DNA of 64,000 bases from contig CAZUKQ010000001.1 of the NCBI GenBank assembly GCA_964621025.1, positions 15,288 through 79,287 of the forward strand. Reading direction: 5' to 3'. How positions within the stretch are numbered: the stretch's first letter is position 1; every line of letters begins with the position of its first letter. The translations under genes and the position numbers were made by a program. This document shows, one piece after another, positions 1 to 64,000 of this stretch. The notes under the pieces are model-generated. The model was not told the origin of the DNA and searched no databases. It saw only the letters and a program-made list of their open reading frames with translations. This DNA is from Candidatus Woesearchaeota archaeon (GTDB lineage: Archaea > Nanobdellota > Nanobdellia > Pacearchaeales > GW2011-AR1).

Positions 1-183
1 ATAAGTTTCAGAAGTTACGAATCTGGAGGTTACATTTTAGAAAGAAAAAGTTCTCTTTTAACAAATAACTGGACAACTGTAACCAATCTTACTGGGGCGG
101 TTGGAACAAATTTAACAACTCTTGCAATTCCGAAGGATAGTTCTCCCACAGGGTTTTATAGACTAAAATTTAAGTATAAATGA
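1..183 (+). CDS. 3' end of a CDS entering from upstream (C-terminal ~60 aa, ends TGFYRLKFKYK*)
   Basis: Frame 1 is open from base 1 to TGA 181-183. The stop overlaps the next ATG (ATGA). No family recognised. Confidence 0.4.
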   Translation: MSFRSYESGGYILERKSSLLTNNWTTVTNLTGAVGTNLTTLAIPKDSSPTGFYRLKFKYK

Positions 184-518
184 TGGAAGAAGGATACACA
201 ACATTTAGACAGAAAGTTGGGCTGAAGTATGGGCTGAATTTGAGAGATGGTTTAGTTCTTGCTTGCGCATGTGAAGACTACATTGAACAATGTCAAGATT
301 CCAGAAAAATTTTTGTTTCAAATGTTTCTTCTAAGAATCCTAAATTTGAAGTGAACGCTCAAGATCTCACCGAGTTAATTAGACTGAAAGCTGAAAAAGG
401 AGATTTGCTAGAGTTTAGAATTGGCGGAACAGACATCCTTGCAAAGACTTTTCGTGAAGAACTTAGAAAAGGTTTGACTGAAGAAGACTATCTTTTTAAC
501 TGGTGGATAGAAGAGTAA
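180..518 (+). CDS. hypothetical protein (112 aa)
   Basis: ORF track. Start overlaps the upstream stop. No recognisable motif. Confidence 0.5.
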   Translation: MMEEGYTTFRQKVGLKYGLNLRDGLVLACACEDYIEQCQDSRKIFVSNVSSKNPKFEVNAQDLTELIRLKAEKGDLLEFRIGGTDILAKTFREELRKGLTEEDYLFNWWIEE

Positions 519-565
519 TTTTCTCAATAACATAGCTTTAAAAGCCACTTTTTACAAATATTATT

Positions 566-1021
566 ATGGCAGATTTTAGATCATTCGAACGAAATGGCGG
601 AAGAGACAATCGTGGTGGAGACCGAAGAAATTTTAGTAGTGATAGAAGAGAAGGCGGTAGAAGCTATGGTGGTCGAGATGGTGGAAGTAGAGGCGGATTC
701 GGAGGAGATAGAAGAGAAAGTAGAGACCGAAGAGACTTACCATTCTGTGATGCTGTTTGTGCGAGTTGTGGTAAAGACTGTAAGGTTCCATTTAAACCAA
801 CTGGAGACAAACCAGTATACTGTCGAGCTTGTTTTAATAAAGACGGAGACAACCCTAAGAATGTTGAAAGATCCGAAAGAAGTAGTGCACCTTCAAGTTC
901 TGCAGGTTCAGTTTCACCAGCTCAATTCAAACAACTTAGCGATAAGGTAGACAAAATCTTAGAAATCTTGGAGTCTTTGGAAATGGATGACGATGAAGAC
1001 GAAGAAGAGGACGAGGAATAA
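566..1021 (+). CDS. CxxC-x17-CxxC zinc-ribbon protein with RGG/RD-rich N-terminus and acidic tail
   Basis: CASC, then 17 residues (GKDCKVPFKPTGDKPVY), then CRAC. N-terminal GGRD/RGG repeats and a C-terminal DDDEDEEEDEE tail. Confidence 0.75.
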   Translation: MADFRSFERNGGRDNRGGDRRNFSSDRREGGRSYGGRDGGSRGGFGGDRRESRDRRDLPFCDAVCASCGKDCKVPFKPTGDKPVYCRACFNKDGDNPKNVERSERSSAPSSSAGSVSPAQFKQLSDKVDKILEILESLEMDDDEDEEEDEE

Positions 1022-1063
1022 TTTTACAAATATTTATAAAACTGACTTGATTAATTTTTAAAA

Positions 1064-1094
1064 GGTGATGGTTCAGAATCGCCTAAGAATTCTA
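1064..1094 (+). promoter_or_regulatory. conserved 5' element, copy 1 (GGTGATGGTTCAGAATCGCCTAAGAATTCTA)
   Basis: Near-identical to copies at 33015 and 39947 and partly to 6453. Ends 10 nt before ATG 1105. TATA-like TTATAAAA at 1034-1041. Confidence 0.6.
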
Positions 1095-1104
1095 AAATAT
1101 TGAA

Positions 1105-1734
1105 ATGAAAGAACAAGCAAACCCTACTGGCAGAATGTTAAGCTATTATGGTTACGCAACTGACAGATTGAAACCTCTGGTAACTGAGTCTGATGATGCA
1201 ATATTATTGGATAGAACTATTGAAGTTATGAAATCTATTTTTGATTACTATCTTGATGCCATGGAAGAAGTGTTGTTGGGAGACGATGGCTCTTTTGATG
1301 AAGTTGTTGTGAAAGATCTCACTGAAAAGATTAATGGTTACGGAGCAGAAAGAAAAAGATGTTTGAAAGAAGCTAGAAGGTGCTCTGTTTTATATTTCTT
1401 TACAGGTGTAGAAGGTTTCAAAGAGGCATCGAACAGTTATAGAAACTGTGCGAAGATATACAAGGAGAGCATTTCAACTCTTGATGAAGTAAGACAAAAA
1501 AGTGCAGCAAGAATAACAAAAAATAACTCTGAAGGCAAAACTCTTGTTGATAAACTTGGAGATGTAAAAGAAAAAGAGGCCATTGAAAAAAACAAATTTG
1601 ATAATTATCTAAGAGAATTTGCCGTAGATATTTCTGCAGAAGATAGAGCAAGGTATGTAGCTCATCCAGACCACATGGTTTATGACACTATCTTAAAATT
1701 AAGAGAAAAGTATGATCCTACTGGAAGAATCTGA
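1105..1734 (+). CDS. hypothetical protein (209 aa)
   Basis: ORF track. Preceded by the conserved 5' element. The antisense ORF 1418-1651 is judged spurious. Confidence 0.6.
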   Translation: MKEQANPTGRMLSYYGYATDRLKPLVTESDDAILLDRTIEVMKSIFDYYLDAMEEVLLGDDGSFDEVVVKDLTEKINGYGAERKRCLKEARRCSVLYFFTGVEGFKEASNSYRNCAKIYKESISTLDEVRQKSAARITKNNSEGKTLVDKLGDVKEKEAIEKNKFDNYLREFAVDISAEDRARYVAHPDHMVYDTILKLREKYDPTGRI

Positions 1735-1781
1735 AAAGTTAAAATAAAAAAATAAAAATTACTAACAGTTAAGCTTGAGAA

Positions 1782-1931
1782 TTATCTCTTTTTAGCGTAA
1801 CATTCTTTACAAAATACATCTCTACCTGCTGTAGGTTTGAAAGGTACTTCGCATTCTTTTTTACAACCAGCGCAAGTTGCTTTATGCATTTCTCTTGGTC
1901 CGTTGTTGAATCCGTTGTTTCTTTGTTCCAT
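1782..1931 (-). CDS. small CxxC-x17-CxxC zinc-ribbon protein (49 aa, not in ORF track)
   Basis: Hand translation gives MEQRNNGFNNGPREMHKATCAGCKKECEVPFKPTAGRDVFCKECYAKKR*. It has CAGC-x17-CKEC and shares the C-x-VPFKPT core with the 566-1021 protein. Confidence 0.65.
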   Translation of the reverse strand: MEQRNNGFNNGPREMHKATCAGCKKECEVPFKPTAGRDVFCKECYAKKR

Positions 1932-2053
1932 ATTATTATTTTCTCCTTTCAATTGATATTAGATATTGAAGGAAAATGGTCTAGTTTTTAATTAAAGAAT
2001 TCTTCTGAAATATCTAATTATCTAAAGACTTAGGGGTTTAAAGATGTATGTTA

Positions 2054-3439
2054 TTACAAAACTATCGTTTCATCCATAGAGGGAATGTAATTTTCATACT
2101 TTTCCTTTGAAAGGGTCTTTGATAAGGCAACTTGCTGTTCTGCATCTCCGTGGATTATAAAAACTTTAGGCTTAGATGAGAAATTCTTTAACCATTTTAG
2201 AAGAACCGGTTTGTCTGCATGGGCTGAAAAACCTTCGATATTTTCGATTGTAGACTTAACTTGAATTTCTTTACCCAGTAATCTTATAACTTTCTGTCCT
2301 TCCCTAATCCAATAACCTAATGTGCCGTATACTTGGAATCCTACAAATAACAAAGTATTTTTTTCGTTTGAAATATTATTTGCAATATGGTGTTTTATTC
2401 TACCTGCCGTACACATACCATTTCCTGCTAAAACAATGCAAGGTCCTTTAACCCAGTTTATATCTTTAGATTCTCCACTTGATTTTGTCATTCTTAATTC
2501 GGGAAAACCAAAAACATCTTTTGTTTTTCTTAATCTTTTCTGAACATCAGAATTAAAATATTCTAGATACTTTCTAAAAACATCAGTAGATCTTATTGCC
2601 ATTGGTGAATCTAGGTATACGGGCATCTTGGGGATTATTCCTTCTTCCATAAATTCTCCAATAAAATACAATAATTCTTGTGTTCTCTCGACGGCAAAAG
2701 TTGGAATCATTAGTTTTCCACCACGCTTGTAAGATTCTCTTATTACTCTAACTAATTCTGTTTTTCTTTTACCTTCTGGTTCATGAATTCTGTCACCATA
2801 CGTTGATTCCATGAAAACAAAATCTGCCTTGGTAATTGGTTCAGTCTTTTTCACAAGAATAGAATTATTCTGTCCTAAATCTCCAGAGAATACAACTATC
2901 TTTGTTTTGTTTTTTTCTTTTACAGTTAGTTGAATTGAAGCCGAACCTAGAATGTGTCCTGCATCGTAGAACTTAGCAGAAATATTTTTTGTTACTTTAA
3001 CTGTTTCATCATAATCTACTGTAGAAAAAAGTTTCATAGTATCTTGAACATCAGCTACGCTATAAAGAGGTGTTCTTGCTGGAAGATTTTCTTCCACTCT
3101 TCTTGCGTTTTCATTTTTTGTATCTTCTGCTGCAATCTTTGCAGAGTCTAACATGATTATTTGTGCAAGAGCTTTTGTTGCTTCAGTTGTGTAAATTTTT
3201 CCTCTGAAACCTGACTTCACCAAAACAGGAATTCTTCCGCAGTGGTCTAAATGTGCATGAGTTAAAAGTAAAGCTTGATATTTTCTTGGATTTAATTCAA
3301 AGGGCTCATAGTTTAATTTTTCAGAATCTTTTCCACCTTGGAACATTCCACAGTCTATAATTATCTTTTCTTCGTCGAGAGATAGACTATAGCAAGAACC
3401 AGTAACTTGTTTTGCAGCACCTAAAACTTTTATTTCCAT
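2054..3439 (-). CDS. beta-CASP / metallo-beta-lactamase-fold ribonuclease (aCPSF2-like, no KH domains)
   Basis: THAHLDHCG MBL motif. The ~460 aa length and layout are typical of CPSF-like beta-CASP RNases. Confidence 0.85.
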   Translation of the reverse strand: MEIKVLGAAKQVTGSCYSLSLDEEKIIIDCGMFQGGKDSEKLNYEPFELNPRKYQALLLTHAHLDHCGRIPVLVKSGFRGKIYTTEATKALAQIIMLDSAKIAAEDTKNENARRVEENLPARTPLYSVADVQDTMKLFSTVDYDETVKVTKNISAKFYDAGHILGSASIQLTVKEKNKTKIVVFSGDLGQNNSILVKKTEPITKADFVFMESTYGDRIHEPEGKRKTELVRVIRESYKRGGKLMIPTFAVERTQELLYFIGEFMEEGIIPKMPVYLDSPMAIRSTDVFRKYLEYFNSDVQKRLRKTKDVFGFPELRMTKSSGESKDINWVKGPCIVLAGNGMCTAGRIKHHIANNISNEKNTLLFVGFQVYGTLGYWIREGQKVIRLLGKEIQVKSTIENIEGFSAHADKPVLLKWLKNFSSKPKVFIIHGDAEQQVALSKTLSKEKYENYIPSMDETIVL

Positions 3440-3527
3440 CTTTTTCTCTTTTTTAAGGAAATGCCTCTTTTAATAATTACCGCTTGTGAACTGGAATGTT
3501 TATTAACTAAAAAAAAGGACTAATAAA

Positions 3528-4952
3528 ATGAAAAAAGAGACTTATTCAGACAAACATGTTGAACCAAAAATTGCCGGTACCATTGGTGAAGAAATAGCTG
3601 AACATAATCATCTACTTCATGGACCTATTGTGAAAACTCTTACCTTTCTTTCTTTGCCAATAATGTTCGCTATGCTTCTTCAAATGATTTATAGTTTAAC
3701 AGATACTTTTTGGGTAGGTAGACTGGGTGCTAATGCTGTTGCATCTGTTTCTCTAAGCTGGCCTGTTTTATTTTTAATTACTTCTTTTGGTGGTGGTTTG
3801 GCAGTAGCGGGAACAATTTTAGTTTCGCAATATAAAGGAAAAGGCGACAGAAAAAAAGTTGATTTTTTCTCTTCACAAACAATTTCGATAATGTTTTTTA
3901 TTTCAATTATTCTAAGTATAGTAGGATATTATTGTTCTGATTTCTTAATTTCAATTATGGGGGCTTCAAAAGAAATACTTCCAGACGCTGTTAAATATTT
4001 GCAGGTTTCATTTATGGGTTTAGTTTTTTCTTATATCTATTTTAATTTTCAATCTTTGATGCGAGGAGTTGGAGAAGTAAAAATTCCATTATATATTGTG
4101 ATTGGAACAGTTATCTTAAATTTTATTTTAGATCCTATTTTTATTTTAGGTTGGGGAATGATTCCTAAGTTTGGAGTTGCTGGTGCCGCTTGGACTACAA
4201 CTATTGCTCAGGCAATTTCTTCAGTTATAGGTCTTGCTATTTTGTTAAAAGGAAATAAAGGTATTAAGATGCATTTGGAAGATATCAAACCTCGTTGGGA
4301 CGTTTTTAAAAAAATGTTTAGGTTAGGTTTTCCTTCGGCAATTGGTCAGTCCATACGTTCAATAAACATGCTTGTTGTAATCTTTCTTGTGGCTGGTTTC
4401 GGTACTGTTTCAATTGCCGCATTCGGTCTTGGCGTTAGAATTCTTGCGTTAGTTATCGTTCCTGCAGTTGGATTTTCGATGGCAGTATCTACAATGATTG
4501 GCCAGAATTTGGGCGCAAAGAAATTAGAACGAGCAGAACAAATTTCAAATAAGGGAATGATTATCGCCTTTTTGTTGTTGACTTTCCTTGGGGCGATAGT
4601 ATTCATTTTTGCCGAGGCTATAACAACTGTTTTTGTTCCTGGTGAACTGGAAGTAATTGCTGAGTGTGTTTACTATATACGAGCTATGGCTTTGACGTTT
4701 GGTTTTATTGGATTACAAATGTCTATAATGGGAACTCTTCAGGGTTCCGGAAATACTAGAAAAGCTATGGAACAGTCAATTCTTTCTTTGGTCTTCTTAT
4801 TTGGCTTTGCTTTTGTTTTGTCTAAGTTTACCCATATGGGCATCAACGGAATTTGGTGGGCCTATCCTATTTCTAATGTTTTGACCGCAGTAGTTTCTTG
4901 GTTCTATATTGCAAATGGGAAGTGGAAGTATACAAAAGTTATTGAACATTAG
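3528..4952 (+). CDS. MATE family efflux transporter
   Basis: 474 aa polytopic membrane protein whose N-terminal segment (PIVKTL..LPIMFAMLLQMIYSLTDTFWVGRLG) is typical of MATE/NorM. TTATTAAC box starts 28 nt before the ATG. Confidence 0.85.
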   Translation: MKKETYSDKHVEPKIAGTIGEEIAEHNHLLHGPIVKTLTFLSLPIMFAMLLQMIYSLTDTFWVGRLGANAVASVSLSWPVLFLITSFGGGLAVAGTILVSQYKGKGDRKKVDFFSSQTISIMFFISIILSIVGYYCSDFLISIMGASKEILPDAVKYLQVSFMGLVFSYIYFNFQSLMRGVGEVKIPLYIVIGTVILNFILDPIFILGWGMIPKFGVAGAAWTTTIAQAISSVIGLAILLKGNKGIKMHLEDIKPRWDVFKKMFRLGFPSAIGQSIRSINMLVVIFLVAGFGTVSIAAFGLGVRILALVIVPAVGFSMAVSTMIGQNLGAKKLERAEQISNKGMIIAFLLLTFLGAIVFIFAEAITTVFVPGELEVIAECVYYIRAMALTFGFIGLQMSIMGTLQGSGNTRKAMEQSILSLVFLFGFAFVLSKFTHMGINGIWWAYPISNVLTAVVSWFYIANGKWKYTKVIEH

Positions 4953-4994
4953 AAATCTTCTTGACTTCAAACCTATTTGGACTCTTCGTACTGT

Positions 4995-5002
4995 TTATAA
5001 AT
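4995..5002 (+). promoter_or_regulatory. TATA box (TTATAAAT), starts 28 nt upstream of ATG 5023
   Basis: Fits the recurrent -28 TATA rule seen across the window. Confidence 0.6.
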
Positions 5003-5022
5003 AAGTCTTTATTGATTATCTT

Positions 5023-5604
5023 ATGGTTGATAATTACATCTCAATAGACTTGAACGATTCAAGGACTAAAAATATCGCGGAAATAATTGGGAATAAAACT
5101 TGTAAAAAAATTCTAAATCTGTTGGCAGAAAAAGAATTGAATGAAAGTGAAATTGCGGATGAGTTGAATATTCCTCTGAATAGTGTTGATTATAACATAA
5201 AAAAACTAATTAAGTCTGGATTGATTGAATCTAGTAAACATAAATGGTCTGTGAAGGGTAAGAGAATGCCTTCCTATAAAGTTTCTGATAAAAAAATAGT
5301 TATTTCTCCGAAAAGAAATTTTTCAAGTGTTCTTTTAATCCCAGCTTTGTTAGTTGGTGGAGCAATTGCTTTTGCTGTAAAAAAATTTACTCAAACAGAA
5401 ATAATCTCTGCAGATTTATATTATGTAAAAGAAGCTGCTGACTCTCTGATGATGGCTTCGCCAAGAGCTGCCTCAATTGCTGTTGAAAAAACAGGATTCT
5501 TGCAGTCTATTGCTGGATGGGAATGGTTTTTGATGGGAATCTGGTCTGGAATAATTTTATTATTCTTTATGAGTTATATTAAACACAAAAATGAAAGGAG
5601 GTAA
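5023..5604 (+). CDS. ArsR-type winged-helix regulator with C-terminal transmembrane segments
   Basis: CKKILNLLAEKELNESEIADELNIPLNSVDYNIKKLIKSGLIE resembles an ArsR HTH. Two hydrophobic segments lie in the C-terminal half. Confidence 0.6.
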   Translation: MVDNYISIDLNDSRTKNIAEIIGNKTCKKILNLLAEKELNESEIADELNIPLNSVDYNIKKLIKSGLIESSKHKWSVKGKRMPSYKVSDKKIVISPKRNFSSVLLIPALLVGGAIAFAVKKFTQTEIISADLYYVKEAADSLMMASPRAASIAVEKTGFLQSIAGWEWFLMGIWSGIILLFFMSYIKHKNERR

Positions 5605-5605
5605 A

Positions 5606-6361
5606 ATGGAAAAACAAGTAAAAATAACACTGATAATTTCAGTAGCTGTTTTATTAGCAATCTGCATAATTGGATTAGGACTTTACAAAGTTGTAAATCC
5701 TGTTAGAGGTCAAGTAATTACTGTTGATGGTTCTTCTACGATAAAAGTAAATCCTGATTTAGTTACTATTAATTTCAATATTGAAACTAATGGTTCTGAT
5801 GCAAAAACTGCTAAAGATGCTAACGAAGTAATTTTGACGAAGTTGGTTGATGGCTTAATCGCTTTAGGTTTTGCTAGAGAAGATATTAAGACACAATCTT
5901 TGAATATCTATCCTTGGCAAGAATGGAATGGAAACAAAATGGTTGACAAAGGATACAAGGCTTCTCATCAAATTACCGTTGAGTTAAATACTTCCGATGC
6001 ATCTATGATTGCGAAAGTTATCGACGCTGGTGTTGATTCAGGTGCTCTTTTGAGTTACATAAACTTTGAGTTAAGTGATTCGAAACAAAATGAATACAAA
6101 GCACAGGCATTGAAACAAGCTGGTACAGATGCTAGAACAAAAGCAGTTGCAATTGCTGAAGGTCTTGGAATGAAAATTGGTTCTAAACCGGTTTCAGTAA
6201 CAACTTCAAGCTTTAACTATAATCCTTGGAATGTCTACAGTAATGCTGGCATGATGAGAGATGTAGCATACGCTGAAGAAGCAAAGTTAGCTGTTACAAA
6301 CATCGTTCCTGGTGATCAGACAGTTTACGGAAATATACAAGTAACTTACAAGTTATATTAA
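5606..6361 (+). CDS. SIMPL (DUF541) domain protein with signal anchor
   Basis: ITVDGSSTIKVNPDLVTINFNIET...KASHQITVEL pattern typical of the SIMPL/BP26 family. Start set at ATG 5606 because AGGAGGT lies 4 nt upstream. The ORF-track start 5591 would overlap the previous gene. Confidence 0.7.
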   Translation: MEKQVKITLIISVAVLLAICIIGLGLYKVVNPVRGQVITVDGSSTIKVNPDLVTINFNIETNGSDAKTAKDANEVILTKLVDGLIALGFAREDIKTQSLNIYPWQEWNGNKMVDKGYKASHQITVELNTSDASMIAKVIDAGVDSGALLSYINFELSDSKQNEYKAQALKQAGTDARTKAVAIAEGLGMKIGSKPVSVTTSSFNYNPWNVYSNAGMMRDVAYAEEAKLAVTNIVPGDQTVYGNIQVTYKLY

Positions 6362-6452
6362 TTTAATTTTCCTCTTTTATTTTTTGAGGATTTTTTCTTT
6401 TATTTATTTAAACACAAACCTTAAAAGTCACTAGGATTTCTATGAGTAAAGA

Positions 6453-6484
6453 GATTTTGGTAAAAGAATCGCCTCAGAATTCTG
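6453..6484 (+). promoter_or_regulatory. conserved 5' element, copy 2 (degenerate: GATTTTGGTAAAAGAATCGCCTCAGAATTCTG)
   Basis: Shares GGT..AGAATCGCCT.AGAATTCT with the other copies and has the same 10-nt spacing to ATG 6495. Confidence 0.45.
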
Positions 6485-6494
6485 TAAAAATAAA

Positions 6495-7244
6495 ATGTCA
6501 AATGTGAATGAGAATACAGAAGCAAGAAAACTCTTTTTGAATAAGTTCCCCATAGATCGTGTTGTAGACATCGATAAACAAAGACTTTTTTATTTGTTAG
6601 ATCAAAGCAATACATATCCTGTAGAACTCTCTTTTATTCAATATCCCGAAGAGGCACAAATTTCATGTGCAATGACTCATGAAGGACTTGACGAAAAACT
6701 TAGCCCAAGACTTAATTTAATGAGTGACTTGTATAAAACACTTAGGGGCACAATAAAACTTAGAGGATTTGAAAAGAATATGTTTACCTCCAGAGTTTTA
6801 CCTCCGAAATTCTTTTTAGAAGTAAGTGAAGAAATCTCTTTTCTTGGAGAAAGTTATGAAAACAATCCTGAAAGATTTAGAGAAGCATACACTAATCTTT
6901 TTGAAAGTCTTAGTTTACGATTAGGGGTTGAAAGAATGGTTTTGGGAGAAGATTATTTGCATGGAGAAAAAGCCATTTTAGGACCCTTTGAGGATTTTAG
7001 AATTGAAGTTCCTAAACCGACTGGATGCTTCTTAAGTCTTAATATTTGTGCAAGTGAAAATGCAGACTATTCAAGAATTCCAGAAATTTATAAAATTCTT
7101 TTTGAAACTGGAAAAGAAAAATTAGTACCTCTCGCCAAATTTTATAATAATGAACCAACTACTAATTGTAATTTCCACATAAAACTAGATGGTTATGGGA
7201 GAACCTTACCTTTCTCGGCATCTCACCAAAAGTTGTTAGAATAA
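6495..7244 (+). CDS. hypothetical protein (249 aa)
   Basis: ORF track. Preceded by the conserved 5' element. Confidence 0.55.
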   Translation: MSNVNENTEARKLFLNKFPIDRVVDIDKQRLFYLLDQSNTYPVELSFIQYPEEAQISCAMTHEGLDEKLSPRLNLMSDLYKTLRGTIKLRGFEKNMFTSRVLPPKFFLEVSEEISFLGESYENNPERFREAYTNLFESLSLRLGVERMVLGEDYLHGEKAILGPFEDFRIEVPKPTGCFLSLNICASENADYSRIPEIYKILFETGKEKLVPLAKFYNNEPTTNCNFHIKLDGYGRTLPFSASHQKLLE

Positions 7245-7263
7245 TTTTCTCTTTTCATTAAGT

Positions 7264-7271
7264 CTATAAAT
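7264..7271 (+). promoter_or_regulatory. TATA box (CTATAAAT), starts 28 nt upstream of ATG 7292
   Basis: Fits the -28 TATA rule. Confidence 0.55.
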
Positions 7272-7291
7272 CTCTAAAATTAATCATTTTT

Positions 7292-8218
7292 ATGGAAAAA
7301 CTTAAAATTGGAAACGTTGAGATAGATAATCCTTTTGTGTTAGCACCAATGGCTGCTGTGAATAACACTTCGTTTAGATTGTTCTGTAAAAAACAGGGCG
7401 CTGGTTTAGTTTATACTCAGATGATTGACACGGACAAACTCGTTTTGAGAAAAGCTGAAGACATAAAAGATTTTTTAAATATTCACAAAGATGAAAGACC
7501 TGTTTCGGTGCAGTTGATTGGTTACAATACTGAAAACTTGGTTAAATCGGTTAAGCTGGTTGAACCTTACGCAGATATTATTGATTACAATCTGGGTTGT
7601 ATTTTAGAAGATTACATGGCTCGAGGTTGTGGTGGAAAACTTTTGAATGATTTAGATAAGATGAAAGAGAATGTGACTGCAATGGTAAAAGCAACGAAGA
7701 AACCGGTAACTTGTAAGATTCGAATTGGTTATGATGGGCAGAGTATTAATGCTGTTAATGTCTGTAGAATGTTGGAAGAGTGTGGCGTTGCGGCGATTGC
7801 TATTCATGGAAGAACTGTTCAGCAAGGTTATGGAAAGAAAGTTAATTGGACAATTATGAAACAAGTCAAGGAAAAGGCGAAAGTTCCAATTATGGCTAAC
7901 GGCGACGTTGAAACTTACGAAGGTGCATTAGAACTTTTGAAAAAAACTGGTTGCGATTTTGTTATGATTGGTCGAGAGGCACAGCATGCACCATGGGTTT
8001 TCAATAAAGATTTCGTTAGAACAAATGAAAATGTAAAAGCTGCAATTTTGGAATACATTGAATTTTATCAGAAATATGAAAGGAGAAATTCGATTCAGGA
8101 ACTAACTCAACATGTTTATTGGATGTTTAGAGATATCAAGACTTCTTTGAGAGCGAAATGGGTTTCTGAGTGTACAACTGTTGAAGAAGTTAAGGCGTTT
8201 TTGGATAGAATTGACTAA
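7292..8218 (+). CDS. dus: tRNA-dihydrouridine synthase (Dus family)
   Basis: LAPMAAVNNTSFRLFCKKQGAGLVYTQMI and AIAIHGRT motifs in a ~310 aa TIM-barrel flavoenzyme pattern. Confidence 0.85.
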   Translation: MEKLKIGNVEIDNPFVLAPMAAVNNTSFRLFCKKQGAGLVYTQMIDTDKLVLRKAEDIKDFLNIHKDERPVSVQLIGYNTENLVKSVKLVEPYADIIDYNLGCILEDYMARGCGGKLLNDLDKMKENVTAMVKATKKPVTCKIRIGYDGQSINAVNVCRMLEECGVAAIAIHGRTVQQGYGKKVNWTIMKQVKEKAKVPIMANGDVETYEGALELLKKTGCDFVMIGREAQHAPWVFNKDFVRTNENVKAAILEYIEFYQKYERRNSIQELTQHVYWMFRDIKTSLRAKWVSECTTVEEVKAFLDRID

Positions 8219-8266
8219 TCAGTTAATCACATAAATCTTTTTAAGTTAAATTTTGTTTTAGTTTTT

Positions 8267-8776
8267 ATGGTAAACAAACTAAAAAATGGACTTTTAGGAA
8301 TTATCTTAGCGGGAAGTTTAGCTGGTTGCGATATTACTCCTTCAAGAATGGAATACTCTACCGTTCTTCATGAGGACACGGTGGTTAGTAAAAATTTTAT
8401 TCCTTCAAGAAAAGAAACTTCTTCTAGCCCCTCTGTAAGTCCTACACTTGTTAAAATGGGTTCTATGGGGATTGGTGTGAATGGTGGTATGGGTATTTGT
8501 GTTGGTGGTTTTGTTTTCAGTTCTGACGAAGAAGAATATGATACTCCTGAATTATATGATATTTCTTTTAAGGGGAAAAAGACTGTGTTTTCTTTTAGAG
8601 GAGCTGGAGAATCTGATAAGAGATTATATGCTCGATTTGAAGAGGGGCAAATTGTTAAGGTAGATTATAAAGAAAAATATGAGGTTACTTCTTTAGGTAG
8701 AAGCAAAATAGACAATCAAGAGATTATGACTACTAACTTTGTAGAGTTTGTTTTCCTAAATGCCGAGGCTAAATAA
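8267..8776 (+). CDS. lipobox lipoprotein with glycine-zipper segment
   Basis: N-terminus MVNKLKNGLLGIILAGSLAGC carries an L-A-G-C lipobox. GIGVNGGMGICVGGFVF is a glycine zipper. Confidence 0.6.
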   Translation: MVNKLKNGLLGIILAGSLAGCDITPSRMEYSTVLHEDTVVSKNFIPSRKETSSSPSVSPTLVKMGSMGIGVNGGMGICVGGFVFSSDEEEYDTPELYDISFKGKKTVFSFRGAGESDKRLYARFEEGQIVKVDYKEKYEVTSLGRSKIDNQEIMTTNFVEFVFLNAEAK

Positions 8777-8777
8777 A

Positions 8778-9083
8778 ATGACAAAAACGTTAACAACAAC
8801 ATTAAAGAACGTAGGAATTTGCCTTAATGAAAATTGTGTAGGTATTCTTGGAGGACTAGCTTTGGGAACTCTCGACAGTTTAGGAGAACTAGATAACTTT
8901 CAAAGATATGCTAATCTTGGAATTGTTACGGTCGCAAGTACAGCACAAAGAGCAGATAGTCCTAGAATTGTGAAGGAGAAATGTAATGACGGATTGGCTA
9001 ACCTTGAAACTCTTCCGTTACTTGCTGTATCCTATGGATTTGCTAGAGGCGTAACTGAAATTGTAAAAAGATACGCTCTTTAA
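8778..9083 (+). CDS. hypothetical protein (~101 aa)
   Basis: The ORF track gives 8760. ATG 8778 follows the upstream stop directly, so it is preferred. Confidence 0.4.
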   Translation: MTKTLTTTLKNVGICLNENCVGILGGLALGTLDSLGELDNFQRYANLGIVTVASTAQRADSPRIVKEKCNDGLANLETLPLLAVSYGFARGVTEIVKRYAL

Positions 9084-9189
9084 ACAATAAAATTACTTTT
9101 ATTTTTTTAATTAAATTTATAAACCCTTAATACTTAAATAATTTATATTAGAGATAAGAAATACTACATTTCTGTTTGCTAGGTGATTT

Positions 9190-10779
9190 ATGAACAAAGA
9201 AAAACACACTGAAAAAAAGTTTACGAAACCCGCAATGGTTTCTATAGACAAAATTGACAATTCGCTTATTCGTAAGTTCGTTACCGTTAGCGGTTTAATC
9301 GAAAAAGTTATGCAAACTGGCGGACCAACTGTCTTTGGCTTGTCTGACGGAACTGGAAACTTATCTTTGAAAGGTTTTATCGCTCCAGGCGAAAGAGCTT
9401 ACCCGCACATTAACGAAGGCGCTTTGATTGAAGCAACTGTAAAGATTGATGAATTCAACGGCGAGATTGAAGGAAACATTGAAAGAATTTCACAGTTAGT
9501 TGGTAAAGATGAAAAAGATTTACTAGATAAGATTGTTAGAAAACAAAGAGAAAGAGCAAAAGTAAAACAAGAACACTTTATGGTTGACAATAAAATTTTA
9601 GAAAAATTAAAACCAAGAATTTTAAGAGCTGCTGAAGAAATTAGACTGGCAGTTATACAAAGCAGACCAATTATTGTAAGACACCACAATGACACCGACG
9701 GGTATTCTGCTGGTTTCGCTTTGGAAAGAGCAATTTTACCTTTAATTGAAAAACAACATGTTGGACCAAAAGCTGCTTGGGAATATTTCACTAGAGCTCC
9801 TTGTATGGCTCCTTTCTACGAAATTGATGATTCTATAAAAGACACAGCAAACTCTTTGAGAAATGTTGCAAAATTCTCGAACAAAATGCCTTTGATTATC
9901 ATTACAGATAATGGTTCAACACAGGAAGATTTAATGGCAATTAAACAGGGAAGAATTCATGGTTCTGATTTTATTGTTATTGACCATCATGGATTTGAAG
10001 AAGATGTAATTTCGGCTGAAACTTTGGTTCATATTAATCCTTTCTTAGTTGAAGAATCTGGATCTAGTTATTCTGCAGGAATGTTATGTGCAGAAATTGC
10101 AAGATTTATTAATGAAAATGTAAAAAACATGGAACAGATTCCTGCTTTGACTGGTTTGTCTGATAGAATTGACTTGGAAAATCCTACTACTGTAAAAGAA
10201 TACATCAAAATTGCTGAAAAATTAGGTTATACTGAAGAACTTTTGAAAGATATCGCTCTTGTTATCGAATACGTTTCAACTAAGGTAAGATTTATGGAAG
10301 TTAGAGAATATATCGAAGTTTTATTCGGAGAACCAAGACATAAACAAAAAGCTTTGGTAAGTTTATTAGCACCGTATATTAGAGAACTTGATAGAAAAGG
10401 ATTGGAAATTGGAAAGGCCGGTGCCGTTGTAGAAAAAATTAAAGGCGTTACATTACAAATTGTTCCTATTGAACAAACTTTCCCAGGATTTGGATTTTTC
10501 CCTAAACCAGGAAGAGCAGTTAGTTTATTACATGATAATTTACAAAAAGAAAAAGGCGTTACAAAATTAGTTTCAGCAGGAGTTATGAACACGGCTATAA
10601 CTTTCAGAGCAACTGACGACGCTAATTTCTCAATGCATGAATTGATTGACTTATTAAAGAAAAGATTACCTAACGCTTTTGTTGAAGGCGGCGGACATAA
10701 GAATGCAGGTGCAATTAATTATATTCCAAAAATGAAAGAAGAAGTTTTCGAAGTTGTGAAAGAGTATATTGGAAGATAG
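9190..10779 (+). CDS. RecJ-like DHH-family phosphoesterase with N-terminal OB fold (HAN/RecJ2-like)
   Basis: N-terminal OB-like segment, HHNDTDGYSAG (DHH motifs I-II), VIDHHG (DHH), C-terminal GGGHKNAG (DHHA1). AGGTGAT SD lies 3 nt before the ATG. Confidence 0.75.
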   Translation: MNKEKHTEKKFTKPAMVSIDKIDNSLIRKFVTVSGLIEKVMQTGGPTVFGLSDGTGNLSLKGFIAPGERAYPHINEGALIEATVKIDEFNGEIEGNIERISQLVGKDEKDLLDKIVRKQRERAKVKQEHFMVDNKILEKLKPRILRAAEEIRLAVIQSRPIIVRHHNDTDGYSAGFALERAILPLIEKQHVGPKAAWEYFTRAPCMAPFYEIDDSIKDTANSLRNVAKFSNKMPLIIITDNGSTQEDLMAIKQGRIHGSDFIVIDHHGFEEDVISAETLVHINPFLVEESGSSYSAGMLCAEIARFINENVKNMEQIPALTGLSDRIDLENPTTVKEYIKIAEKLGYTEELLKDIALVIEYVSTKVRFMEVREYIEVLFGEPRHKQKALVSLLAPYIRELDRKGLEIGKAGAVVEKIKGVTLQIVPIEQTFPGFGFFPKPGRAVSLLHDNLQKEKGVTKLVSAGVMNTAITFRATDDANFSMHELIDLLKKRLPNAFVEGGGHKNAGAINYIPKMKEEVFEVVKEYIGR

Positions 10780-10809
10780 ATTTTTATAGATGTTTTAGCT
10801 TGATTATTC

Positions 10810-11232
10810 ATGGTTAACTTAAAAGAGGTTTTGAAGAAGGATCATATTAGACTGATTGACTTACTTGATAAATTTCTAAATACGCGTTCTGAAAATAATT
10901 TGATTATTTTTTTAAATAACGCTGAAAGACATCTGGCTATTGAAAATGAATGGATTTACAAATTAGGAAATATCGACGAATTGAAGGATATTAATTTGAA
11001 AATATTAGACGACCATAAAAGATTCTCTAAAATTTTGACAAAAGCAAGAGCAACTGATTTATTTGATTTAGACATCTCTATCTTGAGAGAGTTGCGAGAA
11101 CCATTTATGAAACATAATAATTTTGAAGATGTTAAGTTTTATCCAGTACTTGAAATGAAACTGAATGAGAGCGATAAAAACGAATTGATTGATGAAGTAA
11201 AGAATGAAATTGACTTTGCTATTTCTGATTAA
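10810..11232 (+). CDS. hypothetical helical protein (possibly hemerythrin-like)
   Basis: ORF track. The spaced His/Glu pattern is only suggestive. Confidence 0.4.
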   Translation: MVNLKEVLKKDHIRLIDLLDKFLNTRSENNLIIFLNNAERHLAIENEWIYKLGNIDELKDINLKILDDHKRFSKILTKARATDLFDLDISILRELREPFMKHNNFEDVKFYPVLEMKLNESDKNELIDEVKNEIDFAISD

Positions 11233-11549
11233 TCCATATTTTCTAATCTTTTTTCTAGCTTACTTTCAAATCTTGCTAATTCTTCTGGATTCTTTGGAGG
11301 TTCTGTATGTGTATCTGTATCCTCGCAATAGTCTTTGTAACTAGCCAATCTTTCTTCTGCGGGTTCTTTTTTTATTGTGAGATAAAGCCCCGCTAGATGC
11401 TCTCTTTCTTCTCTAATAGTCCTCAAAAGTTTAGCTTTCATATTATTCTTTATATAAGACACAGCAACATAAGAGTAACTAATTACAGCCCCTACTCCTC
11501 TAATAGTTGCTCTTAGTGCATTCGGTGTGATAAAATAATCTTCTAGCAT
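11229..11549 (-). CDS. hypothetical protein (106 aa)
   Basis: ORF track. Lies 4 nt downstream of the MutS-like gene on the same strand. Confidence 0.45.
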   Translation of the reverse strand: MLEDYFITPNALRATIRGVGAVISYSYVAVSYIKNNMKAKLLRTIREEREHLAGLYLTIKKEPAEERLASYKDYCEDTDTHTEPPKNPEELARFESKLEKRLENMD

Positions 11550-11553
11550 GTGA

Positions 11554-13278
11554 TTAAAATTTCTCCTTCAAACTTTTATTTAAATGTTTAAAATACTCGG
11601 AGTTATTTGAATTTGCCATTTTCTCGACGATTAATTCGGGTGTTGAATGCGCAAGTCTTCCAAGAACTGGGTTGTGGTCCACAATTAAATTAAACTGTTC
11701 GTCTAATCCTTTTGCTTCAATTCCGTCTATTCTTGCTTTTGTTGGTAGAACTTTTTGAATTTCATGACCAAGATGTGTTGCAATAACTAGAAAGCAATTT
11801 CTGTTTAAGAAGTAGTCTGAAGTAGAAGCTATTATTTTTCCTGCTACACCTGGTTCTGTTACTGCCTCTATTTCGTCAGCTAAAATTAATGTTTGATTTC
11901 CAGGTTTTATCGTCGCCATTTGCGTTAATAGATTTTCGAATGCGCCTTTATTTGCTGCACCCTTGTTTTTTGCAAAATAATAAACATCTGTGAAAAGGGG
12001 TGTAGTAAACTTTCCGCTCACCGGCAACCCTACTTGAAATAAACTAATTAATTGAATCATATGTTCTAACAAGGTCGTCTTTCCTCCGCTATTCGCTCCG
12101 GTTAAAATTGAACATTTATAGTTGTTGCCAAGATTAAAATTAATTGGCTGTGCTTTTGTTAAGAAATAATTTTTAGAATTTTCTAGTCTGATTTCCTCTG
12201 ATAATACTGGATAACTTTCTGTGTTTTTGATGTATTCTGAAACTCCTCCGAAAAAGTCTGAAACTAGAAGTAGAGAAGAAAGCCGTTTTAATTTTTTAGG
12301 AATTGATTTGATTATTTCTGCTCTTGTCTTTACTTCTTCTGCAATGTCTGTGAATTCATTTGCACTTTGTCTTTTTATTAAATCTTCAAGCTCTTTCTCG
12401 TCTACAGAAACTGGAATTGAGATATTATAGATATGTGAAGGAATTTTATTTTCTTCAATTGTATCGTTAATTATTTTTTTGAAATCATCTGGCAGTTTTC
12501 CTTCACTCATTATTTTTATTAAATGTGTTCCGGAAATTGTCATATCTTTCAGTTTTTCTTCAATTGCTTTGTTAATTTCTTCCAAAGTCTTTTCAACTTC
12601 TTCTCTTGTGATAATTTTTGAAAATTGTTTGTTAATTAATGGAAACAATGTTGTAAGTTCACTTGATATTTTTTTTATTTCTTCATCTTGACTGTTTTGA
12701 TTTATTATCTCTAGATTTTCAACCCACCCAGAAAGTTCTTCTAAATATCTTTCAAGATAAACATTGTCAATATCTTTTATGAAGACTGTTTGAGGTAAAC
12801 TTTCCAAAGCTCTTTGAAAAAGGTCGCAATCAATAACTTGAATTATATCATATCTATCTAAATCAGACAGGTCGTTTTCGGTACATAAAAGTTTTGCAGT
12901 GCAATCTAATTCATTTAATTTTACGAAAGTTGATTCGTCTTCCGTTACAACGGCGATTTCATATTTAGGAGACCAGTTTGGTCTTGGTTTATTTATTTTT
13001 TTTAGGAATTGGTTTGAACCAACTGATTGAAGTTTCTTGAAAAATTCTTGTCTTTTCTTTATTTCGTTTATGTCGCTTGAGAAAGGTAGGCAGTTCCAGA
13101 GATTTGAGCTGTCTGCGAAATGAAAGTTAGAAGAAATTTGTGTTAAAAGTTTTGTGTGAACCGATTTTCCATCTTTTGTTTTGTAAATTGAATTTTGAGT
13201 TATGCCCAGTGGCTGTTTTGATTTGTTAAACGGTGACAGACCATTCGATTCTATAAATTTGCAGTATATCTCTTTCAT
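11554..13278 (-). CDS. MutS-family ATPase (domain V only, archaeal MutS-like, no Smr)
   Basis: Walker A TGANSGGKTTLLEH, Walker B LILADEIEAVTEP and THLGHE in the C-terminal third. Confidence 0.75.
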   Translation of the reverse strand: MKEIYCKFIESNGLSPFNKSKQPLGITQNSIYKTKDGKSVHTKLLTQISSNFHFADSSNLWNCLPFSSDINEIKKRQEFFKKLQSVGSNQFLKKINKPRPNWSPKYEIAVVTEDESTFVKLNELDCTAKLLCTENDLSDLDRYDIIQVIDCDLFQRALESLPQTVFIKDIDNVYLERYLEELSGWVENLEIINQNSQDEEIKKISSELTTLFPLINKQFSKIITREEVEKTLEEINKAIEEKLKDMTISGTHLIKIMSEGKLPDDFKKIINDTIEENKIPSHIYNISIPVSVDEKELEDLIKRQSANEFTDIAEEVKTRAEIIKSIPKKLKRLSSLLLVSDFFGGVSEYIKNTESYPVLSEEIRLENSKNYFLTKAQPINFNLGNNYKCSILTGANSGGKTTLLEHMIQLISLFQVGLPVSGKFTTPLFTDVYYFAKNKGAANKGAFENLLTQMATIKPGNQTLILADEIEAVTEPGVAGKIIASTSDYFLNRNCFLVIATHLGHEIQKVLPTKARIDGIEAKGLDEQFNLIVDHNPVLGRLAHSTPELIVEKMANSNNSEYFKHLNKSLKEKF

Positions 13279-13358
13279 AGTTTGAGCTATCCCCAGAGGT
13301 TTAAAATGTTTTATGTTGTCTAGAGGATATTTTTAAAGATTGAAATCTTGATTTTTTG

Positions 13359-13610
13359 ATGGGTGATAAAACTTGGAAGGTCTATATTCTTGAATGTCTT
13401 GATGGTTCGTTTTATACTGGTGTGACTAATGACTTGGATAAGAGGATGGAAGTTCATAAGTCTGGGAAGGGAAGTAAGTATGTGAAAAGTCATGGTTTTA
13501 GCCATTTGATGGCGTTCAAGGAGTGCGAAGACAAGTCGGATGCCTGTAAATGCGAGTATTTTATCAAAACGCTTCCAAAATGGGAGAAGTTGGACTGGTT
13601 TAGGGGTTAG
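13359..13610 (+). CDS. GIY-YIG nuclease family protein
   Basis: WKVYILECLDGSFYTGVTNDLDKRMEVHKSG matches the GIY-YIG/URI motif. Start at ATG 13359, with TTTTAAAG 28 nt upstream. The ORF track uses TTG 13356. Confidence 0.8.
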   Translation: MGDKTWKVYILECLDGSFYTGVTNDLDKRMEVHKSGKGSKYVKSHGFSHLMAFKECEDKSDACKCEYFIKTLPKWEKLDWFRG

Positions 13611-13691
13611 TTTTGAGTCAAAAGTGTTTACATAGCTTTAAAAGCGGTCAAATATTGTTTTATTTATGATAAATTGTAAGGAGGACAGAAA

Positions 13692-14027
13692 ATGAAGTTA
13701 TACGTAGGTAACCTACCGTTTAGTGTTGATGACAAGAAATTGAAAGAACTATTCGCAGCATACAATGTTGCTGAAGCAGCTCTTATCATAGATAAGTTTT
13801 CAGGCAGATCAAAGGGCTTCGGTTTCGTAACAATCACAGATGATGAAGTTGCAAACAAAGCTATTTCAGAAATGAATAATAAAGACGTTGAAGGCAGAGA
13901 GCTTAAAGTTTCAGAAGCAAAACCAATGGAAGATAGACCACCTAGAAGAGATTTCGGCGGACGTGATTCGAGAGGACCACCAAGAAGAGATTTCAACAGA
14001 GGCGGACCTAGAAGAGACAGATATTAG
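13692..14027 (+). CDS. RRM-type RNA-binding protein with RGG/PRRD-repeat tail
   Basis: RNP-2 LYVGNL and RNP-1 KGFGFVTI. C-terminal PPRRDFGGRDSRGPPRRDFNRGGPRRDRY. AAGGAGG SD lies 7 nt before the ATG. Confidence 0.85.
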   Translation: MKLYVGNLPFSVDDKKLKELFAAYNVAEAALIIDKFSGRSKGFGFVTITDDEVANKAISEMNNKDVEGRELKVSEAKPMEDRPPRRDFGGRDSRGPPRRDFNRGGPRRDRY

Positions 14028-14051
14028 TTTTGTTTAGGACGACTTAGTCAA

Positions 14052-14067
14052 TTTTTATTTTTTTATT
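14052..14067. terminator. oligo-T tract between convergent genes
   Basis: TTTTTATTTTTTTATT lies between the RRM gene (+) and panD (-). Archaeal terminators are typically T-runs. Confidence 0.4.
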
Positions 14068-14103
14068 CACATTTTGTGATGTTTGTATGTTGAGAGAGAA
14101 AGT

Positions 14104-14445
14104 TTAGAGGTTTCTTAGAAATCTATTATTTTTATCAACCAAGATTTTCTTGGCTTTTATTGGTTTATCGGAGAATTCGAATCCCATTATAGTTATTTCG
14201 TCGCCTTTTTTTATCAAATGTGCTGCGGCTCCGTTCATGCAAATTATTCCAGAATCTTTTTCGCCTACAATTACATAGGTTTCTAATCTTGCGCCGTTTG
14301 TTGCATCTACAACTAGAACTTTCTGGCCTTCCCACAAATCAACTAATTCTAGAAGAACTTTATCAATTGTAATGCTCCCTGTGTAAGCCAAGTTCGCGTC
14401 GGTCACAGTTGCCTTGTGTATTTTAGAACTTAATATTTCTCTCAT
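14104..14445 (-). CDS. panD: aspartate 1-decarboxylase, pyruvoyl-dependent
   Basis: KIHKATVTDANLAYTGSITID (Gly-Ser self-cleavage site), NGARLETY and NGAAAH align with bacterial PanD. Confidence 0.85.
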   Translation of the reverse strand: MREILSSKIHKATVTDANLAYTGSITIDKVLLELVDLWEGQKVLVVDATNGARLETYVIVGEKDSGIICMNGAAAHLIKKGDEITIMGFEFSDKPIKAKKILVDKNNRFLRNL

Positions 14446-14479
14446 GAATTGTAGAAGTGGTTGAAAGATTTAAATTTAA

Positions 14480-15943
14480 CTACTTCTCAACTTTCGTAAA
14501 CAAATGCTCACCCTTTTTGATTTCTACTGTTTCATCTAAATCTTTCTTAAATTCTTCTAAAGTGAATTCATAATTCCCGAAGTCTTTTGAAATCTTTTCA
14601 CAGGTTGATGGAATGAAAGGATGTAACAATATTGAGATTTTCTTTATAGCATTAGCCAACTCGTAAAGAACTTTCTTATCTTTTGTTTCCCAAGGTTTTT
14701 TCTCTGAGATGTATTCGTTGTTTTTGTCAACGAAAGAAAAAATTTCAGTTAGGGCTTTGTCAACTTCGTACTTTTCAAAATGTTCTTCTATTTTCTTTAC
14801 GTTCAAACTCTTGGAAAGTTTTCCGTCTGATTTTTCTAGACCATACTTTTCTGTCAAGGCTGAAACTCTGGAAACGAGATTTCCTAGTTTACTCATCAAT
14901 TCATTATTGTGTCTGTCAATTAGAGCAGCTTCTGAAAAGTCACCGTCGTTTCCTTCAGCAAATGCGAAACTTCTAGCCACATAATATCTAACTGAATCTG
15001 CTCCATATTTTTCTGCCAAGGTTATTGGAGAAATTGCGTTTCCTAATGACTTTGAAATCTTTTGTCCATTGAAACTTAAAAATCCATGAATAAAAACTGT
15101 TTCTGGCAATTTATAACCTGCTGATTTCAAAAATGCTGGCCAGTACACTGCATGGAACCATCCATTATCTTTTCCAAGAAGATGAACCGAAGCTGGCCAA
15201 TATTCTTGGTTCTTTCCAGCACCAGATAAATAGTTGAAAAGAGCATCGAACCAAACGTAAGTAATATGTTTTTTATCTAATGGAAATGGAATTCCCCAAT
15301 CAAAACTTGTTCTTGAAATTGATAAATCTTTCAAACCTTCTTTCACTCTATTTACCATTTCATTTTTTCTTTCCACTGGCAAAATAAAATTCTTTTGTTT
15401 GTACATTTCCAAAAGGAAATCTTGATATTTGCTTAATTTAAAAAAATAAGATTCTTCTTTTATTACTTCCAAAGGTCTATTGTGAAGAGGGCATTTGCCG
15501 TCGACTAAATCTTTTTCAGTGTAATAAGCTTCGCAACCCACACAGTACAATCCCTCATAAGTTCCTTTGTAAATATCGCCGTTATCAGAACATTTCTTTA
15601 TTACTTCTTGAACGAGTTTCTCATGGTCTTTGTCTGTTGTTCGGATAAATCGGTCATAATCAATATTCAATGCTTTCCAAGCAGTTTTAAATTTCTCAGC
15701 GTTTTCATCGACAAATTGTTTTGGTTTTTTACCTGCTTTTTCTGCAGTCTCTTGGATTTTCTTTCCGTGTTCATCTGTTCCCGTTAATAAAAAAACATCA
15801 TCTCCGATAAGCTTGTGCCATCTTGCGAGTATGTCTGCCACTACTTTTTGATAAGCGTGACCTATGTGTGGTTCTGCGTTTGGATAGTCTATTGCAGTTG
15901 TCACAAAGAACTTCTTCTGTTGTATTTTTGCTTTTTTTACCAT
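14480..15943 (-). CDS. metG: methionyl-tRNA synthetase (core only, no C-terminal domain)
   Basis: PHIGHAY (HIGH), KISKSLGN (KMSKS) and a CxxC...C zinc knuckle (CVGCEAYY..GKCPLH). Confidence 0.9.
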   Translation of the reverse strand: MVKKAKIQQKKFFVTTAIDYPNAEPHIGHAYQKVVADILARWHKLIGDDVFLLTGTDEHGKKIQETAEKAGKKPKQFVDENAEKFKTAWKALNIDYDRFIRTTDKDHEKLVQEVIKKCSDNGDIYKGTYEGLYCVGCEAYYTEKDLVDGKCPLHNRPLEVIKEESYFFKLSKYQDFLLEMYKQKNFILPVERKNEMVNRVKEGLKDLSISRTSFDWGIPFPLDKKHITYVWFDALFNYLSGAGKNQEYWPASVHLLGKDNGWFHAVYWPAFLKSAGYKLPETVFIHGFLSFNGQKISKSLGNAISPITLAEKYGADSVRYYVARSFAFAEGNDGDFSEAALIDRHNNELMSKLGNLVSRVSALTEKYGLEKSDGKLSKSLNVKKIEEHFEKYEVDKALTEIFSFVDKNNEYISEKKPWETKDKKVLYELANAIKKISILLHPFIPSTCEKISKDFGNYEFTLEEFKKDLDETVEIKKGEHLFTKVEK

Positions 15944-16000
15944 ATTTAGAACTAGTTGAGATGTTATTTAAGATTATTGGATGGCTAAATTTGAATAAAT

Positions 16001-17092
16001 TTACTTAGACTTTTTTAGAAGCTTACTCAAGTCTGTATCGTTCTTCAAAACACATTTATCAACATCTTTTTCAGTAATACTTTTTTCTCTTGTCTGAAAA
16101 TCTTTAATAAATTCCACTAATTTATCTTGAAATAACTTCTTCATTTCACCACTTAGAATTTCTCCTTCTCTATATTTTTTCTCTAAAGCTTCTGCTTCTT
16201 TTTCCGTTAAAAAGAAAGCTTTCAAATAATTAAAAGACATGTCTACATCAGGATTTCCACCTAACTTTCTATGTTCTTCCACTGTTTGTTGGCCACCAGA
16301 TAGTGCTTTATTGATTCTGTTTTTTATTGTCTTTTCATCGTCGTGCAAAAAAATTGCATTATTTCTTGACTTAGACATCTTTTCTCCGTCTAAACCTGAC
16401 AAAAATCTTAAATGAATAACTGAGGGTTTATTGTAGTTCATTCTTCCGGCAATGTCTCTGCAAATTCTTAAATGAGCATCTTCATCTGGTCCAATTGGAA
16501 CAAGGATATTTTTAATTCCAAATTTTTCCTGAGGAAACAAAATATGTGCTGATTGAATAGTCGGGTAAAAATGTAGTCCTATATTGTTATCTGGTGAATA
16601 ACCATAAGAAGCTTTTATCTCGGAGTAATTTATTTTTTTAGAAAGTTTTATTGCAAAGTTGTAGATGTTAGTGTATATTTGATCAATAATAAAAAAAGTG
16701 TTTTTTGGATCAAAACCATAAGCTAAAAATTGTTTTGCTAATTCTTTTGAAAACTGTAACGCTTGTTCTTGTGTTTCTACTTTTCCTGCAACATAACTTT
16801 CATCGTCGGAAATTGGAACAAAAACAGGAACGCCATACTTCTTTTGAAAGTATAGATTTGTGTCAAAAACAACCTTATGGCCTAGATGTAAGGTTCCTGA
16901 AGCATTTGCACCTGAAACAATTGCGCAAGGTTCTCCTTTTTTTAATGCTTTAAAAAATTTATCAAAATCTCTATGAGAATATATCAAACCTTTTTGAAAA
17001 GTATAACAGTCGGGAATATCTTTTAATTCAGAAGCACGGCTAGCTCCAAAGGATTTTACAAGCTTTTCGTTATCTTCTAATAAATTTTCCAT
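16001..17092 (-). CDS. trpS: tryptophanyl-tRNA synthetase (archaeal/eukaryotic type)
   Basis: YSHRDFDK, GANASGTLHLGH, ISDDESY and KMSKS. The ~363 aa size fits TrpRS rather than TyrRS. Confidence 0.85.
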   Translation of the reverse strand: MENLLEDNEKLVKSFGASRASELKDIPDCYTFQKGLIYSHRDFDKFFKALKKGEPCAIVSGANASGTLHLGHKVVFDTNLYFQKKYGVPVFVPISDDESYVAGKVETQEQALQFSKELAKQFLAYGFDPKNTFFIIDQIYTNIYNFAIKLSKKINYSEIKASYGYSPDNNIGLHFYPTIQSAHILFPQEKFGIKNILVPIGPDEDAHLRICRDIAGRMNYNKPSVIHLRFLSGLDGEKMSKSRNNAIFLHDDEKTIKNRINKALSGGQQTVEEHRKLGGNPDVDMSFNYLKAFFLTEKEAEALEKKYREGEILSGEMKKLFQDKLVEFIKDFQTREKSITEKDVDKCVLKNDTDLSKLLKKSK

Positions 17093-17112
17093 AGAATAAT
17101 CACCGTTAATAA

Positions 17113-17120
17113 GTTTATAA
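17113..17120 (-). promoter_or_regulatory. TATA box (TTATAAAC on minus strand), starts 28 nt upstream of trpS ATG 17092
   Basis: Fits the -28 TATA rule. Confidence 0.6.
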
Positions 17121-17162
17121 ATGTTTTAATCAGCAGATATGTCTGCTCTGTTGTAATTTTAT

Positions 17163-17738
17163 TTAGTTCTGGCTAATTCTTCCTAGTAGTTGAGGTGTAT
17201 CACTCTTATGTTTTCCAGAGATTAATCTTAAATTTGTGTATCCTCTTTCTGCCATCTTTTCCAAAAATCTCTTATCAATTAAAGTTTTCTTTCCTTGAAC
17301 ATTTTGAATAAACTTCTCCCAATTCTGATAGCAAACTTCTGTTCCATGAAAATGATAACCTCCTTCAGTTTTTACTAAATAAACATCTTGTCTGCCAGGA
17401 AAATAACTTGCGACTTCTTCTATAATGTCTAGAAATTCTAGAGGGTTTTTTATTTTTTTATCTAACTCTAATTGAGGTATCTGCGCTTTTTGACCGTTAT
17501 TTAAGGTCACTAGTGAAGTCAGACCAATCAGGTCTGTTGATTTAGTTTTTTGTTGTTTAACACTACCTCTTGAAAATTCATCTAGTGGAAATTCAAATAC
17601 TCTTGCATCTCTAATGTCTTCATAAGACCATAACCTATGTGAATATTCTCTTAAATTTATTTTATTAATACCTCTCAAGGTATAATCTTCTTTTAAAACA
17701 GAAATTAGGTCCTGGCCTTTTAGTGTTTCAAATATCAT
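17163..17738 (-). CDS. hypothetical protein (191 aa) with an AEP primase-polymerase-like motif pattern
   Basis: ELD (91-93), GGYHFHG (126-132), D155 and NLRLISGK (169-176). See findings. Family not confirmed. Confidence 0.5.
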   Translation of the reverse strand: MIFETLKGQDLISVLKEDYTLRGINKINLREYSHRLWSYEDIRDARVFEFPLDEFSRGSVKQQKTKSTDLIGLTSLVTLNNGQKAQIPQLELDKKIKNPLEFLDIIEEVASYFPGRQDVYLVKTEGGYHFHGTEVCYQNWEKFIQNVQGKKTLIDKRFLEKMAERGYTNLRLISGKHKSDTPQLLGRISQN

Positions 17739-17802
17739 AAAAGTATCACAAATTTTTAGTATAAAAAGATATATGACCTATAATATGCTATAATTCACAA
17801 CT

Positions 17803-18465
17803 CTAGAAAATAGAATCTTCGTTGTCTTCTTTTACATCGTCTTTCGCGTTTTCTTTTGCTTCTTTCTCTTTAACCTTTAATCTTTTCAAAGCTTCTCTAA
17901 CATTTTTGTTAAGTTGTTTCATAGAATCGTCTAATTGTGCTTTGTTTTTTGTACCTGTGCAAACTAATTTTCCGTTGCTGAATAACAAGAAAGTTGCTGT
18001 TGGGTCTTCTAATTTGTAAACTAAACCTGGAAATTGTTCTGGTTCATATTCTGTATTTTCTAATTCTAATGAAAGTGTGTTCAAGTTCAAGTCTAAATCA
18101 ATACTTCCTGAAGCTACAATATTTTGAACATTTATTTTTGGTGTGATTGTAACGTTAACTCCAACTTTTCTTAATTGTTTGATTACTTGTTCTACTACTT
18201 TCTTAACTTGTGCGATGGATTTTGTACCTGTGCAAACTAAGTTACCTGATGAGAAAACTAGGACTGCCGATTTTGGTTCTTTGATTCTTAAAACTAAACC
18301 TGGAAATGTGTCGGGATTATATTCAGTGTTTGGTTGTGTTCGTGCTAATTTTGTAAGAGAAACTTCTTTTTCTAAAGATGTAGTCGCTACAATGTTTTGA
18401 ACTGCTAATGTTTCGCCCTTAGAAGTTTTCTTTGCTGGCTTTGCTGCAGTCTTTTTTGTTGCCAT
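17803..18465 (-). CDS. tbp: TATA-box binding protein
   Basis: Two TBP repeats (NIVATTSL...FPGLVLRIKEPKSAVLVFSSGNLVCTGTK and NIVASGSI...FPGLVYKLEDPTATFLLFSNGKLVCTGTK) plus a K/E/D-rich tail. Start preferred at the second ATG (18465). The ORF-track ATG 18471 lies inside a TATA copy. Confidence 0.9.
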   Translation of the reverse strand: MATKKTAAKPAKKTSKGETLAVQNIVATTSLEKEVSLTKLARTQPNTEYNPDTFPGLVLRIKEPKSAVLVFSSGNLVCTGTKSIAQVKKVVEQVIKQLRKVGVNVTITPKINVQNIVASGSIDLDLNLNTLSLELENTEYEPEQFPGLVYKLEDPTATFLLFSNGKLVCTGTKNKAQLDDSMKQLNKNVREALKRLKVKEKEAKENAKDDVKEDNEDSIF

Positions 18466-18487
18466 ATTCATTTATAAAGGGGGGCCT

Positions 18488-20221
18488 TTATAAAGGTTTG
18501 TTTTGGTCGTTTGGAGGAAGACCACCAGAATTATTTGAAGGATTTTGTGGTGGAACTTGTGAATTATTTAGGTAAGGTTTTAGTTGGTCATTAATACTAG
18601 ATGGAGATTTTTCTGCTTTCTTTTTTTGTATAATAAATATTCCCGCAGCAATAACAATCACAATAAAGATTCCAACTAAAATATAAACAAAAATCATCGG
18701 ATTTATTTTATTTGAAGATTCTGTCGCGGTTTTTATAATAGGGTCTGTGTTTGTTAAAACCGTGTTTGTCTGAACTGAAGTGTTATCTAGCGAATCTTCT
18801 TCCGAAAGATTACAAGTCTGAGTTAAGGCTGGTCTTGAAGAAGAAGAATTACAATTGTTTGAATCAGTACATGTTCTTGTTTTAACAGAATTAACACAGT
18901 ATCCAAAAGAAGAACAAGACCATGAAGGAACACAACCAGTAGAATAATTAATCATTTCTAAAACTCCGGAGTGCATAAGTCCTGAAACTTTGAAAGTATT
19001 ATTGTTTTCTACAATGCAACTAAAACCTTCTTTTGTTTCGGGGCATGTTAAAAGAGTTTCGTCATCATCGTCACAGTAGTGTGAAAAAGAATTGGTGCTT
19101 GAAACTGCAGAGGAATTCTTTATACAAATTTTAGTGTCATTACCTTTTTTGTCTAGATAAACTGTTTTGTTAACCTCTAGATTTCTTACAATTATGTAAC
19201 CGCCACTTGTTGAACCTGAAGAAGATTTTTTTATTTCAACTTGATTTAATAAATTCAGGGGGGTTGAAAAATTCCAATCAAATTGAACTCTTAGTGTGTC
19301 ATTATCTTTTATTTCTATAGTTTTTACAGAACTGTAAACTGTTGAAAGATTTAACTCTGAATTGTTAATAAAAATCTTTAAGTTTACAAAATTATTAGTT
19401 CCAACAGAACTTGCGTTTCCGATTATTCCATTAGAATCAGCATCGCAGAAAGAAGTAACATTTAGAGGAATACCAGTAATATTCTCACAGAAGTTTGAAT
19501 CGTTGAACCAAGTTATCTTTCGGTCATTAATGCAAGTTGTATTTTTTGCTGTCCAATTTTGCGTACATGGTTGAATTACGTTTTGGGAATGTCTTAGGTA
19601 ATCTAATGACAAATCTGCCATGGTCATTGCTAACACTGATTCTCCGTTTCCTTCTTCGCTAGCCTTGTAACCTAAACATTCGTCACACAGAAAAACCTGG
19701 TCTCCACCATTTGTTTGCTCTGCTCCGAATGAAAGAGAACTCAACTTAAAATAATTTTCAAAATTTTCTTCAGCTTGGACACTGGAGGTTAAACTTGCCT
19801 GCCTTGGCTGATAATACTCTTCATCCAACATGTTTGCCTCCTCTATCAAACCAAAACCACTCATTCCGACAGAAGATAGATTACCATGGTATCCTCTAAC
19901 TGTAATATTTTTCATGCCTCCAGAAATATATCTCTCAGTTACATGTAATTTGAATTTTTCTGTTCCTTTTGACTTTAATGCAGCATATTCACAATTTCCC
20001 CCACCTTGCATATCCCTCGCAGAATTAACTCCCTCAAAACTCTCCTTAAAATAAGCCTCCCAAAGTGTTTTCATACTTTGATCTGAACAATTCAGAACTA
20101 CTGGTTGACTAAAAACTACATTTCCTGTCAAACTTGTCTGATTATTTCTCTGAAAAAACATAAAACCAAGAATTACAACTAGAACCAAAACACAGCTTGT
20201 GATTACTACACTCTTTTTCAT
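18488..20221 (-). CDS. large Cys-rich surface protein with many N-glycosylation sequons, N-terminal signal and C-terminal TM anchor
   Basis: N-terminal hydrophobic signal, more than 20 NxS/T sequons, many Cys, a C-terminal TM (MIFVYILVGIFIVIVIAAGIFII) and a P/N/Q-rich tail. Confidence 0.6.
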   Translation of the reverse strand: MKKSVVITSCVLVLVVILGFMFFQRNNQTSLTGNVVFSQPVVLNCSDQSMKTLWEAYFKESFEGVNSARDMQGGGNCEYAALKSKGTEKFKLHVTERYISGGMKNITVRGYHGNLSSVGMSGFGLIEEANMLDEEYYQPRQASLTSSVQAEENFENYFKLSSLSFGAEQTNGGDQVFLCDECLGYKASEEGNGESVLAMTMADLSLDYLRHSQNVIQPCTQNWTAKNTTCINDRKITWFNDSNFCENITGIPLNVTSFCDADSNGIIGNASSVGTNNFVNLKIFINNSELNLSTVYSSVKTIEIKDNDTLRVQFDWNFSTPLNLLNQVEIKKSSSGSTSGGYIIVRNLEVNKTVYLDKKGNDTKICIKNSSAVSSTNSFSHYCDDDDETLLTCPETKEGFSCIVENNNTFKVSGLMHSGVLEMINYSTGCVPSWSCSSFGYCVNSVKTRTCTDSNNCNSSSSRPALTQTCNLSEEDSLDNTSVQTNTVLTNTDPIIKTATESSNKINPMIFVYILVGIFIVIVIAAGIFIIQKKKAEKSPSSINDQLKPYLNNSQVPPQNPSNNSGGLPPNDQNKPL

Positions 20222-20262
20222 CTAAATAAACTCTTTTTAGAATATATAAATTTGATTATAGT

Positions 20263-21948
20263 CTAGTTAGCTTCAGATTCTATGTCGCCTAGAGTTGCGA
20301 TGTCATCCATTCCTCTGTCTTCTCTTAATCTTAAAATTCTTGGAAACCTTAAAGCGAAACCCGAAGAATAAGTTGGAGACTTCTGAATGTTCTGATATTG
20401 AACCGAAACAACAACTTCAGGTTTGACTTTTATTTTTGTTCCTTCTTCGTTGATTATTAGCTCTTTCATTTTTTCTGTTAGCTCTTCGTAACTCAAACCT
20501 TCTTCCTTCTTTTCCTTTAATCCCGTAGAAACTTTTCCTATTTCTAATAACTCTCCACTTTCTTCTCTACATGAAACATCGAATGAAGTCAACCAGCCGG
20601 CTCTTTTTCCTGTTCCCCATTCTGCGCCAGTTATCACTAAATCAAAATCTTTGTCAACTGGCTTTAGTTTTACTGCATAACCAATTCTTGCACCGGGTTT
20701 GTAAGGAGCCGAAAGAGATTTTGCCATTAGTCCTTCTTGTTTTTCTTCAAGAGCTTTTTCATAAAACTTTTCAACCTCTTCAACATCTTCGCTGATAATC
20801 TGTTTTGCTAAAACTATTTTGTATGGTTCAACGTTTGTTATTTTCTTTAAAATATTTCTTCGTTCTTCAAAGGATTCATTAATTAAACTCTTTCCTTCAT
20901 AATAAATTATATCAAAAAGAACTAATTCTATTGGTAAATTTTTAGCAGTCTCTTCAATGTCATATTTTCTTCTTATTCTCTGACTTATGTCTTGAAATTC
21001 TGTATACTGCTTTGTCTTAGAGTCAAAGCCGACAGCTTCGCCGTCCACAATAAAGCTTTCGCCTTTAACATTTTTTGTTACATATTCTATTATTTCAGGA
21101 AATTGTTTTGTTACTTCTTCTAATCTTCTTGTGAAAATTTTTACTTTTCCTTTGGCGTCTTTATTTATCATGACTCTGAAACCATCATATTTGTATTCGA
21201 AAGCCGCAGGCTTTCCAACTATCCTGAAAGCATCTTCAACATCTTTTGCTTTGGGAAATAACATCACTTTTACTGGTTTTCCAGGAGATAGTTTTATGTT
21301 GTCTAATTTATTTTCGCAAGCCATAGAAAATACTTCTGCGAAATCTGTTGTCTTATCATAGGCTTCTTGAACTTCTTGTGAAAATTTCTTTTTTTCTTCT
21401 ATGTCTTTTGGGCTGAAACAGTATTCTACAATTGAATCTCTCAACAAACCATCACCCACACCGATTTTCATGTCTCCTAGTAAAGTTCTAATGATATATT
21501 TTGCCTCTTTTGCTGACGCTGAATTTAGCAATTCAATGACTAAACCTATCTTTTTATCTACTGCTCCATTTCCTTCTTGGGTCTGAAGATTTCTTAAGTT
21601 TACTAGAACTTTTTCTACTGTAAGTTTTTTTGAAAAAAGCGCAGACTGCTTTTTTCCTTTGAACAAATTCTCCACTGTTGAACCTAAATCTCCTGAAGTT
21701 TTGAAAGAATCGACTACTAAAGAATCTTTTTCACCTAAAGCTTTTGCAATTGCTCTGACAGCAAGCTGATTTGAAAATCCAAATTCTCTTGAATCGTAAT
21801 CGGGGAATATTTTTCCTCTCAAAAGATAAATTTCTTCGGGATTTGATTTGATTTTCCCCAAAAATTCTGAAAGAATTTTTGTTTTCTCCAAGCCTTTCGA
21901 AGTTGATTCTAGCTCAGAATAGACATCGCAAAGAGTTTTGTAATCCAT
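20263..21948 (-). CDS. lig: ATP-dependent DNA ligase
   Basis: Adenylation motif EYKYDGFRVMI, EGLMAK, and the usual N-terminal MDYKTLCDVYSELE start. Start set at 21948 because ATATAAAC starts 28 nt upstream. The ORF-track start 22014 overlaps the upstream gene. Confidence 0.9.
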   Translation of the reverse strand: MDYKTLCDVYSELESTSKGLEKTKILSEFLGKIKSNPEEIYLLRGKIFPDYDSREFGFSNQLAVRAIAKALGEKDSLVVDSFKTSGDLGSTVENLFKGKKQSALFSKKLTVEKVLVNLRNLQTQEGNGAVDKKIGLVIELLNSASAKEAKYIIRTLLGDMKIGVGDGLLRDSIVEYCFSPKDIEEKKKFSQEVQEAYDKTTDFAEVFSMACENKLDNIKLSPGKPVKVMLFPKAKDVEDAFRIVGKPAAFEYKYDGFRVMINKDAKGKVKIFTRRLEEVTKQFPEIIEYVTKNVKGESFIVDGEAVGFDSKTKQYTEFQDISQRIRRKYDIEETAKNLPIELVLFDIIYYEGKSLINESFEERRNILKKITNVEPYKIVLAKQIISEDVEEVEKFYEKALEEKQEGLMAKSLSAPYKPGARIGYAVKLKPVDKDFDLVITGAEWGTGKRAGWLTSFDVSCREESGELLEIGKVSTGLKEKKEEGLSYEELTEKMKELIINEEGTKIKVKPEVVVSVQYQNIQKSPTYSSGFALRFPRILRLREDRGMDDIATLGDIESEAN

Positions 21949-21968
21949 ATTTTGATAAAAGAAGAGAA

Positions 21969-21976
21969 GTTTATAT
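21969..21976 (-). promoter_or_regulatory. TATA box (ATATAAAC on minus strand), starts 28 nt upstream of lig ATG 21948
   Basis: Fits the -28 TATA rule. Lies in the 3' end of the upstream gene. Confidence 0.55.
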
Positions 21977-21982
21977 GGTTTG

Positions 21983-22597
21983 CTAAATGTCAATAATCTT
22001 TCCTCTTTTTCCAACCTGAAAGACTTTTGTCTTGCCGATTAAATCTTCAATGCCCTCTGCTTCATGAATGTGTGCAGAAATTAAAACGTCTGGATGAAAT
22101 CTCTCTACCACAGTCCTTAGACCTTTTGAACCGGGAATACCAAAATTTTCTGCCCTTGTTCCTGCTGCATGTATATGTGAAACCAAAATTTTCTTTCCGG
22201 ATTTTGTTTTTATTCTTTCAAAATTCTTATTTAACTTCTTGAAAACTACGGAATCTTTAGGAGTTAAATCCCAATCAGCACTACCAAAACCAACAATGTC
22301 TACGCCATTGTAAGTCACATAATACGCATCAATGTTTTTTATCCCGTGTTCGTAAGTTAACAGATCAACTTCAATGGAAGAATCCCAGTTGCCCGGAACG
22401 AAAACGACTTTCTGATTGTTCTTCTTGAAAGGTTCTATAATTTCTTCAGTTTCATACATTCCGTGCAAATCTCCTGCCAAAACAACTAAGTCAACTTTCT
22501 CCTTTTTTGCCTTGGCTGCCAAATCTTTCGCGACCTTTCCGCTACCGTGTAAGTCACCTGCTGCAAGAATTCTGAGTGAAGTTTTCTCTTTTACCAT
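21983..22597 (-). CDS. metallophosphoesterase (calcineurin-like)
   Basis: ILAAGDLHG, VLAGDLHG, GNWD, SHIHAAG and AHIHE motifs. Confidence 0.8.
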   Translation of the reverse strand: MVKEKTSLRILAAGDLHGSGKVAKDLAAKAKKEKVDLVVLAGDLHGMYETEEIIEPFKKNNQKVVFVPGNWDSSIEVDLLTYEHGIKNIDAYYVTYNGVDIVGFGSADWDLTPKDSVVFKKLNKNFERIKTKSGKKILVSHIHAAGTRAENFGIPGSKGLRTVVERFHPDVLISAHIHEAEGIEDLIGKTKVFQVGKRGKIIDI

Positions 22598-22619
22598 GAA
22601 TTCTCCAGTATAATTAAGC

Positions 22620-22627
22620 TTATAAAT
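22620..22627 (+). promoter_or_regulatory. TATA box (TTATAAAT), starts 28 nt upstream of ATG 22648
   Basis: Fits the -28 TATA rule. Confidence 0.55.
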
Positions 22628-22647
22628 TTAGTTTTTGAGTAGTTTTA

Positions 22648-23025
22648 ATGGCATATCACCCCTTGGGTAAAGAATATGAAGTTTACGAAATGCATCCTGC
22701 AAATTGTGTAGAAATTATAATTACTCCGGCTGGCAAGGGGAACTTGGACAATATCCTGGGTGTACAAGAAATTTTAGATAATGGTTATAGACTGATTTGT
22801 CATGACAATGCTACAAAGAAAACAGAAGTTAGCCAGTTAACTGACACGGATAGGAAAAACTTTTTTGCAGGCTACCATGATGGAGCAATATTTAAGTGGG
22901 TTTCTTTACGAGGAAATATCTCTGTACAAGGTGAAAAAATTGGCGAGAAGAAAATCTCGAAGAAAGAGCCTATCAAGGTTCGACATCTTAAGGTAATTGA
23001 AAGAGCCTATCAAGCGACACCCTAA
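22648..23025 (+). CDS. hypothetical protein (125 aa)
   Basis: ORF track with a promoter at the canonical distance. Confidence 0.5.
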   Translation: MAYHPLGKEYEVYEMHPANCVEIIITPAGKGNLDNILGVQEILDNGYRLICHDNATKKTEVSQLTDTDRKNFFAGYHDGAIFKWVSLRGNISVQGEKIGEKKISKKEPIKVRHLKVIERAYQATP

Positions 23026-23072
23026 CGTTACCCAAGCCGAAGATTTTTAAACAAGATATTTGTTGATTGATT

Positions 23073-25463
23073 ATGGTGAAATTTAGCGAACTTAAGAACT
23101 GGGATATTGAAACTGAGAAGGAAATAACTGACAAATGGAAGAATTCTGATAGATTTAAGTTCAATTCGAAGACTAAAAAGAAGATTTATTCTATTGATAC
23201 ACCCCCACCATACATTAATTCTCCAATTCACATGGGTCATGCAGTTACTTACTGTTTCATGGACATGTTCGCAAGATACAGAAGAATGAAAGGACAGGAA
23301 GTTTTATTTCCGTTGGGTTTAGACAGAAATGGTTTGCCAATTGAAATGGGTGCTGAAAAGAAATATAAGATTTCTGCTTTCCAAATGTCAAGAAAAGAAT
23401 TTGTGGGATACTGTGAAAAACTTCTGGAAGAAACTTCAGCCGAATCCATTGACTCATTTGCTAAGTTGGGTATTTCTTTTTCATCTTACAAAGAATCAGA
23501 AGACATCGGTTCTGTTTACAAGACTGACTCTCCAGAATACCGGGCACTAACTCAAAAAACTTTCATCGAACTTTACAAAAAAGGTTTGGCTTACGAAGAC
23601 TCGAGAATAAACAACTGGGATCCTAAATTGAGAACAACGATCGCAGACTCTGAAATTGAATACAAAGACATTGCCTCTACATTTAATGATATTAAATGGA
23701 CTGTTAAAGAAACTGGTGAAGAAATTGTTATTGGAACAACTAGACCTGAATTAATCTGCTCTTGCGGGATGGTTATTTACAATCCTGCTGATGAAAGATA
23801 CAAACACTTGAAAGGAAAAACTGCAGTTAGCCCTATCTTCAAAAAAGAAGTTCCAATAAAAGCGCATCCTTCTGCGGAAATTGACAAGGGAACAGGAATT
23901 GTTATGATGTGTTCTGCAGGTGATTTGACAGACATCCAATTTTTCAGAGAACAGGGTTTGAAACCGGTTATTTCAATAAATATCGATGGAACAATGAATG
24001 TTAATGCTGGAAACTATGCTGGATTAAAAGTTAGAGAAGCAAGAGAAAAAATTATTGAAGATTTGAAGGAAAAAGGTTTGTTGGTTAAACAAGAAAAAAT
24101 TACACACAGAACTCCTGTTTCAGAAAGAAGCGGAGCGGAAATTGAATTCATTGAAATGCCTGAATTTTATTTGAAACAATTGGAAATAAAAGAAAAAATT
24201 AGAGAGCTTGCAAAGAAAGATATTAATTTCTATCCAGAATTTTCTAGGAAGATATTGAATGATTGGATTGACGCAATTGCAATTGACTGGCCAATTTCCA
24301 GAAGAAGATTTTACGCAACGGAAATCCCCTTATGGTATGCTAAAGATAAAGATGGAAAGAAGTTAGTTGCAATTCCGGTTGATAAAAAATATTACCAGCC
24401 TTGGAAATCTGATGTTCCAGAAAACGCAGAAGTTTGGAAAGAGGGAAAATCTAGTGGAAAGAAAGTGAAAGATTACAAAGTTGAATGGACTGGTGAAATA
24501 AGAGTTTTTGATACTTGGATGGATTCTTCAATTTCGGAATTATTTATTCTAAGTTATGATAAAGATAACACCTTCTTCAAGAAAGCTTACCCTGCAAGTT
24601 TGAGACCGCAAGGAAAAGAAATTGTTAGAACTTGGTTGTATTACACAATTTTAAGAGGATATTTAGAAACTGGAAAAGCTTGCTTTGAAGATGTTTGGAT
24701 TCACCAACATATTTTAGATGGACAAGGGAAAAAGATGAGTAAATCATTAGGTAATGTTATTGACCCTCAGGAAATTTTGAATTCTGATGGTGCTGAGGCT
24801 TTAAGATTCTGGGCTGCCAGCGAAGGAGATTTGAGCAAGGGAGATTTTATTTGTTCAAAGGAAAAAATTAAAGCTGAGAAAAAAACATTAAACAAACTTT
24901 TGAATGTTAGCAAATTCGTAATGATGTTTGAGAAACCAAAAAAGAAACCTAAGATAAACACAACGGATAAAATATTTATTGACTACATTGAAGAATTGAC
25001 AAACAGCTCTGATGAATCTTATTCAAAGTATGACTTCAACAAACCTGCACAACAATTGAGATTTTTCCTTTGGGAAATTTTTGCTTCCAACTACGTTGAG
25101 ATGGTAAAGAACAGAGCCTATAACGAAGATAAAAACTTTAAAGAAGAAGAAAGCTTGTCTGCTAAATGGACATTGCACTTTTTACTTGAAAGATTTTTGG
25201 CTTTGATTTATCCAGTGATTCCTCAGATAACTAGTGTAATTGCCGAAGAGAAAGGAATTGATTTACTTGATTCTGAATGGCCTAAGACTGAAAAAGTTAA
25301 AGGAGATTTGGCTTTGATTTCTAAAGTAATGGCTTTCAACAGTGAAGTTTGGAAAAAGAAAAAAGAAGCAGGAATTTCTTTGCGAGAAGAGATTAAGGGC
25401 GTTGAAATTCCAGAAGATTTGAAAGTTTTTGAAAAAGATCTAAAGGCGTGTCATAAAATCTAG
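23073..25463 (+). CDS. valS: valyl-tRNA synthetase
   Basis: IYSIDTPPPYINSPIHMGHAVTY (archaeal ValRS-type HIGH region) and KMSKSLGN. ATG 23073 has TTTTAAAC 28 nt upstream. The ORF track uses TTG 23067. Confidence 0.85.
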   Translation: MVKFSELKNWDIETEKEITDKWKNSDRFKFNSKTKKKIYSIDTPPPYINSPIHMGHAVTYCFMDMFARYRRMKGQEVLFPLGLDRNGLPIEMGAEKKYKISAFQMSRKEFVGYCEKLLEETSAESIDSFAKLGISFSSYKESEDIGSVYKTDSPEYRALTQKTFIELYKKGLAYEDSRINNWDPKLRTTIADSEIEYKDIASTFNDIKWTVKETGEEIVIGTTRPELICSCGMVIYNPADERYKHLKGKTAVSPIFKKEVPIKAHPSAEIDKGTGIVMMCSAGDLTDIQFFREQGLKPVISINIDGTMNVNAGNYAGLKVREAREKIIEDLKEKGLLVKQEKITHRTPVSERSGAEIEFIEMPEFYLKQLEIKEKIRELAKKDINFYPEFSRKILNDWIDAIAIDWPISRRRFYATEIPLWYAKDKDGKKLVAIPVDKKYYQPWKSDVPENAEVWKEGKSSGKKVKDYKVEWTGEIRVFDTWMDSSISELFILSYDKDNTFFKKAYPASLRPQGKEIVRTWLYYTILRGYLETGKACFEDVWIHQHILDGQGKKMSKSLGNVIDPQEILNSDGAEALRFWAASEGDLSKGDFICSKEKIKAEKKTLNKLLNVSKFVMMFEKPKKKPKINTTDKIFIDYIEELTNSSDESYSKYDFNKPAQQLRFFLWEIFASNYVEMVKNRAYNEDKNFKEEESLSAKWTLHFLLERFLALIYPVIPQITSVIAEEKGIDLLDSEWPKTEKVKGDLALISKVMAFNSEVWKKKKEAGISLREEIKGVEIPEDLKVFEKDLKACHKI

Positions 25464-25502
25464 CACCCCAAGATATAAAACATCTAATTTCTATAAAATA
25501 AA

Positions 25503-26600
25503 ATGGCAATGAACGAAGCACAACGATATGAACTTGAAGAAACTGTAAAAGAATTGGAGAATTACAGAGGTAGACATACAGAATTTATCTCCGTCTTGGT
25601 ACCTGCAGGTTTCAATATTAATCAGGTTGCAAAACAACTTGACGAAGAAAAAGGGACTGCTACAAATATTAAGTCTAACACTACGAGAAAAAATGTAGTT
25701 AACGCTTTGGAAAAAGCTGCTAGAAAATTAAGAGAAATTGGCAGAACTCCTGAAAACGGCGTCGCTGTTTATGCTGGAAATGTTTCAGATATTGAAGGAA
25801 AAGAAGATTTACGGGTTTGGGCAATAGAACCGCCAAAACCTTTGAGAATTAGACTTTACCGATGTGACCAAACTTTTGTTGTTGATTCTTTGAAAGAAAT
25901 GTTGGAAACTGATGAGGTTTATGGGCTTTTGATTATTGAAAGAAAGGAAGCGACAATCGGAATTTTAGAAGGAAAAAGTATTCGAGTTTTACATCAAATG
26001 ACTTCAGGTATTCCTAGTAAAGTTAGAGCAGGTGGTCAGTCCGCACAAAGATTTCACAGAATTACTGAAGGATTAGCTAAAGAATTTTTTAGAAGAGTTT
26101 CTGAAGAAATGAAAAATCTTTTTTTCGAAAGAGAAAAATTAAAAGGAATTCTCGTCGGTGGACCAATTCCTACAAAAGAAGAATATTTGGCTCAAGGTCA
26201 ACTGGCTACTAAATTAAAAGACAAAGTTATTGCAGTAAGAGACATTGGTGACACAGAACTGCCTGGATTGAGAATGTTGGTTGAAGCTTGTCAGGATGTT
26301 TTATTAGAGCAAGAGGTTACAAAACAAAAACAAATTCTAGATGAATTTTTTTCAATGCTTGGAAAGCAACCGGAAAAAGTTGCGTACGGAATGGCTGAAG
26401 TTGAACAAAGATTGACTGAAGGTTCTGCTGGAAAATTAATTATTTCTAAAACACTGGCAAGAGATAAAATCAAGCAACTAGAAACATTGGCTGAAGCGAC
26501 CGGAGTAGAGGTTCATATTGTTACTGACGAGACTGGTGAAGGTGTTCAGTTTGATAATATGGGCGGAGTTGGTGCTTTGTTGAGATTTGCTGTTAGCTAA
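25503..26600 (+). CDS. prf1: peptide chain release factor aRF1
   Basis: NIKS motif (TATNIKSNTTRKN), GGQ motif (RAGGQSAQRF) and the C-terminal GGVGALLRF. Confidence 0.9.
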   Translation: MAMNEAQRYELEETVKELENYRGRHTEFISVLVPAGFNINQVAKQLDEEKGTATNIKSNTTRKNVVNALEKAARKLREIGRTPENGVAVYAGNVSDIEGKEDLRVWAIEPPKPLRIRLYRCDQTFVVDSLKEMLETDEVYGLLIIERKEATIGILEGKSIRVLHQMTSGIPSKVRAGGQSAQRFHRITEGLAKEFFRRVSEEMKNLFFEREKLKGILVGGPIPTKEEYLAQGQLATKLKDKVIAVRDIGDTELPGLRMLVEACQDVLLEQEVTKQKQILDEFFSMLGKQPEKVAYGMAEVEQRLTEGSAGKLIISKTLARDKIKQLETLAEATGVEVHIVTDETGEGVQFDNMGGVGALLRFAVS

Positions 26601-26604
26601 ATTC

Positions 26605-26612
26605 TTATAAAC
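26605..26612 (+). promoter_or_regulatory. TATA box (TTATAAAC), starts 28 nt upstream of ATG 26633
   Basis: Fits the -28 TATA rule. Confidence 0.55.
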
Positions 26613-26632
26613 TCCTGCTTCTGAAATAATTA

Positions 26633-27145
26633 ATGATTAGTCAAGATTTGAAAGATGATGTGTTACCGTTGTACAGAGAGGGCCATCCAGGTTACACTCC
26701 AAACAAACTTTCTCTTGCTAAGGGATTGGATGTTGTACTCGCTAACTTAGAAAATCCGGAAGTTTTCAATTATGTTGGTGTCAATAGAACCGGTTCTTCA
26801 AAAAAATCTTTTGATTATGTTCTAAAACCTGAAACAAAACAAGACCAAATAACTATTGAACAATATGTGGCGTTTTTGAGAGATTTGAAAGAAAACAAGA
26901 ATAGATACGAAGGTAGAAAGGGTTTTATCAAATATTCAATACGAAATTTGGGAGACATATTTAACTTGCCAGAAAATGAAAAAGCTAGAATACTTTTCTC
27001 TGTAACTGCTCAGATTAGAAGCGGACAAGAAGCAGAATTAGAAATTCATCTTGGAAAAAATAAAGGATATACCTCAAGGATTATTCTTCCTATGGCTAAA
27101 GAATTCAGGAATTTTTTTGATTATGACCGAGTTCAATGGGATTAA
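26633..27145 (+). CDS. hypothetical protein (170 aa)
   Basis: ORF track with a canonical promoter. Confidence 0.5.
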   Translation: MISQDLKDDVLPLYREGHPGYTPNKLSLAKGLDVVLANLENPEVFNYVGVNRTGSSKKSFDYVLKPETKQDQITIEQYVAFLRDLKENKNRYEGRKGFIKYSIRNLGDIFNLPENEKARILFSVTAQIRSGQEAELEIHLGKNKGYTSRIILPMAKEFRNFFDYDRVQWD

Positions 27146-27654
27146 ATCCAATCTATCAATCTGTTTGAAGACTTTCCAGTGTCTTTGCAATGGTAAATTT
27201 TGTGAAAAATTTCGTTAACGTAATTATCTAGTTTCATTGTCTTTTTTACTATAGCTTTGTTTTCACTGGAAATATTAAGTTGTGGTGCCTTGAATCTTTC
27301 TGGATAAAATCCAAAACAATCTTTGAAAATTTGTCTGCCTTCTTGGACGTATTCTTCTGAACGCGGTTCCGCGAATTCGTTGTAAGTATGAGCTACTCCA
27401 TGCATCGCGAGAGTTTTATTTAATGCAAGAATTTGATTGCACCAGGTCTTATTTATTGATTGATTCTCAAATTTGGGGATTACATACAGAACATCTACTT
27501 TCTTAAAGAGCTCTGGGTTGCATTGAATTCCTGGAGAAACATCATCAATTTGTCTTGGCGAAAAAGCTCTGAAAGCCCAAATAAAAACGGCTACTAATAG
27601 AACAACGGCTAAAACATAAAAAATCTTGCTGAATTTCATGTTTATCTGAGGCAC
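27142..27654 (-). CDS. membrane-anchored hypothetical protein (possibly DUF2334/polysaccharide-deacetylase-like)
   Basis: N-terminal TM anchor. The MHGVAHTY segment is only a weak resemblance. Confidence 0.45.
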   Translation of the reverse strand: MPQINMKFSKIFYVLAVVLLVAVFIWAFRAFSPRQIDDVSPGIQCNPELFKKVDVLYVIPKFENQSINKTWCNQILALNKTLAMHGVAHTYNEFAEPRSEEYVQEGRQIFKDCFGFYPERFKAPQLNISSENKAIVKKTMKLDNYVNEIFHKIYHCKDTGKSSNRLIDWI

Positions 27655-27689
27655 AACAACCTTTTAAATATCTGGATTTATGTATTATC

Positions 27690-28247
27690 ATGGAAGAAAA
27701 AGGCACTAGAATCATAACCGAAGAAACGGCTGAAGAGCTTGATAGTTTGTTTGATAACAAGGAAACTGAGGCTTTTGAGAAGGTTGAAGCAGCACTTTTT
27801 ATTTCAGGTAAATTTTTAACACTTGCTGAACTGATTATGTTGACAGATGTTAACCCTATTATGTTGAAAGAAATTTTACATAGACTTGAAAAGAAGTATT
27901 CTACTGGTGCTTTGAGATTGATTAAAGGAACTAACTCTTGGAAAATGGATGTTGCAGAGAAATATTATTTTATGGTGAATAAACTTGCAACTGGGACTGC
28001 AGAATTCAGTAGAGCAGAACAAGAAACCTTGGCAGTTATTGCATACAAGCAGCCAATAAAACAGTCTGTCGTAATAAAAATTAGAGGTAATAAGGCTTAC
28101 GACCACATAGCTAAATTCAACGAAGTCGGTTTAATCACGTCTAAACGGATTGGCCACACGAAAGAGATTTCTCTCTCTGAAGATTTCTACGAATATTTCA
28201 ATGTGCAACAAAGCCAAAAAGAAAAAGATGATGATGGAGCAGAATAA
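27690..28247 (+). CDS. scpB: segregation and condensation protein B (ScpB)
   Basis: EAALFISGKFLTLAELI and RAEQETLAVIAYKQPIKQSVVIKIRGNKAYDHI form two winged-helix ScpB signatures. TTTTAAAT lies 28 nt upstream. Confidence 0.7.
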   Translation: MEEKGTRIITEETAEELDSLFDNKETEAFEKVEAALFISGKFLTLAELIMLTDVNPIMLKEILHRLEKKYSTGALRLIKGTNSWKMDVAEKYYFMVNKLATGTAEFSRAEQETLAVIAYKQPIKQSVVIKIRGNKAYDHIAKFNEVGLITSKRIGHTKEISLSEDFYEYFNVQQSQKEKDDDGAE

Positions 28248-29473
28248 TGGAAATTTTAACAGTAATTTATCTCTTGTACATGTTTGTTTCTCTTTACTTC
28301 TTTAGTTTATTTTTATTAATTTATCTCCGAAATAGACACAACTTGTTTGAAGTTCCTGAATTAAAAAAACACTTTTCAATTTCGGTTGTTATTCCGGCGT
28401 ATAATGAGGGAAAAAATATTATTGAAACGGTTGATGCTGTAATGAAAAGTGATTATGACAATATTTTAGAAATAATTTTGATTAACGATGGTTCAAAGGA
28501 TGATACTCTCCAATTCATGAGAGAAATGGAATTGAAATATTCAACAAAGATTAAAGTTTTAGATAAAGAAAATTCTGGTAAGGCTGACTCAATTAATCAA
28601 GCATTAAAAATTGTTCAAGGAGAGTTAGTAGCAATTATTGATTCTGACTCTTTTCCAAAAGAAGATGCATTTAGTAAAACTGTTGGGTTTTTTGAGGACG
28701 ATTTAGTTGGCTGTGCTACAATTCCAATTTTATCAAGAAGAAATACAAAATTCTTAGACAAGATTCATACGGTTTATCAAATCCTTGTTGCATCAAATAG
28801 AAAATTTTTAGAAAAAGTAGATGGAATTTTTGTTACTCCTGGTCCTTTCGCACTTTATAGAAAAAAAGCTTTAGATGATATTGGAGGATTTGATCCGAAA
28901 AATATCACCGAAGATATTGAAGCTACATGGCATTTGGCATCTAAGGGTTGGAAAAGAAAAATGTGTTTAGCAAGCCATGTTACAACTTTGCTACCAAACA
29001 AGTTAGGAGCATTTTTCAGACAGAGAGTGAGGTGGACTATTGGAGGTTTTCAAACAGTAATCAAATATCGAAAAGAAGTTTTGAAGGGAAACGTCGTCGG
29101 ATATTTTATTCTTCCTTTTTTTGCATTTAGTATTTTTTTAGGCTTTTTTACTCTTGCTTTATTATTCTACTTATTTGTTAAAAGATTTATTTCTAGCTAT
29201 ATTCTAATGGAAGCTTCCTATTTAACTAGTTCTTCTTTGTTTTCTCTAGCTAATATAAATTTATTTCCAAGTATAATAATTATCTTATCTCTGCTACTGA
29301 TTCTGTTTGCTACTATTTTTTCAGTTATTACAATTAGAATTTTAGAAAAACAAATAATTCACCGGAAAAATTTGTGGTTCTTGATTCTTTATATTACTTT
29401 TATGAGTATAATTCCACCATTAACTTTCATCACCGCAATCTTTAAATTCGCTAAAAAGGATGTCAAATGGTGA
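28247..29473 (+). CDS. family 2 glycosyltransferase, processive membrane-embedded type (IcaA/NodC/cellulose-synthase-like)
   Basis: VVIPAYNEG, INDGSKDDT, IDSDS and the QRVRW motif (Q-x-x-R-W), followed by several C-terminal TM helices. Confidence 0.8.
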   Translation: MEILTVIYLLYMFVSLYFFSLFLLIYLRNRHNLFEVPELKKHFSISVVIPAYNEGKNIIETVDAVMKSDYDNILEIILINDGSKDDTLQFMREMELKYSTKIKVLDKENSGKADSINQALKIVQGELVAIIDSDSFPKEDAFSKTVGFFEDDLVGCATIPILSRRNTKFLDKIHTVYQILVASNRKFLEKVDGIFVTPGPFALYRKKALDDIGGFDPKNITEDIEATWHLASKGWKRKMCLASHVTTLLPNKLGAFFRQRVRWTIGGFQTVIKYRKEVLKGNVVGYFILPFFAFSIFLGFFTLALLFYLFVKRFISSYILMEASYLTSSSLFSLANINLFPSIIIILSLLLILFATIFSVITIRILEKQIIHRKNLWFLILYITFMSIIPPLTFITAIFKFAKKDVKW

Positions 29474-30126
29474 AAGAACATCAAAATCACGTCTTTTTGG
29501 AAGCGTTAGTTTTAGCGGTAGTTTTGTTTGGTCTTGGAATTATGCTCGGTTTTTTTATAGAATCTAATAGAACTGACAAAATTGCGAATCAATATTTAGC
29601 ATCTGAAATTAACATGCTAGATGCACAAATCCAGACTGAATTAATCAGACAGAATGGTTTAGACTGTGGTTTGGTTATTTCTAAAAATATTGAGTTCGGT
29701 AATAAAATTTACGAAGATGCAAAACTTTTAGAGAAATATGAAGCCTCTGCAAAACTGAGTCAGAGTCTACGTGATCAGCAAAAAAGATATTCAGTTTTGA
29801 GAACATTATTCTGGATGAATAGTATCGAAATAAAAGACAAATGTGAAGAAAGTTTTCATACAGTCGTCTATTTGTATGATTATACTTCTGGAGACTTAGT
29901 TTTAGAAAGCAAACAAAAATTTTACTCTAAATATCTTCTTGATTTGAAGGCAAAATATGGGGACAAAATAATGTTAATTCCAATTGCAAGAAATATGGAT
30001 TTAAGTTCTCTTGACCTTATGGTTTCTAAGTATAATTTAACAACAACTTCGATTATCGTCGATGAAAAGTTGGTGGTAGATAGTGTTGAAAATTTACATA
30101 AGATTGATAGTCAGTTAAACAAATAA
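29467..30126 (+). CDS. signal-anchored hypothetical protein coupled to the GT2 gene
   Basis: Overlaps the GT2 stop by 7 nt. Has one N-terminal TM. Confidence 0.5.
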   Translation: MVKEHQNHVFLEALVLAVVLFGLGIMLGFFIESNRTDKIANQYLASEINMLDAQIQTELIRQNGLDCGLVISKNIEFGNKIYEDAKLLEKYEASAKLSQSLRDQQKRYSVLRTLFWMNSIEIKDKCEESFHTVVYLYDYTSGDLVLESKQKFYSKYLLDLKAKYGDKIMLIPIARNMDLSSLDLMVSKYNLTTTSIIVDEKLVVDSVENLHKIDSQLNK

Positions 30127-30204
30127 TTTGGCCTGTTCTATTGAATAAATTATTGTGTTTTTCACCACAATAATCATTAAAAAGAGAGACTTTCTATTAA
30201 CGAT

Positions 30205-31041
30205 ATGGATTGTGAAATTTGTAAACGAATAGGAATAGAAAATGATGCGGTGAAGGTAATTTGGGAAGGTGAAGTGGTTAATTCTTGTAAAACCTGTGCT
30301 TTGAGAGAAGGTATGCCTGTTGTAAAAAAGGCTACACAGGAACAGGTTGATGCTTCTAATGTTCATTATAGTGTTAGAGAGAGAATGGAGAGAATGTCTA
30401 ACCGAAAACCGACAATTATTAGGGAACAGGCTATTACTCACAAGAACTTAGCTAGACTGAATTTCCCAACAGTTAGACAGAATCATGAGGATTTAATTGA
30501 AAACTATGACTGGACATTGAGAACTGCGAGAAGACGAAAAAAACTTTCTATTGCTCAGCTTGCTTTGACTAGCGGTTTGATTCCAGAAGACATACAAAAA
30601 CTTGAAAGCGGCCAAATTGTTAATAATTTAGAACCTATTGCAACACGTTTGGAAAATACTCTTGGAATAGTTCTATTGAAAAAAACTTCTAAGTTGGCTC
30701 AGGCTAGATATGTTAAGAAGGAAAATGAGATGATTCAAGGTAACTTGACAATGGCCGATGATAAAATTATTGATTTGCCTAAGACTGAAAAGAAAAGCTT
30801 ACTGAAAAAGTTATTCTCTAGAAAGAAAAAGGAAGAAGCTAAAGAAGATGTTGTTGAACTAAAGGCTGAAGATATTGTACCTGAGAAAAAAGAGATATTT
30901 GAAAAGATTGCAACTGGAAGGATGGATTTTTCTAAGAGAAGAAATGTTGAGCAAATAACTTTGAAAGATTTGGCTGAATTGAAAAAAAGAAAAGAGAAGG
31001 GTGAAATGTTCGGCGATGAATTAGAAGTTGAGGATGATTAA
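30205..31041 (+). CDS. aMBF1-like protein: N-terminal zinc ribbon plus XRE-type HTH, with long K/E-rich extension
   Basis: CEIC...CKTC zinc ribbon, then RRRKKLSIAQLALTSGLIPEDIQKLESG (HTH_3-like). Confidence 0.6.
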   Translation: MDCEICKRIGIENDAVKVIWEGEVVNSCKTCALREGMPVVKKATQEQVDASNVHYSVRERMERMSNRKPTIIREQAITHKNLARLNFPTVRQNHEDLIENYDWTLRTARRRKKLSIAQLALTSGLIPEDIQKLESGQIVNNLEPIATRLENTLGIVLLKKTSKLAQARYVKKENEMIQGNLTMADDKIIDLPKTEKKSLLKKLFSRKKKEEAKEDVVELKAEDIVPEKKEIFEKIATGRMDFSKRRNVEQITLKDLAELKKRKEKGEMFGDELEVEDD

Positions 31042-31043
31042 AC

Positions 31044-31334
31044 ATGACAAAACAAGGTGAACTAAGAGATGACGAAAGACATCCATCGTATGAACTCGCA
31101 GTAAAGTATATTTCTACTCTTCCTCTTGAAACATTAATGAAATATCAAGAATCTTTTTGTTCTTGTGCTATTGAAGGTAACAGGTTAGGTGAAATCTGTG
31201 GAACAACGCTTGGAAAACTTTTGAGAAGCGAACCTGTTGGTGAAAGATATGTTTTGGGACTGGCTTTAACTTTGATGGACTTTGAAGAAAGAAATAGGGT
31301 AGAAAAACAACAAAAAAGAAAGAAAAGAGATTAA
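31044..31334 (+). CDS. hypothetical protein (96 aa)
   Basis: ORF track. Starts 2 nt after the upstream stop. Confidence 0.45.
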   Translation: MTKQGELRDDERHPSYELAVKYISTLPLETLMKYQESFCSCAIEGNRLGEICGTTLGKLLRSEPVGERYVLGLALTLMDFEERNRVEKQQKRKKRD

Positions 31335-31972
31335 CTAAAAATTCTTTTTCCTAATCTCACCATATTTGAACCGCATCTTACTGCCGTTCTGAAATCCTGA
31401 GACATTCCCATTGATAAAAAATCCAATTTTCTGTTTAGGGTTCTTTCACATTCGTTGTAAAGATTTTTCATTTCTGTAAAGATTACTGTCAGCTCTTGCT
31501 CTTCTGCTTGAGATGGAATAGTCATCAGACCATTAATTTTTAGATTTTTTAGTTCTAAGTCTATTCTGTTTGCGATTTCTAATACTTCATCCGGCTGAAA
31601 GCCGTGTTCCTTGTCTTTGTCAGTTTTAACTTGAAGGAGAATATCTTGTTGTATGTTTAGATCTTTGCAGATAGAGTTCATTTTCTTTGCCAGTCTCCAA
31701 GAGTCAACGCTTTGGATTAGAAAGGGCTTTTCAGCTAAAATTCGCTTTGCTTTGTTAGTTTGTATATGTCCTATGTAATGTCTCCTGAAATCCTTTAGAA
31801 TTAGCTTATTTATGGCTGCCAATTGAGTATCATTGCTAAATGCCAAATCCTTAACACCACATCGCAAGACTTCCTCTATACTACTCAATGTGGCCGATTT
31901 CGTGACTGCCACAAGGCGAACATGTGCTGGCAATTCGGTTAAAACTCTAGAAACATTTAGTCTTATGTTCAT
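31331..31972 (-). CDS. yggS: YggS-family pyridoxal-phosphate homeostasis protein
   Basis: VRLVAVTKS (PLP lysine), GHIQTNK and MGMSQDF motifs. Confidence 0.85.
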   Translation of the reverse strand: MNIRLNVSRVLTELPAHVRLVAVTKSATLSSIEEVLRCGVKDLAFSNDTQLAAINKLILKDFRRHYIGHIQTNKAKRILAEKPFLIQSVDSWRLAKKMNSICKDLNIQQDILLQVKTDKDKEHGFQPDEVLEIANRIDLELKNLKINGLMTIPSQAEEQELTVIFTEMKNLYNECERTLNRKLDFLSMGMSQDFRTAVRCGSNMVRLGKRIFS

Positions 31973-32016
31973 AATTTGATAAGGAAAAAGAATTATTTAA
32001 TGGTTTGTATTATATT

Positions 32017-32949
32017 TTAGGCAAGGTTTAACAGATAAACCCCTAGAAAAACCAAAAGAATGAATACCATTTTCTGTATCAAAACTTTGGGGCTAAGATT
32101 TTCTTTTATTATCTTTGGAAATAGTAGACTTAAGAGAATTCCTATAAGTAACGCACATAATGGCTGAAAACCATTCATTATAGAACTAACTACAGCTACG
32201 GGGGCAGAGAGAGAAACAAAAGTTACAAGTATTATAGCTAAAATATTGATGACTTCATTTAATACATTTAAAAGAATTATTGGCTCTTTATTTTTTCTGA
32301 ATGAACTAACAAAATCGTTTCTGTACGATTTAGAACAAATTAACAAAATTAAACCAAAAATAAAAAATCCCAGATATTGCCAAAAACTTGTTGTCCAAAA
32401 GTCTGTATCTAATGCAAACAGCTTGAATAAAATGTAGTTTAAAGAAATCAAAAGAGATGCTAGAAGTTGTAGAAAAAGCACTTCCTTTGTTAGATGGAAT
32501 TTGCCCCTATGAAAACTTAAAGAGATACCTACTGCGCCAAGAATAATTAATGTTGAACCAATAATTTGAAATCGAGTTAACGTTTCTCCAAGGATGAGGA
32601 AGGCAAGAATAAAAGAAAAGACAGGGATGGTCTGAAACAAAGTTACTACAACAGAGGTATCGGCTTTTTTTAACGCTCTGAAATATGGAAACAAATATAA
32701 GATAAACAGAAAGCTATTAAGAACTATTAAACTAGAGGTTTTCCAATCTAGACTTAAGACAACTGGTTTGAATATGGCAATAAGAAATGCTACAGGTAAC
32801 CCTATTACACAAGAATAAATAATTAGTGTTCCAACTCCTGATTTAAAATATTTGGAAACCAAAAATTTATCTATGAAACTTGTGATGGCCCATAAGACCG
32901 GAGCAAGTATTGCAATTATCAACCAATTCATGAAAAATATAATCCTCAC
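32017..32949 (-). CDS. EamA/DMT-family transporter
   Basis: ~10 TM helices in two repeats. The size and pattern are typical of the drug/metabolite transporter superfamily. Confidence 0.7.
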   Translation of the reverse strand: MRIIFFMNWLIIAILAPVLWAITSFIDKFLVSKYFKSGVGTLIIYSCVIGLPVAFLIAIFKPVVLSLDWKTSSLIVLNSFLFILYLFPYFRALKKADTSVVVTLFQTIPVFSFILAFLILGETLTRFQIIGSTLIILGAVGISLSFHRGKFHLTKEVLFLQLLASLLISLNYILFKLFALDTDFWTTSFWQYLGFFIFGLILLICSKSYRNDFVSSFRKNKEPIILLNVLNEVINILAIILVTFVSLSAPVAVVSSIMNGFQPLCALLIGILLSLLFPKIIKENLSPKVLIQKMVFILLVFLGVYLLNLA

Positions 32950-33014
32950 TCCTTTAAAGAACTTTTCAATAAATTCAAAAGGTTTAAATTTAGTTATTTA
33001 TTAATCAAAAAAAG

Positions 33015-33046
33015 GGTGATGGTCAGAGAATCGCCTTAGAATTCTA
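33015..33046 (+). promoter_or_regulatory. conserved 5' element, copy 3 (GGTGATGGTCAGAGAATCGCCTTAGAATTCTA)
   Basis: Differs at 1 of 32 positions from copy 4. Ends 8 nt before ATG 33055. TATA-like TTTAAATT lies ~30 nt upstream of the element. Confidence 0.6.
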
Positions 33047-33054
33047 AAAGAAAA

Positions 33055-33558
33055 ATGAAAGAACATATATTAGAATACGTAAAAGAGCATTGTATTGGTA
33101 GTAGGGGAGCAGCATTACTTATAGGGCCTACTGCTGAAAAAGAATTAAGAGAGTTGTATCCCCAGTTTGATCCTGAAGGAAACAATTATCTTTTAGAAAT
33201 TACTGAGAATGAAACTCAATTCTGGAATAATTTTCTCGGGGCTGTTGGTGGTAACGACTGGAAAGATAGAGGATTCGAAAGACATACTGCTTGTGATTAT
33301 ACTGAAATGCATCTAAGAAAAAAGAAAAGATCACAACATCTTTTTTTACCAAATGTTGATGAAATGTTTTACAAATATGACATCCTTGGCAAGGGAATGA
33401 TGAATGCTGGGCTTAGACGTCTTTGGTCCTCAGACCGATTAGATTTAACAATTATTGGGTCAGTAAAAGACTTTAATTCCGAAAGCTACAAGAGAACATT
33501 TTGTGAATACACTTTTCCATTTTACATAGGAAACTGGTGTGCTATTGAAATAGAATAA
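33055..33558 (+). CDS. hypothetical protein (167 aa)
   Basis: ORF track. Preceded by the conserved 5' element. Confidence 0.5.
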   Translation: MKEHILEYVKEHCIGSRGAALLIGPTAEKELRELYPQFDPEGNNYLLEITENETQFWNNFLGAVGGNDWKDRGFERHTACDYTEMHLRKKKRSQHLFLPNVDEMFYKYDILGKGMMNAGLRRLWSSDRLDLTIIGSVKDFNSESYKRTFCEYTFPFYIGNWCAIEIE

Positions 33559-33562
33559 ATTT

Positions 33563-34180
33563 CTAACCTAAATATCTTAATCTGCCGGGTCTTGGTTCAT
33601 AAATCAAACCGTCTTCAAGAAGTCTTTTTATTTCTGCTTTAATCATGTCTGGTGAAGCTTCAATATCTAAAATTAATTTGTCTGTGTCTATTCCGTCTTG
33701 AGCTTCTGCAGTTTTTATTTTATCTAGAACAATATCTCTTACCGGAGCGTTTTTATTTATTGGAATATCTTTTCTTGAATCTTGAATTTCTAATTTTCTA
33801 ACTAATAACCATTGTGCGTCAATCTTTTTTACAATTTCTGGTAAAACATAAAGTTCGCTATTGTATTCTCTTACTGTTCCAATAACTTGAACTGTATCTC
33901 CTTGTGTTTTATCTTTTATTATTGCAATTTCATCACCAAAAGATTTTAATTTGATTTGACCAGAAGCATCGTCCAAAGTTAGAGCTGCGTATTTTTTGTC
34001 TCCGTCAGAAACATATTTGTCAACAACATTTGCTATTAAGTTAACTCTTGAAATCTTTTTCTCACCAAGTTCTAGGAATAAAAATTTTCCGTCAGCCATT
34101 ACAGGTTTGCTTTTTAGAATGTCACCAACCCTTAATTTGTATGCAGTATTCCTCTTTTTGGTTTCTGTAAATTCTACCAT
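33563..34180 (-). CDS. OB-fold nucleic-acid-binding protein with C-terminal winged helix (RPA32-like)
   Basis: OB-like region ISRVNLIANVVDKYVSDGDKKYAALTLDDASGQIKLKSFGDE. The C-terminal LEDGLIYEPRPGRLRYL wH motif also occurs at the MCM C-terminus here. Confidence 0.6.
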   Translation of the reverse strand: MVEFTETKKRNTAYKLRVGDILKSKPVMADGKFLFLELGEKKISRVNLIANVVDKYVSDGDKKYAALTLDDASGQIKLKSFGDEIAIIKDKTQGDTVQVIGTVREYNSELYVLPEIVKKIDAQWLLVRKLEIQDSRKDIPINKNAPVRDIVLDKIKTAEAQDGIDTDKLILDIEASPDMIKAEIKRLLEDGLIYEPRPGRLRYLG

Positions 34181-34225
34181 GGTTTGTTTAGACTTGTCGG
34201 CTTTTTAAGGTTTGTTGGGGTAGAG

Positions 34226-34759
34226 TTATTGTTTCTCTAAAGCCAACATATAACTGCCCTTACCCCTATCTAAAATCTGATAAAACTGCTTTGATTTAAA
34301 TTTTGCAGCTCTTTGTTTTTGAAGTTCATTGAAATTTTCTACATAACCCTGTGAAACTGCTTGATTTAGAGGAGCCAGCTTTTGAATAACATAGAGATAA
34401 AGTTCTTTTTTCGCAAATTCTGAAGGTTTATCATTGACGGCGATAGTTAAATCTGATAAAAGAGAGCCTAAAATTCTTACAGAGTTTTTACTGTCCTTTT
34501 CCGGAGTGTAAATAATCTCTCTAACTTCGTGAGCTTGTAGATCCTCTCTTCCGATTTGAAAACTATTGAATTTTACTGCATAATTCACGGCATCATTTTC
34601 ACTGTAAATGAATAATCTTTCTAATTCATAGACAAAACAGCAGGCAATCATAGGTTCCATCAGAGATTCTTTGTGTAAAACTGCTTTTTCTAAATCAGAA
34701 AAAAAATTTTCTAAATTGTCTTTACAATCTTCAATTAAAATTTCAGTTAATCTCCCCAT
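34226..34759 (-). CDS. hypothetical helical protein translationally coupled to mcm
   Basis: Its ATG overlaps the mcm stop (TAATG). No motif recognised. Confidence 0.5.
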   Translation of the reverse strand: MGRLTEILIEDCKDNLENFFSDLEKAVLHKESLMEPMIACCFVYELERLFIYSENDAVNYAVKFNSFQIGREDLQAHEVREIIYTPEKDSKNSVRILGSLLSDLTIAVNDKPSEFAKKELYLYVIQKLAPLNQAVSQGYVENFNELQKQRAAKFKSKQFYQILDRGKGSYMLALEKQ

Positions 34760-36816
34760 TACATTCTTTGAACATAACCTCTTCTGGGTCTGAACAAATC
34801 TCCGGCTCTTACGAGCTTATCAATTGTTTCTGCTAATTCATCAGAGGGCATTTTTTCTCCTACTGCTTTTTCTAGTTCTTCCATAGGAATTAGTTTTCCT
34901 AATCTCCCTTCCAGCTCTTCTAAAACTTCTTTTACAATATGAATTTTATTTCTCTTTGAAGCAGGATTTCCTCCGATTTTGTCAATATCAAAACTCTTTG
35001 TTTCTTCGTCGTAACCAACTTGCATCATATAAAATTTCATAAGTTCAATTGCGTCCAAAGCATCTTGTTCTGTTACCTCTTTTCCAAGTCTTGAACGTGC
35101 TGTTGCTTCTGCCAATCTGACTAGCGCTTCTAACTGTCTCGCGGAAATTGGAATAGGTCTCACTGCTGCGTCTCCAGTAAATGATTGCTGATTTCTTAAA
35201 CCTACATAGAAACTCTTTATTCTTTTTATCGCAGCGTCTGATAAAACAGGATTACATTTTTGTTTTGAGTAAGCAACATATTTTCTTAGTAGATCTTTTT
35301 CGATAATATCTCTTTTTGCAGTTTGCTGGTGTTCTGCTAAAACGTGTGAAGCAATACTTTCATCTCTTTCTCTATTTGGTAAATCTCTTAGAATAAATAA
35401 AACGTCGAAACGATTTAACAAAGAAGGAGCTAAGTTAACTTGTTTCGCAATCATTTCATCCGGATTAAATCTACCATACTTAGGGTTTGCTGCTGCTAAA
35501 ACTGCAGTCTGTGCTCTTAATGTTGCCTGAACATTTGCTTTGGAAATTGTAACTGTCTGCTGTTCCATCGCTTCATGCATCGTCGATCTATCGTTCTCAT
35601 CCATTTTTTCTAACTCATCAATACAAACTAAACCTTTGTTAGAAAGAACCATCGCACCCGCTTCTAAGCTCCAGCCTCTTAAAAATTCATCTTTTACTAC
35701 CGTCGCTGTTAAACCAGCTCCGGATGCAGATTTACCGGAAACGTATCTTCCTTTTGGTGCAATTCCAGAAATAAATTTTAACATAACGGATTTTGCGACA
35801 CCCGGATCACCAACTAATAAAATATGAATATCTCCTCTCGTTTCTGTTCCATCGGATCTTCTTTTTTTAACTCCTCCGAATAATTGTAAAATTAAAGATT
35901 GTTTTATTTCAGGGTAACCCCAAACAGAAGGTGCGACCGAAGCTGTAAGTCTTTTAAGAATTAATGGGTCTGCTGCTAGTTCTCTTATTTCTTGTTCATC
36001 TTCTTCTGAAATTTCTAACTGATCGAAAGTTTCTTCCATAGGAATAATGTTATTTGCTTCAACTGCTAAATCATATCTTGTTGACAAAGCACCTGTTGCA
36101 AGAGAAATTGAAACTTCGTTTAAAACTCCTATAATTCTTACTTTGCTACCTGGCGTTGTTTTTTCTTCCATTCGTGGTTCTACTAAATCTTCTTTTAGGA
36201 AAACATTCATTCTCTTTGGTTGTTCTCCACCGGAAAGTGCATCAGGAGATTCTTCAATTACTAATCTTTGAGCGTCAACCATGTCTTTGGAAATTTCTCT
36301 GAAACCCCCTCGTCTACCACAGGAACATCTTGATGGTTCTTGGAATTTTTTATCAATTTGTAATACTGAAATAATTGTTCCACAGGATGGACATTCGAAT
36401 TTTGCGTTTGTAACTTGGGGTCTTACTTCGGAAGCCTGTCTTACAATTCCTTCAATTGAAATTAAATTTCCTAAGTGTTTCGCTCTGATGTTTCTTATTT
36501 TTATTTCCTGTGTTTTGGAAATGGAAGTTAGTCTAACCTTTGCATCAGAGATTAAACCCAAGTCCTCTAGCGCCAATTCTAAAAGTTGTAAAGTTTCTTC
36601 AGGTTTTGTGATAAGTCTTTCTGCTAAATCTGGTGAGAATTCGGATAAATCATCAAAAGCAACTGTAACTACTTTTTCACCTTTCTTCGCGTTTGGACCT
36701 AGATTCTTTCTTTGTGTTCCAAAAAAGTTTTTTGCCTCATTTAACAGTTCCTCTTGATTCTGTTTTGGTTCGCCTTTGTCTGGCAAATCCATCGGCATGT
36801 CATCCATATCTTCCAT
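34759..36816 (-). CDS. mcm: MCM replicative helicase
   Basis: Zn motif CPSCG...CSCG, Walker A GDPGVAKS, Walker B CIDELEKM, arginine finger LLNRFD and a C-terminal wH. Confidence 0.92.
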   Translation of the reverse strand: MEDMDDMPMDLPDKGEPKQNQEELLNEAKNFFGTQRKNLGPNAKKGEKVVTVAFDDLSEFSPDLAERLITKPEETLQLLELALEDLGLISDAKVRLTSISKTQEIKIRNIRAKHLGNLISIEGIVRQASEVRPQVTNAKFECPSCGTIISVLQIDKKFQEPSRCSCGRRGGFREISKDMVDAQRLVIEESPDALSGGEQPKRMNVFLKEDLVEPRMEEKTTPGSKVRIIGVLNEVSISLATGALSTRYDLAVEANNIIPMEETFDQLEISEEDEQEIRELAADPLILKRLTASVAPSVWGYPEIKQSLILQLFGGVKKRRSDGTETRGDIHILLVGDPGVAKSVMLKFISGIAPKGRYVSGKSASGAGLTATVVKDEFLRGWSLEAGAMVLSNKGLVCIDELEKMDENDRSTMHEAMEQQTVTISKANVQATLRAQTAVLAAANPKYGRFNPDEMIAKQVNLAPSLLNRFDVLFILRDLPNRERDESIASHVLAEHQQTAKRDIIEKDLLRKYVAYSKQKCNPVLSDAAIKRIKSFYVGLRNQQSFTGDAAVRPIPISARQLEALVRLAEATARSRLGKEVTEQDALDAIELMKFYMMQVGYDEETKSFDIDKIGGNPASKRNKIHIVKEVLEELEGRLGKLIPMEELEKAVGEKMPSDELAETIDKLVRAGDLFRPRRGYVQRM

Positions 36817-36836
36817 AGATTAGGTTAGCGTAAGTT

Positions 36837-36844
36837 GTTTATAA
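36837..36844 (-). promoter_or_regulatory. TATA box (TTATAAAC on minus strand), starts 28 nt upstream of mcm ATG 36816
   Basis: Fits the -28 TATA rule. Confidence 0.6.
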
Positions 36845-36908
36845 GAATATCTGTGATTTATTGTAGATATCAAGAATAATTTATTACTCCCTAGAAATCA
36901 ACTAAGAC

Positions 36909-36916
36909 TTATAAAC
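36909..36916 (+). promoter_or_regulatory. TATA box (TTATAAAC), starts 28 nt upstream of ATG 36937
   Basis: Fits the -28 TATA rule. Divergent from the mcm promoter. Confidence 0.55.
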
Positions 36917-36936
36917 AAGTAAACCCTCTCCCTTAT

Positions 36937-37515
36937 ATGACTGAACAAAAAGAAATTAGTGTAGTAAAAATGCTCGCAGGAGTTGTAGGTGCTGTTGTCG
37001 AAAACAAGTCTTTAGATGCGGCGTTGAAGGATGTTGGCTTAAGTGAAAAATATGTTCTTAGTCAGTTTGTTTCAAAGAGCAGTGGAAGAGAAGCAGCTGC
37101 TTACGTTAAAGAAAGAATGACAAGTCAGTTTGGAAAATTTTTTAGGGATGAAAAATCTGGACTTTATCTAGTAAAAAAAGTTTATTGTGCTCCAGAGGAT
37201 TTTGAAGACTTTGGGAGAGTGATTAGTGCAGCAGATACTGATAAATTTAAGGTGGCCAGGATTATTAGTTCCAACCCACAATTAATGAGTTATAAACAAA
37301 AAAACTTTGGTCTTGAGGGTTATCTTGTTTCAGGAAGTAGTAAGTTAGAAGCAATGAGAAATACTACTGAGGATGAACCTGTTTTCAATTTTAGTTCTAC
37401 TAATTTTGATGCAAGTGATGCTGGAATGTTTGATAATTTAATTACTACTGCAGTTTATACTCACACAGAAGATTCTTTTGAAAGATTATATGAAGCAATT
37501 AGAAGAATTATCTAG
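36937..37515 (+). CDS. hypothetical protein (192 aa)
   Basis: ORF track with a canonical promoter. Confidence 0.5.
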   Translation: MTEQKEISVVKMLAGVVGAVVENKSLDAALKDVGLSEKYVLSQFVSKSSGREAAAYVKERMTSQFGKFFRDEKSGLYLVKKVYCAPEDFEDFGRVISAADTDKFKVARIISSNPQLMSYKQKNFGLEGYLVSGSSKLEAMRNTTEDEPVFNFSSTNFDASDAGMFDNLITTAVYTHTEDSFERLYEAIRRII

Positions 37516-37563
37516 TTAAAAAATTTAGAAAAATTCTTGTGTTGAGAGAATTAGCTGACCTTA

Positions 37564-38724
37564 TTAGGGAACAACTGATACTGTTGCGTTTGCTTCAAGA
37601 GAATATTCGAGAGTTGGTGCATCAGCTATACCACTATTTGCAATCTCCCACCCATCTTTATCAGGGTAGCTTTTATAAACTTCATTATATCTCGCGTACA
37701 TTAGCTGCGAAGTGTATATTGAGCTACCATGCGGACCTGCAATCACCCACCAACGGTAATCCCAAGGATAGGCAAAAATACTATAAATTTGAGTATTTCC
37801 GGAATCATAATTCTTATACCATGCAAAATCAATAGTATCAGAAGAGTCAATGTAATTTACAGTTTTTACTTCGGCCAGTTGATAAACTCTATTCGCCGCG
37901 GTTGTTCCAGCACCAACAACAGTAATTATCAAAGGATAATCCAGCATCCTTGTGAATCTAACAGGAGGAACATTAAATTCATTATCCGGAGAAATGTAGG
38001 TCTTTGTTCCATTAGACAGATACCAGAGAGTTTCTTTATAGATACTATAACTTCCATTTTCCCATTTTGAAGAAACTGAATTGTAAGTATAAATCTTATT
38101 GAAATCTGATTCAGTTGCGTCTGTCACAATTAACTTGGAAGGAGGGGAACTACACCCTTCAATCACGACGGAATCACCTACACAACCAAGCAACGAAATA
38201 GAAAGTTTTGTTTTATTTCTAAATCCGGAGAAATTACAAACCGACCAAGCAGAATAATCACAAAGAGGATTTAATCCACTATAATTCTGAATTGCATCAC
38301 TTTGAGAGACAACATCGCTTACACCAGAAGAAGTAATTGGAGCAACTGTAACTTTTTCAGGACGAGTATTTAGCTCTCCTTTCAAATCAAACTCATAAAC
38401 TTTTATTTGATTTGGTTGTGGGACATTTGTTTTGTTTTTATTTATTGAAACTCCTTTGCTAACAAAATTAAAATCCAATCCGGTCAAATTAACATTATCA
38501 TTTCCCCTTTTAACTTGAACACGAGCAATTTTATTTACGTCGTCCCATGTTGTGTAACCACCCGAAGTTTCAATTGAAAGTTTAGTTGTTTCCTGTGTTG
38601 AAGAAACTGTAGAATCCTTAATCATTGGAAGAACAAACGCCCAAATAATCGCAACAGCTGCAACTGTAATCATTATTATCAAAACCGTCGCTACAATTGC
38701 ATCTACACCTTTTTTATTAAACAT
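37564..38724 (-). CDS. archaeal type IV pilin-like protein (class III signal peptide) with large extracellular domain
   Basis: N-terminus MFNKKGVDAIVATVLIIMITVAAVAIIW is a KKG-cleavage-type prepilin signal followed by a hydrophobic helix. Confidence 0.65.
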   Translation of the reverse strand: MFNKKGVDAIVATVLIIMITVAAVAIIWAFVLPMIKDSTVSSTQETTKLSIETSGGYTTWDDVNKIARVQVKRGNDNVNLTGLDFNFVSKGVSINKNKTNVPQPNQIKVYEFDLKGELNTRPEKVTVAPITSSGVSDVVSQSDAIQNYSGLNPLCDYSAWSVCNFSGFRNKTKLSISLLGCVGDSVVIEGCSSPPSKLIVTDATESDFNKIYTYNSVSSKWENGSYSIYKETLWYLSNGTKTYISPDNEFNVPPVRFTRMLDYPLIITVVGAGTTAANRVYQLAEVKTVNYIDSSDTIDFAWYKNYDSGNTQIYSIFAYPWDYRWWVIAGPHGSSIYTSQLMYARYNEVYKSYPDKDGWEIANSGIADAPTLEYSLEANATVSVVP

Positions 38725-38754
38725 AAATTACCCAAGATGCAGGAGTATATAAAA

Positions 38755-39612
38755 TTAATTAAAAACAAATAAAGCCTTAGCTAAAATGTCTTCACCTTTT
38801 TGGTCTGTCTTTTGGACAATTTCTATAAACTGCTTTCCGCAGAAAACTGCAAAGACCTCTTCTAGAGGAATTTTTGATTCGACGTCTTCTTTGAAAAGAG
38901 GTTTACCATGAAACAAATGTTTGATTGCGGATTTTCTGACTTCAACATAAGGCATGACTTTTTTTATTGCTTCTTCTGCAGGCATTATCATTTTTCTTAG
39001 TTCTTTATCGTTGCCGTTTTTGTATTCTTCAACTGCTTTGTCAAATTCGTATAGGCTAACAATAGTCTCTTCTTTTATTACTCCTGCTCGAATTCTTCGT
39101 AGTTCTAACATGTGTGCTCCGCCAATTATTTCTCCTAAATCTGAACAGAGTTTTCTAATGTATGTTCCACCTTGAACTTCTGCTATGAAAAGAAAATCTT
39201 TTTTTGTTTCCGATGCTTCGATTAATTTGAAGTTCATAATTTCTCTTTCTCGTTCTTGTCTTTTTACTGCCGACTTTACAGGAGGCATTTGTGTTATTAC
39301 GCCCGTGAATTTTTCTTGTATTATTTTCTGCAATTCTTCCATTTCTTGTTCTTTATGAGTGTGCATTACACCGATGTATTCTTTGTCATGTCCTAGAAAG
39401 AAACCAGTTAGTTTGCAAGCTCTGCCAAGTGCAATTGGTAAAACTCCTGTTACTTGCGGGTCTAGAGTTCCGAAGTGTGAAGTTTTTGATAAGTCTAATT
39501 TTTTTCTAATGTAATCGGAAATTGTAAAACTAGTCGGACCTGCCGGTTTGTCGATGTTTAGTATTCCAAATTGCAGTAGTTCATGAATCGGTTTCAATTG
39601 TTTAGATACCAT
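38755..39612 (-). CDS. cbf5: rRNA/tRNA pseudouridine synthase Cbf5 (TruB family with PUA domain)
   Basis: HFGTLDPQVTGVLPIALGRA catalytic-Asp motif, GTYIR, and a C-terminal PUA-like segment. Confidence 0.88.
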   Translation of the reverse strand: MVSKQLKPIHELLQFGILNIDKPAGPTSFTISDYIRKKLDLSKTSHFGTLDPQVTGVLPIALGRACKLTGFFLGHDKEYIGVMHTHKEQEMEELQKIIQEKFTGVITQMPPVKSAVKRQEREREIMNFKLIEASETKKDFLFIAEVQGGTYIRKLCSDLGEIIGGAHMLELRRIRAGVIKEETIVSLYEFDKAVEEYKNGNDKELRKMIMPAEEAIKKVMPYVEVRKSAIKHLFHGKPLFKEDVESKIPLEEVFAVFCGKQFIEIVQKTDQKGEDILAKALFVFN

Positions 39613-39687
39613 AGAATTAAGTTGTAAAATTGGTTTATATCTCTTTTCAATCGAAACATTTTAAAAGCATTTTATTTTCCCTAGCGC

Positions 39688-39906
39688 ATGGAAAAATTAA
39701 CAGAAATATTATTTAATTTGGGCGAGATTCCAGTACTTTGCCCTGTTAAAAAAACTAAAAGGAATATTAATCTGAATAATTTTGGATATTTATTCAAAAG
39801 AACAGAAAATAGAACACAACCAGAAAGAGTGGATGGTTATTACTGTAAAGAGTGTGACCAAGTTCATCCTTTGTTGGAGTCAATTAGAAGTTACACTGGC
39901 TGTTAG
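39688..39906 (+). CDS. hypothetical small protein (72 aa)
   Basis: ORF track only. Has CPV...CKECD cysteines. Confidence 0.35.
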   Translation: MEKLTEILFNLGEIPVLCPVKKTKRNINLNNFGYLFKRTENRTQPERVDGYYCKECDQVHPLLESIRSYTGC

Positions 39907-39946
39907 AAGAAAGATTTAAAAGCTCTAACAAACTATAAAATTAAAT

Positions 39947-39978
39947 GGTGATGGTCGGAGAATCGCCTTAGAATTCTA
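39947..39978 (+). promoter_or_regulatory. conserved 5' element, copy 4 (GGTGATGGTCGGAGAATCGCCTTAGAATTCTA)
   Basis: Differs at 1 of 32 positions from copy 3. Ends 10 nt before ATG 39989. TTTAAAAG box lies ~30 nt upstream. Confidence 0.6.
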
Positions 39979-39988
39979 CAAAAATAAA

Positions 39989-40384
39989 ATGGTCAAAGGA
40001 ACAATAGCAAAAACACTTGTAGGAATTGCTCTAGCTGGAAGTTTGACTAGTTGTAAAAATGATTATTCTCAATATCAATATGGCGGAAGAATTGGAGAAG
40101 AGAAAGTGAAGTTTTGTCATGAAGAAGGTTTTTGGAGCAGTACTAAAAATACTTTGATGATTACTAAACCTGAAGGAAAAAGAAGTATAGAGTATATAGA
40201 CTCATTTGGTAATGATTTAAAATTGGAATATGTTAAAATTGTTGTTGATAGTCAAGAAACAACCTATGGTTATTCTGATGAAGCTGAAAAACAGGTAGTT
40301 GAAGCAGCTCAAAAACAATTTGATAGTTATTTACAACAAATAAAAGAATTAAAAATTAAACAAGGATTGGAGAACTTAAAATAA
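39989..40384 (+). CDS. lipobox lipoprotein (131 aa)
   Basis: MVKGTIAKTLVGIALAGSLTSC carries an L-T-S-C lipobox. Confidence 0.55.
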   Translation: MVKGTIAKTLVGIALAGSLTSCKNDYSQYQYGGRIGEEKVKFCHEEGFWSSTKNTLMITKPEGKRSIEYIDSFGNDLKLEYVKIVVDSQETTYGYSDEAEKQVVEAAQKQFDSYLQQIKELKIKQGLENLK

Positions 40385-40385
40385 A

Positions 40386-40712
40386 ATGGCAAAAGAAAAC
40401 CTAGAAAACCGTGTTGGAGAAATAACTCTTGCTCTTAGCGAAAAGGGAATCAAAGCAAATGTTCTTGTAAAAAATGATGATTCAATTTTGAAAAAGAAAC
40501 AACAATTTTATATTGTTGCGAATGGTGTTTCCGAAAGCGAACATAAAAGAATCTGCGTCGATATACATGAAGTAATCTTAACCATGGCAGGATATGGAAC
40601 AAGTTCTGCAAATTATAAAGATGGAACTCTGGAAATTAGATATACCCCCGTAAGGGAAGAAGAACCTAAAAAAGACTCAACTTACCGAGCAGCCGGCTCT
40701 GAGAAGAAATAA
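40386..40712 (+). CDS. hypothetical protein (108 aa)
   Basis: ORF track. Starts 1 nt after the upstream stop. Confidence 0.5.
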   Translation: MAKENLENRVGEITLALSEKGIKANVLVKNDDSILKKKQQFYIVANGVSESEHKRICVDIHEVILTMAGYGTSSANYKDGTLEIRYTPVREEEPKKDSTYRAAGSEKK

Positions 40713-40716
40713 GAAA

Positions 40717-42006
40717 ATGATACCTTCTGCACCGACTATTGTGCGTAACAATTTTTACAGAGAACTAAATGATTTGACAGATGAAAATAGATTGGAATCC
40801 TTAAGAAGATATTACAATTCTTTCGTCAGGGGCGGTTCAGGATTTAGTAATCTCAGCAATCCAGAAGCACAGAAAAGAATTATATCAAACCCTCAAGAAG
40901 CAAGAAATGTTTTAGAAGAAATGGGCAGATACAAGAACATAGATCCTCGTGTCAATGCTTCAAAATTTTTTTACTTTCCAACAGAAGCTCCTACTGCAAA
41001 CATGAACTGTTTAGAAAAATCTGCTTGCATGTATTTTGCTTTAGAAGAATTGTATCCCTCTTCTAATCCTGCTTTGGTTTATGTAATATTTGACAATGGA
41101 AGCATTCACGCCACAACACTTTTTACCCATAAAAAAAGATTACACTCTGCAGATCCTAACTTTGAAATATTTGGAGAAATACAATTGACAGATAAAGAAA
41201 TTATTATCCTTGGAAAAGATGAGAAAAAAGATGAAGCAAAACCCTATGCGGACATTTTCAAAGTTAGCGACAATGTTCTTAATCAAATGGCACTAAAACT
41301 TAGAAGTGATAAAGGAATTGTTGACTTTGTGTATGACTCTGGGCAGATAACTGGAAGAGGTGGTTATGATACTGTTAATCATCTTTTTACTTATGTTGAT
41401 GGAGAAAAGATTATTTCTGAAATTAGGGGAAGTAAAATGGGAATTAGATTCACAGAAGGTAAAAAGTCTGAAACTACTCTAATTGGATATGAAAAATATT
41501 GGTGGAGAGGAATAACTGATGAGAAAAAACTTTCAATACCTGAAACAAGTCCATTTTTAACTTGCAGCCTAGAAGATAAAGTAAAGAATTACTATCCTTT
41601 TGAGGGAATCGCTCACTTTGTCCAAAATCCTGGAAGATATGTTTTTCCAACACCTCAAAAACAGAAATTTTTAGCAGATTCGCTAGTTCAAGCAAGATTT
41701 GCAAAATCCTTTCAGGATTCACAGAATTATTCTGAAGCAACAAAAGAAAGATTTGTTGATTTTCTTATGCATAAATTTGGAGAAGACCCCACACAGATAG
41801 TTCCCTTGAGAGATCATTTTGCTTGTGAGCTTATGAGAGAAGACGGGAAAAAAGTCGCTTTCGATTTTCCATTATCAGATTACGCTTTCGAAAGCATGGA
41901 CTTGAAGGAAGTATTAGACATAATTCAAATGACAAACGATGCAAAGCGCTATGGTCAAGAAATAAAAAAACAGATGACTGGAAGAGAATCAGAGATTATT
42001 GTTTAG
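40717..42006 (+). CDS. hypothetical protein with possible transglutaminase-like Cys-His-Asp core
   Basis: SACMYFAL ... GSIHATTLF ... HSADPN. The spacing is compatible with a transglutaminase-like/papain-like triad. Not confirmed. Confidence 0.4.
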   Translation: MIPSAPTIVRNNFYRELNDLTDENRLESLRRYYNSFVRGGSGFSNLSNPEAQKRIISNPQEARNVLEEMGRYKNIDPRVNASKFFYFPTEAPTANMNCLEKSACMYFALEELYPSSNPALVYVIFDNGSIHATTLFTHKKRLHSADPNFEIFGEIQLTDKEIIILGKDEKKDEAKPYADIFKVSDNVLNQMALKLRSDKGIVDFVYDSGQITGRGGYDTVNHLFTYVDGEKIISEIRGSKMGIRFTEGKKSETTLIGYEKYWWRGITDEKKLSIPETSPFLTCSLEDKVKNYYPFEGIAHFVQNPGRYVFPTPQKQKFLADSLVQARFAKSFQDSQNYSEATKERFVDFLMHKFGEDPTQIVPLRDHFACELMREDGKKVAFDFPLSDYAFESMDLKEVLDIIQMTNDAKRYGQEIKKQMTGRESEIIV

Positions 42007-42708
42007 AAATTTCTTTCTCTTTTCTTCAGGCATTTTTTCAATAGCATATCTTAAAGTTGTTCTAGGCATTTCTTTGTAATTATCTTTTATGAATTTCTCG
42101 ACAATTTTATTATCTCTCTTCCAAATTTCACGCAACATCCAGCCGATTGCTTTATGAATTAAATCGTGTTTATCTTTCAGAAGGATTTTAGAAATTTGAA
42201 TGGATTCGGCAAATCTTTCGTTTCGAATAAAATAAAATGTTGAAAGAATTGAAATTCTTTTTTCCCATAAATCTTCTGAGTGAGCTAGGTCGAAAAATTT
42301 TCCTTCAATGAACGGATTTTTGCTGCCGTTTTCTAGAATGTATCTACCGACGATATTTGGTGCTGATAGATCTACTAGGTCCCAGTTGTTTATCCATTTT
42401 GTATTGCTAAGATAAATCTTGAAAATTTGTTCTCTTTCTTCTGAATTTTTTTCAAACTTCTTAACTAGAATTAACAAAGCAATTAATCTCTCTTCGTGGA
42501 ATTTTGAATGGAGAAGTTCTTCTGTTTCTTTTATTGAAATCTCTTTGTAGAATTTTTTTACAATTAATCTTGATTTTGGGACCATTAGTCCTAGAAAAAT
42601 ATCTCCTTCACCGTACTGTCCTTTCCCAGTTTTAAAAAATCTAGATAGATTTTTTGCGTTCTCCTTATTTGCATTTTTCTGTACTTCTTTTTTTAATTCT
42701 GATAACAT
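41989..42708 (-). CDS. DNA alkylation repair protein (AlkD/AlkC-like HEAT-repeat glycosylase family)
   Basis: NAKNLSRFFKTGKGQYGEGDIFLGLMVPKSR and INNWDLVD are characteristic of the DNA_alkylation family. Confidence 0.8.
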   Translation of the reverse strand: MLSELKKEVQKNANKENAKNLSRFFKTGKGQYGEGDIFLGLMVPKSRLIVKKFYKEISIKETEELLHSKFHEERLIALLILVKKFEKNSEEREQIFKIYLSNTKWINNWDLVDLSAPNIVGRYILENGSKNPFIEGKFFDLAHSEDLWEKRISILSTFYFIRNERFAESIQISKILLKDKHDLIHKAIGWMLREIWKRDNKIVEKFIKDNYKEMPRTTLRYAIEKMPEEKRKKFLNNNL

Positions 42709-42748
42709 AATAAATATAGAAGAAATTAGTTTTTATCTTTTTGTGAAA

Positions 42749-43087
42749 TTAAACAACTGAATTAAAACAAGAAAAGGAGTATTTTACTTCGACTTTTGTG
42801 TTTTTTCTGACTCTTTTTTGAACTCTTCTTCCTACTGCCAAATCTAGTCTTTTTTCAAGTCTAGGTATTTCTCTTGCTGTTGGAACATCTCCAATTAGAC
42901 CAATGTCTTCTGCCCAGGCATAAAGAGACTGTTTTTCAGATTCTGGTTTACCCATGAGGTTATCTACATAAAAATCTAACATCCTATTTCTTCTGCTTTC
43001 CATATGACTTAGTTTATACGCTGCAGTTCCTAGGGCGAATGAACTGTAAAAGCAATAGCGAGAAAAATTGGAGATTTTCGATTCCAT
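42749..43087 (-). CDS. hypothetical protein (112 aa)
   Basis: ORF track only. Confidence 0.4.
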   Translation of the reverse strand: MESKISNFSRYCFYSSFALGTAAYKLSHMESRRNRMLDFYVDNLMGKPESEKQSLYAWAEDIGLIGDVPTAREIPRLEKRLDLAVGRRVQKRVRKNTKVEVKYSFSCFNSVV

Positions 43088-43179
43088 TGTTTATTTTGTC
43101 CTTGACAATTTAAATATATTATGGTGATTAAGTTACCACAACCTTTATAAATGAAAATTCTCAACAAATAATAAGACAC

Positions 43180-43932
43180 ATGGAAGGAAGAAAAATTGTT
43201 GTGCCTGGCGAAACTATAGTAAACGGAGACGATTTCTTGCCGGGTGACGGAGCACGAAGAGAAGGGAAAAACATTTTAGCTAGTAGATACGGTTTAGCTG
43301 AAACTACAAACAAGTTAGTTAGAGTCATACCTCTTTCTGGTGCATATGTTCCTCGAAGAGGAAATGTTATTATTGGTACAGTTTCAAGCATAAATTTCAA
43401 AGGTTGGTTAATTAATTACGGCGGATCAAATGAAGGATTCTTGAATGTTGCTGAAGTTCCAAGATACATCGGCAAGGGAGAATTAAGAGACTGTTTTGAT
43501 TTTGGCGACGTTATTTACTCATCTATCTGGGGAACAGATGGTGGAAACTTAGATTTATCCGTTAAACAAAGAGGATTCGGAAGATTAGAAGGTGGACAAT
43601 TAATCAAAGTAAACCCTAACAAGGTTCCAAGAATAATTGGAAAAGAAGGAAGCATGATTAACTTAATTATTGACGCAACTGATTGTGATGTTGTTGTTGC
43701 ACACAATGGTGTTGTTTGGGTAGCTTCTGACAATATGGAAAATGAAACTAAGGCAAGACAAATTGTTGAATTCATTTGTGAAAATTCCACAGTTTCTGGT
43801 TTAACTGAAAAAGTAGAAAAATTCATAAAGGAAGAATTGAAATTAGAAATTAAAACAAACGACAGAAAAGAAGAATCTTGTCAAGATGAATCTTGCGAGA
43901 ATTGTGACTGTTCTGAAGAGGGAGAACAATAA
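43180..43932 (+). CDS. rrp4: exosome RNA-binding subunit Rrp4 (S1 plus KH) with Cys/acidic tail
   Basis: N-terminal VVPGE..., an S1 region, KH motif KVPRIIGKEGSMINLI, and the tail CQDESCENCDCSEEGEQ. Confidence 0.88.
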   Translation: MEGRKIVVPGETIVNGDDFLPGDGARREGKNILASRYGLAETTNKLVRVIPLSGAYVPRRGNVIIGTVSSINFKGWLINYGGSNEGFLNVAEVPRYIGKGELRDCFDFGDVIYSSIWGTDGGNLDLSVKQRGFGRLEGGQLIKVNPNKVPRIIGKEGSMINLIIDATDCDVVVAHNGVVWVASDNMENETKARQIVEFICENSTVSGLTEKVEKFIKEELKLEIKTNDRKEESCQDESCENCDCSEEGEQ

Positions 43933-43933
43933 A

Positions 43934-44650
43934 ATGGCGGGAAGTTATACTAAAAGAGCAGACGGAAGAACAATGGATGGTTTCAGACCAATCAAAGCTC
44001 AAGTTGGAGTTATTGACAGCGCTGACGGTTCCGCAATGTTCGAAACTGGAAAAACAAGAGCAATCGCTGTTGTAAGAGGACCTAGAAAATTACACCCTAA
44101 ACACATGGAAAACCCTGAAAAAGGAATTCTAAGGGTTTCATATCAAATGATGTCTTTCTCCGTTTGGGACAGAATCAAACCAGGTATGAGTAGAAGAGGA
44201 CAAGAAATTGGAAAAGTAACTGAATGGGCTCTTCAAGAAGTTGTTGATTTAGACGCTTTCCCTAATGCTGTTGTGGATGTTATTATTCAAATCCCTCAGG
44301 CAGATGCTGGAACAAGAGTTGCTGGTATAAATGCTGCGGCTATGGCTTTGGCTCAAGCTGGAGTTCCAATGAAAGAAATGGTTTCTGCAATTGCTGTTGG
44401 TAAAGTTGATAAAACAATTGTTGTTGATGTAAACTACGACGAGGAACACTACAAAGAAGGCGAATGTTCTACAGATATTCCTATGGCTTTCACTTCAAAC
44501 TCTCAAAAAATAACTTTGCTACAACTTGACGGAAGAATTTCAACAAAAGAAATGGCTGAAGCAGTTGAAGCTGGAAAAGTTGCTTGTCAAAAAATCTTAG
44601 CAATTCAAACTGAAGCTTTAAAAAATGTGGGAGAACTAATAACAAGATGA
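43934..44650 (+). CDS. rrp41: exosome RNase PH subunit Rrp41
   Basis: RADGRT...DGSA...VRGPRK... RNase PH domain pattern. Start at ATG 43934, right after the rrp4 stop. The ORF-track start 43886 overlaps rrp4. Confidence 0.88.
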   Translation: MAGSYTKRADGRTMDGFRPIKAQVGVIDSADGSAMFETGKTRAIAVVRGPRKLHPKHMENPEKGILRVSYQMMSFSVWDRIKPGMSRRGQEIGKVTEWALQEVVDLDAFPNAVVDVIIQIPQADAGTRVAGINAAAMALAQAGVPMKEMVSAIAVGKVDKTIVVDVNYDEEHYKEGECSTDIPMAFTSNSQKITLLQLDGRISTKEMAEAVEAGKVACQKILAIQTEALKNVGELITR

Positions 44651-45465
44651 GCGTACCAAACTTACAAAAACAAAGAATAATCGACTATTTGAAAGTTGGA
44701 AAAAGATTTGACGGAAGAACTCCAACTGAATACAGAGATATGAAAGTTGAATTAGGAATTTCTCAAAATGCTGAATCTTCATGTTCTGTTAAATTCGGAA
44801 AGACAGAAGTTTATGCTGGTGTAAAAATGGCAGTAGTCACTCCTTACCCCGATAATAAAGACGAAGGAACATTCATGGTTAGTTTAGAACTTGGTCCAAT
44901 GGCAGACAATGATTTCGACTCCGGTGCTCCAAGAATTGAAGCTATTGAAATGGGCAGAGTTATTGACAGAGGAATTAGAGAATCTGGTTTCATTGATTTC
45001 AAGAAAATGTGTATCAAAGAGGGCGAAAAAGTTTGGCAAGTATTCTTAGACTTATATGCGGTAAACAACGACGGTAACCTATTTGATGTTGCTGGTATTG
45101 CTGCTTTAATTGCTTTGGCTAATGCGAGAATGCCTGTTTACAATGAAGCAGAAGGAAAAATTGAACATGAATTCACAGAAACACCTTTGCCTTTAAACAA
45201 AGACAAGATGTCTATCAACACAACATTCCACAAAGTTGGCGACAAAATAATCTTGGACCCTTCAAAGGACGAAGAAGAAGTTGCAGACTACAGATTAAGT
45301 ATTGCAATTGCAGATAATAAAGGTGAAGCAAGAATCACAGCTATGCAAAAAGGAAAGGAAGGCGGAATGACTTCAGAAGATATGCAAAGCATTTTAAAGC
45401 TAGTTGAAGAACAATATTCAGAGATGTTCCCTAAATTATCTAAACTTATTTGGGGCAAAAAGTAA
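44647..45465 (+). CDS. rrp42: exosome RNase PH-like subunit Rrp42
   Basis: Second RNase PH-like domain (RFDGRTPTEYRD...). ATGA overlap with rrp41. Confidence 0.85.
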   Translation: MSVPNLQKQRIIDYLKVGKRFDGRTPTEYRDMKVELGISQNAESSCSVKFGKTEVYAGVKMAVVTPYPDNKDEGTFMVSLELGPMADNDFDSGAPRIEAIEMGRVIDRGIRESGFIDFKKMCIKEGEKVWQVFLDLYAVNNDGNLFDVAGIAALIALANARMPVYNEAEGKIEHEFTETPLPLNKDKMSINTTFHKVGDKIILDPSKDEEEVADYRLSIAIADNKGEARITAMQKGKEGGMTSEDMQSILKLVEEQYSEMFPKLSKLIWGKK

Positions 45466-45467
45466 AG

Positions 45468-45857
45468 ATGGCAAATCCAGAATTTTCAAAATATGAGAAA
45501 GCAAGAATCCTTGGAGCTAGAGGCTTACAAATTTCTATGGATGCACCTTTATTGTTGAAAATGGATAATGAAGCTATGACTAACTTGAATTTTGACCCAT
45601 TAAAACTTGCTGAAGCTGAATTGAACTCTGGTGTTTTACCAATTTCTGTTAAGAGACCAATGCCTGAGAAACACGAAAGAAAGTTAAAAGCAATAAATTT
45701 AGAAAGACCAGTTAACGACGATAAAAAGATTGAAGATGAATCAAACGAAGAAAAAGAAATCGTTGAAGCTGGTGAAATTATGGAATTAGTTGACCAAGCT
45801 GAAGAAGTTGAAGAAGATTTCTCTGCTGCTAGTGATGGTAAAGAAGAGTTGGATTAA
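45468..45857 (+). CDS. rpoK: RNA polymerase subunit K (Rpb6 homolog) with ~65-aa acidic C-terminal extension
   Basis: FSKYEKARILGARGLQISMDAP matches the Rpb6/RpoK core. Start at ATG 45468 (MANPEF). Confidence 0.8.
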   Translation: MANPEFSKYEKARILGARGLQISMDAPLLLKMDNEAMTNLNFDPLKLAEAELNSGVLPISVKRPMPEKHERKLKAINLERPVNDDKKIEDESNEEKEIVEAGEIMELVDQAEEVEEDFSAASDGKEELD

Positions 45858-45881
45858 ATTAGCTTTTCATCACACATATTT

Positions 45882-45889
45882 TTATAAAT
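45882..45889 (+). promoter_or_regulatory. TATA box (TTATAAAT), starts 28 nt upstream of ATG 45910
   Basis: Fits the -28 TATA rule. Confidence 0.55.
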
Positions 45890-45909
45890 AAATTATTACT
45901 ATTTGTTTT

Positions 45910-46458
45910 ATGAGCAAAAAGATACCTCTTATTGGACTGCATGTTGGAAATATTTATCCTACACAAAATCCAGTTAGTGATTTAAACATTGGAAAGTATA
46001 CTGAAATTTCTTTAGTGAACTATTGTATTACACGAGGTGTCATTATGAGAGTCGCTAATCGGGATGAAAGTTTATTGGCCTACAGTTCTCAGAACCCTAC
46101 GGAAGTTTTTCAAGAACTTTTCCCAAAGTTTTATGTAACCAGATTTAACGGAAGACAACTTTTTGGTACTGGAGATTTTGACCAAGACACTCCAATGACT
46201 GGATTGAGTATCAGAAGAATAGAACCAGTTAAAGGAATAGTTGGTAATGCTTCGGCATTTGCTAATGAAGGCCTTTTTGAAAAGGTTACAAGAAAAGAAC
46301 CTATTTCTAAAGTACAAATTGAAAAAATAATTGAAAGTTTTGGTGATTCTGATGAATCTCCTAGTAACCTATTTCTTTCAAGATTAGACCCAAATGCTAA
46401 TCAGAACAAATATGAGAGACAACAAATAATTGAAATGCTAAAACCTTATTTGAATTAA
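45910..46458 (+). CDS. hypothetical protein (182 aa), first gene of the phosphatase cluster transcript
   Basis: ORF track with a canonical promoter. The next gene starts 4 nt downstream with no TATA of its own. Confidence 0.5.
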   Translation: MSKKIPLIGLHVGNIYPTQNPVSDLNIGKYTEISLVNYCITRGVIMRVANRDESLLAYSSQNPTEVFQELFPKFYVTRFNGRQLFGTGDFDQDTPMTGLSIRRIEPVKGIVGNASAFANEGLFEKVTRKEPISKVQIEKIIESFGDSDESPSNLFLSRLDPNANQNKYERQQIIEMLKPYLN

Positions 46459-46462
46459 TTAC

Positions 46463-46879
46463 ATGGAAAAACCTCAACGTTATCTTTTTGTTTGTGCTGC
46501 TAATGTTAACCGAAGTAAAGTTGGTGAGACTGTTTTTAAAAGAATGCTTGAAGAAAAAGGTTACACTGTCGGAAGTTTAGACCAAGTTCTTGGAAGCGAT
46601 TGTTATGTTGGTTCTGCTGGAACTGATATTGATTTTATGGCCTTGAAAGAAGGTAGGCAGTACACTGCTGATCTTGGGACTGCAGTGGATAAAGTTTTCG
46701 CTGCAGATGCTAGAGTCTATATTGACCTTAAAGAATATTTTAGAATGTCTGAAGACAAAATGATAAACCTCGGAATTCCAGATAGATTTGACATTAAACT
46801 TCCAAACGAAAAAAGAAACCTTCAAAGAATTATGAGGAAGAAATTAGCTCCTTATGTTCCTGAAAAAAAGAAAGATTAA
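46463..46879 (+). CDS. LMW-PTP-fold phosphatase, Ssu72-like P-loop (paralog 1)
   Basis: YLFVCAANVNRSKVGE has the C-x5-R-S P-loop near the N-terminus. IPDRFD is a candidate acid loop. Confidence 0.7.
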   Translation: MEKPQRYLFVCAANVNRSKVGETVFKRMLEEKGYTVGSLDQVLGSDCYVGSAGTDIDFMALKEGRQYTADLGTAVDKVFAADARVYIDLKEYFRMSEDKMINLGIPDRFDIKLPNEKRNLQRIMRKKLAPYVPEKKKD

Positions 46880-46880
46880 T

Positions 46881-46946
46881 TTGTTACTGAATGGTGCGAT
46901 TTTTTGGATAAAAGTTTATAAGTTCTTTTTTACTATATTGTTTATG
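46881..46946 (+). repeat. 66-nt duplicated promoter module, copy A
   Basis: TTGTTACTGAATGGTGCGATTTTTTGGATAAAAGTTTATAAGTTCTTTTTTACTATATTGTTTATG. About 60 of 66 nt identical to 48137-48202. Contains TTTATAAG about 30 nt before the ATG. Confidence 0.7.
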
Positions 46947-47258
46947 ACAGAAGTTGCACCTCAAAACATTTCAGGAAATATTAAGTATCTTTCTTTTATG
47001 GATGCTAATGGAACTAGAAAAGTTGTCGAAGTTACTCATTTGGTAAACAATAAATGCTGTTACACCTTTAAAGAAGGAGAAGCAGAAAAACAATTCCGTG
47101 GAAAAATAGCTACAATAGAAAGTCGTGTTGATGAACCTAGCGTTAAAGTAAAATTGGCTAATCTTTTACAAGATACTGTAATCTTACCTGCTGAACTTTA
47201 CGGAATTCCTGGTTCTGATTTGAGAATAAGTTTGCCAACTCTAAGGTATATTGAATAA
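46944..47258 (+). CDS. hypothetical protein (104 aa)
   Basis: Start moved to ATG 46944 at the end of the duplicated promoter module. The upstream part of ORF-track 46854 is read-through of that module. Confidence 0.45.
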   Translation: MTEVAPQNISGNIKYLSFMDANGTRKVVEVTHLVNNKCCYTFKEGEAEKQFRGKIATIESRVDEPSVKVKLANLLQDTVILPAELYGIPGSDLRISLPTLRYIE

Positions 47259-47312
47259 ACCTATATTCTCACTAGTGATAACATCTAAAAATATTTTTTT
47301 ACTAATATTAGT

Positions 47313-47732
47313 ATGGGAAACCCAACAAGATATCTCTTTGTATGCATGGCGAACATAAATAGAAGTGTGACTGGGGAGAAAGTTTTTAAAGAGATACTGG
47401 AAGAAAGAAACTTTAAAGTTGGGTCCTTGGAGGAGAAAACCGGAAGTGATTTTTATGTCGGGTCTGCTGGAGTAAAGGTGGATGACTTGGAATTGGACGG
47501 AAGACAATACGAAGATGAACTTGGTGATTCGGTTGACCAGATATTCGCAGCAGATTGGCATGTTTCTTTGATACTTAGCGCAGATTATACAACTAAAATG
47601 AGTAAGATAACTGACTTGAAGATTGGGGATTTCTATGATATTAAAGTTCCTCTTGATGAGTTTGCTCTTCGAACTGTTCTGCATGAAAGATTGCAAAAAC
47701 ATGTTCCCGAAAGAAGACCGGAGGCAAAATGA
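47313..47732 (+). CDS. LMW-PTP-fold phosphatase, Ssu72-like P-loop (paralog 2)
   Basis: YLFVCMANINRSVTGE and IGDFYD. CTAAAAAT lies 28 nt upstream. Confidence 0.7.
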   Translation: MGNPTRYLFVCMANINRSVTGEKVFKEILEERNFKVGSLEEKTGSDFYVGSAGVKVDDLELDGRQYEDELGDSVDQIFAADWHVSLILSADYTTKMSKITDLKIGDFYDIKVPLDEFALRTVLHERLQKHVPERRPEAK

Positions 47733-48136
47733 AAAAGCCAACAAGGTACTTATTTGTTTGTAGATTTAATCAGAATAGAAGTAAGACTGGCGAGGCTGTT
47801 TTTAGAAAAATGTTGGAGGAAAAAGGTTTCAAAGTTGGAAGCTTAGAAGATAAAACGGGATATGACTACTATGCTGGTGCCGCAGGTATGGAATGCCAGA
47901 ATACTGAGCACTCTAAAAAATATACTCAAGAATTGGGAGACAGTGTAGATTTTGTTTTCGCTGCTGACAGACAGATTGATATGCAACTTGAACTTTATTT
48001 AACGGTTCCAAGAAAAAAATTAGCAAACCTTAGAATTCCGGATAATTATAACATTACCTATCCTGATGAGAAAGCAGAATTGGAAGAAATTCTTCGTGAT
48101 AAGTTGGAAGAGTATATGCCGAAAAGGAAAATTTGA
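47729..48136 (+). CDS. LMW-PTP-fold phosphatase, Ssu72-like P-loop (paralog 3)
   Basis: YLFVCRFNQNRSKTGE and IPDNYN. ATGA overlap with paralog 2. Confidence 0.7.
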   Translation: MKKPTRYLFVCRFNQNRSKTGEAVFRKMLEEKGFKVGSLEDKTGYDYYAGAAGMECQNTEHSKKYTQELGDSVDFVFAADRQIDMQLELYLTVPRKKLANLRIPDNYNITYPDEKAELEEILRDKLEEYMPKRKI

Positions 48137-48202
48137 TTGTTACTAGAAGGTGCGATTTTTTGGATAAAAGTTTATAAGTTCTTTTTTACTAGATTATTTA
48201 TG
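48137..48202 (+). repeat. 66-nt duplicated promoter module, copy B
   Basis: TTGTTACTAGAAGGTGCGATTTTTTGGATAAAAGTTTATAAGTTCTTTTTTACTAGATTATTTATG. Confidence 0.7.
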
Positions 48203-48490
48203 GGAAAGGACTTGACCGTTTTGACAAACAGAGAGATTAGAAATCTCGGAATAGACTTGGAAGACGAAGACAAATTTGAAAAATTGGACTCCAATGATGC
48301 ATATATCTCATTTTGTTTAGGGGAAGGCCCTACTAGAATGGATGCTAGACGAGCTGCAAGAAAAGTTGCTAGAAAGTTTTTACGTAAAGGAACAGACCTA
48401 ATGGTTGTTTCTTTGGACTATTCAATGACTGTTGGAGCTTGGACAAGTGCTAATTACAAGGTTGACCAGTATAAAATGCGACTTGCATAA
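48200..48490 (+). CDS. hypothetical protein (96 aa)
   Basis: Start moved to ATG 48200 at the end of promoter module copy B. Confidence 0.45.
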   Translation: MGKDLTVLTNREIRNLGIDLEDEDKFEKLDSNDAYISFCLGEGPTRMDARRAARKVARKFLRKGTDLMVVSLDYSMTVGAWTSANYKVDQYKMRLA

Positions 48491-48527
48491 AAGGAAGAAA
48501 TAAAAACCAGCATTTCAATTAATTTTT

Positions 48528-48857
48528 ATGACAGACAAAACATTAGAAGTAGATTTGGGAGATGAACTAATTCATCAGATTCAAGCTATTAAGAAATTTG
48601 AAGGTCGAAGAGTTAATGTAGAAGATAGCGTACATGGTGTTATTGTAGGTATTAACATGGGTTATAACGGACGAAGAGGATTTTATTCAGTTAGTAATGA
48701 AGGTAATCCTCAGGTTTTGTTCCCTCAAAATCTTACAAAAATGACTTTGTTAGAGGTAAAAGAAGGCGATGAAATGAGAATTAGACATTCTTATTTTGAA
48801 GTTACAGATAAGACAATTGATGTTACAAAAAAAGCTGCGCAGAGATACCGAACCTAA
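48528..48857 (+). CDS. hypothetical protein (109 aa)
   Basis: ORF track only. Confidence 0.45.
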   Translation: MTDKTLEVDLGDELIHQIQAIKKFEGRRVNVEDSVHGVIVGINMGYNGRRGFYSVSNEGNPQVLFPQNLTKMTLLEVKEGDEMRIRHSYFEVTDKTIDVTKKAAQRYRT

Positions 48858-48867
48858 ATAACAATTC

Positions 48868-48875
48868 TTATAAAT
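48868..48875 (+). promoter_or_regulatory. TATA box (TTATAAAT), starts 28 nt upstream of ATG 48896
   Basis: Fits the -28 TATA rule. Confidence 0.55.
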
Positions 48876-48895
48876 TAGGTTTTCTAATCGAAGTT

Positions 48896-50260
48896 ATGGT
48901 TGAAAAAGAATATACTTTTTTGGAGGCAACAACTTCTCTTTGTAATGTTTGCGAAAAAAGAATAGATGCGAAAATAATTGAAAAGAATAAATCGGTTTAT
49001 ATTTTAAAAAATTGTTTAGAACACGGCGAACAAATTGAATTATTGGAAGAGGATGCCGTTTATCACAGAAGAAAAATTCAGTATGACAAACCGGGAAACA
49101 AAATAAGGCCTGAAACTGCTGTGAAGAAGAGTTGTCCATTTGATTGTGGTCTTTGTTCTGCGCATGAACAACATACCTGTAATGCTCTAATCGATGTGAC
49201 TGATAAATGTGATTTGTGTTGCCCAATGTGCTACGCTTCTAGCGGAAAGGGGAAACATTTAGAGTTAAAAAAAATTGAAGAGATGATGGATTTTTTCCAG
49301 AAAAAAGAAGATGGAAAGGCTGAAATTTTGCAAATCAGCGGCGGAGAACCAACAACTCACCCAGAAATTATAAAAATACTTGAAATTGCAAAGAAAAAGA
49401 AATTTAGATATATAATGTTAAACACAAATGGATTGAAAATCGCTAGCGATGAAAATTTTGTTAAAGAACTTTCTAAGTTTAAAGGAAGATTTGAAATTTA
49501 TCTGCAGTTTGATGGTTTTAAAGATTCTACTTATAGATTCCTTAGAGGAAGAGAAGATTTATTGAAAACTAAAATGAAAGCAATTGAAAATTTGCAAAAA
49601 TATAAAATTCCAATAACTCTTGTTGCGACTATACAAAGGGGAATAAACGAAGATGAAATTGGAAAAATCTTTGAGTTTGCTGTTAACACGCGAGGAATAA
49701 GGGGAATAAATTTTCAGCCGGTTGCTTTTTTTGGAAGAACAAATAAATTTGATACCAAAGATAGAATTACACTTTCTGGAATTGTGAATAGACTTGAACA
49801 ACAAACTAAGGGAATGGTTAAGCGAACAGACATAATTCCTCTGCCTTGTAATGTTAATCGTGTTGGTGTGAGTTATTTTTACAAAGACGCGAAGGGATTT
49901 TTTCCCTTGACGAGAAATTTGAATGTTAGTTCTTACTTGCCTTTAATCGATAACACTTTTGCATTTGATGCAGATAAAATTTTAGAAGATAAAACAAAGG
50001 CTATTGGTTGTTGTAGCTGTTTTACAAAGTTTTTTAATGATTTTAGTAAATTAATTCCAAAGGATTACAAAAAATTCTCCAATGAAGAGAAGATGAACTG
50101 GTGGGATGAACATTCTTTTAGAGTTAGTATTGTTTCCTTTGTTGACAAATACAATTTTGATATGAAATCTATGAAAAAAGAATGCGTACATTTCGTAACT
50201 CCTGATATGAAAAGAATTCCTTTTTCTTCGTATAATATGTTTTACAGAAAGGCGATTTAG
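48896..50260 (+). CDS. radical SAM enzyme with N-terminal Cys-rich segment and extra CPFDCGLC cluster motif (possibly tetraether-lipid-synthase/MJ0619-like clade)
   Basis: CNVCEKR...NCLEHG, CPFDCGLCSAHEQHTC, the radical SAM motif CDLCCPMC (C-x3-C-x2-C), ISGGEPT, and a ~200-aa C-terminal extension with CC.C. Confidence 0.8.
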   Translation: MVEKEYTFLEATTSLCNVCEKRIDAKIIEKNKSVYILKNCLEHGEQIELLEEDAVYHRRKIQYDKPGNKIRPETAVKKSCPFDCGLCSAHEQHTCNALIDVTDKCDLCCPMCYASSGKGKHLELKKIEEMMDFFQKKEDGKAEILQISGGEPTTHPEIIKILEIAKKKKFRYIMLNTNGLKIASDENFVKELSKFKGRFEIYLQFDGFKDSTYRFLRGREDLLKTKMKAIENLQKYKIPITLVATIQRGINEDEIGKIFEFAVNTRGIRGINFQPVAFFGRTNKFDTKDRITLSGIVNRLEQQTKGMVKRTDIIPLPCNVNRVGVSYFYKDAKGFFPLTRNLNVSSYLPLIDNTFAFDADKILEDKTKAIGCCSCFTKFFNDFSKLIPKDYKKFSNEEKMNWWDEHSFRVSIVSFVDKYNFDMKSMKKECVHFVTPDMKRIPFSSYNMFYRKAI

Positions 50261-50294
50261 GAAAGTATATAAACAATTTAAGATTAATTATTTT

Positions 50295-50504
50295 ATGGAA
50301 GCAAAGAAGGTGATTTTAATTCTATTGACAATTTTTATAGTTGGTCCTTTGGTTTTTATTGGTACTTGTTTTCCATTAGGTCTTTTTAGTTTTGGCATGT
50401 ACTCTAACTATAATACCTTTGTTGTGACCTTTGTCTATGCTTTGTCAATAACCTTCGCAATTTGGGTAGTTATTGCAATGTCTAAAAGGATTGCTAGAAA
50501 ATAA
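50295..50504 (+). CDS. small 2-TM membrane protein (paralog A)
   Basis: KKVILILLTIFIVGPLVFIGTCFPL parallels 51087-51323. ATATAAAC lies 28 nt upstream. Confidence 0.5.
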   Translation: MEAKKVILILLTIFIVGPLVFIGTCFPLGLFSFGMYSNYNTFVVTFVYALSITFAIWVVIAMSKRIARK

Positions 50505-50505
50505 G

Positions 50506-51093
50506 ATGAATATTCTTCTAATCAATTCCATTATAACAAGCATTGCGTTTGTAGTTATTGTTCTCGCTGTTTTAATTGATTTCATTGAAAATCATGCTGG
50601 AAGAAAGGCGGAGAAAGAAAAGAAGAGCTGGGTTGAAACTGGGACAATGTTTGTTTTTTTCTTTTTGTTTTATTTTGTAATCAGATTTAAAGTAGGAATT
50701 GTTAGTGTTCCATTGAACTCTTTAGCAATTTTTGAGATTTATCTTTGCTGGTTTGTAATTTTTCTTGGAACTTGGTTTAATGTTGCAGGAAGAATTACTC
50801 TCGGAAAAAACTGGGCGAACCAAATAAAAATTTACAAGAATCATACTTTGAAAAAAGAAGGAGTTTATTCTATTGTTAGACATCCACTTTATGCATCCTT
50901 GATTTGGATTTTTTACGCTTGTTCTATTATTTATTTTAATGTTGCTGCATTTTTCCTTAACACATTAGTTTTTGTGCCAATGATGTACTATCGAGCAAAA
51001 CAAGAAGAAAAATTCTTATCGGAACAATTTAAAAACTATAAAGACTATCAGAAAGAGGTAGGAATGTTTATTCCAAAATTTAAAATATGGTAG
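50506..51093 (+). CDS. ICMT/PEMT-family membrane methyltransferase
   Basis: Polytopic protein with GVYSIVRHPLYASLIW (the RHPxY signature). Start at ATG 50506, 1 nt after the upstream stop. Confidence 0.7.
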   Translation: MNILLINSIITSIAFVVIVLAVLIDFIENHAGRKAEKEKKSWVETGTMFVFFFLFYFVIRFKVGIVSVPLNSLAIFEIYLCWFVIFLGTWFNVAGRITLGKNWANQIKIYKNHTLKKEGVYSIVRHPLYASLIWIFYACSIIYFNVAAFFLNTLVFVPMMYYRAKQEEKFLSEQFKNYKDYQKEVGMFIPKFKIW

Positions 51094-51323
51094 ACACTAG
51101 GGAAATTAAAGAAAAATTAAGTATGAAGAAAGTTGTGTTAATGACTTTAACTGGTTTATTTATTGGTCCTTTGGTTTTTTTTGGTAGTTGTGTTCCTCTT
51201 CTGGGTTTTTCAGAGAGCTTTGGAGATAAATATGTAATCTTCTATTTTTTTAGTTTTATATTATCTGTAGTTCTTACCGGCCTAGTATGTTATTTTATTA
51301 TAAAAAGGATTCTTAAAAAATGA
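51087..51323 (+). CDS. small 2-TM membrane protein (paralog B)
   Basis: KKVVLMTLTGLFIGPLVFFGSCVPL parallels 50295-50504. Confidence 0.5.
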   Translation: MVDTREIKEKLSMKKVVLMTLTGLFIGPLVFFGSCVPLLGFSESFGDKYVIFYFFSFILSVVLTGLVCYFIIKRILKK

Positions 51324-51778
51324 AACAACAAATAGCAAAAGTCAAAAGCGCGGAATTTTTTTTCTGCCGAATCGGAGTGATGCTTTTAGTTTGGGCTGCA
51401 CTTATCTTTAGAAGTAAAGACTTAGTTCTATTAAGTTTTGTAATTCTTCTACTCTCCGCGATTTTCACAGTTAGATATGCGCCGATGATTTTAATTTGGA
51501 GATACACCTTAGGTATTTTCTTTAATTCGAATGATGAACTATTGAATGTTAAAGCAATGAGATTTGCACATTCTCTTGGAACTGTTCTTGCTGGAATTTG
51601 TTTGTTGTTCTTATATTTCGGGAATCAAACCGTTGGATGGGGCTTCGTTGCTTTTTTCGCAATAATGAAAACAATTTCTGCTTTTGGTTTCTGTCCGGCT
51701 TCTAAAGTTTATGTCTGCATGTCAAATGGAACTTGCTGTGCTTTTTCTAGAAAAATGAAAAAAATGAGAGAGAAATAA
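51320..51778 (+). CDS. membrane protein, DUF4395-like
   Basis: 4 TM segments and a C-terminal GFCPASKVYVCM...CC motif. Family assigned from memory. Confidence 0.45.
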   Translation: MKQQIAKVKSAEFFFCRIGVMLLVWAALIFRSKDLVLLSFVILLLSAIFTVRYAPMILIWRYTLGIFFNSNDELLNVKAMRFAHSLGTVLAGICLLFLYFGNQTVGWGFVAFFAIMKTISAFGFCPASKVYVCMSNGTCCAFSRKMKKMREK

Positions 51779-51779
51779 A

Positions 51780-52547
51780 ATGTTCGACTTTCACACCGTT
51801 CCTGTTTCTGACTGGGGAGTTTTACCTGTTTTGTTTAAAGTTGGAGATATTCCCATTTCTTCCTATTCTTTCTTCATGTTGTTGGCGATTGTCTTGGGTA
51901 GTTTAGTCTATTGGCTTGAGGCGAGAAAACAAAAGATGGCTAATGAGAATAGTTTTTACATTATTATTGCTGCTTTGATTGGTGGTGCTATTGGTGCGAA
52001 ACTCCTGATAGTTATTTACTATTGGAATCAGATTGTTGCTAGCTTTCCTGACTTGACTATTCTGCTTTCTGGTCGGTCTATTCTTGGCGGTTTGGTAGGA
52101 GGGTTTCTGGGAGTGTTATTAGTTAAAAAGAAATTGAAGATACAAGGGAGAAGAGGAAATTTGTTTGTCCCTGCGATTGCGCTCGGTGTAGCTATTGGAA
52201 GAATTGGCTGTTTCTTGGCTGGATGTTGCTTTGGTGATCCTACGAGTTTGCCATGGGGCGTTGATTTTGGTGACGGAATTTTAAGACATCCTACACAGCT
52301 GTATGAATCTCTGTTTATGCTTGGCGTGTTCTTCTATTCTAAATGGAAGTTGAAAGATAAGAAGCTTAAGCCGGGACAGTTGTTTAATCAGTTCATAATA
52401 ATCTATTTTGTTTGGAGATTCCTTGTTAGTTTCATTAGGGCTGAACCTTCTGTTCTTTTTGGACTTGACTTCTTCCAGTGGTTTTCTCTAGGTGCAATTA
52501 TATTGTTTTGGATTAGGGGAAGAAAATTTAGGAAACAGAATAAATAA
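51780..52547 (+). CDS. lgt: prolipoprotein diacylglyceryl transferase (bacterial-type Lgt)
   Basis: GRIGCFLAGCCFGDPTSLPWGV and RHPTQLYESL are Lgt signatures. Polytopic, ~255 aa. Confidence 0.8.
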   Translation: MFDFHTVPVSDWGVLPVLFKVGDIPISSYSFFMLLAIVLGSLVYWLEARKQKMANENSFYIIIAALIGGAIGAKLLIVIYYWNQIVASFPDLTILLSGRSILGGLVGGFLGVLLVKKKLKIQGRRGNLFVPAIALGVAIGRIGCFLAGCCFGDPTSLPWGVDFGDGILRHPTQLYESLFMLGVFFYSKWKLKDKKLKPGQLFNQFIIIYFVWRFLVSFIRAEPSVLFGLDFFQWFSLGAIILFWIRGRKFRKQNK

Positions 52548-52571
52548 AAAGGCTCTTGGATTAGTAAATTC

Positions 52572-53960
52572 ATGGCAAAAGATGGTAGCTATCCGTTGAA
52601 GATTGGTTTAGAGATTCATGGATATTTGGATACGAATGAGAAACTTTTCTGTATGTGTAAAACTGATTTTTTGGACGTTAAGGCAAATTCACTAGTTTGT
52701 CCGATTTGTACTGGTCAGCCGGGATGCAAGCCAATGATGCCGAACGAGTCGGCGATGGATAAGTTGTTGCAGATTGCGTTGATTATGGGTTGTAAAATTA
52801 ATTCTGATAAGGATTTGGTGTGGCAGAGAAAACATTACAACTGGGCGGATTTGCCGAAGGGTTATCAGAACACGATTTCTGGTGCTTACGCGATTCCTGT
52901 GGCTGTTGAAGGGAAATTTGAAGGGATAAATATTACTGAGTGTCATTTGGAAGAAGACCCTGCACAGTGGAATCCTGAGACTGGTGGAATTAATTATAAT
53001 CGTTCTGGTTTGCCTTTGGTGGAAATTGTTACAGAGCCAGACTTTAGAAGTTCGGACCAGGTTGTTGCTTGGTTGAAAGTTTTGGTTCATTCTTTAGCGT
53101 ATGTAAAAGCTCTGAGAAAAAACGGAGGGATTAAGGTTGATGTTAATGTTTCTACTTATGGTGAGAGAGTTGAGATGAAAAATTTGAATTCGCTTGAGAA
53201 AATAAAGAAGGCGATTGAGTATGAAATTGGGAGACAGCTTGAGAACCACGAGAAAGGAATTGAACAGAAGAGGGACACTTTGGCTTTTGATGAGACTACT
53301 GGGAAGACAATTAAGATGAGAAGTAAGGAGGGGGCTGCTGATTACAGATTTATTCCTGACCCAGATTTACCTGTGATTAAACTTGATAAGAAAAAAATTG
53401 AGAAGATGAAAAAGGAATTGCCTGAAATGCCTTCGGCAAAACTTGAAAAACTTTTGAAGAAATATAAGTTGGAAAAATCTGACGCGGAGATTTTGGTTAA
53501 GAATTTGGAGCTGGTTGATTTTGCTGAAGGTTTAGATAAGGCTGGAGTGAAGGTTAAGGAAAATATTTCATGGATTACGATTGAGTTGTTGAGGGTTTTG
53601 AATTATAATAAGAAAACTTTGGAAGATACTGATGTTGAGATTAGGCCGGAGCATTTGGCTGAGTTGATTTCTCTTGTTGACAAGGGCGAGTTGACAGTTT
53701 TGAAGGCGAAGCAGATTATGAACGATTTTGTTCCTAAGAGTTTTTCTGTAAAAGAAAAAATGAAGAGTGCGATTGGTAAGCTTTCCGACGAAGAAACTAG
53801 AAAGCTTGTGGAACAAGCTATAAAAGAAAATCCTAAGGTTTGGGAAGAATTTAAGTCTGGAAAGAAAGAATCTTTGAATTTTTTGATTGGTTGTGTTATG
53901 AAGTTGTCTAATAGAAGAGCGGACTTTGGGAAGGTTCGTGGAATGATGGAGAAACTATGA
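52572..53960 (+). CDS. gatB: Asp/Glu-tRNA amidotransferase subunit B
   Basis: IGLEIHGYLDTNEKLFCMC N-terminus, the cradle domain and a C-terminal GatB/YqeY helical domain. The 462 aa size fits GatB, not GatE. Confidence 0.8.
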   Translation: MAKDGSYPLKIGLEIHGYLDTNEKLFCMCKTDFLDVKANSLVCPICTGQPGCKPMMPNESAMDKLLQIALIMGCKINSDKDLVWQRKHYNWADLPKGYQNTISGAYAIPVAVEGKFEGINITECHLEEDPAQWNPETGGINYNRSGLPLVEIVTEPDFRSSDQVVAWLKVLVHSLAYVKALRKNGGIKVDVNVSTYGERVEMKNLNSLEKIKKAIEYEIGRQLENHEKGIEQKRDTLAFDETTGKTIKMRSKEGAADYRFIPDPDLPVIKLDKKKIEKMKKELPEMPSAKLEKLLKKYKLEKSDAEILVKNLELVDFAEGLDKAGVKVKENISWITIELLRVLNYNKKTLEDTDVEIRPEHLAELISLVDKGELTVLKAKQIMNDFVPKSFSVKEKMKSAIGKLSDEETRKLVEQAIKENPKVWEEFKSGKKESLNFLIGCVMKLSNRRADFGKVRGMMEKL

Positions 53961-54175
53961 AAAAATTAACTTGGTATGAATGGCTTATTCTGATCATAGC
54001 AATATTAAGTTTGATCATGAATTATTTTCAATATCTATCTAGTCAAGAAGATAAATTCCAGTTAACTAACTGTTTTAATTCTAAGACTACTATTGGTCTA
54101 GACTGTAGTGCTTCTGCTCCAGGAACTGTTGGATGTTATAGTGATGGCGGAATGGTTGTTTCTGTGAGTGGATAA
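53957..54175 (+). CDS. small membrane protein (72 aa)
   Basis: ORF track. One TM. ATGA overlap with gatB. Confidence 0.4.
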   Translation: MKKLTWYEWLILIIAILSLIMNYFQYLSSQEDKFQLTNCFNSKTTIGLDCSASAPGTVGCYSDGGMVVSVSG

Positions 54176-54244
54176 CTTCTCCCGCCCGTTCCCGCCGATA
54201 TGGGAAAACTAAAACCTTAAATAATTATTAAAATATGAAATAGA

Positions 54245-54523
54245 ATGATTGAGGATAAAAAAACTAGGAAAAAAATTTTAAGTTCTATTTTCTTTATTGC
54301 ATTAACATTATTTATTCTGAGTAAATTTGAATTTTTCCAAGGAATTGGAACATTTTTTAGTTCATCGCAAGTAATAATTGTGTTGAGTATAGTTTCTCTT
54401 GTTTTATTTATTGTTATAAGACATTATTTTTTTAAAAAATTTAAAAAGAGCGTAATGGACGCTAAAACAATCTTTCAAGATGTTTTAAAAAATCCTCCTC
54501 AACAACCTATTTCTTCAAGCTAG
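54245..54523 (+). CDS. small 2-TM membrane protein (92 aa)
   Basis: ORF track only. Confidence 0.4.
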   Translation: MIEDKKTRKKILSSIFFIALTLFILSKFEFFQGIGTFFSSSQVIIVLSIVSLVLFIVIRHYFFKKFKKSVMDAKTIFQDVLKNPPQQPISSS

Positions 54524-54564
54524 ATATGGGAAACTAAATCATAACAATCCTTAAAAAGTAAAAA

Positions 54565-54996
54565 ATGACTTTAAGTTTCATGGGAGCTGGATATGTTGCA
54601 GGAATTGGATTGTCATTAGCCGGTCATGTAGCCTTTGGTTATTTGTCTGCGACTGGGTCTCCCCTCGCTAAAGAATACTTCCCAGTTGAAGTTATGAATT
54701 ATTTTGCTGCCCCTGTTGGTCTTTTTTTCAACGGTTTGTGTAATGTGTCTATGATGGATGAATTCGGGCTCGGGCCTGTTGATTACGCTAATCGTCCTAG
54801 AAGAGACGGAATGACTATATCAAAAGGTAAAGATGGTCAAGTTCAGTTTCATAGAATTAGCGGAAAACCGAGGCGAAAAGTAGGTAGACTTGAGGTTGGA
54901 CTTGTTCAAGGAGTTCTTGCTCAAGGAGTTAATACTGCAGCTTTGGCTGTTGGTGTTGGTGCTGGCTACTTAGCTAAAACATTTTCTGGAAATTAA
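54565..54996 (+). CDS. hypothetical membrane protein (143 aa)
   Basis: ORF track. Gly/Ala-rich hydrophobic ends. Confidence 0.4.
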   Translation: MTLSFMGAGYVAGIGLSLAGHVAFGYLSATGSPLAKEYFPVEVMNYFAAPVGLFFNGLCNVSMMDEFGLGPVDYANRPRRDGMTISKGKDGQVQFHRISGKPRRKVGRLEVGLVQGVLAQGVNTAALAVGVGAGYLAKTFSGN

Positions 54997-54998
54997 TT

Positions 54999-55745
54999 TT
55001 ATTTTTGACAGGTTACAAACCAATCCCACAGAGGTTTTTCTTTTGGAAAATTTTCAAAGTCTGAAATGGCTTTTTTCCAAGGATATTCGACCTTCTGGAA
55101 TTTTATTTCCCTGAAGCCTGCTTTTTCTAATAAATAACTTATCTCAAATTTGTAATAGAACTTCTGAACATCTCCTGCATCCATATAATATCCTAACAGA
55201 TAATCATATTTCGTGTCATCTGCAATTTCTTTTGTGTCTTTAATCGCCTGTTTTTCATCGCTTTTTTTTAACTCTCTGTTCAATACCAACATTCCATCAT
55301 AGATAACTGATTCCATGGATGGCGCTATTAGAAAAAATGTTCCGTCTGCTTTTAGAGATTTGTGAATATTGTCGAAGGATTTTTTTATGTCGTTAAAAGA
55401 AGGCATGATAATTGAATTGACTGAAACAGCAACGTCAAACTTTTCATTGAAGTTCATCTTGGTTGTATCCATTTTTTCAATAGTTATGTTTGGAAAATTG
55501 TTATTCTCTTTAGCTTTCTCAACCATTTTCTCTGAAAAATCAAATGCAAAAACTTCTCCAAAATTTTCTGATAAAAATTTTCCTAGTTCAAATCTACCAC
55601 AACCAAACTCTGCGAGTGTTTTATTTTTTCTATGAGTTAATTTCAATAGTTCTTCCTGAAGTGGATTCTTAACATCTTTTTGGAAAGGACTTATAACTTC
55701 TGTGTGATAATCTTCGGCATATTCATCCCATCTCTTTTCATCCAT
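54999..55745 (-). CDS. class I SAM-dependent methyltransferase
   Basis: Motif I LAEFGCGRFELG and a post-I acidic residue (VFAFDFS). Confidence 0.75.
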   Translation of the reverse strand: MDEKRWDEYAEDYHTEVISPFQKDVKNPLQEELLKLTHRKNKTLAEFGCGRFELGKFLSENFGEVFAFDFSEKMVEKAKENNNFPNITIEKMDTTKMNFNEKFDVAVSVNSIIMPSFNDIKKSFDNIHKSLKADGTFFLIAPSMESVIYDGMLVLNRELKKSDEKQAIKDTKEIADDTKYDYLLGYYMDAGDVQKFYYKFEISYLLEKAGFREIKFQKVEYPWKKAISDFENFPKEKPLWDWFVTCQK

Positions 55746-55804
55746 AGTAAATCAATGAATAGGAATTATATAAGATTTTTGTTTCTTGCTGATATAAGAA
55801 GAAA

Positions 55805-56248
55805 TTAGAATCCAGGAAATAAACCTTCAAGAGCAGGAGGAATAATTTTTTCAAAGAAAGTTGAATCTCTTGTTAAGTCAAAACAACTTCTTTCATTTGT
55901 TCTCAAGAAATATTTGAAATTGGACTCTTTATCTTGATTTTTAACTACCTGATATTTTGTTTCCCTAAGTGGAAAAACATAATCATCTATGGATAGTCCA
56001 CCTACACAGTCTGCTCTTCCTTCTGATTCTAATTGGTGTGCCGTATGAAGAACCCAATCGCCATTTTTGCCACAGGCAACTAAACCTACATATCTTACTC
56101 CGCCTTTTAGCTCAACCATCAGCACCCTATTATCTAAACTATCAAAATCTATGCCTCCAGTTTTAGATCGTCCGAATGTATCTGCGATCATTTCTTTTGG
56201 ATAGAACATACTCATTCTGTAACATTCTTCTTGTATTAGTATTCCCAT
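55805..56248 (-). CDS. hypothetical protein (147 aa)
   Basis: ORF track only. Confidence 0.45.
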   Translation of the reverse strand: MGILIQEECYRMSMFYPKEMIADTFGRSKTGGIDFDSLDNRVLMVELKGGVRYVGLVACGKNGDWVLHTAHQLESEGRADCVGGLSIDDYVFPLRETKYQVVKNQDKESNFKYFLRTNERSCFDLTRDSTFFEKIIPPALEGLFPGF

Positions 56249-56329
56249 GTAATTCTAGAATAGAAATATCCTTTAAATCTTTACCTTTTGATTAGTAAAC
56301 TAATTAAATAACAATTACTGTAATTTTTG

Positions 56330-56533
56330 ATGAGTGTGAGAGATTATAATCCTGAAGGAGTTTCTAAACCTGTTAAATTAATAGTCTGCTCGGTTCTTGC
56401 TGCGACGGCTGTCGGAATTTCTGCTCTGGCTTGGAATGCTTACTATCATCCTAAACCTTCTCCTCATTATGGCTATGCTAACACAACTTCTGTTGTAACT
56501 AATTCGGGTTTGGAAAAGGTAGCGAGTGAATAG
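56330..56533 (+). CDS. small membrane protein (67 aa)
   Basis: ORF track. ATG at 56330. One TM. Confidence 0.35.
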   Translation: MSVRDYNPEGVSKPVKLIVCSVLAATAVGISALAWNAYYHPKPSPHYGYANTTSVVTNSGLEKVASE

Positions 56534-56605
56534 ATTCTATTTTGATACAACTCTTGTGTGGTAACATTTAGAAAGATTTAAAAGCAGAAAATTATTAAGT
56601 TTTAT

Positions 56606-57976
56606 ATGAATTATAAAAAATATTCTTGGAATTTGGGAGGATTGGTAAGGCTTGCTGGAAGAAGAACAGTTGAATTTTTTAGAGATACTCCTGCAGAAAT
56701 TGTCGCTATGGGTGCGTTAGGATTTGCGCTAGCTAGTGGTTTTGCTTTTAACTATGAACATCAAAGAACAAAAAATATTCCAATTAGTTTTTCTGAAATA
56801 CATCAACTTGAAGACCTAGCTGAACAAAGGGGACAACATTTGGGGGAAGTTAGTGAATTTTATGCAAAACTATGGGATGCAAACGCAAAAACCTGCGAGG
56901 CACATAATTATTCTTGGAAAAGTAATCCCTTTGGTAAAAACAGAGAAGGTTTCGCAAGAGAATTAGAAAACCACATGGATAAATCGCTGAAATTTCATAA
57001 GTACAACTTGTCTATGTTGCTAGAGGAACTGCCTACACTTGGAACTAAAGCTCTTGTAAAAATGAAAGACTTTGAAAATCTTAGACCAGAAATTTATGCA
57101 ATAAATAAGACGCTGGATGATGCCTGGGATGAAAGTCACTATGACCACTATAGAACTGAAGTTTATACAGAGACCGAAACTTACACTGGCTCTGATGGCA
57201 AATCTCATACAAGAACTGTAACAAAGACAAGACAGGTTTATGACCACACTACACACAGCTACAAATATCATAAGGATTCTGGTAAAAAGGCAATACAACT
57301 TCTTGACCAATTACTAAAAGATCATCCTTCTTTATCTTGGCCTGAAGAACTTGACAGAGTAAAAGAAACAAATGCTGATGGAGAATACGCTGCAGAATCT
57401 AGCAGAGACACTCAAGGGAAAAAAGTTAGACTTAGCAGAGAAGAACTTCTAGATTTAGCTAACAAATGGAATACTTCTTCAACTTACACCATGAATAGGC
57501 CAGATATTATTTATTCTTTTTCTGAAATGCCTTTACATGCTAATAGTTGGAAAAACAGCGAGGGAAGAAGTCGTAGTACTTCTTACAATACTCATTCCCG
57601 TTCTGACGCTGGTCCAAAAGAATTCAGAGTAGCTGAAGCTGCATTGAAAAATGGAAGAACTTTAGAAAAAAATCTTGGGGAAATTTTAGACGGAGTTAGT
57701 AGAGTTATTTCTGGAGCTCCACAACAAAAAGCGAGAATAGACGAATACATTACTGAAACCTTAGATAAACATGATGGAAATTCTGGAAAGAAACAAAAAG
57801 AAATTATGGGAACTGTATCCAAATGGCAAAGAGATAATTTTCAAGGAAGCGAACGTCTTAATAGATTCAGACCGGGAATTGTTTTGCTTGGCGGACTTTT
57901 AGGCGGCGCAATAGGGGCAGGATTAGGTTTTGGCGTTGACGCTTATACAAATCGAAGAAGATTTTTGATAAGATAA
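56606..57976 (+). CDS. hypothetical protein (456 aa) with N-terminal TM and C-terminal glycine-zipper TM
   Basis: AMGALGFALASGFAF and GIVLLGGLLGGAIGAGLGFGV flank a charged central domain. Confidence 0.5.
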   Translation: MNYKKYSWNLGGLVRLAGRRTVEFFRDTPAEIVAMGALGFALASGFAFNYEHQRTKNIPISFSEIHQLEDLAEQRGQHLGEVSEFYAKLWDANAKTCEAHNYSWKSNPFGKNREGFARELENHMDKSLKFHKYNLSMLLEELPTLGTKALVKMKDFENLRPEIYAINKTLDDAWDESHYDHYRTEVYTETETYTGSDGKSHTRTVTKTRQVYDHTTHSYKYHKDSGKKAIQLLDQLLKDHPSLSWPEELDRVKETNADGEYAAESSRDTQGKKVRLSREELLDLANKWNTSSTYTMNRPDIIYSFSEMPLHANSWKNSEGRSRSTSYNTHSRSDAGPKEFRVAEAALKNGRTLEKNLGEILDGVSRVISGAPQQKARIDEYITETLDKHDGNSGKKQKEIMGTVSKWQRDNFQGSERLNRFRPGIVLLGGLLGGAIGAGLGFGVDAYTNRRRFLIR

Positions 57977-58202
57977 TCTAATAGATTTTACCTAACGGGG
58001 ACAATTTTTTTGGTGAAGACTTAAATAGATAAAATTAGACTAAGTTTTATGACAAGAATTGTAAATCCAGAAAAGGAATGTCCTTGTGACACCTGAAAAG
58101 TTCAGTGCGGAGTCTAAGATTGTTTGTATAGACCTTGATGATACTTCTAGCGGAATAGTTAATGTTTTGGCGTATGAGGGAATAATACCTAGAATAGAAT
58201 AA

Positions 58203-58574
58203 TTATTTCTTAGTCAAAGTTGTCTTCTTGCATTTGTGATTCTCTTCGTATAATCTGCTGACTTCGGAAATTTCGTCGTGCCATTCTTTTTTCTTCCCTT
58301 TAAAAAATAGCTCTTTTTCGCACTTGTTCGCAAGTTTATGTGCTTCGGCATATTTTAAACCAAAATGTCTTTGGAAAATGTCCTCAATTTCTTCATGAAA
58401 AATTATCGGCCTTATATATTTCTTAGGAATTTTCTTTTCAAGCATAATTTCAATTATATTTCTATTAGGTAATTTTTTGTGGTCTGCAACCCTCATCACC
58501 TTATCTCTAAAAACTATCTTCTCTCTCATTAAAATTAAAAGACTGAAGAGATTATAAATCTTCTCTTTAATCAC
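58203..58574 (-). CDS. hypothetical protein (123 aa)
   Basis: ORF track only. Confidence 0.45.
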   Translation of the reverse strand: MIKEKIYNLFSLLILMREKIVFRDKVMRVADHKKLPNRNIIEIMLEKKIPKKYIRPIIFHEEIEDIFQRHFGLKYAEAHKLANKCEKELFFKGKKKEWHDEISEVSRLYEENHKCKKTTLTKK

Positions 58575-58582
58575 AACAAGAA

Positions 58583-58590
58583 TTATAAAC
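58583..58590 (+). promoter_or_regulatory. TATA box (TTATAAAC), starts 28 nt upstream of ATG 58611
   Basis: Fits the -28 TATA rule. Confidence 0.55.
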
Positions 58591-58610
58591 CCTGGAGAGT
58601 ACTAACTTTT

Positions 58611-58907
58611 ATGTTGAGCAAAAATGCTAGATCTCTTTTGAAAAGAGATGACTTGACTCATGTTGAAAGAAGATTATGGGGCTGTCTTGCAAGAGTTGAA
58701 TCAATGGGAGAGGATTCTGGACTTATCGGTTTAGTTATTCCTTCTTGGAACGTAGACGAAGTTTTAGAATTTCCTTGGGATAAATTTCCTGTCAAGCTTA
58801 TGTCAAAATTTGAAGAGGGATACAGGTTTCATACTGAAGCAAATGTTGGGGCTCCAAAAAAGGTTTCTGATTTGTACATTAACATTGATAATTATAGATT
58901 TTATTAG
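58611..58907 (+). CDS. hypothetical protein (98 aa)
   Basis: ORF track with a canonical promoter. Confidence 0.45.
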   Translation: MLSKNARSLLKRDDLTHVERRLWGCLARVESMGEDSGLIGLVIPSWNVDEVLEFPWDKFPVKLMSKFEEGYRFHTEANVGAPKKVSDLYINIDNYRFY

Positions 58908-59197
58908 AAATCTTCTGGAGTCCAGGTTCTTCTTGTTCTAAGAAATAAATTTGCTTTTTCATCATTAGAGACTATTGAATATCGCCATCCTCGTTTGTAA
59001 TCCTGACATTCTAATTTCATAACTGTCGCCGAAAGTAACGCATAATATCTGCCGTGAATAGTTCTTTGATTTATTTTAGATTTTTCTTCTTCAAGTTGTC
59101 TCATTGCTCGCTCAAATAAAATTCGGTCTATATCTCTTCTCTCAAATTCTATTGGGAGTTCTTTAAGTTGTTCGTATGCATCTTCAATGAGAGTCAT
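58904..59197 (-). CDS. hypothetical protein (97 aa), downstream member of an overlapping two-gene pair
   Basis: Its ATG overlaps the stop of 59197-59448 by 1 nt. Confidence 0.45.
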   Translation of the reverse strand: MTLIEDAYEQLKELPIEFERRDIDRILFERAMRQLEEEKSKINQRTIHGRYYALLSATVMKLECQDYKRGWRYSIVSNDEKANLFLRTRRTWTPEDF

Positions 59198-59448
59198 TAT
59201 GATTTTGCGATTCTTTCTAAAGTTTCTTGGCTTGCAAATGCACCTGTTGTAGCAGTCATTCCCCTTATATAGGATCTTTCCGCTGCCTTATATATTGCGT
59301 AAGCTATTCCCGTTTGGTAAGGTTCTCTGATTAGTTCTCTAGATATATTAAAATAAGAATTAAGCTTCTCAAAAAAGGTGTCTTTATTTTCCGGTTTGCC
59401 ATACATTACACGTGCAATCGCTAATTGTCTTAATTTTTGTTTATTCAT
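59197..59448 (-). CDS. hypothetical protein (83 aa), upstream member of an overlapping two-gene pair
   Basis: ORF track. Lies 22 nt downstream of the Lrp-like gene on the same strand. Confidence 0.45.
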   Translation of the reverse strand: MNKQKLRQLAIARVMYGKPENKDTFFEKLNSYFNISRELIREPYQTGIAYAIYKAAERSYIRGMTATTGAFASQETLERIAKS

Positions 59449-59470
59449 TTGATTTTTAGTAAACGAGGTA

Positions 59471-60424
59471 TTAAAAAGATTTAGATAGTTGAAGAGGTAG
59501 AAACTTGTATCTTTCTAATAGGGGGAAAACCTCAAAGTTAGAAATTTCTTTCTCTAGGATTGTTCTTATTTGTGAAAGCGTAGAAATCAGATCTTTATTA
59601 TTTGCTGAATGAAATCTTATCATGCACTGATACTTTCCTTTTGTTTTTTTAAGATAGTGAAGATTTCTCATCTCATGAAGAAGGTTTAGTTTTTTTTCAT
59701 CTATTGTGGAATTTAATTTTAACAGCATAATATATGAACTTAAACCACAACGGTGTTTATTTGTTCTTGTGTAAAAACCCAAGATTACTTTTTCTTTTAG
59801 AAGGCGACTTATCCTATATCTAACTTGGTGTTCTTCTAGTTTCAAACTTTCTGCCAAATCAATAATTCTTGCTCTTCCGTCTTTTGCTAGTAAATTAATT
59901 AGTTGAATGTCTGTTGAATCAATTTTTGTTGAATTAAAATTTAGCTCTACTTTTTTATTAATTTCTTCTGTCCCCGTATCCATTGAGTAAAATTTTAGTT
60001 CTTCCGATTGAATTATGTCCATTTCTTTAATAATTTTAGAATGAACCATCTTCTTAATTTTTTGTTTGACTTCCTTTTTAGTTTTAGCAATCATTTGTAA
60101 TTCTAAATCGTACTTGCCCATAATCCATGTTATCGAAACAAGTTCAGTATTTGATTTTAATTTATTAAGAAATTCTGTATTTGATTTTCCTGGGGAGTTT
60201 AGTCTTATATAAATATGAAAAAGATTTAATTCTAGTTTTGGATAGTTTACAAGGGGGAAATATGAGAGAATGTACATTTCTTTTTTCAACTTATTCATTC
60301 TGTCTCGAACGCTATCTTTTGAGATGTGTGTAATTTTTGCTATTTGGTTGTAACTTAAACGTGCATTGTTACAGATTGCTAGAAGAATTGCATTATCTCT
60401 TGCCGTTAGTTTATAGTTTTTCAT
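59471..60424 (-). CDS. fused double Lrp/AsnC-type transcriptional regulator
   Basis: Two HTH_AsnC-like segments (LTARDNAILLAICNNARLSYNQIAKITHISKDSVRDRMNKL and DIQLINLLAKDGRARIIDLAESLKLEEHQVRYRISRL). Each is followed by a ~70-aa RAM-like region. Confidence 0.7.
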   Translation of the reverse strand: MKNYKLTARDNAILLAICNNARLSYNQIAKITHISKDSVRDRMNKLKKEMYILSYFPLVNYPKLELNLFHIYIRLNSPGKSNTEFLNKLKSNTELVSITWIMGKYDLELQMIAKTKKEVKQKIKKMVHSKIIKEMDIIQSEELKFYSMDTGTEEINKKVELNFNSTKIDSTDIQLINLLAKDGRARIIDLAESLKLEEHQVRYRISRLLKEKVILGFYTRTNKHRCGLSSYIMLLKLNSTIDEKKLNLLHEMRNLHYLKKTKGKYQCMIRFHSANNKDLISTLSQIRTILEKEISNFEVFPLLERYKFLPLQLSKSF

Positions 60425-60445
60425 TTAACTTTATTTTATTTATTC

Positions 60446-60453
60446 TATATATA
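60446..60453 (-). promoter_or_regulatory. TATA-like box (TATATATA) for the Lrp-like gene
   Basis: Starts ~29 nt upstream of ATG 60424 on the minus strand. Confidence 0.45.
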
Positions 60454-60485
60454 CTTTCCGTTTTGGCGCTTTTTTTATGAGAAAG

Positions 60486-60493
60486 TAATATAT
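60486..60493 (+). promoter_or_regulatory. TATA-like box (TAATATAT) for the RiPP-like operon
   Basis: Starts 30 nt upstream of ATG 60516. Confidence 0.45.
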
Positions 60494-60515
60494 ATCTTCC
60501 GATCACCTTAGAAGT

Positions 60516-60839
60516 ATGGAAGACCTAACTTCTAAAGCAAAACCAAAAGAAATAGTTTATATAATGGATCATGAAAGTGTTAATGGGTTTTGTACCATTG
60601 GCTTGTTTGAAGATAGTTCGGTTATCTACAGGCTTACTAAAGATGCCTCACTAATAAGAAAACCTGGAAGACCAGATCATCCTATAGAACTGCGAGATGA
60701 AGAATGTGAAGTATATCGGCCAATTAATCCTAATGATAGTATATCTAGAAATATTGGAAGAACATACGATTCTGAAGAAAGTCTATCAAGAGAATTTGGG
60801 AGACCTTATTATCCTTTAGAACTAGGGGGTGACGAGTAA
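60516..60839 (+). CDS. hypothetical protein (107 aa), first gene of the RiPP-like operon
   Basis: Internal repeat GRPDHPIEL / GRPYYPLEL. Its stop overlaps the ATG of precursor 1 (TAATG). Confidence 0.5.
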   Translation: MEDLTSKAKPKEIVYIMDHESVNGFCTIGLFEDSSVIYRLTKDASLIRKPGRPDHPIELRDEECEVYRPINPNDSISRNIGRTYDSEESLSREFGRPYYPLELGGDE

Positions 60840-61066
60840 TGGTAACTTCTTTACTAGCATTAATTGATGGCTTAAAATTAACTGGTCAAGAAATTTCTTC
60901 CTCAGGTAGACTTGCTTATTCTTCAGTTTATCAAAGAAGTAACGGAGATTGTGGTAGTGATACGGGGGGCTATTGTCATTGTCCAGAAGACAATAACTGC
61001 GACTGTAATCCTAGTGGGGCATATTGCGATTGTCATAGTTTATTCAACGTTGGGGGTAACAAATAA
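60839..61066 (+). CDS. RiPP-like precursor peptide 1 (75 aa)
   Basis: Leader MVTSLLALIDGLKLTGQEISSSGRLAY. Core GDCGSDTGGYCHCPEDNNCDCNPSGAYCDCHS. Tail GGNK. Confidence 0.7.
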   Translation: MVTSLLALIDGLKLTGQEISSSGRLAYSSVYQRSNGDCGSDTGGYCHCPEDNNCDCNPSGAYCDCHSLFNVGGNK

Positions 61067-61154
61067 AATGGTAAATTCATTAATAGCATTATTGGACGGT
61101 TTAAAATTAACAGGTAGAGCAATTTCTTCAGAAGGAAGATTGGCTTATGCAACA
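61055..61154 (+). repeat. 100-nt perfect direct repeat, copy 1 (end of precursor 1 plus leader of precursor 2)
   Basis: GGTAACAAATAAAATGGTAAATTCATTAATAGC...GCTTATGCAACA is identical to 61296-61395 by direct reading. Confidence 0.85.
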
Positions 61155-61307
61155 CAAAAGGTAATAGATTTTAGTTATTCTTGGGACTGTTCTGAATTTA
61201 ACAATTGTGATTGTAACGCAGAGTGTGATTGTGGTGATTGCAATTTTCAAGGAGCAGTGATTACTTCTTCAGATAATAGATACTTCATGAAAGGAGGTAA
61301 CAAATAA
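61068..61307 (+). CDS. RiPP-like precursor peptide 2 (79 aa)
   Basis: Leader MVNSLIALLDGLKLTGRAISSEGRLAYAT. Core SWDCSEFNNCDCNAECDCGDCNFQ. Tail GGNK. This is the real start inside ORF-track 60912-61307. Confidence 0.7.
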   Translation: MVNSLIALLDGLKLTGRAISSEGRLAYATQKVIDFSYSWDCSEFNNCDCNAECDCGDCNFQGAVITSSDNRYFMKGGNK

Positions 61308-61395
61308 AATGGTAAATTCATTAATAGCATTATTGGACGGTTTAAAATTAACAGGTAGAGCAATTTCTTCAGAAGGAAGATTGGCTTATGCAACA
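61296..61395 (+). repeat. 100-nt perfect direct repeat, copy 2 (end of precursor 2 plus leader of precursor 3)
   Basis: Identical to 61055-61154. The repeat period is 241 nt. Confidence 0.85.
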
Positions 61396-61488
61396 GTTGG
61401 TTCTTTGTCCTACAATGGTCACTGTGATTGCGAAGGAAATTGTCAAGTTCCAAGTGGAGATTATTGTCCTGCACCAAGCGACCAATAG
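61309..61488 (+). CDS. RiPP-like precursor peptide 3 (59 aa, not in ORF track)
   Basis: Hand translation gives MVNSLIALLDGLKLTGRAISSEGRLAYATVGSLSYNGHCDCEGNCQVPSGDYCPAPSDQ*. AGGAGGT lies 10 nt upstream. Confidence 0.65.
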   Translation: MVNSLIALLDGLKLTGRAISSEGRLAYATVGSLSYNGHCDCEGNCQVPSGDYCPAPSDQ

Positions 61489-61549
61489 TTTCTTATATAA
61501 ATTTTTTTAATTTTTTTAATAAGCATAAAGAGGGGTGATAAAAACCAAG

Positions 61550-62602
61550 ATGATAAACAAATTCAACGCAGTTTGGTTAGCAGTCACCTACGACTGTCAA
61601 AATAAATGTAAATGGTGTTATGCCTCTTCAAATATGGAGGCTTACCGAGGTAGAAATTTACCTCAAGAAAAAATTGCTCCCACTCTAGATTTATTGAAAG
61701 AACTCGGAGTATCTAGAACTACATTAATTGGAGGTGAACCAACTATTTATAAATTTCTCCCTACACTTTTAGAAGAACATCAAAAAAGAGGGATAAAGGC
61801 CGGATTGGTCACAAATGGAAGAAGATTAAAAGACAAAGAATTTTCTGGCATGATAAAAAAATTAGGAATAGAAAGTCTGACCGTTTCTATAGAAGGATAT
61901 GATTCAAAATCTCAAGACAGTTTAACACAATCACCCGGAAGTTATGAACAAGCTATGGAAGGAATTTACGTTGCTAGTTCTAAAGGAATTAATGTTAGTA
62001 CAAATACTGTAATCAGTAAATCTAGTGTAGACAATCTTGAAAAAATAGTAGACTCTTTAATAGATACTCCTGTAAAATCTCTTTCATTTAATGTTTGTGG
62101 ACCTTGTTTAACGAGTGAAGATAATCCTGAAATTATTAACCCTTCATTAGCTGCTAAAAGATTTGAAGAAATTTACAAATATACTAAGGCAAAAGGAAAG
62201 GTTGCTCGGCTTGTTACCCCCATTCCTTTATGTTTTTTTGAGGAAGAAATAAGAACTGAACTAGCTTCTCAAAAATTGATTTATGGTGGTCCTTGTCAAT
62301 TGGCTCATGGACATAATTTTGTTATTGATTACAATGGAGATTTAATTCCTTGTACACATATGTCTGGTTTTCCAATGGAAAATATTTTTACCAAAGAAGG
62401 GGTTTTATCTTCTGAGAAATTTATTGAGAGATATAATTCTCCTAAAGGAATTCCATTTCAGTTTAGACAGAAATTAAATAGGACTGCATCTGAAAAGTGT
62501 GATTCTCCTAATTGTAATCAGCCATGTTCTGGCGGTTGTCCTTTAATTTGGAAAGGATTCGATCCAGATAAAGAAATAAGGGGTGTCTCCAAACTTTTAT
62601 AA
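61550..62602 (+). CDS. radical SAM enzyme with C-terminal SPASM-like domain (peptide maturase candidate)
   Basis: CQNKCKWC (C-x3-C-x2-C), LIGGEPT, C-terminal GDLIPC (G-x4-C) and CDSPNCNQPCSGGC. Start at ATG 61550, with GGGGTGAT 10 nt upstream. The ORF track uses GTG 61535. Confidence 0.85.
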   Translation: MINKFNAVWLAVTYDCQNKCKWCYASSNMEAYRGRNLPQEKIAPTLDLLKELGVSRTTLIGGEPTIYKFLPTLLEEHQKRGIKAGLVTNGRRLKDKEFSGMIKKLGIESLTVSIEGYDSKSQDSLTQSPGSYEQAMEGIYVASSKGINVSTNTVISKSSVDNLEKIVDSLIDTPVKSLSFNVCGPCLTSEDNPEIINPSLAAKRFEEIYKYTKAKGKVARLVTPIPLCFFEEEIRTELASQKLIYGGPCQLAHGHNFVIDYNGDLIPCTHMSGFPMENIFTKEGVLSSEKFIERYNSPKGIPFQFRQKLNRTASEKCDSPNCNQPCSGGCPLIWKGFDPDKEIRGVSKLL

Positions 62603-62624
62603 ACTTCCTAGTGATTAGATTATT

Positions 62625-62834
62625 ATGGCAAAGAAAAAAGAAAAAGATGTCTGCTGTCGAAGTTATTCGGCCGGTTCTTGCGGAAGTGGTGTCTATGGTC
62701 TTGGCTTTTTAGGAGCTATGATTTACTACATCTCCACTGCAACAAGTTTCTGGGCAGGCGCTTTAGGAATTTTGAAAGCTTTGGTTTGGCCAGCTTTCTT
62801 AGTTTATGAAGTTTTGAAATCTTTAGCTGCTTAA
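62625..62834 (+). CDS. small 2-TM membrane protein with Cys-rich N-terminus (69 aa)
   Basis: MAKKKEKDVCCRSYSAGSCGSG, then GLGFLGAMIYYI and LKALVWPAFLVYEVL. Lies 22 nt after the radical SAM gene. Confidence 0.55.
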   Translation: MAKKKEKDVCCRSYSAGSCGSGVYGLGFLGAMIYYISTATSFWAGALGILKALVWPAFLVYEVLKSLAA

Positions 62835-62876
62835 GTTTTAAGAGAAAAATTGTAGAATTGTTCTAAATGAAATTTT

Positions 62877-63554
62877 TTAAATCTTCTCTCTAGAATTATT
62901 GATGCAAAGGGAAACTTTCATGTAATCATCACTTGGAACTAAATAAGCTATTTTTCTAATTTTATTTGGTAAAATATCTGCTTCCAAGATTATTGCAGTC
63001 AGATGTCTAAGAATTTGTTGATCATAGTTTGACTGGATTTTTTGTTTGTCTTCTTTTTCTAAATTTCGCGAAGCTACTTCAAAACACCATTTTTCTAGTT
63101 GGCTTCTATCAAATGTTACTCCGGTTTCCTCCAATTTAAAGTAGGCAATTTCTATTTGTGGATTTCCATAGGAACCTATATTTCTTTTATTATTCTTAGC
63201 TATCTCTTTCTTAGAGAATTGGTATTCTTTGGAAGGATCGAACTGGGTAGCATGATCTTGGTCAACAAAAAAAGGGATTACGCTTCTGTCAGGAAAACAT
63301 ACTTTCTTTTTCCCAGAAAAATTATGATATTTTATCATTGCCCGCTCGATAATGTTCTCTAAATGAGTCTCCATAATAAAGGGGATGTGTGGAGAAAGAT
63401 ATCCGGAGGGGCTGTAACCTTCATACTCTAGAGTTTGACAAGCATATTCAAATAAAAAAGATAGCGCCTCCTTTTCGTCAACATAAATGTTCGTAGGATC
63501 CGAGTCATTTAGTGCTCGTATGTAATCTCTAACGGTGTCCATTTCTTGGCCCAT
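62877..63554 (-). CDS. hypothetical protein (225 aa)
   Basis: ORF track. Convergent with the RiPP-like operon. Confidence 0.5.
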   Translation of the reverse strand: MGQEMDTVRDYIRALNDSDPTNIYVDEKEALSFLFEYACQTLEYEGYSPSGYLSPHIPFIMETHLENIIERAMIKYHNFSGKKKVCFPDRSVIPFFVDQDHATQFDPSKEYQFSKKEIAKNNKRNIGSYGNPQIEIAYFKLEETGVTFDRSQLEKWCFEVASRNLEKEDKQKIQSNYDQQILRHLTAIILEADILPNKIRKIAYLVPSDDYMKVSLCINNSREKI

Positions 63555-63658
63555 CTATTTCTATGTTCTCCCAATTATTTAAGTGTTTCTAGCTGAAATA
63601 TTGGTTTTTCATCACAACTAATCTTAAAAAGTGAGTTCCTAATAACTTGATAGAAAAG

Positions 63659-64000
63659 ATGGCAGAGGATGACATAACGATTAATGAAGTATTCTTTAAC
63701 GATAGTGTTAGTTTTGAAAATGAAAATTTTAGTTTTGAATCCCCTGAAATCTTGAGCTTGAAGAAGGAAGTTGAAGAAAACGACAATGATGAAAAAATTG
63801 AAGAACTTGTTTCTTATAATCTTATTAAAAAAAATCTGAGTTATGATTTGCCACACCAGAGAGAAGGTGCTCTGAAGATTATTAGGGACATGAATACTCA
63901 TGCTTTACTTTGTGACGAAGTTGGTTTGGGTAAAACTATTACAACAGGAATTATCCTGAAAGAAAGTATTGTTCGTGGTTTTACGAAAAAAGTTTTAATT
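63659..64000 (+). CDS. SNF2-family helicase, N-terminal fragment (runs off the window)
   Basis: Hand translation from ATG 63659 gives MAEDDITINE...LPHQREGALKIIRDMNTHALLCDEVGLGKTITTGIIL. This contains the SNF2 Q-motif region and motif I (DEVGLGKT). No stop before 64000. Confidence 0.8.
   Translation, partial: MAEDDITINEVFFNDSVSFENENFSFESPEILSLKKEVEENDNDEKIEELVSYNLIKKNLSYDLPHQREGALKIIRDMNTHALLCDEVGLGKTITTGIILKESIVRGFTKKVLI

What the first reader, a model, noticed from the sequence alone, without database searches (positions are those of the whole stretch)
46463..48136. Three tandem phosphatase paralogs with an Ssu72-like C-x-x-N-x-N-R-S P-loop
All three ~135-aa proteins begin (K/N)P(Q/T)RYLFVC-x-x-N-x-NRS: VCAANVNRS, VCMANINRS and VCRFNQNRS. 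Each has a conserved (L)(G/K/R)I(P/G)D-x-(F/Y)-(D/N) loop near the C-terminus. Canonical LMW-PTPs have C-(L/V)-G-N-I-C-R-S. The Asn in place of the second Cys, and the following EEKG(Y/F)-x-VGS segment, look instead like the RNA polymerase II CTD phosphatase Ssu72 (yeast VCASNNNRS, human VCSSNQNRS), though these proteins are about 60 residues shorter. Archaeal RNAP has no CTD, so the substrate is unknown. The triplication, with interleaved orphan genes each driven by a duplicated promoter module, suggests a diversifying system rather than one housekeeping enzyme.
Basis: partly seen in the sequence, partly recalled or inferred. Interest (0 to 1): 0.7.

Follow-up and report, generated by a model that had tools for sequence, protein, structure and literature searches.

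The report
Three divergent low-molecular-weight phosphatase paralogs
A small DPANN (Woesearchaeota-like) archaeon carries three old, well-conserved copies of a stripped-down cysteine phosphatase; it belongs to the low-molecular-weight tyrosine-phosphatase family rather than to Ssu72, and what it dephosphorylates is unknown.

Summary
Three + strand genes (46463-46879, 47313-47732, 47729-48136; 138, 139 and 135 aa; 46-48% identical) all carry C-x-x-N-x-N-R-S and an I-x-D-x-(F/Y) loop.

The Ssu72 reading does not hold as a family assignment. A 59-sequence family profile hits solved LMW-PTPs over its full length (E 1e-13) but Ssu72 only at the P-loop (E 2e-3). hhalign gives 4e-25 to a YwlE profile and 2e-6 to Ssu72. 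A pLDDT-95 model's 50 best PDB matches are all LMW-PTP or ArsC. The ~60-aa Ssu72 cap is absent.

The proteins are still very divergent: 23-27 bits on Pfam LMWPc against 110-178 for canonical enzymes. They have no second P-loop Cys, no W-loop and a short D-loop. They do carry a weak Ssu72-like signal that canonical LMW-PTPs lack.

The triplication is old. Each copy has its own orthologues elsewhere, and copy 1 gives dN/dS of about 0.07. Differences between lineages cluster in the three active-site loops.

The two orphan genes and their duplicated 81-nt promoter module (43 nt exact) are insertions specific to this lineage.

Best reading: three active, subfunctionalised Cys phosphatases of an uncharacterised LMW-PTP clade, substrate unknown. 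Interest is modest.

The parts
45910..46458 (+). 182-aa ORF of unknown function, probably co-transcribed with phosphatase copy 1. Its stop lies 4 nt before the copy 1 ATG and an AT-rich TATA-like promoter lies upstream.
   Evidence: No Pfam hit. Not homologous to the genes at the same position in the close relative L001. Codon usage is gene-like.
46463..46879 (+). Phosphatase copy 1 (W1, 138 aa). P-loop C11-A-A-N-V-N-R17-S18, D-loop I-P-D107-R-F.
   Evidence: Orthologues: L001 7450-7869 (79-81% identity by BLAST and codon alignment), P0002, P0003, P0006. dN/dS 0.07.
46866..46946 (+). Duplicated module, copy 1 (exact core 46893-46935). It holds a T6 run, then AAAGTTTATAAG (TATA-like, centred about 27 nt before the ATG), then TTTTTTACTA, then the ATG of orphan 1. 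Read as a terminator plus a promoter for a leaderless or near-leaderless transcript.
   Evidence: RNA folding is not better than shuffles. Absent from relative L001 and from JGI metagenome contigs.
46944..47258 (+). Orphan gene 1 (104 aa), a lineage-specific insertion between copy 1 and the copy 2 promoter.
   Evidence: Singleton in the 15-billion-protein collection. No family hit. Gene-like codon usage. Absent at this position in L001 and L062.
47259..47312 (+). Promoter region of the copy 2-copy 3 operon (…tattctcactagtga…tctaaaaatatttttttactaatattagtATG).
   Evidence: The same sequence pattern precedes the second phosphatase gene in L001 (7870-7913) and L062 (244-297).
47313..47732 (+). Phosphatase copy 2 (W2, 139 aa). 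P-loop C-M-A-N-I-N-R-S, D-loop I-G-D-F-Y. Cys11 is its only cysteine.
   Evidence: Orthologues: L001 7914-8321 (72%), P0007, P0148.
47729..48136 (+). Phosphatase copy 3 (W3, 135 aa). P-loop C-R-F-N-Q-N-R-S, D-loop I-P-D-N-Y. Its start overlaps the copy 2 stop (ATGA).
   Evidence: Orthologue P0005 sits in L062 directly after a copy-1-type gene.
48122..48202 (+). Duplicated module, copy 2 (exact core 48149-48191), ending at the ATG of orphan 2.
48200..48490 (+). Orphan gene 2 (96 aa), a lineage-specific insertion between copy 3 and the conserved 109-aa gene. Unrelated to orphan 1.
48528..48857 (+). Conserved 109-aa protein of unknown function. It is the gene that follows the phosphatase array in relatives, so it is a possible functional partner.
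   Evidence: 80% identical to L064 3901-4233, with a 43% paralogue at L064 3569-3859. Its N-terminus is also seen right after the copy-3-type gene in L062. Only a weak AbrB-like Pfam hit (E 0.037). No PDB relative.

Best explanation
The three genes encode catalytically competent cysteine phosphatases. They belong to a small, very divergent and uncharacterised clade of the low-molecular-weight PTP (LMWPc) fold family.

Mechanism, inferred from conserved residues and the established LMW-PTP chemistry:
1. The Cys11 thiolate attacks a phosphomonoester (or phosphoramidate). The substrate is held by the P-loop backbone amides and Arg17. Ser18 and Asn14 keep the loop and the thiolate in shape.
2. Asp107, in the short loop after strand beta4, protonates the leaving group.
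3. Asp107 then activates water to hydrolyse the phospho-cysteine intermediate.

Compared with canonical LMW-PTPs, the clade shows four differences:
- It has Asn where the second P-loop Cys sits, so no C12-C17-type redox switch is possible.
- It lacks the roughly 20-residue W/variable loop.
- Its D-loop is about 7 residues shorter.
- The DPANN long forms carry a conserved hairpin (GYxVGSLxxxxGxDxYVGSAG) between helix 1 and strand 2.

The three copies are old paralogs kept under purifying selection. They differ systematically in exactly the three loops that surround the active site. I therefore read them as three subfunctionalised phosphatases with different, most likely phosphoprotein, substrates.

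They are expressed from two units: [182-aa ORF-copy 1] and [copy 2-copy 3]. The orphan genes and their duplicated promoter module are later insertions, not parts of the enzyme system.

Shown: fold and family, conserved residues, age of the paralogs, selection on copy 1, locus history. Inferred: catalytic activity, substrate class, transcription units.
For: Family and fold:
- All 59 clade members hit Pfam LMWPc.
- The family profile against PDB gives 2CWD E 1.2e-13 over positions 1-129 and YwlE E 1.6e-13. Ssu72 gives only 2.4e-3 over positions 4-41.
- hhalign gives YwlE 3.6e-19, bovine LMW-PTP 2.7e-14, Ssu72 4.2e-8. Against a YwlE profile it gives 3.6e-25.
- The AF2 model has pLDDT 95.2. Its 50 best Foldseek PDB hits are all LMW-PTP, YwlE, Wzb or ArsC (best E 9.6e-8, TM 0.72).

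Catalytic residues:
- Cys11 is invariant. Arg17, Ser18, the SAG motif and Asp107 are at least 90% conserved across 59 sequences.
- C-x5-R-S is present in 135 of 147 proteins on file.

Loop differences:
- There is a 20-residue gap after SAG and a 7-residue gap before the Asp in the alignment to 2CWD.

Age and selection:
- In the NJ tree each window copy groups with its own orthologues.
- Copy 1 against its L001 orthologue gives dN 0.136, dS 1.96, omega 0.07. Copy 2 gives dN 0.20 with dS saturated. These are comparable to RpoK.

Lineage-specific residues:
- P-loop positions C+1, C+2 and C+4, the post-SAG loop and the D-loop are conserved within each lineage and differ between lineages.
- The literature shows that P-loop position 5, the W-loop and the D-loop set LMW-PTP substrate preference (PMC7772506).

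Locus history:
- Comparison with L001, L062 and L064 shows the orphans and the module are insertions.
Against: - There are no biochemical data for any member of the clade.
- The window proteins sit at the Pfam LMWPc threshold: 23.0, 27.3 and 24.9 bits against a cut-off of 23.2, with matches mostly N-terminal. No NCBIfam model matches.
- Loss of the W-loop removes one wall of the canonical phosphotyrosine pocket. A pTyr preference therefore cannot be assumed.
- No kinase or other obvious partner lies nearby. Gene neighbourhood gives no functional link. RpoK and the exosome genes recur only in close relatives, and GatD and GatB only in other Woesearchaeota.
- Model coordinates could not be inspected, so pocket geometry is untested.
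- dS is saturated, so omega values are rough.
Confidence: 0.7

Rival explanations
1. They are minimal Ssu72-type phosphoserine phosphatases. On this view the clade is specifically related to the ancestor of Ssu72 and acts on a transcription or RNA-processing factor, which would fit the adjacent RpoK and exosome genes.
For: - The P-loop is C-x-x-N-x-N-R-S, as in Ssu72.
- The D-loop N-L-x-I-P-D follows strand 4 directly and aligns without gaps to Ssu72 N-V-D-I-Q-D.
- 13 of 59 members touch Pfam Ssu72. Ssu72 is not among the 25 families listed for 59 canonical LMW-PTPs, so at most one touches it.
- hhalign to Ssu72 gives E 1e-6 to 2e-5 over about 100 columns for two subgroups (G1, G4). A YwlE profile gives 1e-3 over 32 columns.
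- The gene order RpoK-phosphatase recurs in the window, L001 and L064.
Against: - The clade is 10-20 orders of magnitude closer to LMW-PTPs.
- No Ssu72 structure is among the 50 best fold matches.
- Ssu72 Pfam scores are below the cut-off.
- The roughly 60-aa cap that forms the Ssu72 substrate groove is absent.
- A short D-loop is also found in ArsC-type enzymes (own knowledge of the pI258 ArsC sequence).
- The C+5 position is Asn in only about half of the clade.
- Linkage to RpoK is seen only among close relatives. More distant Woesearchaeota place the gene near GatD and GatB instead.
- The Ssu72 profile used here had only 2 sequences.
Confidence: 0.1
2. They act on a non-protein substrate, such as a phospholipid head-group phosphate or a small phosphorylated metabolite, or on phosphoarginine or phosphohistidine, rather than on pTyr, pSer or pThr proteins.
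For: - Without the W-loop the site may be open enough for other substrates.
- A bacterial short-form relative (P0184) sits 3 nt downstream of a CDP-alcohol phosphatidyltransferase gene, next to PS decarboxylase, in 24 contigs.
- LMW-PTP-fold enzymes are known to have shifted to pArg (YwlE, DARP) through small P-loop changes (PMC7772506).
Against: - P-loop position 5 is Val, Ile or Gln, not the Thr that marks pArg phosphatases.
- The bacterial neighbourhood comes from one organism and from a 25%-identical relative.
- DPANN archaea have little lipid biosynthesis (general knowledge).
- Nothing in the window links the genes to metabolism.
Confidence: 0.12
3. They are LMW-PTP-type arsenate reductases (ArsC).
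For: ArsC structures appear among the weaker fold and profile matches. The size (131-139 aa) and the short D-loop are similar.
Against: - The thioredoxin-coupled mechanism needs two further cysteines. Copy 2 has only Cys11, and copies 1 and 3 each have one extra, non-conserved Cys.
- The profile E-value to pI258 and B. subtilis ArsC is only 0.01-0.05.
- There are no ars genes nearby.
Confidence: 0.02
4. One or more copies are pseudo-phosphatases, or the array is part of a fast-evolving ('diversifying') conflict or defence system together with the orphan genes.
For: - The genes flanking the phosphatases differ completely between close relatives.
- Tandem pairs or fusions of the family recur (L001, L013, L016, P0004).
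- A promoter module has recently been copied.
Against: - All catalytic residues are intact in all three copies and in their orthologues.
- Copy 1 is under purifying selection.
- There is no PADLOC hit, and only a weak PHROG hit of unknown function.
- The orphans are absent from the arrays of relatives, so they are not integral parts.
Confidence: 0.05

Closest known systems
Low-molecular-weight protein tyrosine phosphatases (Pfam PF01451 LMWPc), e.g. T. thermophilus TT1001 (2CWD), B. subtilis YwlE (4KK3), E. coli Wzb (2WMY), bovine/human ACP1
   Same: - Four-stranded Rossmann-like fold.
- N-terminal C-x5-R-S P-loop with Asn at position 4.
- SAG after strand 2.
- General-acid Asp followed by an aromatic residue.
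- Best profile and fold matches.
   Different: - Asn (or another polar residue) replaces the second P-loop Cys.
- The roughly 20-residue W/variable loop is deleted and the D-loop is about 7 residues shorter.
- There is no D-P-Y-Y motif.
- The DPANN forms have an extra conserved hairpin between helix 1 and strand 2.
- Only 23-27 bits on the Pfam model, against 110-178 for canonical members.
Ssu72, the RNA polymerase II CTD Ser5-P/Ser7-P phosphatase (Pfam PF04722; human 3O2S)
   Same: - P-loop C-x-x-N-x-N-R-S.
- D-loop immediately after strand 4 (N-[LV]-x-I-x-D).
- hhalign probability 89-95% over about 100 columns.
   Different: - No cap (substrate-groove) insertion of about 60 aa and no C-terminal extension.
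- Pfam scores below the cut-off.
- Not among the 50 best fold matches.
- No CTD or symplekin in archaea (general knowledge).
Short 'predicted protein tyrosine phosphatase' proteins of bacteria and metagenomes (105-125 aa; the JGI label, possibly COG4551 or COG5350)
   Same: They fall in the same clade in the profile searches and share C-x-(A/G)-N-x-(N/polar)-R-S, the missing W-loop and the short D-loop. They are also uncharacterised.
   Different: They lack the hairpin between helix 1 and strand 2 and the basic Y-V-P-E-K-K tail of the DPANN long forms. They are 25-35% identical to the window proteins.
LMW-PTP-type arsenate reductase ArsC (S. aureus pI258, B. subtilis)
   Same: Similar size, fold and short D-loop. 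They are weak profile and fold matches.
   Different: The two resolving cysteines are absent. The match is far weaker than to the LMW-PTPs.

Membership tests
LMW-PTP (Pfam PF01451 LMWPc) | N-terminal C-x5-R-(S/T) phosphate-binding loop after strand 1, with Asn at position 4 | tested here: met
   CAANVNRS, CMANINRS and CRFNQNRS at residues 11-18. Cys is invariant and Arg and Ser are at least 90% conserved in 59 relatives.
LMW-PTP (Pfam PF01451 LMWPc) | Profile score above the curated Pfam cut-off (23.2 bits) | tested here: inconclusive
   Copy 1 scores 23.0 (just below), copy 2 scores 27.3 and copy 3 scores 24.9. All 59 clade members match at E<0.1, best 1.2e-14. Canonical members score 110-178 bits.
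LMW-PTP (Pfam PF01451 LMWPc) | LMW-PTP fold (four parallel strands, P-loop at the N-terminus of helix 1) | tested here: met
   AF2 model with pLDDT 95.2. Its 50 best Foldseek PDB hits are all LMW-PTP, YwlE, Wzb or ArsC, with probability 1.00 and TM up to 0.72.
LMW-PTP (Pfam PF01451 LMWPc) | General-acid Asp in a D-loop followed by aromatic residues (D-P-Y-Y type) | tested here: met
   Asp107 is at least 90% conserved and aligns with the Asp of 2CWD 'DPYY'. An aromatic residue sits at D+2. The loop is 7 residues shorter and lacks the Pro.
LMW-PTP (Pfam PF01451 LMWPc) | Second P-loop cysteine (C-x-G-N-x-C-R-S) | tested here: not met
   Asn in all three copies. Across the clade the position is N 68, D 10, Q 9, H 8 and R 7, among others. 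This is typical of canonical members rather than strictly defining.
LMW-PTP (Pfam PF01451 LMWPc) | W/variable loop carrying the Trp/Tyr wall of the phosphotyrosine pocket | tested here: not met
   A 20-residue gap directly after SAG in the alignments to 2CWD and YwlE. The role of the W-loop is described in PMC7772506.
Ssu72 (Pfam PF04722) | P-loop C-x-x-N-x-N-R-S | tested here: met
Ssu72 (Pfam PF04722) | Profile score above the curated cut-off (25.3 bits) | tested here: not met
   15.1 bits, 11.5 bits and no hit. The matches cover only residues 7-38.
Ssu72 (Pfam PF04722) | Cap/substrate-binding subdomain inserted between strand 2 and the next core helix (human residues about 40-100) | tested here: not met
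   The proteins are 55-59 residues shorter. hhalign opens gaps of about 13 and 20 residues in the query opposite this region. That the cap forms the CTD groove is own knowledge of the Ssu72 structures.
Ssu72 (Pfam PF04722) | Best structural neighbour is Ssu72 | tested here: not met
   No Ssu72 chain appears among the 50 best of 85 significant Foldseek hits.
Ssu72 (Pfam PF04722) | Dephosphorylates the Pol II CTD (pSer5/pSer7) and binds symplekin/Pta1 | not testable with these tools
   Archaeal RNAP has no CTD (general knowledge). This needs biochemistry.
YwlE-type protein arginine phosphatase | Thr at P-loop position 5 | tested here: not met
   Val, Ile and Gln in copies 1-3. The criterion comes from PMC7772506.
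ArsC (LMW-PTP-type arsenate reductase) | Two additional redox cysteines (Cys82 and Cys89 in pI258 ArsC) | tested here: not met
   Cysteines are at 11 and 47 in copy 1, at 11 only in copy 2, and at 11 and 56 in copy 3.

The most novel reading that the evidence does not exclude
The C-x-x-N-x-N-R-S clade (DPANN long forms plus bacterial short forms) could be the closest surviving prokaryotic relative of Ssu72. It would then be a 'bare core' from which the eukaryotic CTD phosphatase arose by gaining the cap subdomain.

Evidence in favour:
- All four subgroups of the clade score better against Ssu72 than a YwlE profile, ArsC or bovine LMW-PTP do.
- The P-loop Asn and the short post-beta4 D-loop are shared.

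Caveats:
- The Ssu72 profile used had only two sequences.
- The controls were narrow.
- No Asgard members were looked for.
- Convergence, or retention of ancestral states, explains the same data.
Probability: 0.1. Interest if true: 0.7.

Novelty: new variant of a known kind. Interest (0 to 1): 0.3.

Why it matters
Protein phosphorylation in DPANN archaea is essentially unexplored. A genome of this reduced type that keeps three conserved, differentiated copies of one phosphatase suggests that reversible phosphorylation, or a related phosphate-removal step, matters to its biology.

The clade is also a natural experiment in how far the LMW-PTP scaffold can be trimmed while every catalytic residue is kept. 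It has lost the W-loop, shortened the D-loop and dropped the redox cysteine. Its substrate preference would show how specificity is built on this fold.

If the weak Ssu72 affinity proved phylogenetically real, it would bear on the origin of the eukaryotic CTD phosphatase.

As it stands, this is a divergent member of a well-known enzyme family with no established function. The interest is modest.

Tried and rejected
- NCBIfam: no hit for any of the three proteins at E<=1 beyond noise.
- PADLOC: nothing. PHROGs: only phrog_12429 (unknown function, E about 1e-4, P-loop region).
- The first AF2 run, with 3 sequences, was mediocre (pLDDT 75.6). It was replaced by the 59-sequence run.
- The search for related loci with the 59-sequence alignment failed because no stretch was conserved enough. 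It was repeated with 13 close sequences.
- The 33-nt core of the module was not found in JGI metagenome contigs, nor a 28-nt core, with up to 3 mismatches, in relative L001.
- RNA folding of the module is no better than shuffles, so a structured RNA was rejected.
- The two orphans are unrelated to each other, to the 109-aa protein and to the variable genes of L001.
- The 109-aa neighbour has no PDB relative.
- Rfam and tRNA scans of the window were empty.
- Literature searches (Ssu72 with LMW-PTP and archaea; DPANN with PTP; COG4551) found no description of this clade. Xiang et al. 2010 could not be fetched.
- Rejected readings: ArsC (cysteine count), YwlE-type pArg phosphatase (no Thr at position 5), defence or diversifying system (purifying selection on copy 1, old paralogs), Ssu72 membership.
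- Gene neighbourhood (RpoK and exosome genes; GatD and GatB; radical SAM) was examined. It looks like lineage synteny rather than functional linkage.
Full report
**Observation**

They are 46-48% identical, with 48 invariant columns. All begin (K/N)P(Q/T)RYLFVC-x-x-N-x-NRS, and all have an I-x-D-x-(F/Y) loop near residue 107. NCBI and other sources call the same genes. One correction is needed: copies 2 and 3 overlap by 4 nt (ATGA) with nothing between them. The orphan genes follow copy 1 and copy 3 only.

**Which family**

Single-sequence Pfam scans give weak LMWPc hits: 23.0, 27.3 and 24.9 bits against a cut-off of 23.2. Ssu72 hits are weaker still: 15.1 bits, 11.5 bits and none, against a cut-off of 25.3. 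NCBIfam gives nothing.

An exhaustive profile search of 1.84 billion representative proteins found only 144 relatives at E<=1e-3. From these I built a 59-sequence alignment (A2).

| Test | LMW-PTP side | Ssu72 side |
|---|---|---|
| A2 profile vs PDB sequences | 2CWD E 1.2e-13 over profile positions 1-129; YwlE E 1.6e-13 | E 2.4e-3, positions 4-41 only |
| Pfam, each of 59 members | 59 of 59 match LMWPc | 13 of 59 match at E<0.1 |
| hhalign of A2 vs single sequences | YwlE 3.6e-19; bovine LMW-PTP 2.7e-14 | human Ssu72 4.2e-8 |
| hhalign of A2 vs profiles | YwlE profile 3.6e-25 | two-sequence Ssu72 profile 2.4e-6 |

With A2 as input, AlphaFold2 gave a confident model (pLDDT 95.2). Its 50 best Foldseek matches in the PDB are all LMW-PTPs, YwlE, Wzb or ArsC (best E 9.6e-8, TM 0.72). 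No Ssu72 chain is among them. The proteins therefore belong to the LMW-PTP fold family, not to Ssu72.

**How ordinary are they?**

Not very.
- Canonical LMW-PTPs score 110-178 bits on the same Pfam model.
- Alignments to 2CWD and YwlE show a deletion of about 20 residues directly after the SAG motif. This is the W/variable loop that forms one wall of the phosphotyrosine pocket (PMC7772506).
- They also show a 7-residue deletion before the catalytic Asp.
- The second P-loop Cys is replaced throughout the clade by Asn (68 of 135) or by other polar residues.
- The DPANN members carry an extra conserved hairpin, GYxVGSLxxxxGxDxYVGSAG, between helix 1 and strand 2.

**Is there anything to the Ssu72 resemblance?**

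A little.
- 13 of 59 clade members touch the Pfam Ssu72 model at E<0.1. Ssu72 is not among the 25 families listed for 59 canonical LMW-PTP controls, so at most one of them touches it. None of five individually scanned controls did.
- All four subgroups of the clade give better hhalign scores to Ssu72 (E 1e-6 to 2e-5) than the comparators do. A YwlE profile gives 1.1e-3 over the P-loop only, ArsC gives 4e-3 and bovine LMW-PTP gives 0.05.
- In two subgroups the Ssu72 alignment runs from the P-loop to the D-loop.
- The D-loop N-L-x-I-P-D aligns without gaps to Ssu72 N-V-D-I-Q-D.

Against this:
- The roughly 60-residue cap that builds the Ssu72 substrate groove is absent.
- A short D-loop also occurs in ArsC (own knowledge).
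- The Ssu72 profile had only two sequences.

I treat a specific evolutionary link to Ssu72 as possible but unlikely (about 0.1).

**Distribution**

Genome hits are Candidatus Woesearchaeota MAGs. Housekeeping genes of the window are 72-89% identical to a JGI metagenome contig, L001. The window also has archaeal exosome genes, RpoK and GatB. It is therefore from a DPANN, Woesearchaeota-like archaeon.

Shorter relatives of 105-125 aa occur in bacteria and in metagenomes. JGI labels them '(predicted) protein tyrosine phosphatase'. I found no paper describing the clade.

**The paralogs**

In an NJ tree each window copy groups with its own orthologues:
- Copy 1 groups with L001a, P0002, P0003 and P0006.
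- Copy 2 groups with L001b, P0007 and P0148.
- Copy 3 groups with P0005.

The triplication therefore predates this genome. Copy 1 against its L001 orthologue gives dN 0.136, dS 1.96 and omega 0.07. Copy 2 gives dN 0.20 with dS saturated. Both are similar to RpoK.

Residues conserved within a lineage but different between lineages cluster in three places:
- the P-loop (A-A-x-V, M-A/G-x-I, R/K-F-x-Q);
- the post-SAG loop;
- the D-loop.

These are the elements known to set specificity in LMW-PTPs. This is the signature of subfunctionalised enzymes, not of a diversifying system. PADLOC finds nothing.

Tandem pairs or fusions of the family recur elsewhere: L001, L013, L016 and the 283-aa fusion P0004. 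Most loci have a single copy.

**Locus history**

| Locus | Gene order |
|---|---|
| L001 | RpoK, two unrelated ORFs, copy 1, copy 2, small membrane ORF, GatB |
| L062 | copy-1 type, promoter, copy-3 type, homologue of the window's 109-aa gene |
| L064 | Rrp41, Rrp42, RpoK, fused double phosphatase, then two paralogues of the 109-aa gene |

The conserved core is thus RpoK … phosphatase(s) … 109-aa protein.

The window's two orphans (104 and 96 aa) are absent from these relatives, are unrelated to each other, and are singletons in a 15-billion-protein collection. Their codon usage is nevertheless gene-like.

Each orphan sits directly after a phosphatase stop codon, behind the duplicated module. 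The module is 81 nt at 88% identity, with a 43-nt exact core unique to these two sites. It contains a T6 run, a TATA-like AAAGTTTATAAG centred about 27 nt before the ATG, and TTTTTTACTA. This fits a terminator plus a promoter for a leaderless transcript. That reading is an inference from standard archaeal promoter geometry. The module does not fold as RNA. Because the flanking paralogs are saturated at synonymous sites, a 43-nt exact match means recent copying or gene conversion. The mechanism is unexplained.

**Mechanism (inferred)**

The chemistry is the standard two-step Cys-phosphatase reaction. Cys11 is the nucleophile, and Arg17 with the P-loop amides binds the phosphate. Ser18 and Asn14 support the loop, and Asp107 is the general acid/base.

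There can be no C12-C17-type redox switch. Copy 2 has a single Cys, which also excludes an ArsC mechanism. Position 5 of the P-loop is Val, Ile or Gln rather than Thr, which argues against a YwlE-type phosphoarginine preference.

Without the W-loop the pocket is probably shallower than in pTyr-specific enzymes. I therefore leave the substrate class open: most likely phosphoprotein, with pTyr versus pSer/pThr undecided. Neighbourhood gives no functional clue. RpoK and the exosome genes recur only in close relatives, and GatD and GatB recur in more distant Woesearchaeota.

**Verdict**

The proteins form a new, trimmed-down variant of a known enzyme family, in three old specialised copies. The Ssu72 likeness is a real but local feature. 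Interest is modest (0.3) unless the Ssu72 link or an unusual substrate is demonstrated.

Noticed in passing
window 60839-62602: Three tandem small ORFs (60839-61066, about 61070-61307, 61309-61488) share a conserved leader, MV(T/N)SL(L/I)AL(I/L)DGLKLTG…GRLAY, followed by different Cys-rich cores. They lie directly upstream of a radical-SAM enzyme with a Cys-rich C-terminal region (61535/61550-62602). This looks like a RiPP (ranthipeptide- or sactipeptide-like) cluster in a DPANN archaeon.
   Followed up: partly
window 1059-1103, 6449-6493, 33011-33055, 39943-39987: A recurrent module of about 45 nt (…GGTGATGGTC.GAGAATCGCCTTAGAATTCTA.AAA…) ends right at the ATG of four + strand genes. A similar sequence precedes an ORF in relative L001 (about 6245-6292). 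It may be a shared promoter or operator.
   Followed up: no
window 48860-48885; L001 about 8322-8350 and about 8601-8630: The promoter-like sequence AACAATTCTTATAAATTAGGTTTTCT precedes the radical-SAM gene at 48896. It also occurs twice in the relative L001, after its second phosphatase gene and before GatB. It marks the conserved right-hand boundary of the variable region.
   Followed up: partly
window 48528-48857; L064 3569-4233; L062 730-839: A conserved 109-aa protein of unknown function follows the phosphatase array in three genomes and is duplicated in L064. It has only a weak AbrB-like Pfam hit and no PDB relative. It is a candidate partner of the phosphatases.
   Followed up: partly
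window 45858-46458 compared with L001 6246-7448: The genes between RpoK and the first phosphatase are completely different in two genomes whose housekeeping genes are 72-89% identical. The window has one 182-aa ORF and L001 has 200-aa and 159-aa ORFs. This is a small hypervariable slot of orphan genes.
   Followed up: partly
L009-L012 (JGI metagenomes), gene at L009 4001-4357: A bacterial short-form relative (P0184, 118 aa) starts 3 nt after a CDP-alcohol phosphatidyltransferase gene, next to PS decarboxylase. This arrangement is seen in 24 contigs. It is a possible hint of a lipid-phosphate substrate in that branch.
   Followed up: no
L005, L006, L007, L008, L019: In other Woesearchaeota loci, the single-copy phosphatase lies between GatD (Asparaginase + GatD_N, opposite strand) and GatB or a radical-SAM gene. 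L006, L008 and L019 also carry tandem pairs of roughly 255-aa proteins with a sigma-70 region-4-like HTH.
   Followed up: partly
window 48896-50260: A radical-SAM protein with an HMPTM-type N-terminal zinc ribbon (Pfam PF23545) also sits next to the phosphatase in L008 and L019.
   Followed up: no
window 1-64000: No tRNA gene and no Rfam family at gathering threshold anywhere in the 64 kb.
   Followed up: yes
window 50304-50374 and 51126-51196: A 71-nt repeat at 73% identity marks two paralogous small membrane-protein genes upstream of the ICMT-like and DUF4395 genes.
   Followed up: no

Follow-up and report, generated by a model that had tools for sequence, protein, structure and literature searches.

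The stretch of DNA analysed here (the window) is 64,000 nucleotides long and carries a radical SAM gene followed by five membrane-protein genes, all co-directional and close-set, with gaps of -32 to +34 nt. The original prediction was an operon of membrane-modifying genes with this gene at its head, and the gene does head a run of membrane-protein genes. A TATA-like element, TTATAAAT, lies upstream and, as judged from its letters, is a putative archaeal promoter of the cassette; gene run and element together are consistent with an operon headed by the radical SAM gene. No informative tRNA or Rfam features were found in the 64,000-nt window. The features of the locus are as follows:

48868..48875, + strand: TATA-box-like element TTATAAAT, read from the sequence, ~25 nt ahead of the radical SAM start codon
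48896..50260, + strand: radical SAM gene (454 aa, ATG start), GDGT-MAS/Tes fold, Lgt-linked clade
48917..49045, + strand: N-terminal rubredoxin-like zinc ribbon, residues 8-50 (C16, C19, C40, H43), PF23545
49133..49180, + strand: N-terminal auxiliary [4Fe-4S] motif CPFDCGLCSAHEQHTC (C80, C84, C87, H90; plus H93 and C95), equivalent to the GDGT-MAS [Fe4S4]N site
49208..49231, + strand: radical SAM cluster motif C105-x3-C109-x2-C112 (CDLCCPMC), PF04055
49763..50257, + strand: C-terminal domain, residues ~290-454 (~165 aa), with invariant C318, C373, and C430, plus H432
50295..50504, + strand: SM1a, membrane protein of 69 aa, conserved motif LTIFIVGPLVFIGTC-FP including a lipobox-like Cys, candidate substrate or carrier
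50473..51093, + strand: integral-membrane methyltransferase of the ICMT/PEMT family (PF04140, PF04191), probable true start ATG at 50506
51087..51323, + strand: SM1b, paralogous to SM1a, 78 aa, motif LFIGPLVFFGSC-VP
51320..51778, + strand: DUF4395 membrane protein with five conserved Cys, PF14340
51780..52547, + strand: Lgt-like transferase of a distinct subfamily, PF01790

The metal-binding motifs of the radical SAM protein closely follow those of GDGT-MAS. At the N terminus, where a CxxC...CxxH segment had been noticed before, the Pfam family PF23545 (Zn_ribbon_HMPTM) matches with an E-value of 1.5e-15, and the spacing C16-x2-C19-x20-C40-x2-H43 is identical to the C9X2C12X20C33X2H36 of GDGT-MAS, all four residues being invariant within the clade of the query. 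The second cluster-like motif, predicted just upstream of the radical SAM motif, proved to be the counterpart of the [Fe4S4]N site: C80-x3-C84-x2-C87 and H90 of CPFDCGLCSAHEQHTC correspond to the GDGT-MAS ligands C73/C77/C80 and His, align with CPYDCGLCPNH of MJ0619, and are again invariant in the clade. The canonical CDLCCPMC motif is present as described and belongs to a clear PF04055 match (E-value 9.7e-23, 81.6 bits against a cut-off of 29.5). Its three cysteines are invariant in the alignment of the whole Tes/TrsS/HMPTM family. Together with a partial TIM-barrel core, which in the structural model aligns with many radical SAM structures, this CxxxCxxC motif places the protein in the radical SAM superfamily.

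The C-terminal extension comprises ~165 aa beyond the radical SAM core, and its extra cysteines were confirmed (Cys318, Cys372/373/375, and Cys430). Among 120 homologues the cysteines of all these motifs and of the C-terminal region are invariant or nearly so, with the exception of positions 108, 372, and 375, and their retention is therefore not attributable to chance. From the alignment, C318, C373, and C430 are the probable ligands of a third, site-differentiated cluster whose ligand set differs from that of Tes. The identity of the third cluster ligand is uncertain because residues ~340-400 align poorly and are modelled with lower confidence (pLDDT 66-83).

The AlphaFold (AF2) model of the protein (pLDDT 88.5, pTM 0.90) has essentially one close structural relative. 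Foldseek aligned it with 7TOM (TM 0.83) and 7TOL (TM 0.81) over ~495-502 alignment columns, the next best match reaching 0.40, and phmmer against the PDB retrieved 7TOL, the structure of GDGT-MAS/MJ0619, with an E-value of 1.6e-72 and 31% identity. GDGT-MAS/MJ0619 is thus the only closely similar solved structure. The likeness extends over the four-domain fold, including the zinc ribbon, the CxxxCxxC+His auxiliary site, the radical SAM motif, and a C-terminal domain that holds three conserved Cys and aligns with its GDGT-MAS counterpart; zinc ribbon, auxiliary site, and full-length structural similarity are the marks of the Tes/TrsS/HMPTM superfamily. By analogy with GDGT-MAS, the query enzyme is likely to bind a hydrocarbon chain and to activate its end by H-abstraction. 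According to Lloyd et al. (PMC9433317), GDGT-MAS binds phosphatidylglycerol-type lipids and forms an intermediate in which a substrate carbon is bonded to a cluster sulfur.

Several homologues are named 7,8-dihydro-6-hydroxymethylpterin dimethyltransferase (HMPTM) by JGI, and the Pfam zinc-ribbon family carries the same name, so that a role as a cofactor methylase was considered. We regard it as hardly credible and have rejected this legacy annotation. In the same paper, the pterin-methylase activity of the founding member MJ0619 was not corroborated and the protein was shown to be GDGT-MAS (PMC9433317), by which the annotation is effectively refuted for MJ0619 itself. In addition, the cassette neighbours are all membrane proteins, and the carriers include non-methanogenic bacteria.

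The original prediction had held that the protein may belong to a Tes/GDGT-MAS/MJ0619-like group, naming an HMM search and a phylogeny among the checks and a position outside the Tes clade as the outcome that would speak against it. Superfamily and fold stood up to these analyses, while the protein fell outside the Tes clade in both. Against the NCBIfam Tes model (NF045702) it scored 313 bits, short of the cut-off of 450, with a best stretch limited to residues 12-320. The best full-length NCBIfam match was the TrsS model (NF045646), slightly above the Tes score with 354 bits (353.8; residues 11-448 on positions 2-431 of a profile of 441) and likewise short of its cut-off of 490. Control sequences passed the Tes cut-off with 481-566 bits (P0216, P0246, and P0241) and the TrsS cut-off with 545-671 bits (P0197, P0207, and P0239). 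Trees were built from MAFFT alignments of 128-170 family representatives by neighbor joining rather than maximum likelihood, and experimentally characterized Tes proteins entered the comparison through NCBIfam model scores and the PDB instead of the tree set. In these neighbor-joining trees (200 bootstrap replicates) the query clade received 99.5% and the Tes clade 99% support, representatives passing the Tes or TrsS cut-offs formed two other clades, and the query clade grouped with another Lgt-linked clade (group B), the pair being separated from every Tes and TrsS sequence in 200/200 replicates. The profile scores and alignments thus place the query in the Tes/TrsS/HMPTM superfamily, in neither the Tes nor the TrsS clade.

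The C-terminal residues draw the same line. In Tes and TrsS, the cluster environment of this domain is marked by the invariant Cys of HxxC, CC/CxI, and 'PFC', along with the labile Met439; the query lacks the complete set. The Met439 column holds M in 15/17 Tes and 30/30 TrsS sequences and T, S, A, or V in the query clade, while the 'PFC' position is Cys in 17/17 Tes and 97% of TrsS sequences and an invariant Ser in the query clade. A total loss of the three Tes C-terminal cysteines was considered and rejected in part; two of the apparent losses are probably alignment shifts of 1-4 residues, and C318 and C430 are, as far as the alignment can be followed, probably the shifted equivalents of the other two Tes cysteines. 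C373 is specific to the query clade, whose pattern of C318/C373/C430 with Glu429 and Ser444 is complete in the protein of the window. The latter is also ~50 residues shorter than GDGT-MAS/Tes (MJ0619, MA_1486, and Maeo_0574).

A further distinction lies in the organisms. Orthologues 54-77% identical to the query were found in Clostridia, Chlorobi, CPR bacteria, and Pacearchaeota, the carriers of close orthologues including Lutisporaceae, Ruminiclostridium, Chlorobaculum, Falkowbacteria, and CPR bacteria. A Tes enzyme would be expected in carriers that make archaeol or GDGTs and in association with isoprenoid-lipid genes; the query clade, in contrast, is found chiefly among bacteria, CPR, and DPANN, not among archaea that produce GDGTs, and no isoprenoid-lipid genes are linked to the radical SAM gene of the window.

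The similarity to TrsS, a radical SAM (seleno)protein reportedly defined by Haft & Tolstoy 2025, consists in a length of ~450 aa and in Cys95, which is common to both. True TrsS proteins nevertheless form another clade next to Tes and keep the Tes-type Met and Cys set. TrsS was characterized here by the NCBIfam model and by one locus, which contains a UbiE-type methyltransferase, a C_GCAxxG_C_C protein, and an AMP-binding enzyme in place of Lgt, ICMT, and DUF4395 genes.

These placements bear on the most far-reaching claim of the original prediction, namely that a DPANN lineage could turn diethers into GDGTs. The enzyme would then be a functional tetraether or macrocyclic-archaeol synthase that couples the phytanyl termini of host archaeol, allowing a lipid-scavenging DPANN archaeon to make membrane-spanning lipids. 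In its favor, the fold and the three N-terminal and core metal sites are those of GDGT-MAS, the three invariant C-terminal cysteines could hold a site-differentiated cluster, the carrier is archaeal, and Zeng et al. counted such proteins as DPANN Tes homologues (PMC8941075). Against it stand the strongly supported position outside the Tes clade and the score below the curated cut-off, the missing Met and 'PFC' Cys of Tes and TrsS, and the absence of isoprenoid-lipid gene linkage, unlike in true Tes. Moreover, orthologues of 54-60% identity occur with the same cassette in bacteria that lack archaeol (Clostridia, Chlorobi, and CPR), and even within the Tes clade MA_1114 gave mere traces of macrocyclic archaeol and no GDGT (PMC8941075). 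We therefore consider a tetraether synthase quite improbable; with the query and its relatives placed outside the Tes clade, the conversion of diethers to GDGTs in this lineage is unsupported by homology.

The gene neighborhood of the query clade is remarkably constant. The order radical SAM, ICMT, DUF4395, and LGT is shared by the window, Ruminiclostridium, Lutisporaceae, Falkowbacteria, Chlorobaculum, Pacearchaeota, and the closest archaeal MAG, and it was found at all metagenome loci of >=41% identity with enough downstream DNA. The features of the Lgt-linked clade recur at 19/19 loci of the clade itself with enough flanking DNA, and a small protein (SM1 or SM2) with the motif [FLIV]-G-[AST]-C at 16/18 with downstream DNA. 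Group B, the sister clade with 37-41% identity, keeps the Lgt-like gene, the radical SAM gene, and a small Cys protein. Here, the Lgt-like gene lies immediately upstream of the radical SAM gene at ~40/62 loci, and the start of an SM-like ORF coincides with the radical SAM stop codon at >=22/56 loci (0.4 expected). Linkage to an Lgt-like gene was also seen in the clade of P0165. A scan of genome contigs with the single protein yielded one locus (L001), its patterns being too specific, whereas a metagenome scan with the alignment recovered far more; the locus of P0153, which represents a sister lineage (L090), was among several whose length did not suffice for gene context. By comparison, none of the cassette neighbors were found at one true Tes locus (P0241, which lies near AcnX) and one TrsS locus, and Tes genes are otherwise seen near isoprenoid-lipid or housekeeping genes; MA_1486, for example, adjoins ferredoxin and GGR genes (PMC8941075). 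No description of the cassette was found in the searchable literature under DUF4395/radical SAM, Lgt/ICMT/radical SAM, or tetraether/diacylglyceryl transferase.

The methyltransferase, which is conserved in the cassette, is by sequence a member of the ICMT family. Pfam matches were obtained to PF04140 (8e-12, 45.9 bits against a cut-off of 24) and PF04191 (PEMT, 9e-10), and the best PDB match is the ICMT of M. acetivorans (4a2n, 5e-11); the score against NF040696 is 72.5 bits, with an equivalog cut-off of 160. The thiol methyltransferase MddA gave a weak match (4.9e-08). The DUF4395 protein (PF14340, 5.6e-14) has its conserved cysteines at C16, in G-x-C125-P-A-x-K-x-Y-x-C132, and at C139-C140.

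The Lgt-like protein falls below the cut-offs of the canonical models TIGR00544 (93.3 bits, cut-off 118.9) and NF000778 (132.9 bits, cut-off 334). In the numbering of E. coli Lgt, with which it was compared, Y26, R143, G154, Y235, and R239 are kept, while N146 is replaced by Cys, E151/L152 by Cys-Cys (in GRIGCFLAGCC), and H103 by L or V. The N146C exchange was present in 65/65 Lgt-like genes linked to the radical SAM gene and in 120/120 closest homologues, with R143 and R239 kept. Mutational work on E. coli Lgt is said to have found N146 and H103 important. As both are absent, the enzyme may perhaps carry out no diacylglycerol transfer at all.

The small proteins matched no Pfam family and are recognized by the conserved lipobox-like motif [FLIV]-G-[AST]-C, which in SM2 proteins lies near the C terminus, with the Cys 4-13 residues from the end. 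Their genes are tandem paralogues of variable copy number (two in the window and six in locus L004), a pattern which would also suit a RiPP-like system where the radical SAM enzyme acts directly on SM1/SM2, for example by cross-linking side chains, and the Lgt-like and ICMT-like enzymes do the tailoring. The next-best structural matches of the radical SAM protein are indeed the peptide maturases SkfB and SuiB, but these span the generic radical SAM core only (TM ~0.4). In view of a C-terminal domain that is the lipid-binding domain of GDGT-MAS, the absence of SPASM/twitch and RRE domains from the radical SAM protein, and small proteins that are full transmembrane proteins rather than leader-core peptides, such a maturase appears highly improbable. 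The small proteins could also be structural subunits instead of substrates.

Taken together, the analysis establishes the GDGT-MAS/Tes fold and the cofactor motifs of the protein, its placement in a clade of its own, and a gene linkage conserved across bacteria and DPANN archaea. We think it somewhat better than an even case that this radical SAM enzyme, with its four metal sites, represents a separate, ancient branch of the superfamily and belongs to a horizontally spread cassette for protein/lipid tailoring, not to bulk synthesis of GDGTs from archaeol. We infer, as the best reading, a lipid-tail radical enzyme that serves a dedicated protein-lipidation pathway, for which substrate, order of steps, and chemistry are proposals. 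The Lgt-like enzyme would load the small proteins, in the window SM1a and SM1b, at their conserved Cys with a glycerolipid, either diacyl- or dialkyl-glyceryl from a phosphatidylglycerol-type donor. The hydrophobic C-terminal pocket of the radical SAM enzyme could then take up the hydrocarbon tail, a 5'-deoxyadenosyl radical would take a hydrogen from the chain end, and a new C-C or C-S bond would be made with the aid of the re-wired C-terminal [4Fe-4S] cluster. Subsequently, the ICMT-like enzyme might methylate the product at an exposed carboxylate or thiol, with the DUF4395 protein as a possible source of thiols or electrons.

Two known routes offer partial parallels. As in the bacterial Lgt pathway, an Lgt-family protein with R143 and R239 occurs together with a lipobox-like [FLIV]-G-[AST]-C, and an ICMT-family methyltransferase is present as in eukaryotic CaaX processing, the near-terminal Cys of SM2 being reminiscent of a CaaX-type tail. 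CaaX processing proceeds by prenylation, proteolysis, and then methylation by ICMT. Nevertheless, the Lgt-like protein differs from canonical Lgt in its scores and in N146C, E151C, and L152C, the cassette contains no Lsp, Lnt, or CaaX protease, and a radical SAM enzyme is absent from both known pathways. The lack of any protease in the cassette weighs against the lipidation-pathway reading, as it leaves an ICMT-type carboxyl methylation without an evident target. A more specific version holds that anaerobic bacteria, CPR, and DPANN share by horizontal transfer an undescribed prokaryotic pathway, in which an Lgt-like enzyme with an active-site Cys S-lipidates the lipobox-like Cys of the small proteins, the ICMT-type enzyme methylates as in CaaX processing, and the GDGT-MAS-fold radical SAM enzyme then cross-links or thiolates the tail ends, yielding macrocyclic or membrane-spanning lipid-protein conjugates; in this full form we put it forward tentatively and judge it rather unlikely.

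The lipids concerned might instead be bulk phospholipids in their free form, whether bacterial or archaeal, such as phosphatidylglycerol, whose tails would be coupled or cyclized to macrocyclic or membrane-spanning products, the Lgt-like protein using or supplying them and the small proteins being accessory. The lipid donor of Lgt is phosphatidylglycerol. GDGT-MAS obtained from E. coli carries bacterial phospholipids, and the head group of its substrate is phosphoglycerol (PMC9433317). Bacterial Tes homologues have also been proposed elsewhere as synthases of brGDGTs or membrane-spanning lipids. The strict co-occurrence with small Cys proteins, ICMT-like, and DUF4395 genes would be left unexplained, and we deem this explanation unlikely. 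In anaerobic bacteria, lipids are joined tail to tail through C-C bonds by another radical SAM enzyme, the membrane-spanning lipid synthase Mss, reportedly the work of Sahonero-Canavesi et al. 2022, with homologues reported in DPANN Woesearchaeia. Most known producers of diabolic and iso-diabolic acids have no Tes homologue and rely on Mss instead (PMC13159169), which argues further against coupling of bulk phospholipids by the query. As described, Mss belongs to a different family, remotely related to Tes (PMC13159169), with no reported linkage to Lgt, ICMT, or DUF4395 genes.

Finally, the chemistry could be sulfur insertion rather than C-C coupling. Cluster sulfide would be transferred to a lipid or peptide carbon and the resulting thiol methylated by the ICMT/MddA-family enzyme, or a Cys of the small proteins would capture the carbon radical to give a thioether. 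The carbon-sulfur bond formed in GDGT-MAS (PMC9433317) is a precedent; the protecting Met is missing from the re-wired C-terminal cluster, MddA belongs to the same methyltransferase family, and conserved Cys abound in the Lgt-like, DUF4395, and SM proteins. Nonetheless, the argument is one of mechanistic analogy, the cassette holds no sulfur-mobilization genes, and the methyltransferase best matches isoprenylcysteine carboxyl methyltransferases and not MddA, which renders sulfur insertion very doubtful.

The distinction from Tes has consequences for the use of this family as a marker. Zeng et al. 2022 (PMC8941075) had already pointed to homologues of Tes in DPANN MAGs, and palaeoclimate-proxy work takes Tes homologues as indicators of GDGT or brGDGT producers at BLAST e < 1e-50 and >20-30% identity. 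With 1.6e-72 and 31% identity to GDGT-MAS, the query and a large clade around it would pass such thresholds. Since the query clade is separate and Lgt-linked, with another C-terminal cluster environment and a conserved non-lipid-biosynthetic context, the label of tetraether synthase is probably wrong for these proteins in DPANN, CPR, and soil bacteria. If the more specific version of the pathway, with cross-linked or thiolated tail ends, is true, many of the 'Tes homologues' of bacteria and DPANN from which GDGT or brGDGT producers are inferred would do another job, and Lgt-family enzymes would operate in archaea too. Archaeal lipoprotein lipidation has been attributed to AliA/AliB rather than Lgt, and archaeal Lgt homologues were reported as unidentified (PMC12462473); the window contains an Lgt-family gene in an archaeon. 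The cassette partners, that is, the Lgt-like protein with its active-site Cys, the ICMT-like and DUF4395 proteins, and the small lipobox proteins, provide a concrete, testable system in which the GDGT-MAS fold would carry out a new reaction. Genomes are small in both CPR and DPANN, and both groups are thought to rely on lipids from their hosts. It may be speculated that the cassette, being present in both, plays some part in dealing with membranes that have been acquired.

The cassette comprises the following genes, the later ones lying downstream of the radical SAM gene.

48896-50260, + strand: radical SAM ORF (454 aa, ATG start)
50295-50504: small membrane protein (69 aa)
50473 or 50506 to 51093: ICMT/PEMT-family methyltransferase
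51087-51323: 78-aa paralogue of the 69-aa small protein
51320-51778: DUF4395 protein
51780-52547: Lgt-family protein (PF01790, E 8.8e-42)

The radical SAM protein (hereafter the query) contains an N-terminal C16-x2-C19-x20-C40-x2-H43 motif, a second motif, CPFDCGLCSAHEQHTC (C80, C84, C87, H90, H93, and C95), the radical SAM motif CDLCCPMC (C105-x3-C109-x2-C112), and a C-terminal region of ~165 residues that includes Cys318, Cys372/373/375, and Cys430. All elements named in the original prediction, namely the CxxC...CxxH segment, the second cluster-like motif, CDLCCPMC, and the cysteine-bearing C-terminal extension, are present in the ORF, and they are corroborated by Pfam matches to PF23545 (HMPTM zinc ribbon, E 1.5e-15) and PF04055 (radical SAM domain, E 9.7e-23), by motif spacing, and by conservation. 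The first two motifs reproduce exactly the spacing found in the crystal structure of the tetraether-lipid synthase GDGT-MAS, also called Tes or MJ0619, for its rubredoxin site (C9X2C12X20C33X2H36) and its [Fe4S4]N site (C73, C77, C80, and a His) (PMC9433317). Across 120 homologues, Cys 16, 19, 40, 80, 84, 87, 95, 105, 109, and 112, the C-terminal Cys 318, 373, and 430, and His 43, 90, 93, and 432 show little or no variation.

GDGT-MAS is also the sole closely similar solved structure (7TOL, phmmer E 1.6e-72, aligned to residues 11-319 and 404-453 of the query). An AlphaFold2 model built with 28 homologues as input (mean pLDDT 88.5, pTM 0.90) was matched by Foldseek to 7TOM/7TOL with TM 0.83/0.81 and 31% identity, the next match being SkfB with TM 0.40. 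As modeled, the query is of the full four-domain GDGT-MAS architecture, which makes a hydrocarbon-chain substrate with H-abstraction at the chain end the most likely chemistry. Since GDGT-MAS converts phosphoglycerol-headed lipids through a carbon-sulfur(cluster) intermediate (PMC9433317), both C-C cross-linking and C-S chemistry are plausible by analogy. The same intermediate speaks for sulfur insertion or thioether formation as the reaction itself, a reading that we consider improbable. A role as direct peptide maturase is highly improbable, and one as pterin methylase is scarcely credible.

The proposed Tes/GDGT-MAS/MJ0619-like identity holds for fold and superfamily (TM 0.83) and fails for the Tes clade itself, as judged from profile scores, phylogeny, and C-terminal residues. 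The best NCBIfam match of the query is TrsS (NF045646), a related radical SAM family, with 353.8 bits (cut-off 490), followed by Tes (NF045702) with 313 bits (cut-off 450). HMMER, run exhaustively against 1.84 billion representatives, returned 2418 relatives at E <= 1e-10, from which NJ trees were built for 128 representatives and subsequently for 170 taxa with locus-derived sequences added; 30 representatives were scored against NCBIfam. Those above the Tes cut-off (P0216, P0246, and P0241) form one clade and those above the TrsS cut-off (P0197, P0207, and P0239) a neighboring one, while neither cut-off is reached by the query clade or by many other clades. The sister of the query clade, here called group B, is bacterial, comes in many cases from soil, and shares 37-41% identity. 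In 200 NJ bootstrap replicates of 62 taxa, support was 99.5% for the query clade, 99% for Tes, and 86.5% for TrsS, and the split between query clade plus group B and all Tes and TrsS sequences was recovered in 100%. The position of GDGT-MAS Met439 is Met in 15/17 Tes and 30/30 TrsS sequences, whereas the query clade has T/S/A/V. Of the three conserved C-terminal cysteines common to Tes and TrsS, the 'PFC' cysteine is Ser throughout the query clade, and C318 and C430 are probably the counterparts of the other two, with alignment offsets of 1-4 residues; C373 is found specifically in Lgt-linked clades. Such a re-wired C-terminal cluster is plausibly compatible with either C-C or C-S chemistry.

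The query clade comprises >100 clusters with 54-77% identity to the query and ~455 aa, whose source names are bacterial (Candidatus Falkowbacteria, the CPR 'uncultured bacterium ACD', Ruminiclostridium, Lutisporaceae, Chlorobaculum, and Chlorobiales) as well as archaeal (Pacearchaeota and 'archaeon'). Archaeal and bacterial sequences are intermixed in the NJ tree, which points to horizontal transfer. Because bacteria without archaeol have near-identical enzymes, archaeol is disfavored as the defining substrate of the clade. Together with the position outside the Tes clade, this makes it quite unlikely that the query is a true GDGT synthase. The suggestion that this DPANN archaeon could turn diethers into membrane-spanning lipids thus lacks support: the query should not be annotated as Tes and gives no evidence for GDGT synthesis by this archaeon.

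The query is instead a member of a separate Lgt-linked branch of the tetraether-synthase superfamily, one that is widely distributed. The order radical SAM, ICMT, DUF4395, LGT is kept in Ruminiclostridium (L001), on a 3.7-Mb Lutisporaceae contig (L002), in Pacearchaeota (L004), Falkowbacteria (L007), and Chlorobaculum (L008), in the closest archaeal MAG (L009), and in all metagenome loci of >=41% identity with enough downstream DNA (L010-L026 and L038). One of these, L019, has an unusually long ICMT-like ORF (7364-8437, 357 aa), and the stretch from there to the Lgt-like gene yielded no separate DUF4395; the ORF may represent a fusion, or DUF4395 may be divergent. In group B, an Lgt-family gene lies directly upstream of the radical SAM gene in ~40 of 62 loci, none of which contains ICMT or DUF4395, and the P0165 clade has the same pair. 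Other branches have different neighbors: a UbiE-type methyltransferase, a C_GCAxxG_C_C protein, and an AMP-binding enzyme for TrsS (L006), DsbD_TM and a CMAS/UbiE-type methyltransferase for the P0157 clade (L092), a B12-radical SAM enzyme for the P0176 clade (L093), and ribosomal-protein genes and AcnX at the locus of one true Tes. Linkage to Lgt is therefore a specific trait of the branch containing the query. The P0157, P0176, and TrsS branches each have conserved-looking partners of their own, and the superfamily is more diverse in function than the label 'Tes homologue' implies.

The Lgt-like protein scores under the NCBIfam lgt cut-offs and matches E. coli Lgt (5AZB) weakly (4.5e-09). In E. 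coli numbering, 19 own-clade and 46 group B sequences keep R143, G154, Y235, R239, and the HP..YE motif, lose H103, and carry Cys in place of N146 (65/65); own-clade proteins additionally have E151C and L152C, giving 'GRIGCF..GCC'. Among the 120 closest database homologues, N146C is present in 120 and the CC pair in 117. This subfamily has many members in Pacearchaeota, Woesearchaeota, and Patescibacteria. According to a 2025 study of archaeal lipoproteins, Lgt homologues had not been identified in archaea (PMC12462473); contrary to this, the window is an archaeal genome fragment with such a gene, of the N146C subfamily. Five cysteines are conserved in the DUF4395 protein, and the methyltransferase has its best structural match in the ICMT from M. 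acetivorans (4A2N, 5e-11).

Small cysteine-bearing membrane proteins complete the cassette. SM1, the archaeal family, is present twice in the window, once in L009, and as a tandem array of six in L004; its motif L-T-I-F-I-V-G-P-L-V-F-[VIF]-G-[STA]-C-[FIV]-P lies behind a short basic N-terminus. SM2 is the product of the gene that follows LGT in bacterial loci, and L009, L010, and L038 have it as well; it carries the motifs D-F-x-x-G-F and R-R-Y-I-x-x-G, and its C-terminal [FLI]-G-[AGT]-C stands only 4-13 residues from the end of the protein. Of 18 own-clade loci with downstream DNA, 16 have SM1 or SM2. At least 22 of 56 group B loci have a small hydrophobic ORF with similar Cys context that begins at the radical SAM stop codon, against 0.4 expected from the background rate in the same loci. 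The residues around the cysteine are similar to the bacterial lipobox [LVI][ASTVI][GAS]C, and a Pfam search of SM1, SM2, and the group B small proteins matched no family. Among the group B loci (L027-L089), low-GC ones have a small ORF with a C-terminal G-x-C and short tail and high-GC ones an N-terminal 'SGLC'-type lipobox, mirroring SM2 and SM1, respectively. A third family, SM3 (~126-138 aa, without cysteine, motif YFFxGxxIxxIIQ..F..GG), is absent from the window and adjoins the cassette in several archaeal-type loci:

L004, 11625-12041: SM3
L010, 9668-10057: SM3
L026, 2848-3228: SM3
L038, 7394-7798: SM3

Three components thus form the conserved core: a radical SAM enzyme with the GDGT-MAS fold, an Lgt-like transferase, and a small protein whose cysteine lies in a lipobox-like context. 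From linkage and fold, we lean toward a protein-lipidation pathway, in which the Lgt-like enzyme would place a glycerolipid on the small-protein cysteine, the radical SAM enzyme would modify the attached hydrocarbon tails, and further steps would fall to the ICMT-like and DUF4395 proteins of the query clade. That the radical SAM enzyme couples free bulk phospholipids is rather unlikely, as Tes homologues are absent from most of the bacteria known to produce membrane-spanning lipids, which rely on Mss instead (PMC13159169).

Zeng et al. 2022 reported 'Tes homologs' in DPANN MAGs and 456 bacterial genomes and left their function open (PMC8941075); their BLAST thresholds would admit the query clade, and later surveys reuse the same marker. 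Our literature search found no paper describing the cassette, and the multi-gene context of the query is apparently undescribed so far. The Lgt-linked system is well defined, testable, and apparently unstudied, and it bears on the use of Tes homologues as biomarkers.

The window (G+C ~33%) also encodes TBP, MCM, exosome RNase PH subunits, and GatB/E, and the nearest homologues of the cassette genes carry the names Pacearchaeota, Woesearchaeota, or 'archaeon'. A DPANN-type archaeon is a sensible assignment on these grounds. No tRNA genes or Rfam families above gathering score were found in the 64 kb. Further features are as follows.

46463-46879, 47313-47732, 47729-48136: three paralogous genes (~135-139 aa) just upstream of the cassette
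61535-62602: second radical SAM gene, unrelated to the query (355 aa; PF04055 at 7.8e-21, Fer4_12)

The three paralogues resemble LMW phosphotyrosine phosphatase/ArsC (motif YLFVCxxNxNRS), the third with a weak PF01451 match. An 81-nt direct repeat (46866-46946 and 48122-48202, 88% identity) contains TTTATAA, ends in ATG, and probably arose by duplication of a promoter and 5' end, in which case 46944 and 48200 are the more likely starts of ORFs 46854-47258 and 48137-48490.

Follow-up and report, generated by a model that had tools for sequence, protein, structure and literature searches.

Results

A six-gene cassette in an archaeal genome

Six genes lie on the same strand (+) between positions 48896 and 52547 of the window (the whole 64,000-nucleotide stretch of DNA that was analysed), and the last of them encodes a protein of the Lgt family. 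These genes, together with the other features to which we refer by position, are listed in Table 1. The genes are closely packed, with most neighbours either overlapping slightly or separated by 1 nt. The gap between the radical SAM gene and sm1 is 34 nt; a single nucleotide separates the stop of sm1 from the ATG of the ICMT-like gene, and the same spacing is seen between the DUF4395 stop and the ATG of the Lgt-like gene. The ICMT-like gene and sm2 overlap by 7 nt, and sm2 and the DUF4395 gene by 4 nt. For the ICMT-like gene the start was placed at ATG 50506, the ORF lister having given TTG 50473. A sequence-only reading of this DNA had described the Lgt-like gene as the end of a tight operon with the DUF4395, ICMT-like and radical SAM genes, linked by 1-nt spacers or overlaps, and this description was borne out.

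Table 1. Positions of the cassette genes and of other features mentioned in the text. Positions are those of the window unless a contig (C2, of genome G000) is given.
Feature	Position	Strand	Remarks
Tes/TrsS-like radical SAM enzyme, first cassette gene	48896..50260	+	Pfam Zn_ribbon_HMPTM (N-terminal zinc ribbon) and Radical_SAM
sm1, 69-aa two-helix membrane protein, candidate substrate	50295..50504	+	GPLVFIGTC at residues 17-25
ICMT/PEMT-family membrane methyltransferase	50506..51093	+	PF04140, 45.9 bits; PF04191, 39.4 bits
sm2, 78-aa paralogue of sm1	51087..51323	+	GPLVFFGSC; alternative start 51123
DUF4395 membrane protein with conserved Cys motifs	51320..51778	+	PF14340, 53 bits
Cys-type Lgt-family paralogue, 255 aa	51780..52547	+	PF01790; ATG-to-TAA ORF
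Full-length MCM	34759..36816		On the cassette contig
Classical lipobox protein	8267..8776
Classical lipobox protein	39989..40384
Other G000 lipobox locus	C2:133978-134403
Other G000 lipobox locus	C2:64974-65174
Other G000 lipobox locus	C2:138569-139111

gatB is located 24 nt downstream of the Lgt-like gene. The insertion site of the cassette was not definable by comparison with the sister genome G258, since synteny is too eroded and gatB is the sole match. Rfam and tRNA scans of the window returned no matches, and scans of the window for sigma-70 promoters and terminators, with models that are not applicable to archaea, did no better than on shuffled sequence.

The 626-kb genome to which the window belongs (G000) has a completeness of 81.7%, which bounds every absence call made in it. 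It encodes ribosomal protein L21e, a family whose matches among the control genomes were confined to the four archaeal ones and which is missing from the genome of L007, which served as the negative control for this archaeal marker. The top scores of its rRNA pieces were obtained with the archaeal SSU and LSU models. The cassette contig also encodes an ATP-dependent DNA ligase, the full-length MCM and further genes of archaeal type, base composition is even along the window, and the GC content is 0.327 for the cassette and 0.336 for the window. A chimeric contig or binning error, which the sequence-only reading had named as one finding that would overturn it, is ruled out by the MCM, the ligase, the archaeal neighbours, the matching GC and the archaeal relative L152 described below.

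An Lgt-family protein with an altered signature

The Lgt-like protein is encoded by an intact ORF and matches Pfam PF01790 with 143.5 bits (cutoff 24.9) over residues 16-242, corresponding to profile positions 1-233 of 240. This confirms that an Lgt-family gene is present on an archaeal contig. The protein nevertheless falls under all seven NCBIfam Lgt equivalog cutoffs, scoring 93.3 vs 118.9 for TIGR00544 and 132.9 vs 334 for NF000778.

Residues were mapped by alignment to E. coli Lgt from NC_000913.3. The canonical Lgt signature is GRxGNFxNxExxG; in the window protein it reads GRIGCFLAGCCFG, with N146, N149 and E151 replaced by C144, A147 and C149. H103 and E243 are also substituted, by L102 and S217 respectively, and the H103GGL motif (H, Y, W or F at 103) is absent. 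Among the residues retained (E. coli = window) are Y26=Y29, R143=R141, G154=G152, H196=H170, Y235=Y209, R239=R213 and R246=R220; of these, R143, R239 and R246 contact the phosphate of the phospholipid in E. coli Lgt. The three strings quoted earlier as Lgt signatures, namely GRIGCFLAGCCFG, LPWG and RHPTQLYE, are all present, but the signature cannot be called clear, given the replacement of N146, N149, E151 and H103 and the scores under every equivalog cutoff.

These features are shared by the relatives of the protein. In a 28-sequence alignment (A1) the equivalents of R143, R239, Y26 and G154 are invariant, and each of the three cysteines that make up the full complement of the window protein (C144, C149 and C150) is at least 90% conserved. 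The 120 closest database proteins, at 50-65% identity, have the motif GR[IL]GCF[LF]xGCC[FY]G, and at position 103 these homologues carry V, T, L or I, where other Lgts have Y, W or F. Serine at the E243 position is confined to the window copy, more than 90% of the clade retaining E.

An AlphaFold model generated with the 28 homologues of A1 had a pLDDT of 89.2 and a pTM of 0.85, and its one significant PDB match was E. coli Lgt (5AZB; E 2e-9, TM 0.72). The modelled fold and the phospholipid-binding arginines are thus Lgt-like, and the signature motif is not. In E. coli Lgt, residues Y26, H103, R143, N146, G154 and R239 are essential whereas E151A and E243A are tolerated, and distant Lgts with N146C exist, of which that of Leptospira shows partial function in E. 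coli (PMC13251419). Since these changes are tolerated or leave partial function, the substitutions in the window protein would leave thiol-lipid transfer possible. The aliphatic residue at position 103 across the clade implies that the catalytic mechanism differs, or that activity may be low.

The proteins encoded with the Lgt-like gene

The radical SAM enzyme of the window scored 353.8 bits against TrsS (cutoff 490) and 313 bits against Tes (cutoff 450). Similar values were obtained for the cassette radical SAM proteins in every lineage tested, at about 345-375 bits against TrsS and about 305-325 against Tes. As they fall under both cutoffs, these enzymes are best regarded as a third branch of that superfamily. 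TrsS itself was reportedly defined by Haft and Tolstoy in 2025. The ICMT-like methyltransferase reached 72.5 bits against the NCBIfam model isopcys_mtase, under its cutoff of 160, and the DUF4395 cassette proteins had no match among NCBIfam models. The DUF4395 proteins carry an FxFCR motif near the N-terminus and GFCPAxKxYxCMxxGxCC near the C-terminus, and their cysteines are common to the window, L005, L007, L012, L014, L145 and L146, that is, to archaeal as well as bacterial cassettes.

With the exception of L010, in the flanks of which no small Cys protein was found, every cassette read encodes one or more small membrane proteins whose single conserved Cys lies in a P-x-x-x-x-G-[GAST]-C helix. 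The motif often lies near the N-terminus in archaeal cassettes, as in sm1 and sm2 of the window, the six copies of L005 and the single copies of L151, L152 and L154. Most bacterial cassettes, and also the archaeal genomes G361 and G097, have a type of about 105-130 aa that ends in ...G[GA]C followed by 5-15 residues. In most cassettes the Lgt-like gene is followed by a gene for a small protein with a C-terminal motif, of which the window has no counterpart. When all small ORFs of G000 were considered, sm1 and sm2 alone carried the motif. In the small Cys proteins of the minimal cassette of a Fimbriimonas sp. (L056:8360-8932 and 8929-9231) we observed an N-terminal CxxC...CxxC zinc-ribbon-like segment fused to an LPFALFGSC or APFAFAGGC helix.

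The cassette defines a clade that spans archaea and bacteria

In a 143-row maximum-likelihood tree, limited to rows of up to 340 aa (a limit that excluded L010), all cassette copies and their close environmental homologues formed one 38-row clade with an SH-aLRT of 100. This clade is apart from the canonical Lgts and from the stand-alone bacterial Cys-type Lgts; the N146C Lgts of Leptospira interrogans and M. smegmatis (MSMEG_5408) are absent from the tree. The clade comprises DPANN archaea, Patescibacteria, Bacteroidota and Bacillota, and its archaeal and bacterial rows are interleaved.

A radical SAM gene adjoins the Lgt-like gene in clade members wherever the flanks suffice (the L011 and P0011 contigs end before it), and the ICMT-like and DUF4395 genes are usual. 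The full cassette was found at L005, L007, L010, L012, L013, L014, L028, L145, L146, L151 and L152 and on a 355-kb JGI contig. The hosts include a member of the Pacearchaeota (L005), one of the Patescibacteria (L007) and the archaeal genomes G361 and G097 (L145 and L146), while L010-L014 and L028 belong to Actinobacteria, Bacteroidales, Lentimicrobium, Clostridiaceae and Eubacteriales. The nearest relatives of the window copy (L151, L152 and the P0011 contig) have a gene order identical to that of the window, and L152 (genome G438), the nearest relative with a known genome, is archaeal. Loci such as L154, from the closed genome of an archaeon, L155 and L056 (Armatimonadota) have no more than a minimal trio, in which an Lgt-like gene is combined with a radical SAM gene and small Cys proteins. 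We found no published description of the cassette, of a canonical DPANN Lgt or of a DPANN Lsp in the searchable literature.

Genes of possible relevance to processing were seen just downstream of some cassettes. Peptidase_M48 (Ste24-type) genes are present at L005:7607-8440 and L006:3026-3928, and Rce1-like genes of the CAAX-protease family at L007:7146-7838 and L008:3829-4521. Together with the ICMT-like gene these neighbours resemble CAAX processing; the window has no such neighbour.

Cysteine-bearing Lgts were also seen outside the cassette clade. Stand-alone Cys-type Lgts (GRIGCFLxGCCYG) occur at more than 586 bacterial loci, usually beside a canonical Lgt, and several are among L015-L089, for example L032 (Clostridium sardiniense) and L076 (Roseburia hominis). 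Four archaeal loci, L115, L119, L121 and L128 (G288, G150, G276 and G313), have Cys at N146 and other residues at E151; these variants, such as GCVLGDGGHLG and GCFLNWDDLG, group near the canonical clade and not with the cassette clade.

Canonical Lgt and Lsp in the phylum and in the window's family

Eight of the nine bacterial genomes checked carry, alongside the Cys-type copy, a higher-scoring Lgt with the canonical H/N/N/E set. The exception is Clostridium cavendishii (G002), in which the canonical N/E signature is missing from both copies (L094, L097). G097 and G361, the two further archaeal genomes with a close cassette copy, likewise encode a canonical Lgt (L147, L148). The window gene is therefore a cassette paralogue and not a housekeeping Lgt: what had been taken for a general Lgt of the bacterial type belongs to a form that is confined to a conserved cassette and coexists with canonical Lgt elsewhere.

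Canonical Lgt is widespread in the phylum. With the window protein as query, 280 matches were obtained in a sample of 401 phylum genomes, and 17 of the 29 best loci read were fully canonical Lgts. When the query was instead a canonical Lgt from an archaeon, matches at E <= 1e-30 were obtained in 134 of the 151 genomes sampled, and Lsp (PF01252) was found above the Pfam cutoff in 336 of the 401. Four single-contig genomes having both Lgt matches and Lsp were verified as archaeal by L21e and a full MCM. A fully canonical archaeal Lgt is exemplified by L126 (G033:C1:534700-535488), the one Lgt locus that was read among these four genomes, and canonical archaeal Lgts group with the bacterial canonical Lgts (SH-aLRT 98). 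Examples of archaeal Lsp are G013:C1:744575-744961 and G018:C1:1132296-1132694. The general statement that archaea lack Lgt and Lsp thus fails in this phylum, closed archaeal genomes included. The sample includes six unpublished genomes (G252, G253, G331, G342, G369 and G405); they contribute at most six to the tallies, together with locus L129 and its tree row, and the conclusions are independent of all six.

The window's own family gave a different result. There the window protein had no match in 27 genomes, a PF01790 protein was found in none of five near-complete genomes, a homologue of the cassette radical SAM enzyme in none of 30 sister genomes, and Lsp gave one weak match in 27. G000 has one PF01790 gene, that of the cassette. 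The search for lsp that the sequence-only reading had suggested, positive across the phylum as given above, returned no match at E <= 1 in G000, a genome that is ~82% complete. Since the family is devoid of Lgt, Lsp and the cassette, we infer that the cassette was gained horizontally in a lineage-specific manner.

Classical lipobox proteins

G000 encodes about five proteins with a classical lipobox at the N-terminus, two of them in the window (Table 1). The lipobox forms seen in G000 and in G258:C1 (L157-L176) are LAGC, LTSC, LTGC, LVGC and LGAC. The density of such proteins was 1.05 per 100 kb in the sister genome G258, which has neither PF01790 nor Lsp, vs 1.12 in G000, and the reversed-sequence null for the lipobox count was 0. 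This equal density in a genome without PF01790 suggests that these proteins may not depend on the window gene. AliA is the known archaeal route to lipobox lipidation, and another route, perhaps AliA-like, may operate in the window's family. Homologues of the lipobox protein at 8267 are absent from 30 sister genomes, and this protein hence provides no co-occurrence signal.

Discussion

A dedicated thiol-lipid transferase is the reading we favour

On balance, the sequence features lead us to favour, with some reserve, the idea that the Lgt-like enzyme is a dedicated thiol-lipid transferase for the small Cys proteins of the cassette. As in Lgt, it would move the glyceryl-lipid part of a membrane phospholipid to a Cys thiol, and this thiol would be that of the lipobox-like Cys in the small proteins that the cassette itself encodes, which in the window are sm1 and sm2. 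The positive-inside rule predicts an N-in/C-out helix with this Cys at its outer end, which is the geometry of a lipobox Cys. The radical SAM enzyme would next alter the attached lipid tails, and the ICMT-like enzyme would contribute a methyl group. We look for the acceptor among the small proteins because the trio of Lgt-like gene, radical SAM gene and small Cys protein is conserved and because the motif is lipobox-like. Several points weigh against this reading: the aliphatic residue at the H103 position, S217, the absence from the window of the protein with a C-terminal motif, and the L010 cassette with no small Cys protein. The presence of about five classical lipobox proteins in G000, a genome ~82% complete in which we found neither a canonical Lgt nor an Lsp, also leaves some room for a general role. 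We do not assign the role of a general prolipoprotein Lgt to the window enzyme.

This pathway can be taken a step further, though we regard the step as speculative and improbable. The cassette could be an undescribed protein-lipidation pathway that anaerobic bacteria share with DPANN archaea and that would be, on the basis of Lgt chemistry, the prokaryotic equivalent of CAAX processing. Here the Cys-type Lgt would attach a glycerolipid to the one conserved Cys of each tiny membrane protein, and the Tes-like radical SAM enzyme would join the tails of this lipid, giving an anchor that is macrocyclic or spans the membrane. The short hydrophobic tail past the Cys would be removed, and the ICMT-like enzyme would then methyl-esterify the lipidated Cys.

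It is unlikely, in our assessment, that the window gene is instead the general prolipoprotein Lgt of this archaeon, modifying proteins such as those at 8267 and 39989 with an archaeal or host-derived lipid, as the sequence-only reading had proposed. The enzyme does retain the Lgt fold and R143, R239, Y26 and G154, its N146C substitution is compatible with partial function in Leptospira (PMC13251419), and G000 has about five classical lipobox N-termini and no canonical Lgt that we could find. However, the clade coexists with a canonical Lgt in eight of nine bacterial and in both other archaeal genomes, and a radical SAM neighbour is there wherever the flanks suffice. That Lsp was not found in G000 also speaks against a prolipoprotein pathway, as does the lipobox density of sisters without PF01790, which matches that of G000, and the 8267 protein, having no homologue in 30 sisters, lends no co-occurrence signal.

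We are similarly doubtful that the cassette remodels free membrane lipids and not proteins, an activity that might be useful to lipid-scavenging DPANN or CPR cells. The Lgt-like enzyme would then move a glyceryl-lipid between lipids or to a small thiol, the Tes-like enzyme would couple tails, and the PEMT-like enzyme would methylate a head group. Tes/GDGT-MAS relatives are reported to work on lipid tails (PMC8941075, PMC9433317), lipid methyltransferases of the PEMT and LmtA kinds are among the matches of the cassette methyltransferase, and many of the hosts are DPANN or Patescibacteria. Yet the cassette is found also in hosts with 2.4-3.8 Mb genomes from the Clostridiaceae, Bacteroidales, Lentimicrobium and Actinobacteria, and a small protein with a single Cys accompanies nearly every cassette, the minimal trios included, which a pure lipid pathway leaves unexplained.

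Lastly, a decaying or inactive Lgt relic, or an artefact of assembly or binning, is very improbable: H103 and N146, essential in E. coli, are indeed substituted and S217 departs from the clade consensus, but the ORF is intact, archaeal and bacterial homologues at 50-65% identity share the three Cys and all the other core residues, the structural model is confident, the contig includes archaeal genes such as those for MCM and DNA ligase and has a matching GC, and L152 (G438), the nearest relative of known genome, is archaeal with the same gene order.

Significance

Two specialist papers of 2025-2026 state that archaea are without Lgt homologues (PMC12462473, PMC13251419). An Lgt-family gene native to an archaeal contig, and canonical Lgt and Lsp across most of its phylum, contradict both. 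The observation made in the sequence-only reading is thus confirmed, and its interpretation holds in part. If lipidation of the small Cys proteins is the true route, lipid anchors of a new chemical kind would be involved, a large branch of the Tes family that is now an orphan would acquire a function, and the second lgt in about 1,300 bacterial genomes would be accounted for. The window gene also calls for caution in annotation, as a PF01790 match alone does not make a prolipoprotein diacylglyceryl transferase.

Comparison with known systems

The closest point of reference is E. coli Lgt (5AZB/5AZC; PF01790; TIGR00544), with which the window protein shares the Pfam family, a seven-helix fold (TM 0.72) and the conserved residues Y26, G99, G104, G142, R143, G145, G154, H196, Y235, R239 and R246. 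The likely acceptor is also of the same kind, being, to judge from the sequences, a Cys that comes after small residues where a hydrophobic helix ends. The window protein differs in having L/C/A/C/S at H103/N146/N149/E151/E243 and a TIGR00544 score under the cutoff, in its radical SAM cassette, in the lack of any Lsp partner found in G000, and in coexisting with a canonical Lgt in other hosts. The canonical Lgts of the window's phylum belong to the same Pfam family, but they have the H/N/N/E set and Lsp is present with them; the window's family lacks them.

With the N146C Lgts of Leptospira interrogans and M. smegmatis MSMEG_5408, the latter a second copy beside the major Lgt, the window protein has in common the Cys at N146 and, in some of them, a change of E151 to C or D (PMC13251419). 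For these, unlike the cassette proteins, no neighbours of the radical SAM, ICMT, DUF4395 or small-Cys-protein kind are reported (PMC13251419).

The cassette radical SAM enzyme resembles Tes/GDGT-MAS (NF045702) and TrsS (NF045646) in its N-terminal zinc ribbon and core, with full-length matches, but it scores under the curated cutoffs and is linked to an Lgt-like gene, not to lipid-synthesis genes.

An analogy may be drawn with eukaryotic CAAX processing (prenyltransferase, Rce1/Ste24 and ICMT), where lipidation of a Cys through a thioether is paired with a methyltransferase of the ICMT family, as it might be here. In contrast to that system the cassette has no prenyltransferase, and its Cys is in a membrane helix and not in a soluble C-terminal CAAX box.

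Finally, AliA and AliB have only marginal similarity to Lgt (PMC12462473), whereas the window protein is a clear member of PF01790.
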